Below the pieces are notes generated by a model that had not been told where the DNA came from, made no database searches, and worked only from the letters and a program-made list of their open reading frames with translations. A program made the translations under genes and the position numbers. This document shows, one piece after another, positions 1 through 64,000 of a stretch of 64,000 nt of DNA. Source of the DNA: Carcharhinus amblyrhynchos (lineage: Eukaryota); contig OZ336883.1 of NCBI GenBank assembly GCA_965287045.1, positions 80,228,001 through 80,292,000 on the forward strand, read 5' to 3'. How positions within the stretch are numbered: position 1 is the stretch's first letter; every line of letters begins with the position of its first letter.

Positions 1-2054
1 AATGAGGGGCCTCCAACAGTAACAACATTCCCTCAGGGGTCGTTTATTTCTTGAGACAATTACTACAACTCTGTACTTATCTTTACAGAATTTATATTAC
101 TGCAAATTATTGATAATGTGAATTAAGCTAATTATTAAGAATGGATCTGGCTAAGAATTAAAGTAGTATTGCTTCAGGGAATAGTTCAAGCCATATTATT
201 AGTACACAATCAAAGTCAACATAGCGTTAATTTTCACTTATCTTTACATTTCCAAATTCAGAGATGAGGAGACACTTTACAGATACTGGTGTGACGTGCT
301 GTGGACAAGATAGAGTGAAGAGAAGTGACTGAGAGAATCCTTTACATGAGGTTTGCTGTAGCGATTGAAAAATGAAATAGTGGTTCGTAATAATGATTAG
401 TATGTATTCAACATGTTAAAGTATCAGAGTCTACTGTCTATCACTGATAGAATGGCCAACACACTGTGATATTAATGATTTTTCTTATGCAGTCAGCTTC
501 TTCCAGGTACTAGGGGGTGATTTCTCACATGTTCCAGTCCACTAGCTGTGGAGAATATGTTTTGAGGACAGTTAATTAGATCCATTTCCTCAGTCATTCG
601 AAAGTAGATGAACACACTATTTTTCAGGACTGAGACATGTCTTGCTTTGGAATTGAAATGTGATAACCCTGTTTCCTCTTGTTAATATTTCATCTAACAT
701 TAATCTGGCCTGGGCCATGGAACCATTGTTTAAGTTCTTGAGAAATGAAAGACAGTGAGGATGACCACTTCATACCAGCATTGTTGGAATAATATTTGGA
801 ATGCAAAGTATCAGGTTTAAAACTCTCATCACAAAAATAAAATAATGTGGAATTCTGAGACAATGTGAACCAACAAAAAAATCTCTAAAACCTCCTGTTT
901 AAGCTCAACCCAATGAAGAAGGAGAATGTGGCCATTTAGATGAATTCATTCAGGTCAAGGTAACAAACTGGCACCATTCAAACAATGTTTAATGTGATTT
1001 TAGAAGATATGTGTTGGGTAAACCACATTTATTATGTATTTATAATATCCTTGGCCTGGTGCTAACAGAATATTCAGAGAGGTAAGGGAGTGCTAACTTT
1101 ATTCGGAAACAACTTCTTTGTGGCTTCACCTCATCATGAAATTCAACAAGATCACAAGATAATGCATCACTTCCTGTCATGACATGTTCTTTCTCATCGC
1201 CAGATCAGTTAGAATTAATCCTTTATACGATGGTATTCAGTAACATATGTGTATTTAGGTATTTACCTAGCTGGTTGTCTTTGTGACACTTGTTATGCTT
1301 AGGGCATTGTTAGTTTAGGGAACTGGTACATCTAGTTCCAAACTGAGGTTGTGAAATAGAAATAATAAACAAGTCAGCAAGTAATAGTTGTTGTTTGGGT
1401 TCAGAACATTTCATTACACCAAAAGCAAGGTATAAATGCAGATTATTGCTGTTGACACACAGCCTAAAGGACATTAAGGGTTTATCTTGTCTCACAGCAA
1501 GGCACATTAGTTTATACTGACACCTCAGGGGATGTGTAGATTGTATTTGACACCACCACAGGCAGGCACCAGTCTGACCAGAAAAGCCTCATTCTGGGTA
1601 AACTGTTGCAAGTCTATTTGTACAGTACAGGATCCTGCAGAGTCAACTAGGTGATGATCAGAATAGTCCCAAACAGTTTGAATATCTGTTTTTTAATTAT
1701 TCTATTTTTTCTCTTCACTCTCGTGTTGAAGGCGCCATTCAATGAAGATCCATTCCCATCTGTTCCCTCATTCCAATAGCCCACTTCCAATGGTTATTTA
1801 GACATCATTGTCAAGCTCTATTCTGATTTTCACACACTGAGGTCACTGGGATAGCCAGCTGAAGTTATGGCTAACTCTCCTCCCTTAATCCAAGGATATT
1901 GGAGCCAGTGCGTGGACTCTTCAGTGTCCCGGCTAAGATTAATTCACTTGCTGGAGTCAATCTCATGACCTTTCTGATTGATATGATTCAGGAATTTTCT
2001 GGGAAAGTATGTAAAGCCAGGCTTAGATCTTAATCTTAAACACAATAAAGATTA

Positions 2055-2240
2055 CAGAACAGTACAGAACATAGAACAGTACAGCACAGGAACAGGCCCT
2101 TCGGCCCATGATGCTGTGCTGAATATGAAGCCAAATTAAACCATTCTCTTCTGCCTGCCCTTGGTCCATATCCCTCTGGAGATTCCTTGCATATTCATGT
2201 ACTTATCTAAAAGCCCCGCAAATGCCCCTATGGTATCAGC
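2055..2240 (-). mobile_element. CR1 LINE 3' tail fragment
   Basis: agaacatagaacagtacagcacaggaacaggcccttcggccc is the reverse complement of the CR1 3' hairpin and microsatellite tail. Confidence 0.75.
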
Positions 2241-3479
2241 CTGCACACGGTAATATTTACATGTAGAAATACTAACCTTACAGGCAAATATTTGGTAAAT
2301 CCATGACGCCAACCCAGCTACAACATAAATTATCTCCAAGTAAAATCATCTCTAACTTCCAGGAAGCAAAGTCTCTGTCTTTGGTATGTTCGGGCGTAGC
2401 TGGTTAGTGAAACGTCCATTTTATGTTGTCACCAGCAGTGACTTGTTGAGAATGGTTCTGTTTATGTGATTGGAAAGTTCTTTCTACATAATCATCATTT
2501 AAAGCGCCTGGTGGTTCTGGGTAGGATAATTCCCTGTGTTTTTCATCCCTGATTCACAATGGCTCTCAATGATTAACTCATTCTTTGTAGTAATCAACTT
2601 AGCAAAGAAATCACCTGACAATATTTGATTGTTATCTGATGTATAATTCAAAAAGTTTATTTGTAAAAGTTTTGGCCTCAGCTTCAACATTCTAAATCTA
2701 GGAGTTATGTAATTTAAAATAACAGGCCTCATTCTTTCCCATGAGTGCTTCTTACAATAACCTCTTACTTAACACCTATTACAATATAAAACTTGTTGTT
2801 GACGGGGCGATTTAGTGGCGCTGATTGTTATGAAGTTAGCAACAGATATAATTTCTGAGGCTTGACGGCTGGAATATGATAAAAGATTCATTAGTTTTCT
2901 GTCTTTGTCCTCATCAGGTACAGAATAAAACTTGAATTTTCTGTTTACACAGTAACAAGTTGATATTGAAAATGTTCCATCTGATTTTGTTCTACAATTA
3001 AAGAGACGGTTTTATACATTTAAAACGGAATGCTTGATGGATGTTATCGCTAAAAAATGTGGTTGGTTCAATGACCACAAGATGGCAGAAGATACTTGCA
3101 CTGCCAGATGTTTAGTGTCAGCTGGTTGGTGAGATATGGCCTTCACCATTTATATTCTGTGGAGAGAACAGATTTTACTTTATACACGAGGTACTCTGTC
3201 TCAAAATAAAATATTGATAGAATTCTTCTGATCACTGCCCTGTTCTTCATTTGTGCCACTTACATTTCTGTAATATCATTGCTATGATGGTGTAGAAATA
3301 GATAAGATTAAACATAAATGAAGGAATCCAGTTTGGGATTCAATATGTATAAGCTGCATAAAGCATCGCTCGGAGGGTTCAGGATATCTGAGCCCTTGGT
3401 CAGGTCACGTATAATCATAGAATTCCTACTGTGCAGAAGCCCATCGAGCCTGCGCCAACAACAATCCCACGTTCAATGT

Positions 3480-4093
3480 CAGCATTCATTTCTAGATGGC
3501 TAGAATACAGAAGCAGGGATGTACTGCTGAGACTAGAAAAGGCTCTAGTCAGATCCTATTTTGAATATTGTGAGCAGTTTTAGGCCCCATACATAAGGAA
3601 GGATGTACTGGCCTTGGAGATGGTCCAGAGGAGGTTCACAAGAATGATCCCGGGAACGAAGGGTTTGTCATATGAGGAGTGTTTGAGGACTCTGGGCCTA
3701 TATTCTGTGGAGTTTAGAAAGATGAGGGGGGGATCTAATTGAAACTTACAGGATACTGAGAGGCCTGGATAGAGAGGATGCAGAGAGTATTTTTCTACTA
3801 GTGGAAAGACTAGAGCTCGAGGGCACAGCCTCAGAGTAAAGGGGTGTTCCTTTAAAACAGAGATGAGGAATTTCTTCAGCCAGAGAATGGTGAATGTGTG
3901 GAACTATTGTCACAGAGGGCTGTGGAGGCCAGGTCACTGAGTATCTTTTAGACAGAGATAAATAGGTTGTTGATCAATAAGGGGTTCAAGGTAATGCGGA
4001 GAAGGCAGGAGAATGGGGATGAGAATTATATCAGCCATGGGGGAGATTGATAGGCTGAATGGCCTCATTCTGCTTCCATATCTTGTGGTCTAT
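3480..4093 (+). mobile_element. CR1 LINE 3' fragment
   Basis: Degenerate ORF2 C-terminus (RKDVLALE.VQRRFTRMIP...RGHSL) followed by the 3' tail. Confidence 0.85.
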
Positions 4094-4136
4094 GTTTTTA
4101 TTTGAGCTCTTGGTTCAGTCGCATAGAAGCAAAGAT

Positions 4137-4418
4137 TCCCTAAAGTGCAGAAAGAGGCCATCTGGTCCATTGAGGCTGCACTGATAACAATCCCACCCTG
4201 GTCCTATCCTTGTAACCCCAAGTATTTACCCTGCTAATCCCCCCGACACTGAAGGGAAATTTAGCATGGCCAATCCACCTAACCTGCACATCTTTGGAGG
4301 GTGGGAGGAAACCCAGGCAGACACAGGGAGAATGTGCAAGCGCTACATAGATAGTCACCCTTGGCGAAAGCAAACCCAGGTCTCTGGCACTGTGAATCTC
4401 ATCACTGTGCCACCATAC
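4137..4418 (-). mobile_element. V-SINE (HE1-like) with CR1-type tail
   Basis: V-domain core (gcacattctccctgtgtctgcctgggtttcc; gattggccatgctaaatt on minus) and a CR1-like tail. Confidence 0.8.
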
Positions 4419-7400
4419 CATATATGGTGCCTATAATTTTTCAGTATTGTTACGTTAATGAATACTTAGGAATAAATCCACTCCAAAAAAACCTTTTAGA
4501 TTCCTCCAGGAAAGTTGAAGAGGTGGAGACGAGAATGTACGCAACAAAACATCCTACCTCAAAAATAGAATTCATTGTCATGTGACCTTTTAAAATGAAG
4601 CTATCCATTAAACCTGTGATAATACTGGCTCAATTGTTCAAATAAGCTGAATTATTCCAGCATTTTGGTTGGTCTAATGATGCTTATAGCAGTGTCGTTC
4701 TTATCACTGTAAGCAGAAAGCTTAGTGTTTATGATGAATTGAAAGCTGAAGTTGCACTCAGCTGTGTTAAGTGGTAACTTGTCTCTGAGTTTTTTTTCCA
4801 GTAATGTATCTGCTCTGTGCTTAAAGTCACCTTTCAATGATGAAGCAGTTGGTTTTATTTGGTTTCGAAGCAATCATCCACACTCTATAGTTCGATCAGC
4901 AGAAACTGCTTTTTTTTAGTGATGTTTTTTGACTCATTAAAGCCAGGAATATTTGTGCTCGGAAATATAACACTTTTCCCATTTCAGTCCCCTTTGCCAA
5001 GATGAAGTAATTTGAGTTTGAGGCTTCAATGGTTAGAGACAAAGTGAAGGTCTCTGCTCTCCAAGCATTGATGTGCTGTCACCGCATTATATCAGGAAAA
5101 TACCCCAACTGCAAAGTGACATCTCCGATTTCCACAATAACAGAAATAAGTGGGATTGTGGGGTTATTTTATGATCATTTGTACACACTTAGACTTGGAG
5201 TGATTTTAAAGATTAGTTAAATTCTCCATTCTTTACTATTGATCTGGATTAAAACCAAATCCTAAATGAGAAATGAAAAGTGTTGATCGATTTCCAGCTT
5301 GGTGACTCTTTACATCAACCAGTGGACACTCACCCTTGATTTCACCCCAATGATTAACACTGAGCAACAGAGGACAGGAGGGTACCACACCCTGGATGTG
5401 TGCTCAAATAGCTGATCTCCACCAGAATGGTAGCAGGACTGAGACAGTTAGCCTCAATATTCCTGGCTTGAGAGAAGGATTCAGTCAGTTCCCTGTGGAT
5501 TACTTGCCTTTGTCCAATAAAGTTAGCACGTGCACTAATTGTGTGTAATGCAATAGTCATTTTTGGAATTTTTTAAAATAAAAACTTTGCTGTTGCTCAC
5601 CCCTCATTCCTCACAACAAAAAGGTCCTTCAACCTTGACTCAATGTAGGAATGAATTTTGCCCTTTGACCTTCAGCGGGTGAAGCCAGTTTCTACCCAGA
5701 ATTGCTGCATTATTCCAACAATACGATAAGGTGGATGTGAAAGTTAATACTAACATTCCATTGGCAGTAAATGATAACCACAACAAAATGCAATGGCACA
5801 AAATGAACAAACTACATGGCACTGTTTAGCGTAGGGATTGCTCCCTTCATAAAACAATCCAGAACATTCTTCAGAGGTGCAGGAAATATGTTCTTTATGA
5901 TATTGAGCAGTAATTACATTTTAATATTTAATATTCATTTATAATAGTGAACAGTATCAGTTCCTGGTAGTTGCTACAAGTCAAATCCCTAAAATCTTAC
6001 TGATCAGATCTTATTTGAATCACTCATTTTGATGAATAAAATTCCTGAGGTCACAATTATTATTCAAGTTTAGATGCAATAGAGATATTGTTTTTTTCAT
6101 ATGGGAGTAATGGTTCCAAATCATTCAGATTTAGGTAGTGGATCAGTGAGTTGTGTTAGCAAGGAGAGTGTCTACAACAGTTGCTGATCTGGGCTGAGTG
6201 AGGTATTCTCAATTATTGGTCCATTGGCTCCTGTATCGGGGAAGGAAGCACTTTCCTGCTGGATTGGTTAGAATGGTCTAAATGTCTGTGTGTGGATAGG
6301 ATAGACCTGGCTGCAATCTCCCTCTAGTTCCAGAACCTGCATGCACACATGTCAAGCAATGGAGAACCAGTGTCCTTCTGAAAACTGTCAGAGACTGAGG
6401 CAATTCCTCAGAAATCGGAATGTGTAGAATAAAACCATTTCATAATGTCATATTAATATTCAGAGCTTTGAAAGCTGCTGTCTTTGTCTGATTGTATATC
6501 AGTGAAACACTTTGGGACTTTTTACAGTTCCAGCATGCTATAAATCCAAGTAACTATCATTTCTTCAGAATTTAGTTACATCCTAGTTTTGGCCAGAATG
6601 GCCACATATCGTATTCATACAAGACTTGATTCTGTTGGTCATGTTGTTGTAAATATATATTTTGCACCTTTATAAATATTGCCTGGCTGCAACTTTTCTT
6701 GAAGCAAGCAAATGTACTGCATGATTAATTTTTTTGAGACTACTATCAGACATATTTTTCCCATTTTGAATTAAGCACCCTGAGTGCAGAGATTTTCTCT
6801 GTCAGAAACAAATTGGCAGTGTAACATCTATTCACATATTGCTTTCTCTCACTAAGTGAAATTGTCCTCTAATGGCATCCAAGAACCCTTGTGGAGAACC
6901 AGATTGTCCCACTGGCTCCTTACTGCCAACTGAATCCACATTGAGCAGAGAAATTCGGAGGGAGAGCTGGGAGGAAGCTTATTTTAGTTTTAGGAAATTT
7001 AGGCTGTTCAACATTGATTTCAACTCTCCTGAAATAATTTTTTTAAAAAAACTTTAGCTTGGGTTTAAAACAAATATCTGGCAATCAGCTGGTGTTGCAT
7101 AAGGGGAGGAGAAAAAAACATATGTTTATTTTCATTAATTTTGCTTGAGAACTCTGTGAGGTGCAGTAAATGTTGGAGAGAATCTCTTCCGCTTCCTTTC
7201 CTGGCTGTTGCTCATAACACACACACACGTACACAGTTACACTGAAATCACACCCAACTGCACTGCCAACAGGAATATTTGAATGGAATCAGTGCAAAAC
7301 AAAAGAAAAGTGTGTGTATATAATAAAATTGCTGTTTGTTTTTCTTCAGGCTTACAGTAAACATTAAAATGATCTTGCAATGTTCAAACACCCACATTTG

Positions 7401-10400
7401 TTCTGGCTTTGGGCTGTTTATTTTTAATCGAGATTGATCATATTTTGTGCTGACACTCAAAAGTTTCAACAGAAAACAGGCTCTCAACTTCCACATTCAA
7501 CAAGAAGCATCTGTAAAATTCCTCAGTAGCCTGAAGTGATGGAATGAGCAAAGAGGCTGCCCTCACACTTGAAGATATCAATGTAGATCTTACAGGAGTT
7601 TGACTTTTGGCATAAACGTACAGTTAGATTACAAGGATATTATTCAAACAGACTCCAGCCTCCATGACTGTTTCAGGGCAGCCTGACAAATAATGGATGT
7701 CACGGTTCTGGAGATTCCTGCTGCTTTTCCTGAAGTGATTGTGCTTTCAAAGTGTTACTAATGGGAAGGTTGAACGAAAAGGAAGTCAATTGCTTCACTC
7801 TATACTCCAAGAAATGTGGTGAACCTCAACAGCAGTTAAACTAACATCTATTTATACACTACCTTCACCCTCAATGCTGATATGAAAGAAGCACAGTTCC
7901 ATCTCTCATGGAAGGTTGTCATGTGTATGTGATGTAACACTATTTTTACAGCAATTATCAAAAATCCAGCGATTAAGTATTATTTATTGAGCTTGTTGTA
8001 TGCAGAGCTTTCCACTTTACTGCGTGAGGTCAAATATTAAGTCGTGCAGGTTTGATATTTTTGTGGCAGCAATCTAATATTTCAAAACTTACATGATGTT
8101 ATCTTTGATTGTTGTGAATTTCCTGGTGATGGATCCTGACTAATAGCCTGCAGGGTCTTCACCAGTGTTACAGCTCTTTCTTTAAACTGACACATGTCAA
8201 TAATTGCCTTATCCATCTAAATGTAATTATTTAATAATCCATTTTAAACTTTGTAAAGATTCTGGAAAGCAAAGCAGAAATCCAAGTGAGAAGGATTAAT
8301 ATCCAATCAAAAATGACTGCAGATTTTGACAGAAGGTTACATTAGATAACAAGCATCACTTCCAATCACTTAAAAATCTCAAAAATGGAGATATACATAC
8401 AGTGGCTTTCATTATTATCATTTATCCAGATGAAGTATTTGAGTAAGTTACTTATTACACAGAATCAAGCATAAATTCCAGTAATACTTTCATGAACATA
8501 ACACTACATTTAACTCAAAGAAACACGTCCAATATTTAACTTAAAATAAATAAACCTGACATAAATAGAAATGGTGCACAATTAAATTCAAAAAACCCTA
8601 CTCCATCACGTTCTGAGTTTCAGGGTTTAAATGTCAATTCTTGATGACCAGTCATACCCACATTTCTATTAAGGTTTTAATTTTATATGTAATTATGGCA
8701 ATAATATTTGGTGATGGTTTATAAATCAGTTAAAATTGTACTTGAGATTTACAAATTATTTAGATCATACTGCTCATCAGATCAGACAAGTAAAAAAAAA
8801 TTCCATGAACATGCTCTGACGTTGACATTTTAAAAGATACAAGTGATAAAATACCCCGTGGCTAGCATGAAGAAAAAAATACAGAAAATGTCAAGTCTGC
8901 CTGGAACTTTGGCTGTGATACGATTACTTGAGTGTTATCTGACTTGGCTGTGTTTGCAGACATTCTCACATCTCATAATGTGGTGCAGCCATTTAGTAAC
9001 CCAGTCCAGCTGAATAAATTGTAAATATAAAGATACCCAACAGAGGCTGAGTGACTAACTATGGTGCATCATTCTCGTCCCCAAAATCAGAATATTGAAT
9101 CATTTACAAGCAGCATTGATTCAGATGCAATCAGAAGTTTTAATATTGATTGAGGTTATGCATTATCAGTTGAATTTTGATGAGTGGTGCAGAGAAGCCA
9201 TGTTCATGTTCACAATCATAGTTTTTATAAGTCATGCCTCACCTTTCTCCTTGGCTGCCATTTTGAAATTCTGTGTTAGTATTTAATATTATCTGTTACT
9301 TTATACTACACATAATCAACATGTTTGTATGTAAGGGGTGTGTATTTTCTTACCTTCAGAGATAAACAATTAAAGCAGAAGTTTTTTATGAGTTTTAAAA
9401 TAACAAAGATTATTTATTGTCACACACGTGTTCCAGATGTTTGTAATGTGATGTGTCACTTACTTTATCACACATACAAAATTTAGATACAGGTAAAGGT
9501 AAAACAATAGACCATAAGACATAGCATCAGAATTAGGCCACTCAGTGTACCGAGTCTGCTCCACCATTGCATCATGACTGAACGTAACTATAACTTATAA
9601 TTATCTCAATCTTTTTCATGGCAGGCTTGTAGTTTCTTAGATAAGTTGATGTTTTAGGTCAAGTGAAAATCTTGAAAAGCAGAAGATTCTCAGTAAGCTG
9701 TAAGACTTCCTGTAGTTGGTCCCTTCAGGAGATTGGTTCTCAAGTAAGCCTCAAGTTGTAACAGGTTGAGGAGCGTCCTCATGAGCTCCCACTTTTAAGG
9801 TATTTCTGCTTATGACCATAGCTGGTTGGATGATTTTCAGCTAGTTTGATGGCTTTGTGATCGAACTTCCTCCTGTAGGACAGTCTCTGCTAGAAAGAAT
9901 GACAGCCCATCATGCCATGTGACCCTTTTCAAATCCAAAGTCCTTTTCTAGATAGGATGGGTGGTTAGATTGATTATACATCCTGAATTATGGAGTTCAC
10001 GCCTTTAAGATTTAAGAGAGTTGTATTTGGAAGAGCATTCAATTGAGAAAAGCCTTTGGGATTAGTTTTAAGGACTGGCATTGAGTCAATATCAGCCTAA
10101 AAGATCCCTTTTGTTCCCTCTTGAGACAGAGGAGTTGTTCCAGTCCACTAGTGGAGGTAGCTGATTCTCAGACAACCATCATTTTGTGATCAAGTTTAAA
10201 ATATAAAAATGATTTTGATGTTCAGCATACACTGGGACATGAATTATACGAGGTATAAATTTATTCAATTAATGTGAGAACTATGAAGCTTATCTAAATA
10301 TGGATGTGCTATAAATTTGTATCAACTCTGACTTGCTATGAAAGTCAAAGGTTTGAAACGAATTGCGAAGGTATTGATGGCCACTATATGAAAGTAAATC

Positions 10401-10631
10401 CTACGGTTATTGCTTTAGCTCTGGTCATGGAATTTGAAGTGTGAGTCCATTGCTGCAAATTTGCCCCCACGATTTCCACAAATGCAAACTGTGCCATGAG
10501 TGCAAAATATCATGTGATTCGGAAAATGAGAATCTCACTCCCACTGACGCTTTAACAAGGTTCCTGCCTGGGAAGGTTGACAACTTAATCTTAATAAATT
10601 TAAATACAATTAGTGGACTTGCCAGCTGCAT

Positions 10632-10858
10632 CACAGAATCTCTATAACGTAGAAGCAGGTTATTTGGTCTATTGAGTATGCACCAACTCTCTGAAAGAAT
10701 ATCTTACCCAGGCCTTATCCTTGTAACCACACAGATTTACCCTGCTAATTTAGTATGGCCAATCCACCTAATCTGCACATCTTTGGACTGTGGGAAGAGA
10801 TCGGAGCATCCAGAGGAAACCCACGCAGACATGGGCAGAATGTGCAACTCTACACAGA
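10632..10858 (-). mobile_element. V-SINE, 5'-truncated
   Basis: ggaaacccacgcagacatgggcagaatgtgcaactc V-domain signature. Confidence 0.8.
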
Positions 10859-11925
10859 TGTTACTGAATTCATTGGAGTGAAAGTTATAGCCTGGAAATA
10901 TCTGAAGCTTTGCTCATTGGTGATTAATGATGTGTTGTGGGAGGTTTTCATGAGAATGTTGCGCTGTGTCAATAACCACATTGTCATATTTCAGAATGTC
11001 CTCCATCACTTTCCATCGAAAATTGAGAGGAATGTCCTTTTAAAGCTGGGAATTTGGTGATCAAAAAGATGCGCAGTAAGCTCGAAGGATATAGCTGGAT
11101 GATATGCTGGACTGAAGTTAATACTTCTTCATCAGCTGTAAATAATAAGCATATGGTTAGACTCTATCAGCATTTAAAAAACACCTCACACCCTTTGCTT
11201 TTGAAAGGTTTCCTTCCACTATATAAAACAGACTAAAGTTTATGATGTCAACAAATCTAACAGCATTTTCACATTTAGCTTTTGAAATGTTTAGTGTCAC
11301 AACTGCTGAAAGTGTGAGTTATTGACGTCACTGCACAGGATCTGGAACCTGAGTCAATGGGACAAGTAACTTCATATCTCCTTAACCAATCAGGCCAAAG
11401 GAACCTAAAATTAACAGGGCAAAGAGTGAGAAAGAATGTAAAATATAATAAGGAAATTCAACGTCAAATCAGGTTCAGAAAGAGAAGGGAAAAAGGCTGG
11501 ATAAAGAAAGAGAGAAAAGTAAACAGAAAGGAAAATATATATTTTCCTTAAATTTTACATTCTAAAAATCTTTAACAACAATTAAAATGGGAAGGAGTGA
11601 GATTCAACATTTTAATTAGTTAATTTTCAGTGACAGAGATGTCGATTGATGGATATTAACACATTTCGTATTGTTGAAAAGGGTACTTAAGCTCTAACTG
11701 GGATGACTTTAGTTCATGTTTACCACACAAATATCATATTGAATGTATCTCATTGCTGAACTACTGGCTTTACAAAGCTGAACACTGTGATTCAGACAGC
11801 AGTGCTTGGATTTCTCTGGTTAACTATGCATCTGTACCTTGCCTGAAGTTGCATTAGCTTTTGACCCTCAATATCAGTGAGTTCCACTCACCTCACTGTT
11901 ATTTTGTCAGGATATCAGCCAGTAA

Positions 11926-12183
11926 AGATTATTTATTAGTCACAAGTAACGTTTGCATTAACACTCAATGAAGTTACTGTGAAATTCCCCTAGTCACCAC
12001 AGTCCGGTGCCTGTTTGGGTCAATGCACCTAATCAGCATGTCTTTCAGACTGTGGGAGGAAACCCATGCAGACGTGAGGAGAACACGCAAACTCCATACA
12101 GACAATGACCCATGCTAGGAATCGAAACCAGGTCCCTGGCGCTGTGAGGCAGCAGTGCTAACCATTGTGCCACTGTGTCACCA
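11926..12183 (-). mobile_element. V-SINE with alternative tail (type B)
   Basis: tRNA-like head and V core; the tail ends ...cttgtgactaataaataatc on minus. Confidence 0.8.
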
Positions 12184-12255
12184 CAGGACCAAAGTTATAC
12201 AGCAGTCAGAAAGGTTACAACAAAGCCACAGCCCAGTAGCGAATGGTCAACAATG

Positions 12256-12620
12256 TTTTTTTTTAATTCCTCCATGGAACATGAGCATCACTGACTGGCC
12301 AGCATTTATTGCCCATCCCCATTTGCCCTTAGAGGGGGCAGTTGAGAGTCAACCACACTGCTGTGGCTCTGGAGTCACATGTAGGCCAGACCAGGTAAGG
12401 ACGGCAGATTTCCTTCCCGCAAGGACATTAGTGAACCAGACGGGTTTTTACAACAATCAACAATGGTTTCATGGTCATTGTTAGACCTTTAAGTCCAGAA
12501 TTTTTTAAAATTGAATTCAAATTCCACCATCTGCCGTGGCAAGATTTGAACCTGGGTCTCCAGAACATTAGCTGAGTTTCTGGATTAATAGTCTAGTGAT
12601 AATACCCCTAGGCCGTCACG
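12256..12620 (-). mobile_element. Deu-SINE (SacSINE1-like)
   Basis: Deu-domain-like motif gtcacatgtaggccagaccaggtaaggacggcagatttccttccc, B-box-like ggttcaaatc on minus, A-rich tail. Confidence 0.7.
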
Positions 12621-13004
12621 TCTGCTTGCTCCAGGAAGGTGACCCTGCGATGATGTGGAGCAGCATGGTGTGTTTGTACACTGTACGATTATGTGAGGAC
12701 AGGTGTATTGTTTGGATTAGAGAATCTGATCGGAATTGCTATGCTTATATTCAGCTTACTGCAAACAAAACACAGCTTGATTTGTGTCAAAACCCTTCCT
12801 AACAAAATATGTGCTCAGCTGCTTTTAGAAAGATTGTAGAAGTTCCCTTTAAGGAAAATATGGAATCCGGTTCAGATTGCAAGAGAATTCTGTTTGCTAG
12901 CCATTGCATCATTTGATATATATATACAAAATGGTGTAAGAGATTTTGCCAATTAAACGAGCAAAAATAATATAAACTCATCCATTATGTTCGATATGAC
13001 CATC

Positions 13005-13562
13005 ACCAGGATCTTACTGTGGTTCCAGCCAGTGGGATCTTATGGTCTGGCCATCGATACATCCTTATCATGAGTTTCCCACCAGCAAGGGATGCATTCA
13101 CCTGTGATTGCGGTGGGGCTGTCCGATCCTGCCTCCAGTGAGGGGTGCGCTGTTCCCGCCATCGCAATGTACACTGCCAAGGTAGAGAAAAGACCCACCC
13201 CATTTATAGGCTGACTCTTAATTGCTCTCTGAAATGGTCCCTCGTTCAGCTGAGAGGGATGAGTGAGGAATATGCAGCTTGTTAGCGACACTGGCACCCT
13301 GTGAACAGATACAGAGACAAGCATCTGAACTCGGTAAACGTAACATGCAGTATTGTTTCTCATTTGTGAAAATAGCCTGATCAGGGCAGGATTTAAATCA
13401 TTCAAGTAGCTATTTAAACCTCTGAGCTTGAAGAAGGAATAGCAGGGCCAGCCCGCCCACTCCGATTCCGGGGGCGGGCGAGGCTCGGACAACAGGATTC
13501 TATGTTGGCTTCAGGCGGGATCATATGAACCTCGGGGGGACATGCCGGTAAAATCCCGCCCA
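13005..13562. mobile_element. MITE-like non-autonomous element
   Basis: Imperfect terminal inverted repeats (caggatcttact ... ggtaaaatcccgccc), GC/CpG-rich, similar to 27275 and 51903. Confidence 0.45.
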
Positions 13563-13827
13563 GTGTTTAAACGTTCTGGAATTCCTGGAAAACTGTGGTT
13601 GAGATTTTCTGTTCCTGTTTTGGTTGGGCGAGATTGACGACAAGAGTGGCAAATATCTCAAGAAAGTCACTGCTTCCCCCTTTCTGAAGTAACCCATTAA
13701 TTTCTTATCATTCTGTTGTGAGGCAGAAATGTGAGGAGCAAAACAGCCCAGGGCTGCTTAAGACCATAAGACATAGGAGCAGAATTAGGCCAGTCGGCCC
13801 ATCGAGTTTGCTCCACCATTCAATCAT

Positions 13828-16800
13828 GGTTAGCTTAACTTCTGTTGCAGGGAAAATGCTTGAATCTATCATCAAGGAAGAAATAGCGAAACATCTGAAT
13901 ATAAATTGTCCCATTGGTAAGATTTATGAAGGGTAAGTCATGTTTGACTAATTTGGTGGAATTCTTTGAGAACATTACATGCGCAGTGGACAATAGGGAA
14001 CCTGTGGATGTGATGTGGATTTGAACAGAGGGGAGTACGGTAGGATGAGAGAAGAATTGGCGAATGTTGACTGGGGGAGCGCGTTGGAAGGTAGGTCTGC
14101 TGAGGAGCAGTGGAGGATCTTTAAGGAGATCTTTCTTGGTGCTCAGCAGAAATTTATTCCGATGGTCAAAAAGGACCGTAGGAGGAGAGGTAATAAGCCG
14201 TGGATAACGAAGGAGGTGAAGGAAAGTGTTAAATTAAAAGCGGAGGCGTTTAGAGTAGCTAAGAGTAGTGGGCGAGAAGAGGATTGGGAGAGGTTTAAAT
14301 GTCAACAAAGATTGACAAAGAAGTTGATAAAGAAGGGTAGGAGAAACTATGAAGCTGGGCTAGCGCTTAATATAAAAAAGGATAGCAAGAGTTTTTATAA
14401 ATATGTAAAAAGGAAGAGGCTGGCTAGGGTGAACGTTGGACCCTTAGAGGATGAGAAGGGGGACTTAGTGGTAGGGGATGGGGAAATGGCTGAGGTCTTG
14501 AATAACTTTTTTGTTTCGGCCTTCACGGAGGAGGACGTGAATAATTTGCCGGATGTTAGAGATGGAAAGGTGGTAGGACTGGAGGGTCTTAATGACATTA
14601 CTGTTACTAGAGAGATGGTGCTCGACAGACTGGAGGGGCTGATTGTGGACAAGTCCCCAGGACCGGATGGAATGCATCCGAGGGTTCTGAAAGAAACGGC
14701 GGAGGTGATAGTGGATGCTTTGGTGGTTATTTTCCAAACGTCGCTGGATTCCGGGGAAGTGCCGGAAGATTGGAAAACGGCTAATGTTACGCCGTTGTTT
14801 AAGAAGGGTGCCAGGCAAAAGGCGGGGAATTATAGGCCGGTTAGTTTAACGTCTGTTGTAGGTAAAATGTTAGAATCTGTCATCAAGTAGGAAATAGCGA
14901 GGCATCTTGAGGGGAATTGCTTGATAGAGCAGACGCAGCACGGTTTCGTTAAGGGGAAGTCGTGTCTGACAAATTTACTGGAGTTCTATGAGGATGTGCC
15001 TAGGGCGGTGGATAGAGGAGAGCCGGTGGATGTGGTCTTTCTTGATTTTCAGAAGGCGTTTGACAAGGTACCTCACAAGAGGTTATTGCAGAAGGTCAGG
15101 GGACATGGAGTTGGGGGTAGGGTGTTAGCATGGATAGAGGATTGGCTGTCAAATAGGAGGCAGAGAGTGGGGGTCAATGGGTGCTATTCGGATTGGCGGT
15201 TGGTGACTAGTGGAGTGCCCCAGGGGTCGGTGCTGGGGCCTCAGCTTTTTACGATTTATATAGATGATCTGGAGGAGGAAACCGAGTGTATGGTGTCGAA
15301 ATTTGCTGATGACACCAAGATTGGTGGAACGGCAAATTGCGCGGAGGGTGTGGAGAGTCTACAGAAGGATCTAGATAGGCTGGGCGAATGGGCCAGGAAA
15401 TGGCAAATGGAATTTAATGTTGGCAAGTGCGAGGTGGTCCACTTTGGTAGGAATAATGGTAGGAAGGACTATTACTTACGTGGCGAAAAACTGCAGCAGG
15501 CGACGGTGCAGAAGGACCTCGGGGTCCTTGTGCATGAGTCGCAAAAACCCAGCTTGCAGGTGCAGCAGGTGGTCAGGAAGGCGAATGGGATGCTGGCCTT
15601 CATCGCGAGGGGGATTGAATATAAAAGTAGGGAGGTCTTGCTGCGGCTGTATAGGATATTGGTGAGGCCGCAGCTGGAGTACTGTGTGCAGTTTTGGGCG
15701 CCGTACTTACGCAAGGATATTTTGGCCTTGGAGGGAGCGCAGAGGAGGTTTACTAGGCTGATGCCGGAGTTGAGGGGGTTGAGCTATGAGGAGAGGCTGA
15801 ATAAACTAGACTTGTACTCGTTAGAGTTTAGAAGAATGAGGGGAGATCTCATTGAGACATATAAGATGATGAATGGGATGGATAGGATAGAGGTGGAGAG
15901 ACTCTTCCCGCTCAGAAAGGACAGAAGGACTAGGGGGCACAGCCTCAAGATAAAGGGGGGGCGGTTTAGAACGGAGTTGAGGAAGAACTCCTTCACTCAA
16001 AGGGTGGTGAATCTCTGGAATTCTCTGCCCGTTGAAGTGGTGGAGGCTACCTCGCTAAATATTTTTAAGACGCGGGTTGATGGGTTTTTGATAAGAGAGG
16101 GGATTAAGGATTATGGGAAGAGGGCGGGAATGTGGAACTGAGCCACGACAGATCAGCCATGATCTTATTGAATGGTGAGGCAGGCTCGAAGGGCTAGATG
16201 GCCTACTCCTGCTCCTATTTCTTATGTTCTTATGTTCTTATATGTATCTGGATTTCCCCAGAAGGCATTTGACAAGGTGCCGCACCAAAGACTGCTACGT
16301 AAGATAAAGGTGCATAGAGGGTTTGTCAACTAACAGAAAGCAAAGAATGGGGATAAATGGGTGTTTTTCTGGTTGGCAATCAGTGACTAGTGGTGTACCT
16401 CAGGGATCAGTGTTGGGACTGCAATTGTTTATGATTTACATAGATGATTTGGAGTTGGGGACCAAGTGTAGTGTGTCAAAATTTGCAGATGACACTAAGA
16501 TGAGTGGCAGAGCAAAGTGTGCAGAGGACACTGAAATCTGCAAAGGGGTATAGGTAGTCTGAATGAGTGGGTGAGGGTCTGGCAGATGGAGCACAATGTT
16601 GGTAAATGTGAGGTCATCCATTTTGGTAGGAATAACAGCTAAATGGACTATTATTTAAATGGTAAAAAATTGCAGCATGCTGCTGAGCAGAGGGATCTGG
16701 GTGTCCTTGTGCAGAAATCTCAAGGAGTTGGTTTGTGGGTGCAGCAGGTAATCAAGAAGGTAAATGGAATTTTGTCCTTCATCACTAGAAGGATGGAGTT

Positions 16801-17397
16801 TAAAAACAGTGAGGTTATGTTGCAACTGTATAAGGTGCTGGTGAGGCCACACCTGGGGTATTGTGTACAGTTTTGGTCTCCTTACTTGAGAAAGGATATA
16901 CTGGCACTGAAGGGGGTGCAGAGGAGATTCACTAGGTTGATTCCGGAGTTGGCTCATAAGGAGAGACTGAGTAGACTGGGGCTATACTCAGTGGAATTCA
17001 GAAGAATGAAGGGAGATCTTATAGAAACATATAAGATGATGAAGGGAATAGATAAGACAGAAGCAGGAAAGTTGTTTCCACTGATTGGTGAAACTAGAAC
17101 TCGGGGGGCATGGCCTCAAAATAAGGGGGAGCAGATTTAGGACTGAGTTGAGGAGAAACTTCTTCACCCAAAGGGTTGTGAATCTGGAATTCCCTGCCCA
17201 GTGAAACAGTTAAGGCTACATCATTGAATATTTTTAAGGCAAGGATAGATAAATTTTTGAACAATAAGAGAATTAAGGTAAGTGGGCGGGTAAGTGGAGC
17301 TGAGTCCACGGAAAGATCAGCCGTGATCTTATTGAATAGTGGAGCAGGCTCGAGGGGCCAGATGGCCGACTCCTGCTCCTAGTTCTTATGTTTTTAT
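13828..17397 (+). mobile_element. Middle CR1 (5'-truncated ORF2 plus tail), split into 13828-14016 and 16242-17397
   Basis: VSLTSVAGKMLESIIKEEIA...EPVDVM resumes as YLDF.KAFDKVPH...GVPQGSVLG...FADD. Several frameshifts. Confidence 0.9.
14017..16241 (+). mobile_element. Young CR1 LINE, 5'-truncated, near-intact ORF2 reverse transcriptase
   Basis: ORFs 14015-14890 and 14921-16141 are in the same frame, split by one TAG. Motifs KSPGPDG, NYRPVSLTS, DFQKAFD, GVPQGSVLGP, FADD. (TTCTTATG)n tail. ATGT at both junctions. Confidence 0.95.
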
Positions 17398-18679
17398 ATT
17401 TTTCTCATCCCCATTCTCCTGCCTTTTCCCCATAACCCCTGATTCCCTTATTAATCAACAATGGTTGTGTCCACTTCCAGTCGACTTAAGTGGGCAGATA
17501 TGAATCATTGTATAAATTTCCCTAATTTGCAACTTGCATTGTGAAACACGCTTACCTTCTCATCACAGCCTGCCTCTGCTTTCAGGCTGAGTGGAGGGAC
17601 CTGAGTGACCCTCCACTGCTGAGAGGCTGTGCTGCCCTTTGACCACTCCTGAAACACTCCCGAGAGAATCCGATTGAGTGACACGTTTCCAGCTCAGCCT
17701 CTCTGATGGTGGGGATCAGAAGCTTACAGTGAAAATTCTGCTCATTTCTCCAGCCACTGCCACTTAATTTGTCAAGGTGAGATCTTTGACTTCTCCCATT
17801 CCCCCGTCCAGTGTTCCAACATCATATATTCACACTGTAAGAATTGCAGCCTCTATAAATGATAAAGTCTTGACTGCTATCTCTCCAGAGATAGACACAG
17901 AGACCATTAATGAAGAGAAAACTGATATTTTTCGATATGTTAGTCGCATCTACAAACCGCAGGGTAAAGGTTTTATTGTCTGAATTCTAAGTTTCTTTTC
18001 TTAAATGGTATATTTGCTAATTCTAGTCATCTATTTCCTAGTTAAAATAACAATACTAATTACCAGGCTAAGCATTTCCTACCTTGCCATGTAATTCTTC
18101 TTGCCACAGGTGGCAGAGAGGTTGAGAAGGTTTAACTCAAAACAGATTGAAACTGATCAGGAGAAACTGTAACAAAAGCCACTTGATGAAGATTGATTAC
18201 AAGCTTGGATCAGGCAAGTTAGCTGGAGAAACATAAGTTAATCTAGATTTACGAAAGGGACATTTGTAATAGTGGAAGAGCTGACGTGACAGCTTCAAGA
18301 AGTAGCTCTGATCAGGGATAAGAAGAAATAGACTGAATGGCATGTCTCAACTCTCATCAGTCACAGCCAGACCCCACAGTTCACATATTAAGGGAACACT
18401 ACTTAAAATAGACTGATTTTAACCAATAGTTTAAATCATAGGAATATCTAGATTATTGATTCCATATACAGCCAATCAGATAGAATAAAGACCAGGAATG
18501 GTGAGATCTCAGTGTTTTCTTGGAACCTACATGTAGCATAGGCACCAAATGGGAAGTGAGTGTAGGTTTATCAAATAACGCAAAATAATAACTGAGTGGA
18601 ATTTTACTGAGAACTTTGGGTGATGTTACCTGATTAACACTCTCAATCATCATTACTATTTAACCACGAGTAGGGGAAT

Positions 18680-19312
18680 ATAAAACTAGAGGGAATAGGT
18701 TTAAGGTGAGAGGGGAGAGATACAAAAGTATCCAGAGGGGCAGTTTTTTCACACAGAAGGTAGTGAGTGTCTGAAACAAGCTGCCAGAGGTTGTAGAATC
18801 ATAGAAACCTTACAGTACAGAAAGAGGCCATTTGGCCCATCGAGTCTGCACCAACCACAATCCCACCCAGGCCCTACCCCCAGATCCCCACATATTTTAC
18901 CCACTAATCCCTCTAACCTACAGGTTAATCTCAGGACACTAAGGGGCAATTTAAGCCTGGCCAATCAACCTAACCCACACACCTTTGGACTGTGGGACGA
19001 AACCGGAGCACCTGGAGGAAACCCACGCAGACATGAAGAGAATGTGCAAACTCCACACAGACAGTGATCCCAGCTAGGAATCGAACCCAGGTCCCTGGGG
19101 CTGTGAAGCAGCAGTGCTAAACACTGTGCTACCGTGCTGCCCTGGGGGAGGTGGGTACGATTTTGTCTTTTAAAAAGCATTTAGACAATTACATGGTTAA
19201 GAGTGGTATAGAGGGATATGGACAGTTAGGAGTAGCTTAATGGTAATGACTGGGTGGCATGGACAAGTTGGGCCAAAGGGCCTTTTTCCATCCTGTAAAC
19301 CTCTCTGACTCT
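18680..19312 (+). mobile_element. CR1 3' fragment interrupted by a V-SINE
   Basis: aaaactagagggaataggtttaaggtgagagggg...aacaagctgccagagg resumes after 19143 through the 3' tail. Confidence 0.75.
18794..19142 (-). mobile_element. Full-length V-SINE (HE1-like) with CR1-type tail
   Basis: Head gggcagcacggtagcacagtgtttagcactgctgcttcacag, B box ggttcgattcc, V core, tail ...ttctatgattcta. Confidence 0.9.
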
Positions 19313-20094
19313 GATAATGGTTACTTATTGTTGCCATGATGAAGCAAAATGGTCTGTAGCTGATGCAGCCACTGTGTTCACTGAAAAATGAAATTGTTTG
19401 TACTTACCAAACCTGTACTTGAAAACAAAATACTGCCCATTAATCCATCTGTTTTGTTAAAAAGAAGCCACCATATTTAACACGCTGAATTTCACAGAGT
19501 TAAGCAGCAGGGAGCACAATAAATCCTGAAGCCCAGTGGCCAGAGGTTTGTTGAAATTAAGACAAAATGAATAAACTGGAGTTAAGGCAGGATTGATACT
19601 GGGGAGGACTCAGTGTTGGCAGCAGAGAAAACCTTTGAGCATGTGGGGAATTGCCAACATGGTCCAACTGAGGAAAATAAATCAGATTTGGCAAGAATAT
19701 TAATCTCACAGCTACAGACTAAAGAGAAATTAAAACGTGTGCTTTTGTGAGGCGATTGCATGTTTTGGCTTTGTTCCGAACCAGCTGTGTTTAATGGGAT
19801 TCTTTTCTCTGCTTCTCTGGCAGGAGGCAGCGGGGATGGTTTGTAATGAAGGTAAGATTATTCTTCTGTGCAAAGACTAACCTGGATTAAGGGGAGGGAA
19901 ATGGAAGCCAGCAGAAACCCTGGAAACAAGTCAAGAGGACATCTATTTACTGGGGAGATAAATTCAAGTTTAACTCCAAAGAACAGAGAAATTAAATTCT
20001 GAGTACATCAAAACACCTGTCGGGGAAAATCTTTTATAAAATTGTTTGGAATAATCTACCAAGCATGGAAATAGAAATAAAGATGATGGGATTA

Positions 20095-20938
20095 AGTGGG
20101 ATAATGGCAATCTTAGTCAGATCATTGCTTGTTGTATATCATGCAAACTCATGAATGGGCCTAAGGCCAGTCCTGAAACATGCCCAGTCTACCTCAGATT
20201 ACTCTGGAAGCGCAAGGTTTCTCAAAAGGTTAAGCATCAGGTGAAGCTAGCTGTTTCACACTCTTAATGTGCAATCGCAACACAAGTGATATTTGCCACG
20301 AACAGAATGCTGTCGTCAGTCAAAAAGATGTTTTGCCCATCACACAAACAAGCAATGCGGTAAATGAATTCCATTGCTAGAGTGACGCTGGATATGTAGG
20401 CCACACATCCCAAAGACTGGTGGATCATATCAAACAACATAACCCTTCCACTGTTCGCAGTGGGCAAGGTACAAACTGGACTCAACCCAGCCCATGCTTG
20501 CAAAACTTAAAACATAGTGTCCAACATTGGATATGATTCCGAGATTGGACATCTCTGAATAATCCTCAGTGTGCTAAGATTTATACTGGAAGCTGACTTA
20601 TTAATGCACAGAGCCTGTCCTTTGCAGACAGACAGAACATGCACACAAAATAAGTGACAGTTATTCATTGGTTTATTCTTCAGGACAATGTCTTGACCAG
20701 AGTCAAGCTGCGTGATTTAAATTTCAAACAATGCTTGGCAGTTAACTGTCAGTCACTATCAACTGGTGCGTTATCCATTGCAATGTCTCTACCAATCAGA
20801 GGCCACTTATTAATAAATCAGCAGTCTCTTCTCATACAGTATAAGTTGTCAATCCATTCACATTTAGGGTTCTTGTGAATTGTCCTGATGAGTATATGAA
20901 GAAAAGCTTTGACACAAATGCCTGTTTTTTTAACAATA
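20095..20938 (+). mobile_element. Penelope-like element remnant (GIY-YIG endonuclease end plus terminal repeat)
   Basis: Degenerate translation CPVYLRL...KDVLPITQTSNAVNEFHC*SDAGYVGHTSQRLVDHIKQH resembles the PLE GIY-YIG domain. It ends in a hammerhead motif. Confidence 0.75.
20880..20915 (+). ncRNA. Minimal type I hammerhead ribozyme motif (degenerate stem II)
   Basis: TGTC-CTGATGA-gtatatgaa-GAAA-agct-TT-GACA. Stem I is TGTC/GACA. Confidence 0.6.
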
Positions 20939-21444
20939 CCGGTAAGTCACTGGTAGAAATTACAGCTTTTGAACACGGCGATGGGCCGTACTTATGGAGG
21001 TTCTTCAGTCCTTGGTTGTATGTTTATGAACACTTTTTTCCCAAATAGTCTCCGATTATCCAGTGACTCTCAGAGAGCAGGACCTCTGCTCCTTGGTCAC
21101 CTCAATCAGGAGAAGACCCAGTGGTGGCCACCTACCCCCTGGAACTGACAGGTTTTCCTCTCTGGTTCTCTGACTGGTGGGTGAGAGAATCCCTCCCCTC
21201 ATTTCTAAAATAACTCATTTAAATCTGGTTTAAATCTAATTTAAAGCTAAATGTATTCCACAACACTCTGCAAGAATAAAACTATTTTTCAAAGCCAGAC
21301 CTGTTTTTCAGTCATCACATTTAACAGATGATCATTTAAAATAAATAGTTATGGATGATTGAATGAGGAGTGAAGTTCCTACGGTAATAAGAGAGTGAGA
21401 AGGGCAAATCCTCAATCAGTTGAATTTACTGCTTGCCTGCCCTT

Positions 21445-21500
21445 GGGGCGGGGCGGGGGGTGGTGGGGGTGGGGGTGGGGGTGGGGGTGGGGGTGGGGGC
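21445..21500 (+). repeat. (GGGGGT)n microsatellite, G-quadruplex-prone
   Basis: Directly visible. Confidence 0.9.
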
Positions 21501-21654
21501 GGATGGGACTATGTATCCATAATGCTGCATATGGTGGAGTGAGAGACTTATCTCAGCTTCTGAGTTCTACCCCTACCCCTCCCACCCCTTCAGCTGTCTA
21601 ACTCTTGAAGCTTTGGACAGTTTCAGAAGAATTATGATCACAAAGAACTTTTGG

Positions 21655-22065
21655 TTATTTGGGCCTGTACTCATTGAAGTTTAGAAGGATGAAGTGGGAC
21701 CTTATTGAAACTTACAGGATACTGCGAGGCCCTGAATGGAGTGGATGTGGAGAGGATGTTTCCACTGGTAGGAAAAATGAGAACCCGAAGGCACAACCTC
21801 AGGCTAAAGGGACGCTCCTTTAAAACAGAGATGAGGAGGAATTTCTTCAGCCAGAGAGTGGGGAATGAGTGGAACTCTTTGCCGCAGAAGGCTATGGAGG
21901 CCGGGTCATTGTGTGTCTTTAAGATAGTGATGGATAGGTTCTTGATTAATAAGAGGATCAGGGGTTATGGGAGAATGGGGATGAGAAATATATCAGCCAT
22001 GATTGAATGGCAGAGCAGACTCGATGGGCCGAGTGGTCTAATTCTGCTCCTATGTCTTGTGGTTT
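21655..22065 (+). mobile_element. CR1 3' fragment
   Basis: VDVERMFPLVGKMRTRRHNLRLKGRSFKTEMRRNFFSQRV plus the 3' tail. Confidence 0.85.
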
Positions 22066-22514
22066 TATTCCTCAGAAACCCCTGCAAAATCCAGGCCACT
22101 AAATTCAAATAGAGATGGGGATAATGAGACAGCACCAAATTACTGCAAGTGTTTCAGGAAAGAGAGGTGAATAAACTGAGTGATTACTGGCCAGTCAGCT
22201 TCATGATGATGGTGGGAAAATGTTTAGAGAAAATATTTCCCAACAATATTCATATTGCATTTACAAAAATCTGGATTTGAGGTCAGCATGGGTTTGTTAA
22301 AGGCAAATTATGTTGGATTAACATGACTAGATATTTGATGAATCAAGAGATAATAAGGGTAGTGCTATTATCATGGAGATTGATTTTCAAAAGGCATTTA
22401 ACAAATTAATATATAATAGATTTGTTAGTGAGTTAAAGCTGTTGAATGAAAGTGACAGACACAGCTTGGAGCAATGATGACTACTGCAAGGCTGAAAGAA
22501 AGCATCCAATTATG

Positions 22515-22650
22515 TCCCAAAAACAGAAAAAGCTGGAAAATCTCAGCAGGTCTGACAACACCTGTGAAAGGAGAAAAGAGCCGACATTTCAAGTCTAGAC
22601 GACCCTTCATCAGAGCTGCAGATTGCAAAGTCTGCAGTATTTTGTTTTTA
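22515..22650 (-). mobile_element. Penelope-type terminal-repeat fragment with hammerhead motif (22578-22617)
   Basis: Minus strand AGCT-CTGATGA-aGGGTCgtctaGACTT-GAAA-tg-TC-GGCT. Confidence 0.65.
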
Positions 22651-22669
22651 TACAGTCATGTTCCCCCAG

Positions 22670-23333
22670 AGTGAGTAGGGTCATTGAGGTTTACAGCATG
22701 GAAACAGGCCCTTTGGCCCAACTTGTCCATGCTGCCCTTTCTTTTAAACCCCTAAACTAATCCCAATTGCCTGCATTTGGGCCATATCCCTCTATACCCA
22801 TCGTACCCATGTAACTGTCTAAATGTTTTTTAAAAGATAAAATTGTACCTGCCTCTACCACTACCTCTAGCAGCTTGTTCCAGACATTCACCACCCTCCC
22901 TCTGGACACTTTCATATCTCTCCCCTCTCACCTTAAACCTATACCCTGTAGTTTTAGACCCCCCTACCTTTGGGAAAAGATATTGACTATCTACCTTGTC
23001 CAAGCCCCTCATTATTTTGTAGACCTCTGTAAGGTCACTCCTCAGCCTCCTATGATCCAGAGAAAAAAGTCCCAGTCTGTTCAGCCTCTCCTAATAACTC
23101 AAACCATCAAGTCCCGGTAGCGTCCTAGTAAATCTTTTCTGCACTCTTTCTAGTTTAATAATATCCTTTCTATAATAGGGTGACCAGAACCGTACACAGT
23201 ATTCCAAGTGTGGCCTTACCAATGTCTTGTACAACTTCAACAAGACATCCCAACTCCAGTATTCAGTGCTCTGACCAATGAAACCAGGCATGCTGAATGC
23301 CTTCTTCATCACTCTTTCCAGCTGTGACTCCAC
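22670..23333 (-). mobile_element. CR1 3' fragment
   Basis: LYKTLVRPHLEYCVRFWSPYYRKDIIKLERVQKRFTR plus tail. Inserted within an older plus-strand CR1 remnant (~22100-23700). Confidence 0.88.
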
Positions 23334-24309
23334 TCTTTTAATAGGTTCACTGCTCTGATATGTATATTAGTGACTGGGATGTGGGTACATGAGCCATCAT
23401 TTCAAAGTTTGCAGGTTTAAGTAAAAGTTGGAAATGTTGCAAACAATGTGAAGCAAAGGAACAAGGGTAAAGAGAACTTAGACAGATTGGAGAGTTGGAC
23501 AGACATATGGCAGACGAAATTTGATGCAAAGATGCGTGAGCAGATATGCTTTTGCGAGGAAGAGTGAGGAGAGGTACTAACTCGGTGGATCCATTTTAAA
23601 ATGGGTCCAGGAAGAGAAAGACCTGGAGGTGTACGAACACACATTTCATGAAGATGGCAGGATATGCTGAAAAAAATGGGCTTCTTGGCTTTATTACCCC
23701 TGGCCCACAAACAATGCTGCAAAGACATTTCCCAAAGTTATTCTCAGCTTCCTTCAGCTATTGCATTTGTATTCCACTGTAAATCCTGCAAAGCATGAAC
23801 TTAGCTTCATGAACAGATCTAAACAACTGTGGCTATTCACTCCTTATCATACTTTCTTACAACTAGAAAATAAATGTGTTTGAGTTTCAGCTTTTAAAAA
23901 TGTTAATGTCTATTCTAACATTATGCTTGTTAAAATTCACCCCTACATTTTTCTCATTTGATTTTGATGTTCTTGAATTGCAGATGATAAATTTGCTTCT
24001 TTGATGCCAAGTTGTCTGTTTGTGAATGCTGCTCCATCACTATTACTACTGATGTCTTGAATGAATTAGGGTATCGTGGCGAGATCATTGCTGGAATAAT
24101 TGAGAAGCTTGGATTATGAAAGTGAGTTAAGGTGAACAAATCAAACAGGGCAGTTAGATATGTAGACCACCATGCTTTACAATTGGAGAGGTGTCTAGGA
24201 ACTTATACCTAAATGTCAGAGAGTTCAAAAGCTTGACTCTGACATTAATTTTCAACTTGTGGCCGAAGATATTTGAAGCCACTTGGACATGACGTTTCCT
24301 GAATAGACA

Positions 24310-25161
24310 CAGCTTGACAACATTTTAATTTATTCAAACTGTTTAAACAGAGGTCACATGGTATCAAGCAATTTTTAGTTAAAATGCTAAAGAAAGTAAC
24401 AGAATTTAACCTGACCAATCCTGTAAGAGACACCATCGCTAAGGCATTGAGGTTTACCAGAGCAGCTGACATTCTTACACAAAACAAATCTTCAAACACT
24501 GTACATCTTGAGTATTATTCTCATTACAGTTTGTTGCTGATAAGCTGTACATTTTGGACATGGTTATGCCAAAAGTTACATGAATATTTTTAAAATCCTC
24601 TGTTCTTTAGCTGAAAGTTGTTCACAGAACCAGCTGACATGGTACACTCTTCCAAGAGTTGATACAGTTGAATACTGAAAGAGGTCCAAACACTTTATAA
24701 AGCAAAATTTACAAATTAGTCGTCACCCCTGACCTGGGTTGCATTATAGATAGATGGAAATACTCACCAGCAAAGGCACACTGGAAAACCGTTTATGGAA
24801 TGATAAAAAATACAATCTGTTAACTTGCAGGTTATAGACTTAGTGCTTGTCATTAGCACAGAGTGTACAAGAACATAGTCGCCTACACACAAAAATAAAC
24901 GCACAATGCTGCTTAAAATGCAATAAGTGAACTTGTCAAAGTTGAAAGAATCTCCAGGGTATGTTATAGATTCAGTATTGGGACATGACAACTGGGGCTG
25001 AAACTGTTTCAGAATGGCAGTTACTTTGCAAGTTTGCAGTCATCAGTAGAAATTAGCAAGCATTGCTTCCTAGCTGTTGTTGGGCTGAAGTTGCCGGTAT
25101 TTGTTGTAGGTTCCTTCCACTTGCTGGTATGCTTCTTACAATACTCAAATCCTATTCCCTT
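24310..25161 (-). other. PRKD1: Putative PRKD1 3' UTR
   Basis: Repeat-free AU-rich stretch from the stop codon to the first minus-strand AATAAA I found. The end is inferred. Confidence 0.6.
24324..24334 (-). terminator. Putative polyadenylation signal (AATAAA overlapping ATTAAA)
   Basis: Minus strand reads AATAAATTAAA about 830 nt after the stop codon. Confidence 0.6.
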
Positions 25162-25380
25162 TCACAGAATGCTAACACGTTCACCCAAAGCTTTCATTTC
25201 TGTGTCCTCCATCTCAGCATTCACACTGCAGGTATTTTGATGGTTGACTAGATGTGTTGGATACTCCAAGCCATGCTGAGCAGCAAACTCCTGCCAGCGG
25301 GAATCATCGCTCTCGTGAGTGATATAGCGTTCTCCAAACTTGCACTCGAGCTCTCGTAGATCCAGCCATGTTTGGTAGTC
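25162..25380 (-). CDS. PRKD1: PRKD1 terminal coding exon with PDZ-binding tail
   Basis: [26 protein letters not shown]...[13 protein letters not shown]. This C-terminus is characteristic of PKD1 rather than PKD2 or PKD3. Acceptor is ttgaag after a pyrimidine tract. Confidence 0.96.
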
Positions 25381-25779
25381 CTTCAAAGCAAAGAAAGAAA
25401 CAATCCAGCTGTATGGCCAACATCTGGCGGTTTACAGATTTTACAAACTATTGATGACAGTGTTCGCAGTTATATCATTCTTGTTAATGCAACCACCTTC
25501 TGGGATTTTTGGACTTAGGTTCCACAGAAGGTTTTTGGAAAAAGTATATCTTTTTTAAAAGGACAGTCACACAATTTAAAGAAAACCCAAAATAAAAGAT
25601 GGTTCAAAAGCTAACTGAGTTTGGCAACTGATGCTGTTTTCCCAAGATGAAAAGAATAAGCAATTTGTTAACCTGTCTCAGTAATTGATAAACAAAGCAC
25701 ATCTATTGTGTAGGCAAGTCTTGGGCCCCGTGTTTAAAAAGCGTCCCTGACAGAGCGCAACCTCCCCGATTGTGAACAG

Positions 25780-26957
25780 TGTGATGTTAGTGTACCTTTA
25801 AGAAATGTATTTTTTAAATCATATTCTCTGTAGCTAAAAGCAGTTTTGGTTTCATTGATGCAGGGCCGTCTGTTAGATGTCTTGTTATTGCTCTTTCAGT
25901 GGTTTTAATGGGGTTATTTATTTTTACTCTGGGGTATTTTATGACCCTGCATTGTTGGGAGAAAGGGCATGTGTTCCGGACAGTTCTTTTTTTTTCTAGT
26001 GAATTTAAGTTTTTATTTTCTGTTTCGGCTGGCAGCAGTCTTGGTTTAGAAGGGGCATCAAGCTGGAAAGAAATATTTCTCTCTCTCCCTGGTTTTGGAA
26101 TTTCTGCTGATTAACTGAAAGCAAGACTTCTTGCCTCCCTGGATTAGAAAATCTACTATTGGTGGCTTGACTAGGGTCTCTCGCTGGTGCCTGAGAAGCT
26201 GTTCTGACTCCAAGCCTGTTTGTGTGTGCCTCAAGAGAACTGCAGCATTCATATAAAGGACTCAGTCCCAGTAACACGAGTATTAGTCTTTGTTGTATCA
26301 AACCTATGGAAGGATTTTTTATATATGGGAAGTTTTTGTCTGATTGGAAAATTTTACATATATTTGTAAAAGTTATACATTATAGAATCATAGAATAGAA
26401 TCCCTACAATGCAAAAGGAGGCCATTTGACCCTTCGAGTCTGCACTGACTACAATCCCATCCATGCCCTATCCCCATAACCTCATGCATTTACACTAACT
26501 CGTCCCCCTGACACTAAGGGGCAATTTTATCATGGCCAATCCACCTAATCCGCACATCTTCCGACCGTGGTAGGAAATTGGAATACATGGAGGAAACTCA
26601 CGCAGACATGGGGAGAATGTGCAAACTCCATGCAGACGGTGACCCAATCCGGGAATCGAACCCAGGTCCCTGGAACTGTGTGGCAGCAGTGCTAACCAGC
26701 GTACCATCATGCCGCCCCATTATCATGGTTGTTTTGAGTTTGTTTGTTATTGATAAAAGTTATTGTTAATTTTCTTGCTATGCATGTTAACTATATTCAT
26801 AAATAAACTTTGGTTGATAAAAGTTCCCTTGTGGGTCATTCGAATCATATGTGAAGTGAGACATCTCACACTTAAATTAGCCAAATTCAAAGTGCAAAAC
26901 TTATGGTCCAGGTGGCCTTCATAAAACACTCTGGAGTTTCTGACCTGAATTCGAACA
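25780..26957 (+). mobile_element. Solo LTR (TG...CA, 4-bp TSD ACAG) containing a V-SINE
   Basis: acag|TGTGATG...CGAACA|acag. TATAAA at ~26252 and AATAAA at ~26802. Confidence 0.7.
26384..26717 (-). mobile_element. Full-length V-SINE with 6-bp TSD CATTAT
   Basis: cattat at 26378-26383 and 26718-26723. Head, V core and CR1-type tail are present. Confidence 0.9.
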
Positions 26958-27271
26958 ACAGATGGGTTTAACAAAGTTCACGTTGGCCAGTTTCTAAACA
27001 GACAGGTAGTGGGCTTTTGCCCAGGCTCAGGTGGTTTGAGTGTAGCAGGGTGGATAGAAATGATTTTGCTTCAGTCAAATATGATAAGCATCAATGTGAG
27101 AAGCAGCACAAGTTCATTATTCTGGATCATTATCAATAGACAAGTTGTTCTGATTTAATTGAATCCAATCACAACCATGGACTGGCTGCTCAGTTGCTGC
27201 CAAATGATTCATTCCAGCCTCCTCTCGCTGACTGAATGATGTCAAGGGTTTAATATCCTTGCCATTGCCAA

Positions 27272-27508
27272 CGGGTGGGATTTTCTGCCCCATCCCCTGC
27301 TGGTGGGATGACCTGGACCCACCAAAGACCATGGGGATTTGAATTAATTGCCTGGGGAAAGGTGGCCATGTTGGGGCCAGAGGTCAAGGGGCAGGGGCGG
27401 GTGTTGGCCCTTCACAAATTGTCTTTGATATTGAAATCATGGGACATAGAATCAGATACATGACTGATCCTCTTCCATCTACTGTGGCCAAGACAAATCT
27501 CAGCCCCC
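27272..27508. mobile_element. MITE-like element
   Basis: gggtgggattttctgcc ... aaatctcagcccc imperfect inverted ends. Confidence 0.4.
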
Positions 27509-28070
27509 TGTCAGTCCACTCACAATATCAAAGATGTAGGAACAAGTCAGCAATGCCACTAAACCCAAAAGATTATTGACAGCAATTACAAGCTTGTAAC
27601 CATCACATTACAATTGACTAATGTAAACAGTATTAAAAAACTGGTTACAGCTCAAATACTCAGAGCAATGATATCAGCCAGGACAGTAGTAATCTTGATA
27701 AGATACAAGATTCGACTGACCTACAATATACACAGCTGGAAATCGATGTGCGTACTCTTATTCCATTATAAGGAGTGTTAATAACGTCCAAACCAATTTC
27801 AAGGTATAAAATGAGCAGTGACTACGGCCAAACAAAATGCAGTTCCATCTGAAAGGTCTAGATCCAGGAATAGCTTGAAGGCGTGAACAGAAATGGATTG
27901 CATGCAATTTAATTATAAAAGGAAACATTGACAAACAGTTCCATTCTTGAATGCTTGTACTAAGTTGGGAGAGACAGTTCTTTAGTTGATAATGCAAAAT
28001 TATCTTTCAAGATTGGCTTAAGAAATGACAGATAGTGTAGCAAATAATTGTAGGAAAACAACTATCTGAC

Positions 28071-28156
28071 CTGCAACCAAGGGTGACTGAGAGACTTGTC
28101 CACACTAAAACGCTTCCTCATTTTTACTTGCAACAGATTATTGATGACATCAATAG
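28071..28156 (-). CDS. PRKD1: PRKD1 penultimate coding exon
   Basis: Hand translation (A)[28 protein letters not shown]. Acceptor ttccag, donor gtcaga, 86 nt. Confidence 0.96.
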
Positions 28157-28884
28157 CTGGAATATAAAAAAAAACAATTAGTTTGCACTTTCTAAACACG
28201 GAAGGAGAGCTCAGACTATAAACTATGTCAATGAATAAAGCCAGTGCATGAAAACAAAATAAAGCTTATCTAAAGGGTCAAGTGTTGGCTCTGTGAACTT
28301 GACCCTGGGGCTACAGATTTCAAAAGCTGTCCATCATCATCATTCAGCTGAATGAACAATCACAAAACAAATACACATTTGAGATGAATTCTAAAGACCA
28401 TTTACAAATGCTCTGGCAGACACAACTAATTCCATTTACCAGTGTGATTGCTACTTATTGCAGGACTTTGTTCTCATGTTACATTGAGGTATTATGAAGC
28501 AAGAATCAGAAAGTTAAACAGTAACCTGACAGAACTGAAAAATGTTTGCAATATATAAGGTTGGGCCAAATTTTCTGAGGAGTGACAATCACTGGTGAAT
28601 TGAAATTCTGTTCCTTTCTTTTACCCAATGCCGGAGTTCCACATTTCTGGCTCAGAGTTCCAAATTGGGACTCATTGGGAATGTGGAGCATACCTTTCCC
28701 GCGAAGCCATTCCCAAAGGGCAGGACGGTCAAGGAAGCCCAGCCTTGCCTCCCTTCTGATAATACCTTTTGCCTGATTTTGGTCAGAGTTCATTCATTAA
28801 CACAGTGGGAAGCTTTGGGACATTTAAACAGGTTTTCAGTGAGTGAGGTAAGTGGGTAAGTGGAAAGAATGCCATCTGGATAGA

Positions 28885-29114
28885 GTGGCAGGGTGGGGAG
28901 GGTGGCAGGGTGGGGAAGGTGGCAGGGTGGGGAGGGTGGCAGGGTGGGGAAGGTGGCAGGGTGGGGAGGGTGGCAGTGTGGGGAGGGTGGCAGGGTGGGG
29001 AAGGTGGCAGGATGGGGAGGGTGGCAGGGTGGGGAAGGTGGCAGGGTGGGGAGGGTGGGGAAGGTGGCAGGGTGGGGAGGATGGCAGGGTGGGGAGGGTG
29101 GCAGGGTGGGGAGG
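28885..29114 (+). repeat. G-rich ~17-bp minisatellite (GGGTGGGGARGGTGGCA)n
   Basis: Directly visible tandem array. Confidence 0.92.
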
Positions 29115-29269
29115 CTGGGCCTGCTCAGGTCAGGATGGAGTCAGAGGCTCAGGGGGTAAGTTGAGGGTCAAGGGTGAGTTGGAAGGCTGGAAGGGAGTCA
29201 GGTGGCCAACATGGAGTCAGAAAGTTGGGGTGAGTTTGAGGGTTGGGGTAGGTTTGAGGATCAGTGGTA

Positions 29270-29531
29270 ATTTGATTTGATTTGATTTATTATTGTTACA
29301 TGTATTAACATACAGTGAAAAGTGTTGTTACTTGCACACCATACAGACAAAGCATACTGTTCATTGAGAAGGAAATGAGAGAGTGCAGAATATAGTGTTA
29401 CAGTCATAGCTAGGGTGTAGGGAAAGATCAAGTTAATGCAAGGTAGGTCCACGTAAAAGTATGATGGCAGCAGGAAAGAAGCTGTTCTTGAGTCGGTCGG
29501 TACGTAACCTCAAACTTTTGTATCTTTTTCT
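29270..29531 (-). mobile_element. Rex1/Babar LINE 3' end
   Basis: (ATTTG)n tail; collinear with the copies at 38655 and 53995. Confidence 0.75.
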
Positions 29532-29535
29532 CCCT

Positions 29536-32500
29536 TTCTAGGTTGGAGCAGCAGCTGAATGCACTTAGGAGAATGAAGGTGGCAGAAAATGTCATAGATA
29601 GGAGCTTTAGAGACATGGTCACACCCAAGGTGCAGGTTGATAGATGAGTGACAGCCAGAAGGAGCAGGCAGTCCACTGTGGTCATCCCCCTAATAAGTAT
29701 ACCATTTTGGATATTACTGGGGGGGTAGTGGGCTATCAGGGGATAACAGCAGCCGCAGCCAGAGCAGTGGCACCAAGGCTGGCTCTGTTGTTAAGCAGGG
29801 AGGGACAAAGAGCACAAGAGCAATATTTATAGGGGACTTTATAGTTAGAGGTGCAAGTAGGACTTCTATGGACGTGAAAGAGACTCCAGGATGGTACGTT
29901 GCCTCCCTGGTGCCAGGATCCAGGATGTCTCTGAACAGACAGAAAGCATTCTGAAAGGGGAAGGTGAACAGCCAGAGGTTGTGGTACATATTGGTACTAA
30001 AGGCATAGGTAGGAAGAGTGAGGAGGTCCTGCAGCAGCAGTTTAGGAAGTTAGGGAGAAAGTTAAAAAGCAGGATCTCTAGGGTTGTAATCTCAGGATTA
30101 CTCCCTGTGCCATGTGCCAGTGAGGCTAGGAATAGGCAGATAGAGCAGCTCAACACGAGGCTAAACAGCTGGTGTAGGAGGGAGGATATCTGGACCATTG
30201 GGATCCCTTCTGGGGAAGGGAGGATCTGTACAAGAAGGAGGGGCATAAATATTCTGGCCTGGAGGTTTGCTAGTGTCACACAGGAGGATTTAAACTAGTT
30301 TGGCTGGTGGGTGGAGTGAATCAATTGAAGGGGAACGAGAGAGCACGGCCAGTAAGACTCAGAGAAACAGCAGGCAGGGTGGGATTGCAGATCAGAGAGG
30401 GTCTGGTGGACTGAAGTGCATTTGTTTCAATGTGAGAAGTGTAACAGGTAAGGCAGATAAACTTAGAGCTTGGATTAGTACTTGGAACTATGATGTTGTT
30501 GCCATTACAGAGACTTGGTTAAGGGAAGGACAGGATTGACAGCTTAACATTCCAGGATACAGGTGTTTCAGGCGGGACAGAGGGGGATGTAAAAGGGCTG
30601 GGGGAGTTACACTACTGGGTTAAGGAGAATATCACAGCTGTACTCCGGGAGGACACCTCGGAGGGTTCATACAGCGAGGCAATATGGATAGAGCTCAGGA
30701 ATAGGAAAGGTGTAGTCACAATGTTGGGGGTTTACTATAGGCCACCCAACTGCCAGTGGGAGATTGAGGAACAGATATTTAGGCAGGTTTTGGCAAAGTG
30801 TAAAAGTAACAGGATTGTGGTGGGAGATTTTAATTTCCCCGATATTGACTGGGACTCACTCAGTGCTAGAGGCGTGGATGGGGCACAGTTTGTAAGGAGC
30901 ATCCAGGAAGACTTCCTGAAACAGCATGTAGATAGTCCAACTAGGGAAAGGGTCCATACTGGACCTGGTATTGGGGAATGAGCCCAGCCAGGTGGTCGAT
31001 GTTTCAGTAGGGGAGCAGCTCGGGAACAGTGACCACAATTCAGTAAGCTTTAAGGTACTGATGGATAAAGATAAGTGTATTCCTCAAGTGAAGGAGCGAA
31101 ATTGGGGGAAGGCTAATTACAACAATATTAGGCAGGAACTGAAGAATGTAAATTGGGGGCAGATGTTTGAGGGCAAAGCAACATCTGGCATGTGGGAGGC
31201 TTCCAAGTGTAAATTGATAGGGATTCAGGACCTGCACATTCCTGTCAGGATGAAGGATAAATATGGCAAGTTTTGGGAACCTTGGATAACGAGAGATATT
31301 GTGAGTTTCGTCAAAGAGAAAAAGGAAGCATTTGTCAAGGCTAGGAGACTGGGAACACACGAAGCAAGTGGGGAATACAAGGAAAGTAGAAAGAAACTTA
31401 AGCAAGGAGTAAGAAGAGCTAAAAGGGGTCATGAAAAAGCATTGGCCAGCAGGATTAAGGAAAATCCCAAGGCTTTTCACACATATATAAAGAGTAAGAA
31501 AGTAGCCAAGGAGAGGGTTGGCCCACTCAAGGACAAGGGAGGGAATCTATGTGTGGAGTCTGAGGAATTGAGTGAGGTATTAAATGAGTATTTTGCGTCA
31601 GTATTCACCAGAGAGAAGGATTTGGTGGATGATGAGTTTGGGAAAGGGTGTGTAGGTAGTTTGAGTCATGTTGAGATCAAAAAGAAGGAGATTTGGGGTT
31701 CTTGAGAGAAACATTAGGGTAGACAAGTCTCCAGGGCCTGATGGGATATACCCCAGAATACTGAGAGAGGCAAGGAAGGAAATTGCCAGGGCCTTGAGAG
31801 AAATCTTTGTATCCTCACTGGCTACAGGGGAGGTCACATAGTAAGAAGTGGCACAACACCAGGTTAAAGTCCAACCAGTTTATTTGATAGTAAACCCACA
31901 AGCTTTCAGAAACAGTGTTCCTTTGTCAGGTGTGTGGAAGGTACCATAAGAACTTCCTTCTTAAGTTCCTTCCTACAATCTGCCTTTAACAAAGCTATGT
32001 ACATATCTCTTTAACCTATGCTAATGCTATCTTCACTCACATTGTCTGCATCTTTAAGACGTGAATAGCAGGTTAGCTGTAAAGACTTGCATTCTAATCA
32101 GTATTCTGTAAACTGTGTGTGACTTTCTACGCCCTTTTCTGATCAGAACCTTCCACACACCTAACGAAGGAACACCGTTTCTGAAAGCTTGTGGGATTAC
32201 TATCAAATAAACTGGTTGGACTCTAACCTGCTGTCGTGAGACTTCTTACTGTGTTTACCCCAGTCCAACACCAGCATCTGCACATCATGACTACCATCTG
32301 TCAAAGAAGACAGAGGGTAACAGCGGAAGGGTGCTTTTCTGAATGGAGGTTTGTGACAAGTGGTGTTCCTCAGGGATCAGTGCTGGGACCATTGCTGTTT
32401 GTAATATGTATAAAGTATTTGGAGGGAAATGTAACTAGTTTGATTACTAAGTTTGCAGAAGACACAAAGGTTGGTGGATTTGTGGATAGCGATGAGGACA

Positions 32501-33432
32501 TCAGAGGATACAGCAGGATATAGATCAGTTGGAGACTTGGGGAGAGAAATGGCAGATGGAGTTTAATCCAGACAAATATGAGGTAATGCATGTTAGAGGA
32601 TCTAATACAGATAGGAAATATACAGTGAATGGTAGAACACTTAAGAGTATTGATAGGCAGAGGGATCTGGGTGTACAGGTACACAGATCATTGAAAGTGG
32701 TAACACAGGTGGGGAAGGTAATCCAGAAAGCATACAGCATGCTCACCTTCATCTGCATCCTCTATCTCCCTGGCAGCGAGTTCCAGATATCCAGGGCATT
32801 GAGTTTAAAAATTGGCAAGTCATGTTGCGAATTTATAGAACCTTAGTTAGACTGCACTTGGAATATAGTGTTCAATTCTGGTTGCCACACTACCAGAAGG
32901 ATGTGGAGGCTTTAGAGAGGGTACAGAAAAGATTTACCAGGATGTTGCCTGGTATGGAGGGCATTAGCTATGAGGAGAGGTTGGAGAAACTTGGTTTGTT
33001 CTCACTGGAACGATGGAGGTTGAGGGGAGGCCTGATAGAAGTCTACAAGATTATGAGGGGCATGGACAGAGCGGATAGTCAGAAGCTTTTTCCCAGGGTG
33101 GAAGAGTCAATTACTAGGGGGCACAGGTTTAAGGTGCGAGGGGCAAGAGGCAGATGGAGGGGCAAGGGGCAAAGGAGATGTAAGAGGCAAGTATTTTTAC
33201 ACAGAGGGTAACGGATGAATGAAACTCGCTGTCGAGGGAAGTAATAGATGCAGATAAGATAGTGAGTTTTAAGGGGCGTCTGGACAAATACATGAATAGG
33301 ACGGGAATTGAGGGATATGGTCCCCGGAAGGATAGGGGGCTTTAGTTCAGTCAGGCAACATGGGTTAGTGCAGGCTTGGAGGGCCGAAGGGCCTGTTCCT
33401 GTGCTGTAATTTTCTTTGTTCTTTGTCCTTTG
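29536..33432 (+). mobile_element. Long decayed CR1 LINE (ORF1 esterase, APE endonuclease, RT, tail)
   Basis: ORF1 VRCLPGARIQDV...VVVHIGT...VVISGLLPVP (SGNH esterase-like). ORF2 CICFNVRS...DVVAITETWL, GVYYRPP, VGDFNFPDIDW, GNSDHN, GVPQGSVLGP. Many frameshifts. Confidence 0.92.
31838..32298. mobile_element. Penelope-like inverted terminal-repeat insertion with two hammerhead motifs
   Basis: ~100-bp inverted arms at 31841-31941 and ~32149-32250. Motifs CAC-CTGACAA...GAAA-GC-TT-GTG (minus) and CAC-CTAACGA...GAAA-GC-TT-GTG (plus). Confidence 0.75.
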
Positions 33433-33840
33433 TGACAAGGGGGTGAAATTCCAAGCCACTGTTTCGATTTGATCCTGGACAATCTCTGAATGCAGCTGAT
33501 GAACCAGAATATTGCTCATTGGAGATTATTGAGTAACACAATCCCAAATTCCACCCCTATAAAGATGTGAAGGCATCACAAAGTTACACTAAACCATATT
33601 ACAGAGGAGTAAATATTCACAATGTGTGCCTGATAGAGTGTTGCACTCATATCGACCAAAGATATTGAAGTGATTTTTATTTGGTCTAACCTTTACTTTG
33701 CTCAAGGATTAAAGATGAGTGGTACCAGAACAATTCCTCCCTCAGACAAAGCAGCAGGATCTACCTTTGAACTTTGGTATGAGATGAGAAATATTGAAAT
33801 ATTTTTATCCTTGCTTTGTACAACCCATTGTTTTTTTTTA

Positions 33841-34131
<291 letters not shown>

Positions 34132-34176
34132 CTATATTTGGAAAAGCACCAGGTGTGATGAGAATTAAAATAATTA

Positions 34177-34398
<222 letters not shown>

Positions 34399-35860
34399 TT
34401 AATAAAAACTCTCCTCTTTAATGTTTTATTTGGAAAAAGGCAGAATCAGATTTGCTCTCAGAATTTCTCTGTAAACATTAAATAAAGGAAGAATACTCTA
34501 CGTACAACGTACAAATGGAAGCTAACGCAATGTGACAATATATGCAGCACAATTCTATGAGGTGCAGAACATTCTGATTTTGACCTAGCTGCTGAAATGG
34601 AGCAGTCTCCATTTCCATGTGCAAGAAATCTTTAAAATTCATTCAAATGCAATTCTGACAAAAGGGTGATGTAATAAGCTTAGTTTTCATATTTTGGGAA
34701 TACAGTAAACCGATGTGTGAATCTGGTTTCCAATCAATTGAGTTCAGAATAATCCAGTGCAGAGCTAGTTTAGTATCATGTGTAAATGCTGACATCACTC
34801 TCTCTCAACCCATTTCCAAACCGTTGACATGCAGAAAATAGCCCTGGAAATGAACCCTGAGGAATACCCTGAAAAAAAACTGGTCCAACTCCTGAGCTGT
34901 CTTTTTGTAAATTTTTAATTTGTAAAAAAGAAATTTCAATCCAGTTTAGTTATCCTCCCTCTAATTCTGAACCCTTAGTGAGTTCCCACCTGGATTGTCT
35001 CAAAGGCATTTCTTAAATTCCATTTGGGATCAGTGTTCTTACATTTCCTCTTATCACCCCACTGACCATGTCTTGATCGCTTTAATCGTTAATTCTTAGT
35101 CAATGAGCTGAAAACGCAGGAAATTATTTTCATTAAGGAGCTAAGAGTTTTGCTGGAGTCGACAGCAGATTAAGGGTTAATTCAGTTGTTACAATGGAGA
35201 TGGAGGCAAAGAGAATCAGGAAGCTCTCAAAAGAAGAATCAACATCTCTCGGTAATAGGCGAGAGTTTAGATTAATGGAAAGAAAAGATAAGCCTTCACA
35301 TCTGTGATACGACTTAGGCCAAAGGTGAAAGACAGCAACAGGAAGGATATGTCATGACTAGCTGGAAGGAAACTCAAATGCGACAACCAGAAATGACTTG
35401 ATGAATATGTGCAGAATATGCTGCAAAGTGGTTTCAGCAGCACTGAAATTCTTCAAGTTCCTAAGATGAGATCAAGGGTCAGCATGGGTGGTGTCCAAGA
35501 TCCAAACTGATTTCACCAGAATAATCAAGGCTGAGGACTGGAGACATAATGTAAATTTGGACCTGACATAGCTTCTCCCTAATTCAAACTAAACAAAGAT
35601 AGCTAAGAGCTCAAAACGCATTGCAAATTAAGTCCCATGCATTGGCTTTTTAAATTACACATCCTTTCAAGTGAAGTCATTTAGAGATATTTTTATACGA
35701 GAGACACTTCACTTTAGCTGCGGGCTGGCTGTTAGCTTTACAACTGAATGAAGAGAATATAATGGAAGTTCACCAACAGTGTTATTAATGACGCTACTTT
35801 ATGTCAGTTTTGAAAATTGTATTATTAATCTGTTTGCCCCTGTAACTGTCACGTACGTAC

Positions 35861-36022
35861 CTGCGTAATAAGAAACTTTGTTATGCGTTCTGGCAATCGT
35901 CCTTTCTCGCTTGATAGGATCACTTCCAGCATGTCTCCATGGAGCTTTTCCATGACAACAAACACTCTTTCCAGAGTCTCAAACATGCATTCCAAATTCA
36001 CTACACCAGGGTGATGTAAGTT
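35861..36022 (-). CDS. PRKD1: PRKD1 coding exon, kinase hinge region
   Basis: [54 protein letters not shown]. Acceptor cacccag, donor gtacgt, 162 nt. Confidence 0.96.
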
Positions 36023-36290
36023 CTGGGTGGAAGAGATTGTATTAATAAAAAAGGTGCACTTTTCCATTGATAATAATATAAAATGGAACGATACCTTCCA
36101 AATAAATTGTTGGATTATTTTGTGGAGAAGTGAAATCTTACAGTAAGGTTAGATTATATTGTGGACACTGACCCAATTAAAGAGTCAATCATTAAACATT
36201 TATATTTACAAGATTTTTACTTTTGTGATGATGTCAGTCCGAGGGAATGACACCATCAGTTTCACTGGTGACAACAAACAACTGAATTAA

Positions 36291-36571
36291 AGCTTATTTA
36301 TTAGTGTCACAAGTAGGCTTACGTTAACACTAAAGTTACTGTGAAAATCCCCTAGTCGCTACACTCCGGTGCCTGTTTGGGTGCACTGAGGGAGAATTTA
36401 GCATGGCCAAAACACCTAACCAGCGCATCTTTCAGACTGTGGGAGGAAACTGGAGCACCTGGTGGAAACCTGCACAGACACGGGGAGAACATGCAGACTC
36501 AGCACAGACAATGACCCGAGGGTGGAATTGAACCCGGGTCCCTGGCACTGTGAGGCAGCAGTGCTAACCAC
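36291..36571 (-). mobile_element. V-SINE with type B tail
   Basis: V core plus tail ...gtaagcctacttgtgacactaataaataagc on minus. Confidence 0.85.
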
Positions 36572-36854
36572 CAACCTCAACCAGATAGTCTAAATGTTTC
36601 TACTCTCTCAAAATAACTGTTCAATTCTCATTGGAAAATGGATCAAGGATATCCAAACTCACTTTGCACAGGATTCTGACAACCGATTATCAGCATGCTT
36701 TCAATATTTTAGGCTTGGGTTTTATCCTGGGCATCAAGGGTTAACTCACATTGGCAAAGCTCCTCCCCATTCCCACCTCACCGCCACACAAGCTTTATTC
36801 TTGTTTATTGCCAATATTCAGAATTGCCAATATTCAGAATTTCTCCACATTTAC

Positions 36855-36961
36855 CTGTAAAATGGCGACTTCATTCCGAAGCTGACTTTCTTGCTTTGTT
36901 GGAAACCTCAGCTTATCAATAACTTTGATTGCTACGTCTCTCCCTGTCTTTCGGTGTTTCC
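36855..36961 (-). CDS. PRKD1: PRKD1 coding exon, VAIK lysine and alphaC helix
   Basis: Hand translation (G)[35 protein letters not shown]. Acceptor tttgtag, donor gtaaa, 107 nt. Confidence 0.96.
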
Positions 36962-37589
36962 CTACAAACAAACAGCAAAAACTCAAGCTTCAATGTGGAC
37001 TAGAATGCTGGAACATTATTCCCTGTGGTATTTAAATTGTTGGATTGCAATTCCCGACTTCTCCAGCTCTCAGTTTGATAGTCAACGGGATCCTTATTCA
37101 TGCGGCTATTGTTGGTTTCAGAATCCTGGCAATGAGGTTATTTTGATTCAAATGGCTGGGGAAGTGAACTAGGTTTCAGTGTTCCAGGTTAACAATCTAT
37201 TCAGCAACCTCATCTGATACAGTTTTGAATGGTTGATTAGGAATAGATCTCTCTGGGAGAGATGAGCTTGGAGTCCCAATTTCAGCTGCTCCTTGTGTTC
37301 TACTCACGCAGCCAGTGGCAACGTCTCCCCAAGAATCTCCGCAGGGAGTTGAGGGCTGTCCAGATTTTATCCGGAAGATTGAAACCAGGGACTTCACCAC
37401 TTTGGTTAGTTACCGGGATGAGACTGGTGATTCCTACAGTCGGGAGGGATGGGGTTGCCGCAGTTTCTGGGATGCAGAGCACGTTGCAGTCGGGGCCATG
37501 GATTTCAGAGGCAGTTTTTTTGAGGTCCTGTTATGGGACTGACTTATTAGCTTTCAGTCAGTGGCATGTTTTCATAAAGAACCTGTTCC

Positions 37590-37778
37590 CTGTGGATATC
37601 AGGAAGTTTTTTACGCAGAGAATGGTGATGGTGGAGGCAGATACAATAGGGGCTTTTGGATAATCACATGAATATACAAGGAATAGAGGGATATGGACCA
37701 AGGGCAGGTAAAGGGATTAGTTTAATTTAGTGTCATGTTCAGCACAACATCATGGGACAAAGGGCCTGTTTCTGTGTA
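37590..37778 (+). mobile_element. CR1 3' tail fragment
   Basis: tttttacgcagag...gaatagagggatatggacc...aagggcctgtttctgtg. Confidence 0.7.
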
Positions 37779-38115
37779 GTAGAACCATTGAATCCCTACA
37801 ACGGAGAAGGAGACTATTTGTCCCATCAAATCTGCACTGACAACAATCCCATCCAGGCCCTATCCCTGTCACCCCACATATTTACCCTGCTAATCCCTCT
37901 AACCTACACAGTCTGGGCACTAAGGGACAATTTAGCATGGCCAATGCACCTAACCCGCACATCTTTGGAGTTTGGAAAGAAACCCATGCAGACACAGGGA
38001 GAACATGCAAACTCCACACAGACAGTGACCCAAGCCGAGAATCGAATCCAGGTCCTGGAGTTGTGAGGCAGCAGTGCTAACCATTGTACCACGGTGCCGT
38101 AACCACTGTGCCACT
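37779..38115 (-). mobile_element. V-SINE with CR1-type tail
   Basis: Head, V core and tail are all recognisable. Confidence 0.85.
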
Positions 38116-38654
38116 GTTCTATGTGTGGTAGCACTGGAATCCCCTTGAGATGTTTTGTACCCGAAAGAACCCCCCCCCTCCTTTGAGATGTTTTGTTCTC
38201 AACTTTCCAGATTCAATAATTCTATGAAATGATCTTTATGACTTCCTTAAGATGATTATCTACCAAAGTGAGTACACAGTGAGTAGGAAGAGTACTCAGT
38301 GAGTACACAGTGAATACACAGAGACAATGCAGAATAAACAGTGAACACACAATGTGGTGCAATATTTTGCATTTACTCTTGTCCTCAATCAATTTCCATA
38401 TGCACTGTTTTAGCCAAGATATTTACTACCCCATTGGGCTGATTATTACTTCCTTTTACTGGTGAAATTTACTAATTGCCTGTATATTTTTCCACTACCT
38501 AGCTAAAATAACATGATTTCCTCTGTCTCTCTGTAGAGACTCTATAAAGAATCAGCTACAATAAAAAACTGAAGAGGATGCAAAAGGTTTCCATAGCTAG
38601 TTGGATATTGGTGTATTTATCTGTATGCTCTATGTCACTGACTCAGTTAATGAT

Positions 38655-39990
38655 CTGATTTGATTTATTGTCACATATATTAGTAAGACTATTAGTAACA
38701 ATGAAAAGTATTGTTTCTTGTGCAATATATAGCCAAAGCATACTGTTCATAGAGGAGGAAAGGAGAGGATACAGAATGTAGTGTTATAGTCACAGCTAGT
38801 GTGTAGAGAAGGATCAACTTAGTGCAAGATAGGTCCACTCAAAAGTCTAACAGCAGCAGGGAAGAAGCTGTTCTTGAATCGGTTGGGATGTGTCCTCCGA
38901 CTTTTGTGTCTTTTTCCTGACAGAAGAAGGTGGAAGAGAGAATGCCCGGGGTGTGTGGGGTCCTTGATTATGCTGGCTGCTTTTCGGAGGCAGCGGAAAG
39001 CATAGACAGTCAATGGATGGGAAGCTGGTTTGTGTGAGGGGCTGGGCTTTGTTCATGACCCTTTGTAGTTTCTTGCAGTCTTGAACAGAGCAGGAGTTGT
39101 ATCAAGCTGTGATACAACTGGAAAGAATGCTTTCTATGGTGTATCTTTAAAAGCTGGTAAGAGTTGTAGTGGACATGCTAAATTTCATTATCCTCCTGAG
39201 AAAGTACAGGCATTGGTTGGCTTTCTTAACTATAGCATCAGCATGAGGGACCAGGACAGGTTGTTGGTGATCTGGACACCTAAAAACTTGAAGTTCTCGA
39301 CCATTTCTACTTCGTCCTCAATGATGTAGACAGGGGCATGTTCTTCTTTACGCTTCCTGAAGTTGATGACAATCTCCTTCATTTTGTTGACATTGAGGGA
39401 GAGATTATTGTTGCCGCACCAGTTCACCAGATTCTTGATCTAATTTCTGCACTTTGTCTCGTCATTGTTTGAGATCTGACCCACTGCAGAGGTGTCGTCA
39501 GCACACCTGAAGATCGAGTTGGAGGGGAATTTGGCCACACTGTCATAGGTGTATAAGGAGTATAGTAAGGGACTCAGGACACAGCCTTGTGGGGCACCGG
39601 TGTTGAGGGTGATCATGGGGGAGGTGTTGTTGCCTATCCTTACTGATCATGGTCTGTGAGTTAGGAAGTTTAGGATCCAATTGGAGATGGAGGAGCCGAG
39701 GCCCAGGTCACTGAGTTTGGAGATGAGTTTTGTACGAATGACGGTGTTGAAGGTTGAGCTGTAATCAATAAACCAGAATCTGACATTGGTGTCCTTGTTA
39801 CCTAAGTGTTCCAGAGTTGAGTGTAGGGCCAGGGAGATGGTGTCTCCTGTGGAGCTGTGGTGAACTGTAGTGGAATCTGGGCGGCTGGAATAGATCTGTG
39901 CCATGACTAACCTTTTGAAGCATTTCATAATGGATGTCAGAGCCACCAGGCGATAGTCATTAAGGCACACTGCCTGGCTTTTCTTCAGGA
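38655..39990 (-). mobile_element. Rex1/Babar LINE RT fragment to 3' end
   Basis: CLNDYRLVALTSIMKCFKRLVMA, FIDYSSTFNT, WCGNNNLSLNVNKMKEIVINFRK, FKFLGVQIT, RFKNSFFPAAVRLL. Confidence 0.85.
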
Positions 39991-40932
39991 TGATGGTTTG
40001 GTAACAAAGAGAGACAATTTCTCTGACTGGAATTTGTTATGTGTAAAACTCTTGGAATTTAGAAGTTCAGTTGTTGATTGCAATGAAGCAGCTTCATTGA
40101 TGGTAATTGTCCATTAATCAAATGGATTGTAAACATGAGCTGTGAATAGAAGAGTGGATTTGTTGGTGATGGTCTGGTTTGTCATTCCCCTTCGCTAAGT
40201 GACTACTTGCCAGTTGTAACATGTTTTGTTTGTGTAACCATTCACTGTGACTTCATTAGTCAGCATACTTGCTAATCCAGTCCATGTAGACTATACCTAC
40301 AGTTATTCAACAAAACACAATTCATGGTTTGAAATAGAATATGGATACGCCTGATTTTCCTGGTTTTGTAATTTCACCCACTTGCGTTCTATCTTAATAG
40401 CTGAAATTATTATCCACACTGGCTATCAATGCAGGCAAAAGTAAAATGCACAAAGAATGATCAATTATTTGGCCTGATAATAAAAGATTTAGAACCACAA
40501 AAGGAGCTCACAAGAGTTTATTTGTTTTGTCTGGTGCTTTGTTGTAGATAAGTGTTTAATTACAGTATTTAAGTCAGACATTAAGCTTAAATATGGATAA
40601 GACTTGCTGTAATATTGCAATCTGGGTAAAGCACTGTATGACCGACTGCCCATCATGTTGTTGACCAGCCATTAAAGCTTTGCTCCTCAGTCTCTTGCAT
40701 CATTTGACCCAATGGCCAAGCCCCTCACATTCCCTCTCTCCTCAGGTACTACACCCTGAGTGGGCATTGGTGATCATGGACTTCCATACTAACCTTGCTC
40801 TAGAGGCGTGAACCTTTTATCACTGGCAGAATAATCATCCAGTTTATGAGGCATTTTAAAATGATCCTTTTTTTGTCTTTTTTTGATCTCTTTCACCATC
40901 AATCTTTCCCCATCAGCATCAGATTTACTAAG

Positions 40933-42228
40933 GGGAGATGGTGGCATAGTGGTAATATTGGATTTAGTAATCCAGAGACCCAGGTAAAATCTCTGGAGAT
41001 GTGGGTTCAAATCCCACAGTTGGTAGAATTTACATTAAATTAATAAAAGTTGGGAACTGAAGGCTAGTGTTTAATATTGACCATAAAATGATCATTGATT
41101 GTTGCAACAACCCATCAAGTTCACCAATGCTCTTTAGGGAAGGAAATCTGACATTCTTACTGTAAGAGGAAGAACTCTAATAGGTTAGCAAGATTTTTGA
41201 ACCATTAGACATTAAGCCACTGACAGGACTACTAGCATTGGCATAACAGCTTTATGAGCTAAGAAGAAAGCAGTTTACACACAGATGAGATGCAGTAAGA
41301 GATTTAGACAAGTGATTCTGATTTTAAAACATATATGCTGATATTTTGAATATATTCATGTATTTTTTTTTGAGGTATAATATTTACTTTAGCCAAGAGC
41401 AATTTGCCACAAGGCATAATGGTAAAAGGCATTAGGGCAAAGCCATATTCTAAGAGAATATTTAGACCTTAAAAATATGCAAGATTTATCAGTAAAGTTT
41501 TAGACAGACAGAACATTTAATCATATTTCATGAATAGGGTTTCTTCACTCTCTAGTCAAAATGGATGCATGCCTAGACATGGAGTCATGTACTAATCTGG
41601 TTTGGCAGTGACGTATAAGGGAACTCATTTGAATTTTGGGCTAGTGTCTCTGGTTGCTAAGGGATACAGGAAGTGGGGTTAGCCAAGATCGGAGTTAGCT
41701 TCTGGATTCTACTGACTAATAAAATGCCATTATGCCAGAGGGTAAGATGTGGTTAACTAAGGTATGTGACAGGTATTATTGTCGATATGTGTATATTGAA
41801 GATGATGATTTAAAGTTAATGAAAGATGGGGGTAATTGACAAGAAAAACCTGTAATTGAACTGTTTTGAATTGACTATATCAGATTTCATTGGAGAGGTG
41901 TAGCTATTCTATCTCACAGCTACTCTGACTCTGAAGATTTCTCCTAGTAGCTGTTGGTTGAAGTAAGTTACATTTTTAAACTGAGACACTGACTTTGTGA
42001 GTCTGCTATTGTCTGAGATTTCTGACAGTACCATCCACCTCAGAAACCCCATCCACACTTACCCAATCTCGCCTACATGTGATTCTATATCCACAGCAAT
42101 GAGGTTGGCTCTTAACTGCCCTTGTGAAATGCCTAGTGAGCCATTCAATTCCATGGTAATTAGGGATGGGCAACAAATACTGGCCCAGCCAGCGACACCC
42201 ACATCCCCTGAAAGAATAAATAGAAAAT
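40933..42228 (+). mobile_element. Deu-SINE (SacSINE1-like) split by an LTR
   Basis: Head ggtggcatagtggtaat, B box ggttcaaatcc. Deu core tttagggaaggaaatctg...cttac resumes at 42058. Confidence 0.75.
41161..42057. mobile_element. Solo LTR (897 bp, TG...CA, 5-bp TSD CTTAC)
   Basis: cttac|TGTAAGAGG...ATCCACA|cttac. Removing it restores a continuous SINE. Confidence 0.8.
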
Positions 42229-42649
42229 CCAAATTTCTTATTCACAGAAGAATTGAAGCAGCAAGGTAAGTGATCGCCCAGGTTAAAGATTCACTTTGCA
42301 ATCCTTACTTTTTCACACACAGGTTTTACAAAATCATTTATAATATAGTACCAGTTGTGTGCTACCTCTTGCTGCAGGGAAACACCTTTAAAAAACATCA
42401 ATTCCCTTCACGGGTCATTTATCTGCAGATGACTAAATGTAGAAGGAATGACCATTATACTTCACAATGGATCTTGTTATGTGAATGGAGAAATTAAAAT
42501 TCACAGAATTATTAATAAACTGGGAAACAATTCAATGTAGAATAGTGACTTTCAGCTGAGTGTCTTTAGGATGTAATAATTCTACAATTTAGTGACACGT
42601 TATATAATCATGATTGAAGCTGTTAAAACCTGGGAATTTCAGGATGTTA

Positions 42650-42766
<117 letters not shown>

Positions 42767-42969
42767 TTATTGGAGTAGCTTTCATTAACCTCATTGTTAA
42801 AACAATATCCTCAACTCAATGAGAATCATATCGAAATTATAAACTTGTATTTAATCCTGAGATTCCAAAATGTAAGAATCTTGTGCATTGTTGTCAAATT
42901 TTGCTCATCTCCAACACTGAATAATATTTTAATGAACTCAGGGGTGCGGGAAATGTTTCACAAGTTATT

Positions 42970-43403
42970 CGCATGAGAGAAGTTCCCCAGGGTTTATCAC
43001 CAGAATAACAGCTGCTTTTGATGTAGCTAATTGATTTGGACTTGGGGGTACAGGGTACAATTTCAGATGAAATGAAACTTGAATGATCCTAAATAGCGAG
43101 GAGGATAATGATAGACTTTCAGAGAAAATTGACAGGTTGGTGAAATGGGCGGCAAATGAAATTCATGCAGAAAACTGTGGGGTGGTACATTTTGGTGGGA
43201 GGAATGTGGAAATAAAACACAAGCTAAATGGTACAGTTTGAAAGGGAGGTGCAAGAACAGAGAGACCTGGGATTGTTTATACAGGAAGCTTTGAAGGTAC
43301 AGGACAGGTTAACAAATCACTTGGTGAACTATATAGGATCCTGGGCTTATAAACAGAATGCGCAGAGTACAAAAGCCACATGTTTTATTGACCTATATAA
43401 AAA
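42970..43403 (+). mobile_element. Old CR1 RT remnant
   Basis: Degenerate PQG...tggtgaaatgggc...gaacagagagacctggga motifs. Confidence 0.55.
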
Positions 43404-43797
43404 AGCTGGTGGGGATTTTGTAAGCTGTAAGAGTGGAAATGCGGGAGGTCGGTTGACAGCTGGAGCTGAAATTTGGCTTTTCCAATTGGGGCATAAATTT
43501 AGGGATGAACTCAGTGACGTGTTTGTGGCAGGTGAGGCCTCACAATGTCCTGTGGGGGATTCCTACTCATCAAACATTCACATGTCATGAAAACTTGTGA
43601 AAACTTTTTGCAATTGTCTCCTACCTTTCTGATAAAATCAGCGATGCTCGAGAATCCCACAGCACCTGGTTCACATCACTTTAAAGGTGTGACTTTGTGT
43701 TGCTGTGTCAGAATGCAATCATTTTCCTTGTTGAGTGGTGAGGTGAAAGAATGGGAGTGGGAGAATTGCAATTTGCACGGAGGCTGGGAAAAGCAGG

Positions 43798-45149
43798 GGT
43801 GAGCAGTGTGGGGGGACAGTGTGGAGTCAGGCTGAGGTAGGGAGGAGTGAGCAGTGTGGGGGGGGACAGTGTGGAGTCAGGCTGAGGTAGGGAGGAGTGA
43901 GCAGTGTGGGGGGGACAGTGTGGATTCAGGCTGAGGTAGGGAGGAGTGAGCAGTGTGGGGGGGACAGTGTGGATTCAGGCTGAGGTAGGGAGGAGTGAGC
44001 AGTGTGGGGGGGACAGTGTGGATTCAGGCTGAGGTAGGGAGGAGTGAGCAGTGTGGGGGGGGGACAGTGTGGAGTCAGGCTGAGGTAGGGAGGAGTGAGC
44101 AGTGTGGGGGGGACAGTGTGGATTCAGGCTGAGGTAGGGAGGAGTGAGCAGTGTGGGGGGGGACAGTGTGGATTCAGGCTGAGGTAGGGAAGGGTGAGCA
44201 GTGTGGGGGGGGGACAGTGTGGAGTCAGGCTGAGGTAGGGAGGAGTGAGCAGTGTGGGGGGGGACAGTGTGGAGTCAGGCTGAGGTAGGGAAGGGTGAGC
44301 AGTGTGGGGGGGGACAGTGTGGAGTCAGGCTGAGGTAGGGAAGGGTGAGCAGTGTGGGGGGGGGACAGTGTGGAGTCAGGCTGAGGTAGGGAAGGGTGAG
44401 CAGTGTGGGGGGGGACAGTGTGGAGTCAGGCTGAGGTAGGGAAGGGTGAGCAGTGTGGGGGGGGGACAGTGTGGAGTCAGGCTGAGGTAGGGAAGGGTGA
44501 GCAGTGTGGGGGGGGGACAGTGTGGAGTCAGGCTGAGGTAGGGAGGAGTGAGCAGTGTGGGGGGACAGTGTGGAGTCAGGCTGAGGTAGGGAAGGGTGAG
44601 CAGTGTGGGGGGGGGACAGTGTGGAGTCAGGCTGAGGTAGGGAGGAGTGAGCAGTGTGGGGGGACAGTGTGGAGTCAGGCTGAGGTAGGGAAGGGTGAGC
44701 AGTGTGGGGGGGGACAGTGTGGATTCAGGCTGAGGTAGGGAAGGGTGAGCAGTGTGGGGGGGGACAGTGTGGATTCAGGCTGAGGTAGGGAAGGGTGAGC
44801 AGTGTGGGGGGGGACAGTGTGGAGTCAGGCTGAGGTAGGGAGGAGTGAGCAGTGTGGGGGGGGACAGTGTGGAGTCAGGCTGAGGTAGGGAAGGGTGAGC
44901 AGTGTGGGGGGGGGGAACAGTGTGGAGTCAGGCTGAGGTAGGGAAGGGTGAGCAGTGTGGGGGGGGACAGTGTGGATTCAGGCTGAGGTAGGGAAGGGTG
45001 AGCAGTGTGGGGGGGGACAGTGTGGAGTCAGGCTGAGGTAGGGAAGGGTGAGCAGTGTGGGGGGGGGACAGTGTGGAGTCAGGCTGAGGTAGGGAGGAGT
45101 GAGCAGTGTGGGGGGACAGTGTGGATTCAGGCTGAGGTAGGGAGGAGTG
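43798..45149 (+). repeat. ~48-51-bp G-rich minisatellite, about 27 copies
   Basis: Unit GAGCAGTGT(G)nACAGTGTGGAKTCAGGCTGAGGTAGGGARGRGT, nearly homogeneous. Confidence 0.97.
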
Positions 45150-46145
45150 ATATGGAAAGGGCCTGTTGTCCTGGGTGTCGGGGGTTGGTGATAATGATTG
45201 TCAGTCAAGATAAATGAGGGGCCTTTAGGGCAGTGACAATACTTTGCACATGTGGGCCTATCTCAGGGCATTGGTTGGCTTAATCCTTACAGCGCTTTGA
45301 GTTCATCTGCAACATTTTAATTACCCTGTCTGAGAGTTGCTTCTAACGATCTCATTTATGATGCATAGAAGGGGTTAGGTTTAGCTTTAGAATTTGGATT
45401 TTTTTAGGATTAGGTTCAGCCACATCCCACACAGCAGTGAAGACAAGACTGGACACTAACATTGACATTTAATAAAATGTGAAAGCAGAAACACAACACT
45501 GTTTCCTCCACAAGAGAGAAATGTACTTACTCCCTGTAATAATCAATACACGTTGGCCGCGAGTGTGCCTGTACACTTAACTCTCTGAGTAAGTTTGTCT
45601 CAACAAATAATGCTAGCACACACATCAATAAAGTGAAACTGATTTAAGATGAAACATTCCCAAGTGAATTTTAAATGTGAAAAACAGCTGTGTCACCTCA
45701 ATAATGTGCTCTCAATAAGTCTCATGTCAATGGAATGGAGTGGGGTGCATGGTCCCAGCAGCGAGGGGTTACTGAGACAGGAATAGACTAGAGAAGGCAG
45801 CATCCTTTTCCTTACAGCAGAGAGAATGTTGAGGTGACAGAGATGTTTAAAATCATGAAGGATTTAATCAAGTAAATAAAGAGAAACTGTTTCGATTGAG
45901 TAAGGAGTTAATGCTAGGGAGTAACAAGGTGATTGGTAAAGGAATTAGAGGCGGTATGAGGATTAATGTTTTTATGTAGTGTGTTAGGATTTGAGCACAC
46001 TGCCTGCTAGGGTTTTTGGAATTGATACAATAGCAGCTTTCAAAACAGAATTAGATAAATATTTGAAAGACTTAAAAATATTAAGATTATAGGGATAGAT
46101 TGGAGGAGTGGGATGAATGAGATTGTTCTCTGGAAGTGTTGGTGT

Positions 46146-46243
46146 AAACACAGTAAGAATTCTCACAACACCAGGGTAAAGTCCGACAGGTTTATTTGGT
46201 AGCAAAAGCCACTAGCTTTCGGAGCACTGGCCCTTCATCAGAT
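46146..46243 (-). mobile_element. Penelope-type terminal-repeat fragment with hammerhead core, inside an old CR1 tail (~45780-46290)
   Basis: Minus strand CTGATGA-aGGGCcagtGCTCc-GAAA-GC-TA-GTG. Same family as 31838. ttggtgta flanks both sides. Confidence 0.7.
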
Positions 46244-47371
46244 TTGGTGTAGACAGAATGGTCAGAATGAGCTGCTCCATTAGTCTGTTTCTTAACTTGA
46301 ACTTAAATAAAAATATATTCAAACTTTTCTTAAGATTAAGAGAAAGGAGAAACAATCAAATATATAAATGAGCATTTTTATAAAGGGCGAGATGACCTTG
46401 TCAGAAAAGTTGGACTTTTTAAATAAGCAGCTATTGGCTGAAACCCTACCGCCTTTCCCACTCTGGAATTGGGGCGGCCGAGATTACCAGGACAGAAAGC
46501 TCCATTGGCTCGAGCGAGGCTATAAAATCCCACCCATGTTTCATCAGTAAATTATGAATGGATATCACTGTTGCTGCTCCTGTGCCTTCGTACTAAGATA
46601 ACAAACAAAGCTGATATAGTTTGAAGGGTTCTGTTTAGTTGCATTTCTCTACACTTGTGCGATCAGCTGGAAATGTAATGGAGAGATGTGAAGCAGACAT
46701 TTATATTTAATCTGTTAAAATCATTACACAATTCACTGAAAACAGCATCACTCCTGAGTGTTAAAATCATTCTTACCCATCAAATATAAATAACTGTTTG
46801 ACATTTGGCTACGATATACACTCACATCACCCTCATCACATTCTGTGATGTAAAAAACATCTTTTTCAAGTTAAAATTATTATTGATAAAATGACGAGAG
46901 AGAAACAGTGTGACTCATTTCTGAAAGAGCGTTGATGCCTTTTAGAGAGATGGTAATTTTGATGATAAATCTTTTCCACAACCATTTGAAATTGGCTGTT
47001 AATTTTTTCCAGAAGGTTTAATTTAGTAACCAGTAGCTTCCTTGGTCCTCCAGCATGACCAGGAGCAGGGCCATTCCAGGAACTAAAGACCAATAGCCTG
47101 GAAGCCAGACGGGGTCATTCTGGGATGAGGGTAATGGGGGCTGGGGGGGTGGTGGAATTGCAGGGGAATATTTTGGAAGAGGCCTGTGATTGGCAAAGGG
47201 GGCCCAATAAGGGAAGTAGACCCATTCCCCTCCCCCATCCCCACAAGATCGCCAGATGTTACTTGGTGGTCAGGCCACTTGGCATCAGCCTCATTTACTG
47301 AGTGAAAGACAACCCCAATAGGGAATACATAAAGTGTCACTGCCACAATTTTCCTTGCTTCCCCACCTAAT

Positions 47372-47683
47372 GGGGCGGCGCAGCAGCACAGTGGTTAGCA
47401 CTGCTGCCTCACAGAGCCAGGGAACCGGATTCGATTCCTGGCTTGGGTCACTGTCTGTGCAAAGTCTGCACTTTCTCCCCGTGTCTGCGTGGGTTTCCTC
47501 CGGGTGCTCCGGTTTTCTCCCACAGTCTGAAAGCCGTGCTGGTTAGGGTGCATTGGCCGTGTTTAAATTCTCTCTCAATGTACCCAAACAGGTGCTGGAG
47601 TCTGGCGACTAGGGGATTTTCACAATAACTTCATTGCAGTGTTAATGTAAGCCTACTTGTGGCACTAATAAATAAACTTTAAA
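47372..47683 (+). mobile_element. Full-length V-SINE with type B tail
   Basis: gggcggcgcagcagcacagtggttagcactgctgcctcacag...gtaagcctacttgtggcactaataaataaacttt. Confidence 0.9.
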
Positions 47684-48203
47684 AACATCCCTGTGTGGGA
47701 GTAAAATTCTGGTCTTGCTCTTCAGTGTGTCTACATAAAGATAATAGATTGCAGCTCGACATGAGTTTCAGATAGTTTGCTATTTACTTTTTAGCTCCTC
47801 TTTTTTCCCCATTCACAACTGGCCTGTGAACAGACCTGTCTGTACTGGAATGATTTCAGTTGCATGTCCTCTGAGAGTGAGTGAACATTTCCAGCTGAGC
47901 GAGACTGCCTGTGTACAACAGGCTGGGATTACAGAGGCTGTGGGTTACGAAGGGCTAACCGTTAGCTACTCCTGAATTGGACCAATCCATGATCATGTCT
48001 ATTTTGTATTCTGTAAAAGGCCAGTGATTGGTGCTGCCAGAATCGATGTTCTTTTACACAGACTGGACAAAGGGACTGGACAGCACGGGGGAGAAATAAC
48101 TGTCTGAAACGTGACAATGTGACGGTGTCCTTAACCTTCAGTGATGGGATTGATTCCAGTTAGTGATTAATAAGCTCCCTTTCTCTGCTGCAACAATACT
48201 CAC

Positions 48204-48256
48204 CACGTTCTCCTGGATCTGGCAGTTTGAAACTGAAATGCTGATGGACACATCTC
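48204..48256 (-). CDS. PRKD1: PRKD1 coding exon, PH-kinase linker
   Basis: (R)DVSISISVSNCQIQENV. Acceptor tttgtcag, donor gtgag, 53 nt. Confidence 0.95.
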
Positions 48257-48933
48257 CTGACAAAGAGAATACAACTGAATTTACCACCTGTGAAATGTCA
48301 TGTAATGTTTGTGCTTCATTAAAACAGGAAACACTCTGCAGGTCAGGAGGTTTCTCCATCCGTCAATGTTACTGGACCAGTGAGTAATTTTATTTCACAT
48401 TTTTGACACCGGAGCCCAGCATTAAAACATCCCAGCAGCTGAGTAAGGGAAGGTGTGACGTCCTGAGGCCCCAGACACTCACAGACTGCTGGGGATCAGG
48501 AGCCACTCAGGTCCGTGCTGATAATGGCCCTCTGATCACAAGCCAGCTGGAAATTCGGGGAAACTGGACCAGAGGTGCAGCTTTGCTTGGATTACTGTAA
48601 AGGGGTCCAGTGACCTTCTCTTATTGACCACCCTCCCTCTGTGGTGCTGCCTTTTGTTAGCCTTGCTGCCTCTGTTGTTGACTGTGTGAATCCCCCTTTA
48701 TCAGATCCTCTCCTTTTACTGCTGAAGTTCTGGGAATGATGGGTGCATGAGACCCATTGGTATTCCATTAAATAAACTGTTTGGGCAATGCAGACAGTGA
48801 TATGAGAACCTGTGTGTTTATGAGTTACATCCACACAGATGTAGAGTCCTGAGATTTTCTACTCTCATTGTCCAAACTCAAAGCTTCACTGACTGACCCC
48901 ACATTGGCCTCTTCCCACTTGCATCTACATTTA

Positions 48934-49408
48934 TAGAATCATGGAATCCCTACATTTTCCTTAATTTAGCCCATCATCAAGGAGTCTCCATTGGCCTTTT
49001 ATAACTGCAATAGGTCGTAATTTAATAGCTTTTTTGCTGATCCCTGCATCGTGATGAGTATTCACAACTTTGGTTATGTTCTTGTAGGATTTGGGAGTTT
49101 CTAGTTTGGGTGAAGCAACACGAGTAGCATTTCCCATTTGACCCATTGAGTCTGAGCTGACCACAATCCCGCACAGTCCCAAAACCCACATATTTACCCT
49201 GCTAATCTCCCTGACACAATTTATCATGGCCTATCCACATAACCTGCATATTTTGGCTGTGGGAGGAAACCAGAGCGGCCGGAGGAAACCCACGCAGACA
49301 TGGGGAGAAAGTGCAGATTCTGCACAGATAGTGCCCAAGTTGGGAATCGAGCCCGGATCCCTGGCACTGTGAGGCAGCAATGCTAACCATTGGGCCACCA
49401 TGCCACCC
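48934..49408 (-). mobile_element. V-SINE (CR1-type tail) interrupted by the RTCB fragment
   Basis: Body 49408-49134; the terminal tgtagggattccatgattcta is at 48954-48934. Confidence 0.85.
48955..49137 (-). pseudogene. RTCB: RTCB (tRNA-splicing RNA ligase) 3'-end fragment embedded in a V-SINE
   Basis: 49137-48994 translates to [48 protein letters not shown]. This matches the recalled vertebrate RTCB C-terminus [54 protein letters not shown] sits at the expected stop position. Confidence 0.88.
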
Positions 49409-49810
49409 TAACACCTCTTGACAGCTACAAGTAAGTTTTGGAAAAAGCCATTTTCAATGTATGAGTGACCCTGGAATCGTGGCCCTTCACCACCCGCTGG
49501 TCACCATTGACTATGTCCCCATTGCCAATGACCATTCCAATATCACTCAGCACCTGTAACCCGTGAAGTTTCACTCGTCACCTTTGACCCTGTCATTGGG
49601 GAAGTGGAAATACTGACCTGAATTCTCTGGTTGTTCACAACCCACTGTCACTGTCAGTGAAAATGGAGAACCTCCGTTCACTGCAGCGGGACTGGAGAAT
49701 CCCAGCCACGGGCAAAGTGAATCCAGCGAACATCACTACCCCCATGAGCCTACCCATGGACAGAGTCCCTCTGATCCAAGATTCCCCACATCACATCCTG
49801 GCATAGGGTA

Positions 49811-49852
49811 CCCCCCCCCCCCCCCCCCCCCGCCCCCCCCCCGCCCCCCCCC
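49811..49852 (+). repeat. Poly-C tract within MITE-like sequence
   Basis: Directly visible. Confidence 0.85.
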
Positions 49853-50055
49853 GGTAATCTGAACCCACCATCAATTGGAAATTTCAGCTCCAACACAATG
49901 GATTTTCCTGTCACTTTCCCCAGAGTCACAGTTAAATTCCCTGTGATGTTTTGCTTTTTCTTGTGTACATATATGGGAGGGAAAAGGTTTCTACTATTCA
50001 CAGTGAGGGTTTTCTTTATTTAAGATTTAAAAGATGTTTGAATTGGATGATTTCC

Positions 50056-50227
50056 TAGAAACCTAGAAACTAGAAGCAGGAGTAGACCATTCGGCCCTTC
50101 AATCCTACCCCACCATTCGTTACGATCATGGCTGATCATCAAATTCAATATCCTGATCCCCCTTCCTCCCATTTCACTCGATCCCTTTAGCCCCAAGAGC
50201 TATAACTAGAGAAACATAGAAACTAGA
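50056..50227 (-). mobile_element. CR1 3' tail fragment abutting a PRKD1 splice donor
   Basis: tagaaacctagaaactagaagcaggagtagaccattcggcccttc; ends about 25 nt from the donor at 50253. Confidence 0.75.
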
Positions 50228-50253
50228 GGTTTCAGATGATCAATCTCACTTAC

Positions 50254-50533
50254 TGTGCAGGCTGTGTGCTGATCCTGAAGATGAACCTTTTGGAATGACT
50301 GGCATTAAGGCATGGTGAATGGCCAACTCCCACATCTGGGCAACGTCCAACCCAGTGCCACCTGTCGGCACACCGTTGTTTTTGGGTGAACTCAAATGAT
50401 TGGTTGGGTTTTCACCAACAAAATAGACCACACTGGCAGTGGTAATTTCAAAGCAGTGAGGGTTGGCTCCAGCAGGTAATAAATTAAAGTTTTTTCCGGG
50501 TTCCAGAGATAAAATTTCAGAAAGTGGAATTTC
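50254..50533 (-). CDS. PRKD1: PRKD1 coding exon, PH domain
   Basis: [12 protein letters not shown]...[18 protein letters not shown]...[18 protein letters not shown]...SLH. Acceptor ttgcag, donor gtaagt, 280 nt. Confidence 0.96.
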
Positions 50534-50752
50534 CTGCAATTCAAAACATTTGCTTTTTTATTTTGTGCATAAAGAAAATCACCTCATAGTCAGGAGTGTG
50601 TCAAGGTAAGCAAGGTGTTATAGTGAGATCAGAGATTATGCAAATAAGGATTAGTAAGTTATAATTTTGTAATAATTAAGTATCTGAATTTTTCTCCTTC
50701 CCTTTCTCTATTCCTTCCCGAAGGCAGGGGCTGATGATTGGATCCAGTTTCA

Positions 50753-51050
50753 TAAAGAACAAAGAACAGCACAGCACAGGAACAGGCCCTCAGCCCCTCC
50801 AAGCCTGCGCCGCTCATGCACCCAACTCGACCATTTGTTTGTATCCCTCTATTCCCAGTCTGTTCATGTGGCTATCTAGATAAGTCTTAAACGATCGCAG
50901 CCTCTATGCTTATTGACCTATTGTTTTGATCCCCACCCCCCGCCACATTAGTTTAAACCTACCCGAACCACACTAGCAAAACTCCCAGCCAGGATATTCG
51001 TGCCCCTCCAGTTTAGGTGTAACCCGTCCTTCTTGTACAGGTGCCATCCT
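50753..51050 (-). mobile_element. CR1 tail plus ORF1-end fragment
   Basis: aaagaacaaagaacagcacagcacaggaacaggccc tail; downstream minus strand reads LYKKDGLHLNWRGTNILAGSFASV (ORF1 esterase end). Confidence 0.7.
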
Positions 51051-51902
51051 CTCTTGGATCACTGGGAAGTCTTTAAGTAACTCAGCCGAGAAGGGAAATG
51101 GACCAGGAGCTCGTCATTATCTTTGTGGCAGGACACATATTTAGTGCATTAAAATCTTTTAGGCACCAGGGCCCATCCATGATGCACCTTGCTAGTGGGT
51201 TGTAACACAAAATGAGCTTTACGTTTTCGAGCCACTTCTTTTTAAAGATGTTCTTGGTGTATGTTTTATCTGAGAAGGAAAATCTCAGAGGTTCACAATC
51301 TTGCTAGGTGAAAGCATTGCTCACTCTCTCTCATTGTGTCACTTGTGGGAATATGTGTTGGAATATAATACGTACATCACTCATTTTATGGATTTACAAA
51401 CAGGTTCAGTTCACCTTGTACAGGGGATGGTTTCACTTGGGAGGTGTCACTGCTGAACTTGGTGAAACGTACTCAAAATTGCAGTTTTCCAAAACAAGTT
51501 TAGAAAGCTTGTTCAGAAGTTGTAACTTGTTCATTTTTAACTCTGACAATTTGAAGCTTACCATCTGTTAACACAGTGCCTGCTGTCAATCATTGTCTGC
51601 AGTGTGACAATGACGATGTCATTCCTCCGCATGTCAGAGTGACAAAGATAGTGAGTCACAAGATGTTGGCCTCAGGAGGGAGTGATCTTCACTTTTACAG
51701 GATTATTGTAGATTGGTGATCAGCAACTTCATTTACAAAGATTGGCATTTTAAACTTGTTATCACATTACCATGGATTTGATTTTAAAAATGATTTTTCA
51801 GGGATAATATCATTTTCAGAATATCGTTGCTACTTCCATAGAAACAGTGAAGGAAAAATAGCTTTAAGCTGCTCCAAATGATACACTGGTGAAGTTGTAT
51901 TT

Positions 51903-52058
51903 GAGTGAGATTCTCCGGCCTCCCGGCCACATGTCTCCTGCTGATGGGAGGAGGCGCGCTGTTTGCTAGCGGTGGGATTCTCTGGTCCCGCCCCTGTCAA
52001 TGGAAATTCCCACTGACATCACTCCATGCCAGCGGGAATGGCTGGAGAATTCCCACCC
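51903..52058. mobile_element. MITE-like element with ~18-bp imperfect TIRs
   Basis: gagtgagattctccggcc ... ggctggagaattcccacc. Confidence 0.55.
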
Positions 52059-52151
52059 TCGTATTTAATGTCTATCTCAAAACTGTTTAAAAAAAATCAC
52101 AGATGTCTCATTTTGCTCATGACCGACGTCTTATTTTATTGTTTGTATTTT

Positions 52152-52372
52152 AAAAGATAAAGTCGCCATTGTCCCAGATGACCATAGGCTGATCTTCTCT
52201 CTTTAAGGAAGAGAACTGACTGGTGGTGATTTAACCTGACGGTCACCACACCTCAGACGAGAGGCAAGGCCTTTGTGAATGGCCTGAGCCAGGACAAGAA
52301 TTGAACCCATGCTGTTGGCATTGCTCTGCATCCCTAACCAACTGTCCAGCCAACTGAACTAAACCAACTCCC
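52152..52372 (-). mobile_element. tRNA-derived SINE (third family)
   Basis: Minus-strand A box tttagttcagttgg and B box ggttcaattc; tail ...gggacaatggcgactttatcttt. Confidence 0.7.
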
Positions 52373-52638
52373 TATCTGCATTGTAAAAGTACAATTTAAA
52401 ACAATTCATTTTATTCGACCAATAGAAATATTGAATGTTGAAAAGTTGATTACTTTTAAAGCTGTCTGTAATTATCTTGAATTGTAAATCCATTTAAAGC
52501 TATCAAAAATGCTTTCAGTAGTGATCGAAAATAAAAGGGTTAAAGTAAGAGTTCTACCGGAACTTTTCACTGACATTTAGCGTGCATCATTTTAGATTAT
52601 TTATTCAGTGCTAATGTCTGACTGAGAAAATCAAGTCA

Positions 52639-52728
<90 letters not shown>

Positions 52729-53994
52729 CTACAGGGATAAAAACATATTCCAATGTTAGAAAATTCTTAAAAGAACAGTGAATAGCACATTTAAATGGTG
52801 GCATCATTTATGTACTAGTATTAAGCAATAAAAGCATTCTGTGCTGAATAAATGTCAGTGTCACAGGCAGAGCTGTTTATACAGTAGTGCGGAGGTTTTT
52901 ATGTTAAGTGCCCAAAAAGGTTTTACCGATATTATAGTATATCTCGGGAGACAGGATAATGCCGGGAAACTGATGAAAATTGGACAACACCATATGAAGA
53001 GTCATATAATAATAAAAAGTAAAACAGATAGTTTCTTTCGATTCTGTTCCCTCCCAAAGTTTCCTTCCTTACACTCTCCAACCTCCAGTGTTGGGCTAAT
53101 TTGTAGTGTATTTTTTAAACGTTTCTCTCCTTTCCTTTCTACCCTCACCCCTGCTATCTTTAATTCTATTTCCCAGCTTTCTTTACCACAAAGATTAATT
53201 AAAATGTAAGTTAAGAAATCTTATTGACAAAAGACTATAAATTAGTCTCTCGCTAAAACGGTTATCTCTTTGATGAAACATTGTTACGTACAATAATTAT
53301 ATTGTCAGGATTTTGTTAGCTGTCTCAGTAATTGTTTTTGTAATTAACACATAGGATGTAGCTGTCACTGGAAAGGCCACTCCCTCATTGCCCCTGAACT
53401 GAGTGACCATTTCAAAGGACGGTTAAGAGTCAGCCAGCTTGCAGTGAGTGTCAGTACTTACTTGTTGGCCAGACCAGGTAAGAATGGTAGATTTCCTAAA
53501 GGGTATTAGTGAACCAGGTGTAATTTTACAGATTAGTTATGTAGTTGCCAGAATTAAAAATTAGCTGGCTAATTTCAAGTAACTTAATTGCAGTGTTAAT
53601 GTAAGCCTTACTTGTGACTAATAAATAAAAGTTTACTGAGCAGAAAACATGGAATGTGCATAAATGGTCCCTTTTCTGATGGATGGGATGCAATGAGTGG
53701 AATCCTGTAGGAATCTGTGATGGGGATCTCAAGGTTTTTATTATTTACGTTTACGACTTAGATGAAGGGACTGAAGGCATGGTAACTAAATTTGCAAATA
53801 ACACAAAGTTAGGTGGGAGGGTATGTTGTGAAGATGACCTAAAAACATGAAAATCTGGGCCATTAGTTTCAACGGGAAAATGGGGCAAAAACAGGAAATG
53901 GTGGAGAAACTCAGTAGGTATGACTGCATCTGTAGAGAGAGAATAAATCCAATGTTTTGAGTCTGGATGACTGTCCAAAAGTTCTATTCGCTCT

Positions 53995-54645
53995 TTGATT
54001 TGATCTGGTTTATTATTGTCACGTATATTAGGGTACAGTGAAAAGTATTGTTTCTTGCATACAGGCATAGCATACCGCTCATAGAGAAGAAAAGGAGAGA
54101 GTGCAGAATGTAGTGTTACAGACATAGCTAGGGTGCAGACAAAGAGCAACTTAATGCAAGGTAAGTCCATTCAAAAGTCTGACAGCAGCAGGGAAGAAGC
54201 TGTTCGTGAGCTGGTTGGTACGTGACCTCAGACTTTTGTATCTTTTTCCCGATGGAAGAAGGTGGAAGAGAGTGTGTCTAGGGTGCGTGGGGTCCTTAAT
54301 TATGCTGGCAGTATTTCCAAGGCAGTGGGAAGTGTAGACAGAATCAGTGGATGAGAGGCTGGTTTCTGTGATGGGTTGGGCCACATTCACGACCTTTTGT
54401 AGTTTCTTGCTGCCTTGGGCAGAGCAGGAGCCCATACCCAACTGTGATACAACCAGACAGAATGCTTTCTATGGTGCATCTCTAAAAGTTGGTGAGAGTC
54501 GTAGCGGACATGCCAAATTTCCTCAGTTTTCTGAGAAAGTAGAGGTGATGGTGGGCTTTCTTAACTATAGTGTCGGCATGGGGGTGGTGATCAGGAGGGG
54601 TTGCTGGTGATCTGGACACCTAAAAAGTTGAAGCTCTCAACCATC
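53995..54645 (-). mobile_element. Rex1/Babar LINE 3' fragment, nested in a Penelope-type inverted repeat (~53885-54733)
   Basis: KKLQKVVNVAQPI...ASIIKDPTHPRHTLFHLLPSGKRYKSL...NSFFPAAVRLLN. Flanks are inverted copies of the 22515-type repeat. Confidence 0.82.
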
Positions 54646-54851
54646 TCTCCACAGATGCTGTCAGAGCTGCAGAGATTTTCCAGCATTTTCTGTTTTTGTT
54701 TCTGATTCCAGCATCTGCAGTTTCTTGCCTTTATTATAATAGGAAAATGGGATTATTCTGAACAATGCAAGAACTATAATCCAAACCACACCTTCCCTAG
54801 AATTTAAACACTGTGAAAACACTGGGCCAGTCTGGAGTGGAAGCTTCTTAC

Positions 54852-54975
54852 CAGAGTGTCCTTACTGGTGAAGTGAACCATCCAGCCCTCCTTCTGTACT
54901 GTACTACTTCTCCTCTTTGTGTGTTTGACAGACTGAACCACTCGCATCAACGGAATGTTATTACTGGCTGAGGGG
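54852..54975 (-). CDS. PRKD1: PRKD1 coding exon (approx. human exon 8), start of PH domain
   Basis: Reads (S)[41 protein letters not shown]. Acceptor tttcag, donor gtaag, 124 nt. Confidence 0.96.
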
Positions 54976-55504
54976 CTGAAATGAAACAGTAAGGCATCAA
55001 TCAGTAAAACATGATTTTCTGGGGGTGAGCTGAAACTATCTACTTCTGGAATGGAACAAGGTCCCTTAGACATCTTTGAAATTTCTGCTGTATTTATTTT
55101 AAAATAAAACTCTTCAATTAACTCTTTTAAAAAGATGGATGAAAATTTATTGAAGGAGCTACTTGAGAACGCCTCAGGTGACCCAGTTGGTACCTGCCTT
55201 TTTGTAATTTTCCTTTCCAGTTCCATTGATTGTAAATTTATGATACAATTCTTTTTAACCTAATTACACCACAGGGCTGGTGTTATTGGTCTATGTTACC
55301 TGGGGTGGTGTTTTGAGAATTTACATGTTCCTGTCCAGAGGGAACTGTGAAAGTTTAGCCACTCCTTCATTCCCAGATCTGCTCAGCTATCTGGGGGTGA
55401 CTTGTGCTAGTTCCAATTTGTCAGTTTGTGTGCTGCGCTAATTGAACCCCAGTCAACAAACTGCTGATCCTAAATTGTTAAATTGATAGCAAGTGCTTTT
55501 CCCC

Positions 55505-55718
55505 ACGTTGTGGCACAGTGGTAAGCACTGCTGCCTCACAGCGCCAGGTTTATGGGTTCAATTCCCAGCTTGGGTCCCTATCTATGTGCAGTTCTGGAAG
55601 ATGTGCTGGTTAAGTACATTGACCTGAGCAGGCACCGGATTGTGGTAACAAGGGGAATTTCACAGTAAGTTCAATGCAGTGTTAATGTAAGCCTACTTGT
55701 GACTAATAAATTAACTTA
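55505..55718 (+). mobile_element. V-SINE with type B tail, internally deleted
   Basis: Head and type B tail are present; most of the V core is missing. Confidence 0.75.
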
Positions 55719-56166
55719 AGCTTATTGCTGTATTGTGTGTGAGTTTGTTGCCAAAAATGGAATATGTTGAGTCCAGATAATATTAAACATCCAGTAGTTG
55801 TTGGCACTGCCGCTGACCTCAATATTTAACCCCATCATTGCTGCTTCATTGTGGTCACAGTCTGTACAATCTACAAAACACCCGACAGCAACTCAATAAA
55901 CTTAATTTGACATTAAAGTGGTCTCAACAGAGAGATCAAAAGAAGCAATGTTATGGGAAAACCATCACTACCAAAATTCCCCCAAACTCACACACTGTCC
56001 TGACATGGGTATGGATCAAGAGATTGATTGTGATTGGGCAATCTGTGTTATTAAACATGGAACATGACAGCGGGAAACTCAGTGGAAACTTGTCCAATTG
56101 GGGGGTTTTGAATTTTAAGCTGAGTCAGGTCTGCCCATTTGTGTGATTAAAATGAGCCAACGTTCG

Positions 56167-56889
56167 GGGTACTGGGGGGGGGGTAGCTGGGAGGGGCAAT
56201 GAGGCAGCATTCTGGGTATTGGGGGGGGTAGCTGGGGGAGGGGCAATGAGGCAGCATTCTGGGTATTGGGGGGGGTAGCTGGGGGAGGGGCAATGAGGCA
56301 GCATTCTGGGTATTGGGGGGGTAGCTGGGGGAGGGGCAATGAGGCAGCATTCTGGGTATTGGGGGGTAGCTGGGAGGGGCAATGAGGCAGCATTCTGGGT
56401 ATTGGGGGGGTAGCTGGGGGAGGGGCAATGAGGCAGCATTCTGGGTATTGGGGGGGTAGCTGGGGGAGGGGCAATGAGGCAGCATTCTGGGTAATGGGGG
56501 GGTAGCTGGGGGAGGGGCAATGAGGCAGCATTCTGGGTATTGGGGGGGTAGCTGGGAGGGGCAATGAGGCAGCATTCTGGGTATTGGGGGGGTAGCTGGG
56601 AGGGGCAATGAGGCAGCATTCTGGGTATTGGGGGGGGTAGCTGGGGGAGGGGCAATGAGGCAGCATTCTGGGTATTGGGGGGGTAGCTGGGAGGGGCAAT
56701 GAGGCAGCATTCTGGGTATTGGGGGGGTAGCTGGGGGAGGGGCAATGAGGCAGCATTCTGGGTAATGGGGGGGTAGCTGGGAGGGGCAATGAGGCAGCAT
56801 TCTGGGTATTGGGGGGGTAGCTGGGGGAGGGGCAATGAGGCAGCATTCTGGGTACTGGGGGGGTAGCTGGGGGAGGGGCAATGAGGCAG
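56167..56889 (+). repeat. ~44-47-bp G-rich minisatellite, about 16 copies
   Basis: Unit GGGTATT(G)nTAGCT(G)nAGGGGCAATGAGGCAGCATTCT. Confidence 0.97.
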
Positions 56890-57177
56890 GAATTGAAGAG
56901 GAAACAAACTCTATTTTGCTTTTGTGACATTAAATGTGATAGATGAGCATTCGGATGTTTTGTGCATGGTTTATTGCATCAGTAACACCTCTTTATATAT
57001 TATAGTGGGACATTAAGTGGCTGGCTTGATAATTAATTCTAAGGGAAGCAGAGAGTCCACATCATAAAAGACAGTTTGTGTTTGATAGTCTTCTGACCTG
57101 CTCCACTCTGCTATTTAAATCTTTCCCATTTGATTATGTATTTATTTCTTCAATCCATCAGCATCTCCCACAATAAC

Positions 57178-58296
57178 ATTGTTACTCTGTGTGATCATAT
57201 CACTCCGTGGATCACTATTACTCAGTGTGATCACTATTACTCTATGTGATTACTATTACTAAATGTGATCACTATTACTCAGTGTGAGCATTACTACTCA
57301 GTGTGACCACTAGCACTTAGTGTGATCAGTATTACTCTGTGTGATCACTTACTCTGTGTGATCACTATTGCTCTGTGTGATCACTTAGTGTGATTATTAT
57401 TACTCAGTGTGATCACTATTGCTCAGTGTGATTATTATTATTCAGGATAATCACTATTACTCCGTGTGATCACTATTGTTTTGTGTGATTACTGTTGCTC
57501 TGTGAGATCGCTATTGTTCTGTGATCATTACTGCTCTGTGTGATCACTATTACTGTGTGATCACTATTACTCAGTGTGATCACTATTGTTCAATGTGATC
57601 ACTATTACTCAGTGTGATCACTATTACGCTGTGTGATCACTATTACTCAGTGTGATCTCTATTACTCAGTGTGATCACTATTACCCAGTGTGATCACTAT
57701 TACTAAATGCGATCACTATTACTCAGTGTGATCATTATTACTCAGTGTGATCATTATTACTCAGTGTGATCACTAGTACTCAGTGTGATCAGTATTACTC
57801 TGTATGATCACTTACTCTGTGTGATTACTATTATTCAGTGTGATAATTATTACTCCGTGCGATCACTTACTCAGTACGATCACTATTACTGTGATCACTA
57901 TTATTCAGTGTGAACATTATTACGCAGTGTGATCACTATTACTCAGTGATCTCTCTTACTCAATATGATCACTATTGTTCTGTGTGATCACTACTACTCA
58001 GTGTGATCACTATTACTTGGGTAATCTCTATTATTACGTGTGATCATTATTACTCAATGTGATCACTATTTCTTTGTGTGATCATTATTGTTCTGTCTGA
58101 TCACTATTACTCAATATGATCACTATTACTCTGTGTGATCAGTATTACTCAATGTGCTCACTATTTCTCAGTGTGATCAATATTATTCAGTGTGATCACT
58201 ATTACTCAGCGTGAGCACTAGTACTTAGAGTAATAGTGATCACACAAAGTACTAATGCTAGTACACAGAGTAATAGTGATCACACAGTGTGATTAC
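57178..58296. repeat. Degenerate 19-bp tandem repeat (GTGTGATCACTATTACTCA)n, ~55 copies, last units inverted
   Basis: Directly visible. Orientation flips at ~58226. Confidence 0.93.
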
Positions 58297-59111
58297 AATA
58301 ATGCTACAAAACGATCAGAATTACTTTACTGATGAATTTAAGCAGGTTTATCACACACAGGCATCATCTGTCATTAGGGATCTCGTGTTTGTTAAAGTCA
58401 AAAAACAAATCACATGTCACAATCACCATCAGAAGGTTGCAGCTGATCAAAAAACTGCCTCGCCTGAAGACTGGAATTAAAATACATGTTAGCAAAAATG
58501 AATGATAGAAATATTCACAATATTCCATTTCAATTGCCAACAGGTGTTAGAATATACCAACAAAGTGTACAGAGAAAACCTGCATTGAGACTCCATCTAT
58601 CTCCTCCAATATAACTGACAGGCTTTGTAAAACAGGAAGCTGCAGTGATAACTGGTAGATTCGACTTATTATCCTGCGAATATGTAAAGATTGAGACACA
58701 ATCACTTTAAAACCCTTGTAGGGAACGTCCAATGGAATGAGCATCCTTGATGTCTTAATGCAAAAATAAATTGTTCCGCCCATACAAAGTTAAATTCTCA
58801 TGTTATTTATCAAAGAATGAATGGTTGGAAAGAAATGAAATTTCTTTTGTAAGTAAAGTAGATTTGCCTCAACAAAATAAACAGCAATGAGAGTCAGCAC
58901 TTCACTCATGTGGTGGGAGCCAGCAGCCACTTTGCTTTACAAAGGGAAACACTCAGCGCACGATGTGGCAGATCAGCTCAATCTGTAAATAACTCTGGCG
59001 AGACTTCAATGCCACATTTTCACATATAAATTTTGTTAGTGAGCATTACTTATATATTACATTTGTGTTCTCCGTCAACTTGGCAATCACATGATCTATT
59101 TATTTACTATC

Positions 59112-59378
59112 TAGCACTGCTGTCTCACAGCTCCAGGGACCCGGGTTTGATTCCGGCCTTGAGTGATAGTCAATGTGGAGTTTACACATTCTCCCCGTGT
59201 CTGCGTGGGTTTCCTCCAGGTACGCCAGTTTCTTCCCACTGTCCAAAGATGTGCAGGATAGGTGGGTTAATGGGATAAATATTGGGGTTATAAGGATAGA
59301 ATACTCTGTTGAAGAGTCAGTACAGACTCAATGGGCTGAATGGCCCTCTTCTGCGGTGTAGAGCTACTAAGATTCTAA
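59112..59378 (+). mobile_element. V-SINE with CR1-type tail
   Basis: tagcactgctgtctcacagctccagggacccgggtttgattcc, V core and tail. Confidence 0.82.
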
Positions 59379-60019
59379 CTGAAAGCTTTAATCTACAAAA
59401 TAGTCTTAGTAAAATTTAATCAAGTAAGAATCTTGACATCATTCCCAAGTTGTGCAATTCTGCAAAGCAATGTGTCATTCAGAGTATTGGCTTCCCTGCT
59501 CCTCTGTTTGCTGCCATGTAACATCCTGAAGCACTCAACCCCATTTGTAACAGAGAACTAGCAGAACCACACTGGGAAATATGTGGCTACAGTACATCAC
59601 TTCACACAAAATACGTGTGGGTTGCTGCATGTTAAATATTTGAGGAAATCAGAGATCAAATCCCAGGCCATTTACAGGAGCATTTTGTTAAATCAAGTCA
59701 TGGATAAACTTTTAAGTTATTCCCTTTAAATTGCACAATTAAATATGTGTTTTAAACCATTAGTTTAAAATTGATTGGATACAATTTTCTGTTACAGCTT
59801 AAAAATCAGAGTAATTGTCTACAGTTACATGTTGTCTCGGTCAACTCATGAAGGAAGGAATGTATATATTTATTCATATCCATCAATTGATCCATTTTAT
59901 AAAGTATTTATTTTGTGCTTTTCGGGATGGACAGTTGCTGAATTGACAAACTGGTCACATGCTGCTTTCCTGCTGTTTCAAAGTTAACAAAAGCTTACAT
60001 TTCAAATATCTGGAATATT

Positions 60020-60750
60020 ACGCTCCTTGCATCAATGTTCCAGCCCAAACCACACACTGGCCCGGCTCCAGTCATCCACATACAGCCCTTTACAGACCCT
60101 AATCTCCAAGAATGGTGCTGATGGTCTCAGCATGAACTGGTCTAACGCAATCGTTTCAACAATTGGGCCTGGTTTAACAACTCAAAACCAGTCTCCCAAG
60201 ATCAAGAGGAATCCTGACTCCAATCAAACACCTCAGGATTCCAGCCATGGGAATCTGCCTCCCTTGTCCCACGTTGAGGAGGAGGAATGTCAGGCATGTC
60301 ACATAACCTTCACCAAGCTGCATGGTAATATTGTCCAGAGAAACTGAACTTGGACAGTTATTTTTGGATCTCTGACCGTTCCAGATAAACTGCCTGAGAT
60401 GTCCACCATTTACCATCAAGCTGGTGGCAGCAGAGAGCACTCTGACCCTCATCAAAAAACGCAAACTGTTGGAACCTTGGAACTCGTGTATCCCAGACTA
60501 ACTCTCAAAACCTGCCTCCTCCCATTGTGGAAATCTCGCTTCTGGAAAAACAGGATCACCTTTTGTCCAGCCATCTTCCCTCTGTCGGAACAGTCCATTT
60601 AGCTTCAGATTCTGAACTCTGGACACACATAAAACCCAAACTTGTATTTGACTGTCGTCATGTAATCATTTACAGGGCCTGTTTCCCGTGCGGTGCTGTT
60701 CTTTGTTCACGATCTTTCTTTTTCCTTATCCTCTGTTTATTGTTTGAGTG
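60020..60750 (+). mobile_element. Possible decayed L1/Tx1-like ORF2 C-terminus
   Basis: One frame reads RGILTPIKHLRIPAMGICLPCPTLRRRNVRHV, loosely like the C-terminal Cys/His knuckle region. Weak. Confidence 0.25.
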
Positions 60751-60999
60751 AGAAGAAGTGAATGTTATGGAAGTCCTTGCATGTGAGTGTGTGACTGCAA
60801 ACATTAACCAAATCTTTCTTTTATCTTGCTTGAGGTTGCTGTGCAAGTTATTCATCGAGGATTGAAACACTCCAAATTTAAGGGTTGGGAAAATACATCA
60901 CCATTTACAACGGGGGAAATCTGAATAAATAAACACCTTTCTGCTTACCACGGGTGGGGAGTGAGAAGATCAGGCCTGGTTAAATTGACCCTGCCCATG

Positions 61000-61262
61000 C
61001 GCCACCCCACCCGCCCCACCCCACCCCACCCCCCCACCCCCCCTCACCCCAACCCCCCACTACTCCCACCCCCAACACTCCCACCCCCCAACCCCCCCCC
61101 TCCATCCCCACCCCCACCCCCCAACCCCCCCACCACACCACCCCCCACCCACTCCCCCCAATCCCCCCACCCCCCCACCCCCCTCATCCCACCCCCAACT
61201 CCTCTCCCCTCATCCCACCCCCAACCCCAACCCCCCCCACCACCCCCACTGCCGCCCTACCA
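61000..61262 (+). repeat. C-rich low-complexity tract
   Basis: Irregular (CCCCA)n-like runs. Confidence 0.9.
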
Positions 61263-63139
61263 CCTGTCTGTGACAATGTTAATAGCACTTGTCCACCGTA
61301 ACTATGTTCACTCAGGTGAGATGTGGCTGTAAAAATATATAGTACAATAATATACTCAATCCCCTGAAAGAAAATAACATTGCTATAAGTTAGAGATATA
61401 AGGATGGGAGAGGAATTTATCTCTTGTAGACACCTGCAGTTGTCTCAGGTGATAGTATTCTTCAGAGAAACTCACAACATCCCAATTATCCCGATGTGAT
61501 TTATTTTATGCAACTTAGATGCTTGTGTGTATCTAATTTTTTAAAATCAGCTACTGCTCCTGTAGCCTCTTAATAATGCAAACAGCAATAGATACCCTTC
61601 AAAAGAAAATCACATAAGGAAAATGATTGGGTGTTTCTTGTAACCGGAGAAGATTCAGGAAGCAGGAAGTAATGAAGATAATGGGCTTTTATAATGGGCA
61701 GAACTGAGGTGCGAAGGAGACCCCATCAGTCAAAGGCCAAACCACATTATTAATGGATTGTTGCAAAGAGCAAAGGAGCTTTCAATAAATTGGTAGCATG
61801 AGACTTTAGTTACATTAATGAGCCTATAATTGTGCAGTATTTAGTTGTTTGCTTATTTCCTTTCACCAAAGCAGGTGACAGCGTTGCATGCATACCACAG
61901 TAAATAAATATAGGTCCAATTACATCCTGAAAGGGAGGAAAGGGTTCAGTGAGGCAAACCTTGGGGCCACTACGTAAAACAATGACAAATTCTGTGAAGT
62001 AATTACAGAGTCTTATCCAGGTTAAGCGTGTCAATACATCCTCTCAAACTTCAATATACTGGAAAATAACAGATTGCAAAGGAAGGAGCAGTCTTACACT
62101 TGTGCCTGACAAGTGTAGAGTCAAGCTGTGCCCTGTTTATCAGTCTGGGAAACAGAAGTGCTCTGTTCAGTAAAAGCGGATAAAGAGAATCCTTATAAAG
62201 ACTGAGATTCTCATGATAAATCTGATACAGCCACTTTAATCGAATGATGTTTCCCCGGTGTCTAGTCATCTCTTTGAGGTCAGTCTTGGAATTTATCAAG
62301 TACCACATAAAAATTATTTACCTCAGGGCTTTTTTCTCTATAAATTATCTATATTTCTGCTTTGCTGTATCAAATATTGTAAAAGGAGCCTGTGTGAAAG
62401 CAAAACAAACAGCGACCTCCTTGAACAAGATGAACCACATCACAACAGAACAAAACAAAGACTTGTGAACAGAAAACTCTGTGTCATCCACATGAAGCCA
62501 AAAGATGTCTGGCATTTTCAGTTCTTAATGTTCTGTACAAACAGCTGCTGATTAGTTTTTAGGAACTGGTGTCTCATCAGCTTACTGGCTGTACTCTCTT
62601 TCACAGAAAGAAGGAAAGCTTAATTTCAGTACACGCTGTTGCTGCAGCAATAATTTGGCCAGGAGTCTGCTGATTTCAGTTCTAAGGTATATCTGATATT
62701 GTATAGGAAATACTTTCTTCACCCTCTCCAGCTTAACAATATTGCAAATGCCCCCTCAAGCTCCCAGGTCCTTATCTTGCAATACTGTTGGAAATATAAA
62801 CTGAAAAACAATTGGCTATCACCTTTGATGCATTAAGGTTTCTTAGAACAGAGAAAGAGCTGAGTTTTGTTCTGCCCACACTCATATATAATTAACATAT
62901 AAACTGTTCAGCAACATGGCACACACAGTTCTTGTTATATGATGAACTGCTTCCATTTAGTAGATTCAGGAATAACACAAATCACAACATATGCTGACGG
63001 TGTGCAATCTTTAACTGTGAACACAATCAAATGTGTCATTTGCTCTACCATGTATCTCGTTAAAGGAAAAGGTTATTCATCTGAATGTCTCCATAATTCT
63101 CTGATAGAAAGGACAATGGCTCGAATCTAACTGCACGCT

Positions 63140-63740
63140 CACTTTTCTTTTATTCACAAATCTTATGTTTTGTCACCTGACCATGTGTGACCTCTACCCT
63201 GAGGAGCGCCTGCTATCGTAACCATCACTACCTGTTTTAACCTCTACAACACGAACTGTCTATCCTCATACTCTCCATTACTGACACAGAAACCCTATCA
63301 ACATGTCCATTATTTTCAAATGCTCTTCATCTCCATTCTTTATGTCTCCTCTGGATGAACTTCAACTTGTCCAAAATCCTGTCATTTGCAATGTGTCTGT
63401 TCCTCTTTGTTCCCTGACTTTACCAACCTCCACTAGTTCCCAAATCTGATTCATTTCATTCAAAATGCTCATCTTTGCTTCCCAAATGGTTTATTTCCTG
63501 TTTCAGTGAATGTGAATGAGGATATCTGGCCTATCAGTACATCATTCCCATGAATGTGCTCATGTCCTGTGTTCTTCTAACCCTGAGGCTTGTGCATGGT
63601 CTCTGAATCCTTGTCACTTCCTGGTCGTAAAACCTTCAGCAATTTCCACCCTAATCTCCAGAACTCATTTCCTACATGTCTCCACCATCTTAATCCTCTC
63701 CCTATTTTATCGCTTCTCGGACTTTTGGCTTAGACCAAGT
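63140..63740 (+). mobile_element. Ancient L2-like LINE remnant
   Basis: Degenerate ELQLVQN, NLH*FP and FKMLI motifs resemble the L2 ORF2 C-terminus. Confidence 0.4.
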
Positions 63741-64000
63741 GTAGTATCGACAGGCTGTGCCTGGTTGAAGTGATTGGGTTACATTTTAGCTTCATTTGAA
63801 GCAATTTTTAAAGCAGCATCTCAGCCTTTTGGCTAAGATGCAAATGAGATCAAGCCTTGGAGGAGGAGCTATACCTACTCCAATCAGCTTGGATCATGTA
63901 GATCAAGCCCCAGACAGGAAGTGCAAGCCCAGTCCTGTCAGCTTGGATCAGGAATGTCCCAACTTGTTGAGACTCTGAATTGGATTTGATTGGACCGAAT

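Follow-up and report, generated by a model that had tools for sequence, protein, structure and literature searches.

The window, a stretch of 64,000 nucleotides (64 kb), holds 11 related SINE copies, one of which is a chimera. Located at 48934–49408 on the minus strand, it reads on inspection of the sequence as a SINE, then a foreign insert of 179 nt, then 21 nt of SINE tail. The head and body (49134–49408) are of tRNA type, putatively HE1/V-SINE-like, and align with the 10 other copies in the window. A Pol III A box at 49387–49397 matches the A-box pattern exactly, and a B box at 49343–49353 matches the B-box pattern with one mismatch. The retained 3' end (48934–48954), delimited by alignment with siblings, carries a CR1-type terminal repeat. 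This layout, with about 180 nt of foreign sequence replacing about 13 nt of tail, had been described in the initial annotation and stands: the body runs from 49408 to 49134, the tail from 48954 to 48934, and in the alignment of same-tail siblings the 179 nt between them occupy the place of 13 nucleotides. These 13 nucleotides are present in all four same-tail siblings of the window (at about 4124, 18794, 26384 and 37776, all on the minus strand) and, in each of four public sequencing runs, in the consensus drawn from the loose ends of contigs of paralogous SINEs. The contigs of these runs (X1, X13, X15 and X21) were also compared to the locus; three represent other organisms, and X1, with no differences, is possibly the window's own source sample and not independent.

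All RTCB-derived and SINE-derived parts of the chimera are co-oriented on the minus strand. As annotated, the insert has no poly(A), its longest run of A being six, and there is no target-site duplication of its own; a 13-nt loss stands in place of a duplication, so the insert does not have the features of a classical processed pseudogene. For the SINE as a whole, the annotated absence of a target-site duplication holds less well, since a decayed direct repeat is possible, with an upstream copy at 49414–49429 and its partner at 48915–48929. The two copies agree in 13 columns out of 16 (uncorrected p 0.022 against random window pairs), with one extra mismatch at 48927 in three orthologs; in the same test, one of three siblings has a clearer repeat than the chimera.

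Three protein kinase exons (Pfam Pkinase) lie on the minus strand at 33841–34131, 35852–36148 and 36837–36989, with a sequence like that of protein kinase D. Some 12 kb upstream of them and in the same orientation, the chimera is perhaps inside an intron of the kinase gene; no kinase exon was found upstream of it among 141 of 164 long and 120 of 130 shorter open reading frames scanned. The window also contains decayed LINEs with reverse transcriptase domains at 13997–16240, 29861–33420 and 39150–40036, the second of which also contains an esterase-like (OSK/GDSL) and an endonuclease domain, as in CR1/L2-type elements. Two tandem repeat arrays are located at 43781–45150 (unit of about 50 nt) and 57177–58234.

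The A and B boxes in its head, and its interspersed occurrence at high copy number, identify the host as a tRNA-derived SINE. No intact tRNA was detected in the head by ARAGORN or Rfam, and an Rfam scan of 48500–49800 gave no matches. Summed contig depth is 42,000–77,000 on the SINE part and below 100 on the insert. The host may be a member of the V-SINE/HE1 family and the DNA is likely to be that of a shark, in keeping with published tables that place HE1 in sharks and rays; we consider the V-SINE label plausible. A tRNA-type head, a hairpin tail common to a LINE and short terminal repeats are points of likeness to HE1 as it is described; the foreign insert sets the window copy apart. HE1 has a central V domain of about 80 bp (PMC4824008), and it is tabulated for sharks and rays together with its partner LINE, HER1 (PMC3747384, PMC4824008). 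A sister group of SINEs (47386–47690, 36287–36575, 11923–12182 and 55505–55720) has the head and body of the host family and another 3' end with an AATAAA-rich terminus, a swap of tails. Separately, the minus-strand SINE at 37776–38100, which has a recognisable direct repeat, interrupts a plus-strand LINE-type 3' end at 37640–37790.

The tails of the siblings are predicted to fold into a hairpin with a 9-bp outer and a 5-bp inner stem. Its core matches the 3' end of a reverse transcriptase-bearing LINE of the window at 16180–16211 (78% of 32 nt, E 0.01). In the chimera, the 5' arm and loop of the predicted hairpin survive at 49134–49158, and the lost 13 nucleotides are its 3' arm. The 3' junction thus lies at the predicted hairpin base, the first retained base being 289 and the end of the 9-bp helix 290. 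The 309-nt predicted fold contains eight helices of at least 5 bp, and the junction is at most 1–2 nt from the end of the longest of them; the chance of this is about 2% for that helix and about 13% for any. Among five sequences, none of the 14 pairs of the hairpin shows compensatory changes, and the folding energy is no better than that of shuffled sequences (z −1.55 to +0.53). In CR1 tails, a hairpin has been described for putative reverse transcriptase binding (PMC5729268); the predicted hairpin base in the SINE is a likely pause site for the enzyme, since copying that began at the 3' end would run into the stem at just this point. A tail fragment of SINE or LINE origin at 3405–3465 on the minus strand has lost 12 nt inside the hairpin, in its inner part, and the spot may therefore be fragile in DNA too.

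Translated from 49137 to 48994, the insert gives 48 residues, which match the Pfam RtcB family with E 2e-7, a score that passes the curated cut-off, and the PDB entry for human RTCB with E 2e-16 (41 of 48 residues identical, with a 3-residue gap); seven residues, plus the stop, differ from horn-shark RTCB. Judged by these similarities, the identification as the C-terminus of RTCB, proposed in the initial annotation, is far beyond chance. The 3' end of the penultimate coding exon occupies 49099–49135; it has lost 9 nt in frame, 2 nt short of the exon junction. The last coding exon, 35 codons long and decayed, follows at 48994–49098, as seen from Pfam, PDB and ortholog comparison. The former stop codon at 48991–48993 is now CAA, and the start of the 3' UTR extends over 48952–48990, where gene-type contigs and a second RTCB-like locus match. 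Both the CAA and the 3' UTR had been annotated from the window; the gene-type contigs have TGA at this place and match on into the UTR. A reading of the 36-nt UTR as a duplicated SINE tail can be discarded, since the gene-type contigs show the same stretch as genuine UTR.

The insert runs on without a break at 49098–49099, the point where the RTCB gene has its last coding intron, as a retrocopy would. An intron near this place, between the EE and AP codons, had been proposed in the initial annotation, and several sequences now bear it out. An RTCB gene of vertebrate type has a 159-nt GT-AG intron there; it is found on contig L022, which is not verified as shark and is the sole full reading of the intron; the proteins P0054 and P0077 are unspliced read-throughs of an intron at the EE/AP position. 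In metagenome loci, the intron was seen in one of 80 (L022), the other 79 being contiguous, an unsorted mixture of transcripts or other lineages, so that the position rests on L022, P0054, P0077 and the joints of the gene-type contigs. In these contigs, the last-exon match extends to 49097 (X1) or 49091 (X21), and a separate match covers 49101–49135. The X21 contig has 1833 further letters at the joint. A gap of 13 nt elsewhere was handled as a plain insertion; this and the 1833 extra letters make an intron the likely content, and we infer that the RTCB gene of the sampled species has an intron at EE/AP.

Spanning the intron position without the intron makes spliced RTCB mRNA the most likely source of the insert. 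The 9-nt deletion beside the exon junction, which is shared with the X13 and X15 orthologs (no gap in either alignment), ends 2 nt from the junction, so letter by letter the intron could have been lost through a DNA deletion. Neither end of such a deletion could lie more than about 11 nt from a splice site, and it is much less likely than a spliced mRNA plus a small deletion. The RNA intermediate of the initial annotation is accordingly supported in so far as the intron is missing at EE/AP; an RNA template is what we infer from this. A local RTCB gene as template is rejected, no other RTCB piece being present anywhere in the window. The UTR at 48964–48990 on the minus strand resembles the 5' arm of the SINE hairpin with p 0.013 in one of five comparisons and p 0.11–0.63 in the other four, measured against random window pieces; this resemblance may have helped the mRNA to dock.

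At the 5' junction, SINE homology reaches 49134, where the paralogs end, and the gene-type match upstream of the intron (35 letters, 49101–49135) ends at 49135 in both runs that show the joint, so the overlap is GG (49134–49135). The initial annotation had proposed that ATGG was shared between the SINE and Met-Gly codons of RTCB. This longer microhomology is ruled out by the end of the gene-type match and by horn-shark RTCB (P0045), which has Lys, not Met, at the junction codon; the ATG at the junction comes from the SINE. At the 3' junction, the overlap is likely to be TGT (48952–48954, at the predicted hairpin base), with the second RTCB-like locus taken as a stand-in for the old UTR. The UTR match ends at 48966 (three of four runs) or 48956 (one of four) in gene-type contigs, and at 48952 in all four runs for the second locus; TGT is less secure than GG because the gene-type contigs stop matching before 48952. 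The joint chance of overlaps of at least 2 and at least 3 nt is 0.008.

The join of flank, tail and insert is bridged in all four runs, with 17 differences in 581 positions for X15, 14 in 424 for X13 and 22 in 415 for X21. The 5' junction is bridged by at least 31 letters in two of the four (X1 and X15) and by 30 in X13; X21 shows no bridge. No piece joining the unique flank to an intact tail, as expected of a plain SINE, was found among the 32 of 3211 pieces listed, and all five tail-to-body joints are attributed to paralogs because each has a 21-letter side. The comparison with orthologs suggested in the initial annotation thus gave the insert in four of four runs and no insert-free SINE, all the splits being younger than the insert. 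The largest divergence of a run is 22/415, or 5.3%; the age of the insert exceeds that of the sampled splits several-fold.

The insert has diverged at 10 of 109 replacement sites (9.2%, 95% CI 4.5–16), and the SINE at 20 of 199 non-CpG sites (10.1%, 6.2–15) from the leave-one-out majority of the four siblings. The two values do not differ (Fisher p 1.0) and give a likelihood ratio for co-insertion of 1.6–2.6, the intervals being wide. The stop codon is lost in three of four lineages, TGA being kept in the X21 ortholog; in the last exon, the X13 ortholog has a 1-nt deletion causing a frameshift and the X15 ortholog a 6-nt insertion. An open reading frame of 89 codons at 48964–49230 is ruled out as functional by seven changes in an otherwise invariant stretch (50 residues in 20 of 20 vertebrate RTCB proteins, hand-picked from 120 matches) and by the indels in two orthologs. 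Two TG-to-CA doublets, at 48992–48993 and 49055–49056 and 63 nt apart, post-date the split of the X21 lineage and are likely to be CpG-mediated two-step changes.

Contig depth at 49100–49119 is accounted for by two contigs, the ortholog and the gene exon, in all four runs, and that at 48980–49059 by three contigs in X15. Since two contigs explain the insert depth, there is no sign of the amplified subfamily that the initial annotation had proposed to look for, contigs showing presence rather than absence. The second RTCB-like locus matches 48952–49064 in four of four runs and covers the last-exon end and UTR only; apparently ending at 49064, it would have no upstream exon part. It is possibly a 5'-truncated retrocopy, in which case RTCB mRNA would have been copied more than once. 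The chimera appears to be a real, old, single-copy and decaying fossil without evident function.

The two mechanisms named in the initial annotation, a double template switch and an RNA-templated patch, remain the leading ones. We regard as probable a double template switch, from SINE RNA to RTCB mRNA and back, by a CR1-type reverse transcriptase during insertion of the SINE. The enzyme would have primed on the SINE 3' end, which is intact, and copied about 21 nt. At the predicted hairpin base, where the 3' junction lies, it would have paused and switched to the RTCB 3' UTR at TGT. About 190 nt of mRNA would then have been copied across the last exon junction, consistent with the RTCB identity and the missing intron, before the enzyme returned to the SINE RNA at GG, 13 nt upstream of its point of departure, and finished the copy as far as the tRNA head, which would account for the anatomy. 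Germline fixation would have preceded the split of the four sampled lineages, followed by neutral decay and, within the limits of the contigs, no amplification. Equal divergence, co-orientation, a junction at the hairpin base and short overlaps tilt the balance to this double switch; it is not proven because no sampled ortholog is old enough to show the SINE without the insert. In fungal LINE chimeras, hairpins were predicted directly upstream of switch sites, which is a precedent for this reading; these chimeras showed no microhomology, which speaks against it (PMC2104539). The wide age intervals and the lack of covariation in the hairpin also count against a double switch, and the 13-nt deletion, the 2–3 nt overlaps and the absence of target-site duplication and poly(A) are equally the signature of a class 2 templated insertion.

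That signature is the main argument for a later patch, a possible but rather less probable origin, in which the SINE was already resident, a break in its tail or internally primed retrotransposition cost 13 nt, and RTCB cDNA was joined in by microhomology. Microdeletion, short overlaps and missing target-site duplication and poly(A) fit the class 2 TSIPs as described, whose donors include spliced cDNAs and whose experimental patches span 73–414 bp (PMC5110952); the age intervals permit a later event, and one sibling (3405–3465) has a deletion in the hairpin region. Such a patch would predict neither the co-orientation (a factor of 2) nor the equal divergence (a factor of 1.6–2.6), nor that the junction should fall at the hairpin base, 21 nt away from where priming occurs, and an insert-free ortholog was not seen in any of the four runs, though the splits are young. 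Very unlikely, in our estimate, is a DNA-level copy of an existing processed RTCB pseudogene by break repair or gene conversion, which would make the RNA origin second-hand. Cartilaginous fishes are rich in retrocopies (14,081 reported in bioRxiv 10.64898/2026.06.26.734816), and the second RTCB-like locus matches the UTR to 48952 in all four runs, beyond the gene-type contigs; yet that locus stops matching at 49064 in both runs where its contig continues, and the window's lack of another RTCB piece counts against this source as well. RNA ligation, for instance by RTCB itself, joining SINE and RTCB mRNA pieces before retrotransposition, would fit the co-orientation, and RtcB is reported to join U6 to RNA of L1 or GFP, in vitro as well as in extracts (PMC6789731). 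It would require double cleavage of the SINE RNA as well as two ligations, the published products have full U6 ending in a cyclic phosphate, overlaps of 1–3 nt are treated in the same report as typical of reverse transcriptase template jumps (PMC6789731), and no trans-acting model predicts the ligase-encoding mRNA as cargo; we consider it exceedingly improbable. The caution of the initial annotation on this point was apt, since nothing ties RTCB ligase activity to the event and the identity of the cargo looks coincidental: RTCB is most likely a bystander housekeeping mRNA.

The value of the locus, itself apparently functionless, is as a fossil of mechanism. The probable double template switch raises a general route, of which we are doubtful, whereby tail-specific CR1-type reverse transcriptases would start synthesis on the tail of a SINE or LINE, halt at the base of the hairpin and move over to nearby mRNAs, yielding retrocopies; the locus would be one visible case. 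Were this so, shark genomes would contain numerous pieces of mRNA with this 21-nt tail as their end, their junctions concentrated at the base of the hairpin, and retrocopies would be explained in genomes whose main LINE is believed not to recognise mRNA. Suh is said to have invoked, in 2015, the need for a tail stem-loop to explain why birds have few retrogenes. Stringent LINEs are described as requiring a tail stem-loop (PMC3747384), and the retrocopies of cartilaginous fishes have been tied to CR1 or Tx1 by correlation (bioRxiv 10.64898/2026.06.26.734816). A SINE tail as a handle for priming on mRNA is a concrete, countable signature for any shark assembly.

Several known systems resemble parts of the chimera. 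L1/mRNA chimeras have already been catalogued (PMC11838501), and exchange of SINE modules by template switching has been discussed for sharks and other organisms (PMC5499810, PMC4824008). In the literature covered, largely open-access articles, no SINE-mRNA-SINE sandwich with a CR1-type tail was found. Chimeras of U6 and L1 made by RtcB ligation share with the window only the name RTCB and the co-orientation; there, as reported, RtcB acts as the enzyme on U6 as the 5' partner, whereas here RTCB mRNA is the cargo (PMC6789731). Class 2 templated insertions (Onozawa and Aplan, PMC5110952) are alike in size, microdeletion, microhomology, missing target-site duplication and poly(A), and spliced cDNA donors. 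As described, however, they occur at breaks anywhere, while the insert in the window is co-oriented, lies in a retroposon tail at the base of its hairpin, and has diverged like its host.

Chimeras of LTR element, mRNA and LTR element have been attributed to a double template switch, and both of their ends show overlaps (Tan et al. 2016, PMC5131818). In these too, a partial mRNA replaces part of the element, with element sequence on both sides, overlaps at both junctions and no poly(A); the median overlap reported is 6, against 2–3 nt in the window (PMC5131818). Here the mRNA sits in a non-autonomous SINE whose tail is of CR1 type, 13 nt are replaced and no further copies were seen. The tripartite LINE chimeras (Gogvadze et al. 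2007, PMC2104539) and the L1/mRNA chimeras (PMC11838501) likewise combine co-oriented RNA pieces in one insertion, with a switch beside a predicted hairpin, but as reported they join three different RNAs, or have the mRNA at the 5' end, and show clear target-site duplications. In the chimera of the window, by contrast, the enzyme would re-enter the same SINE RNA, 13 nt from where it had left it.
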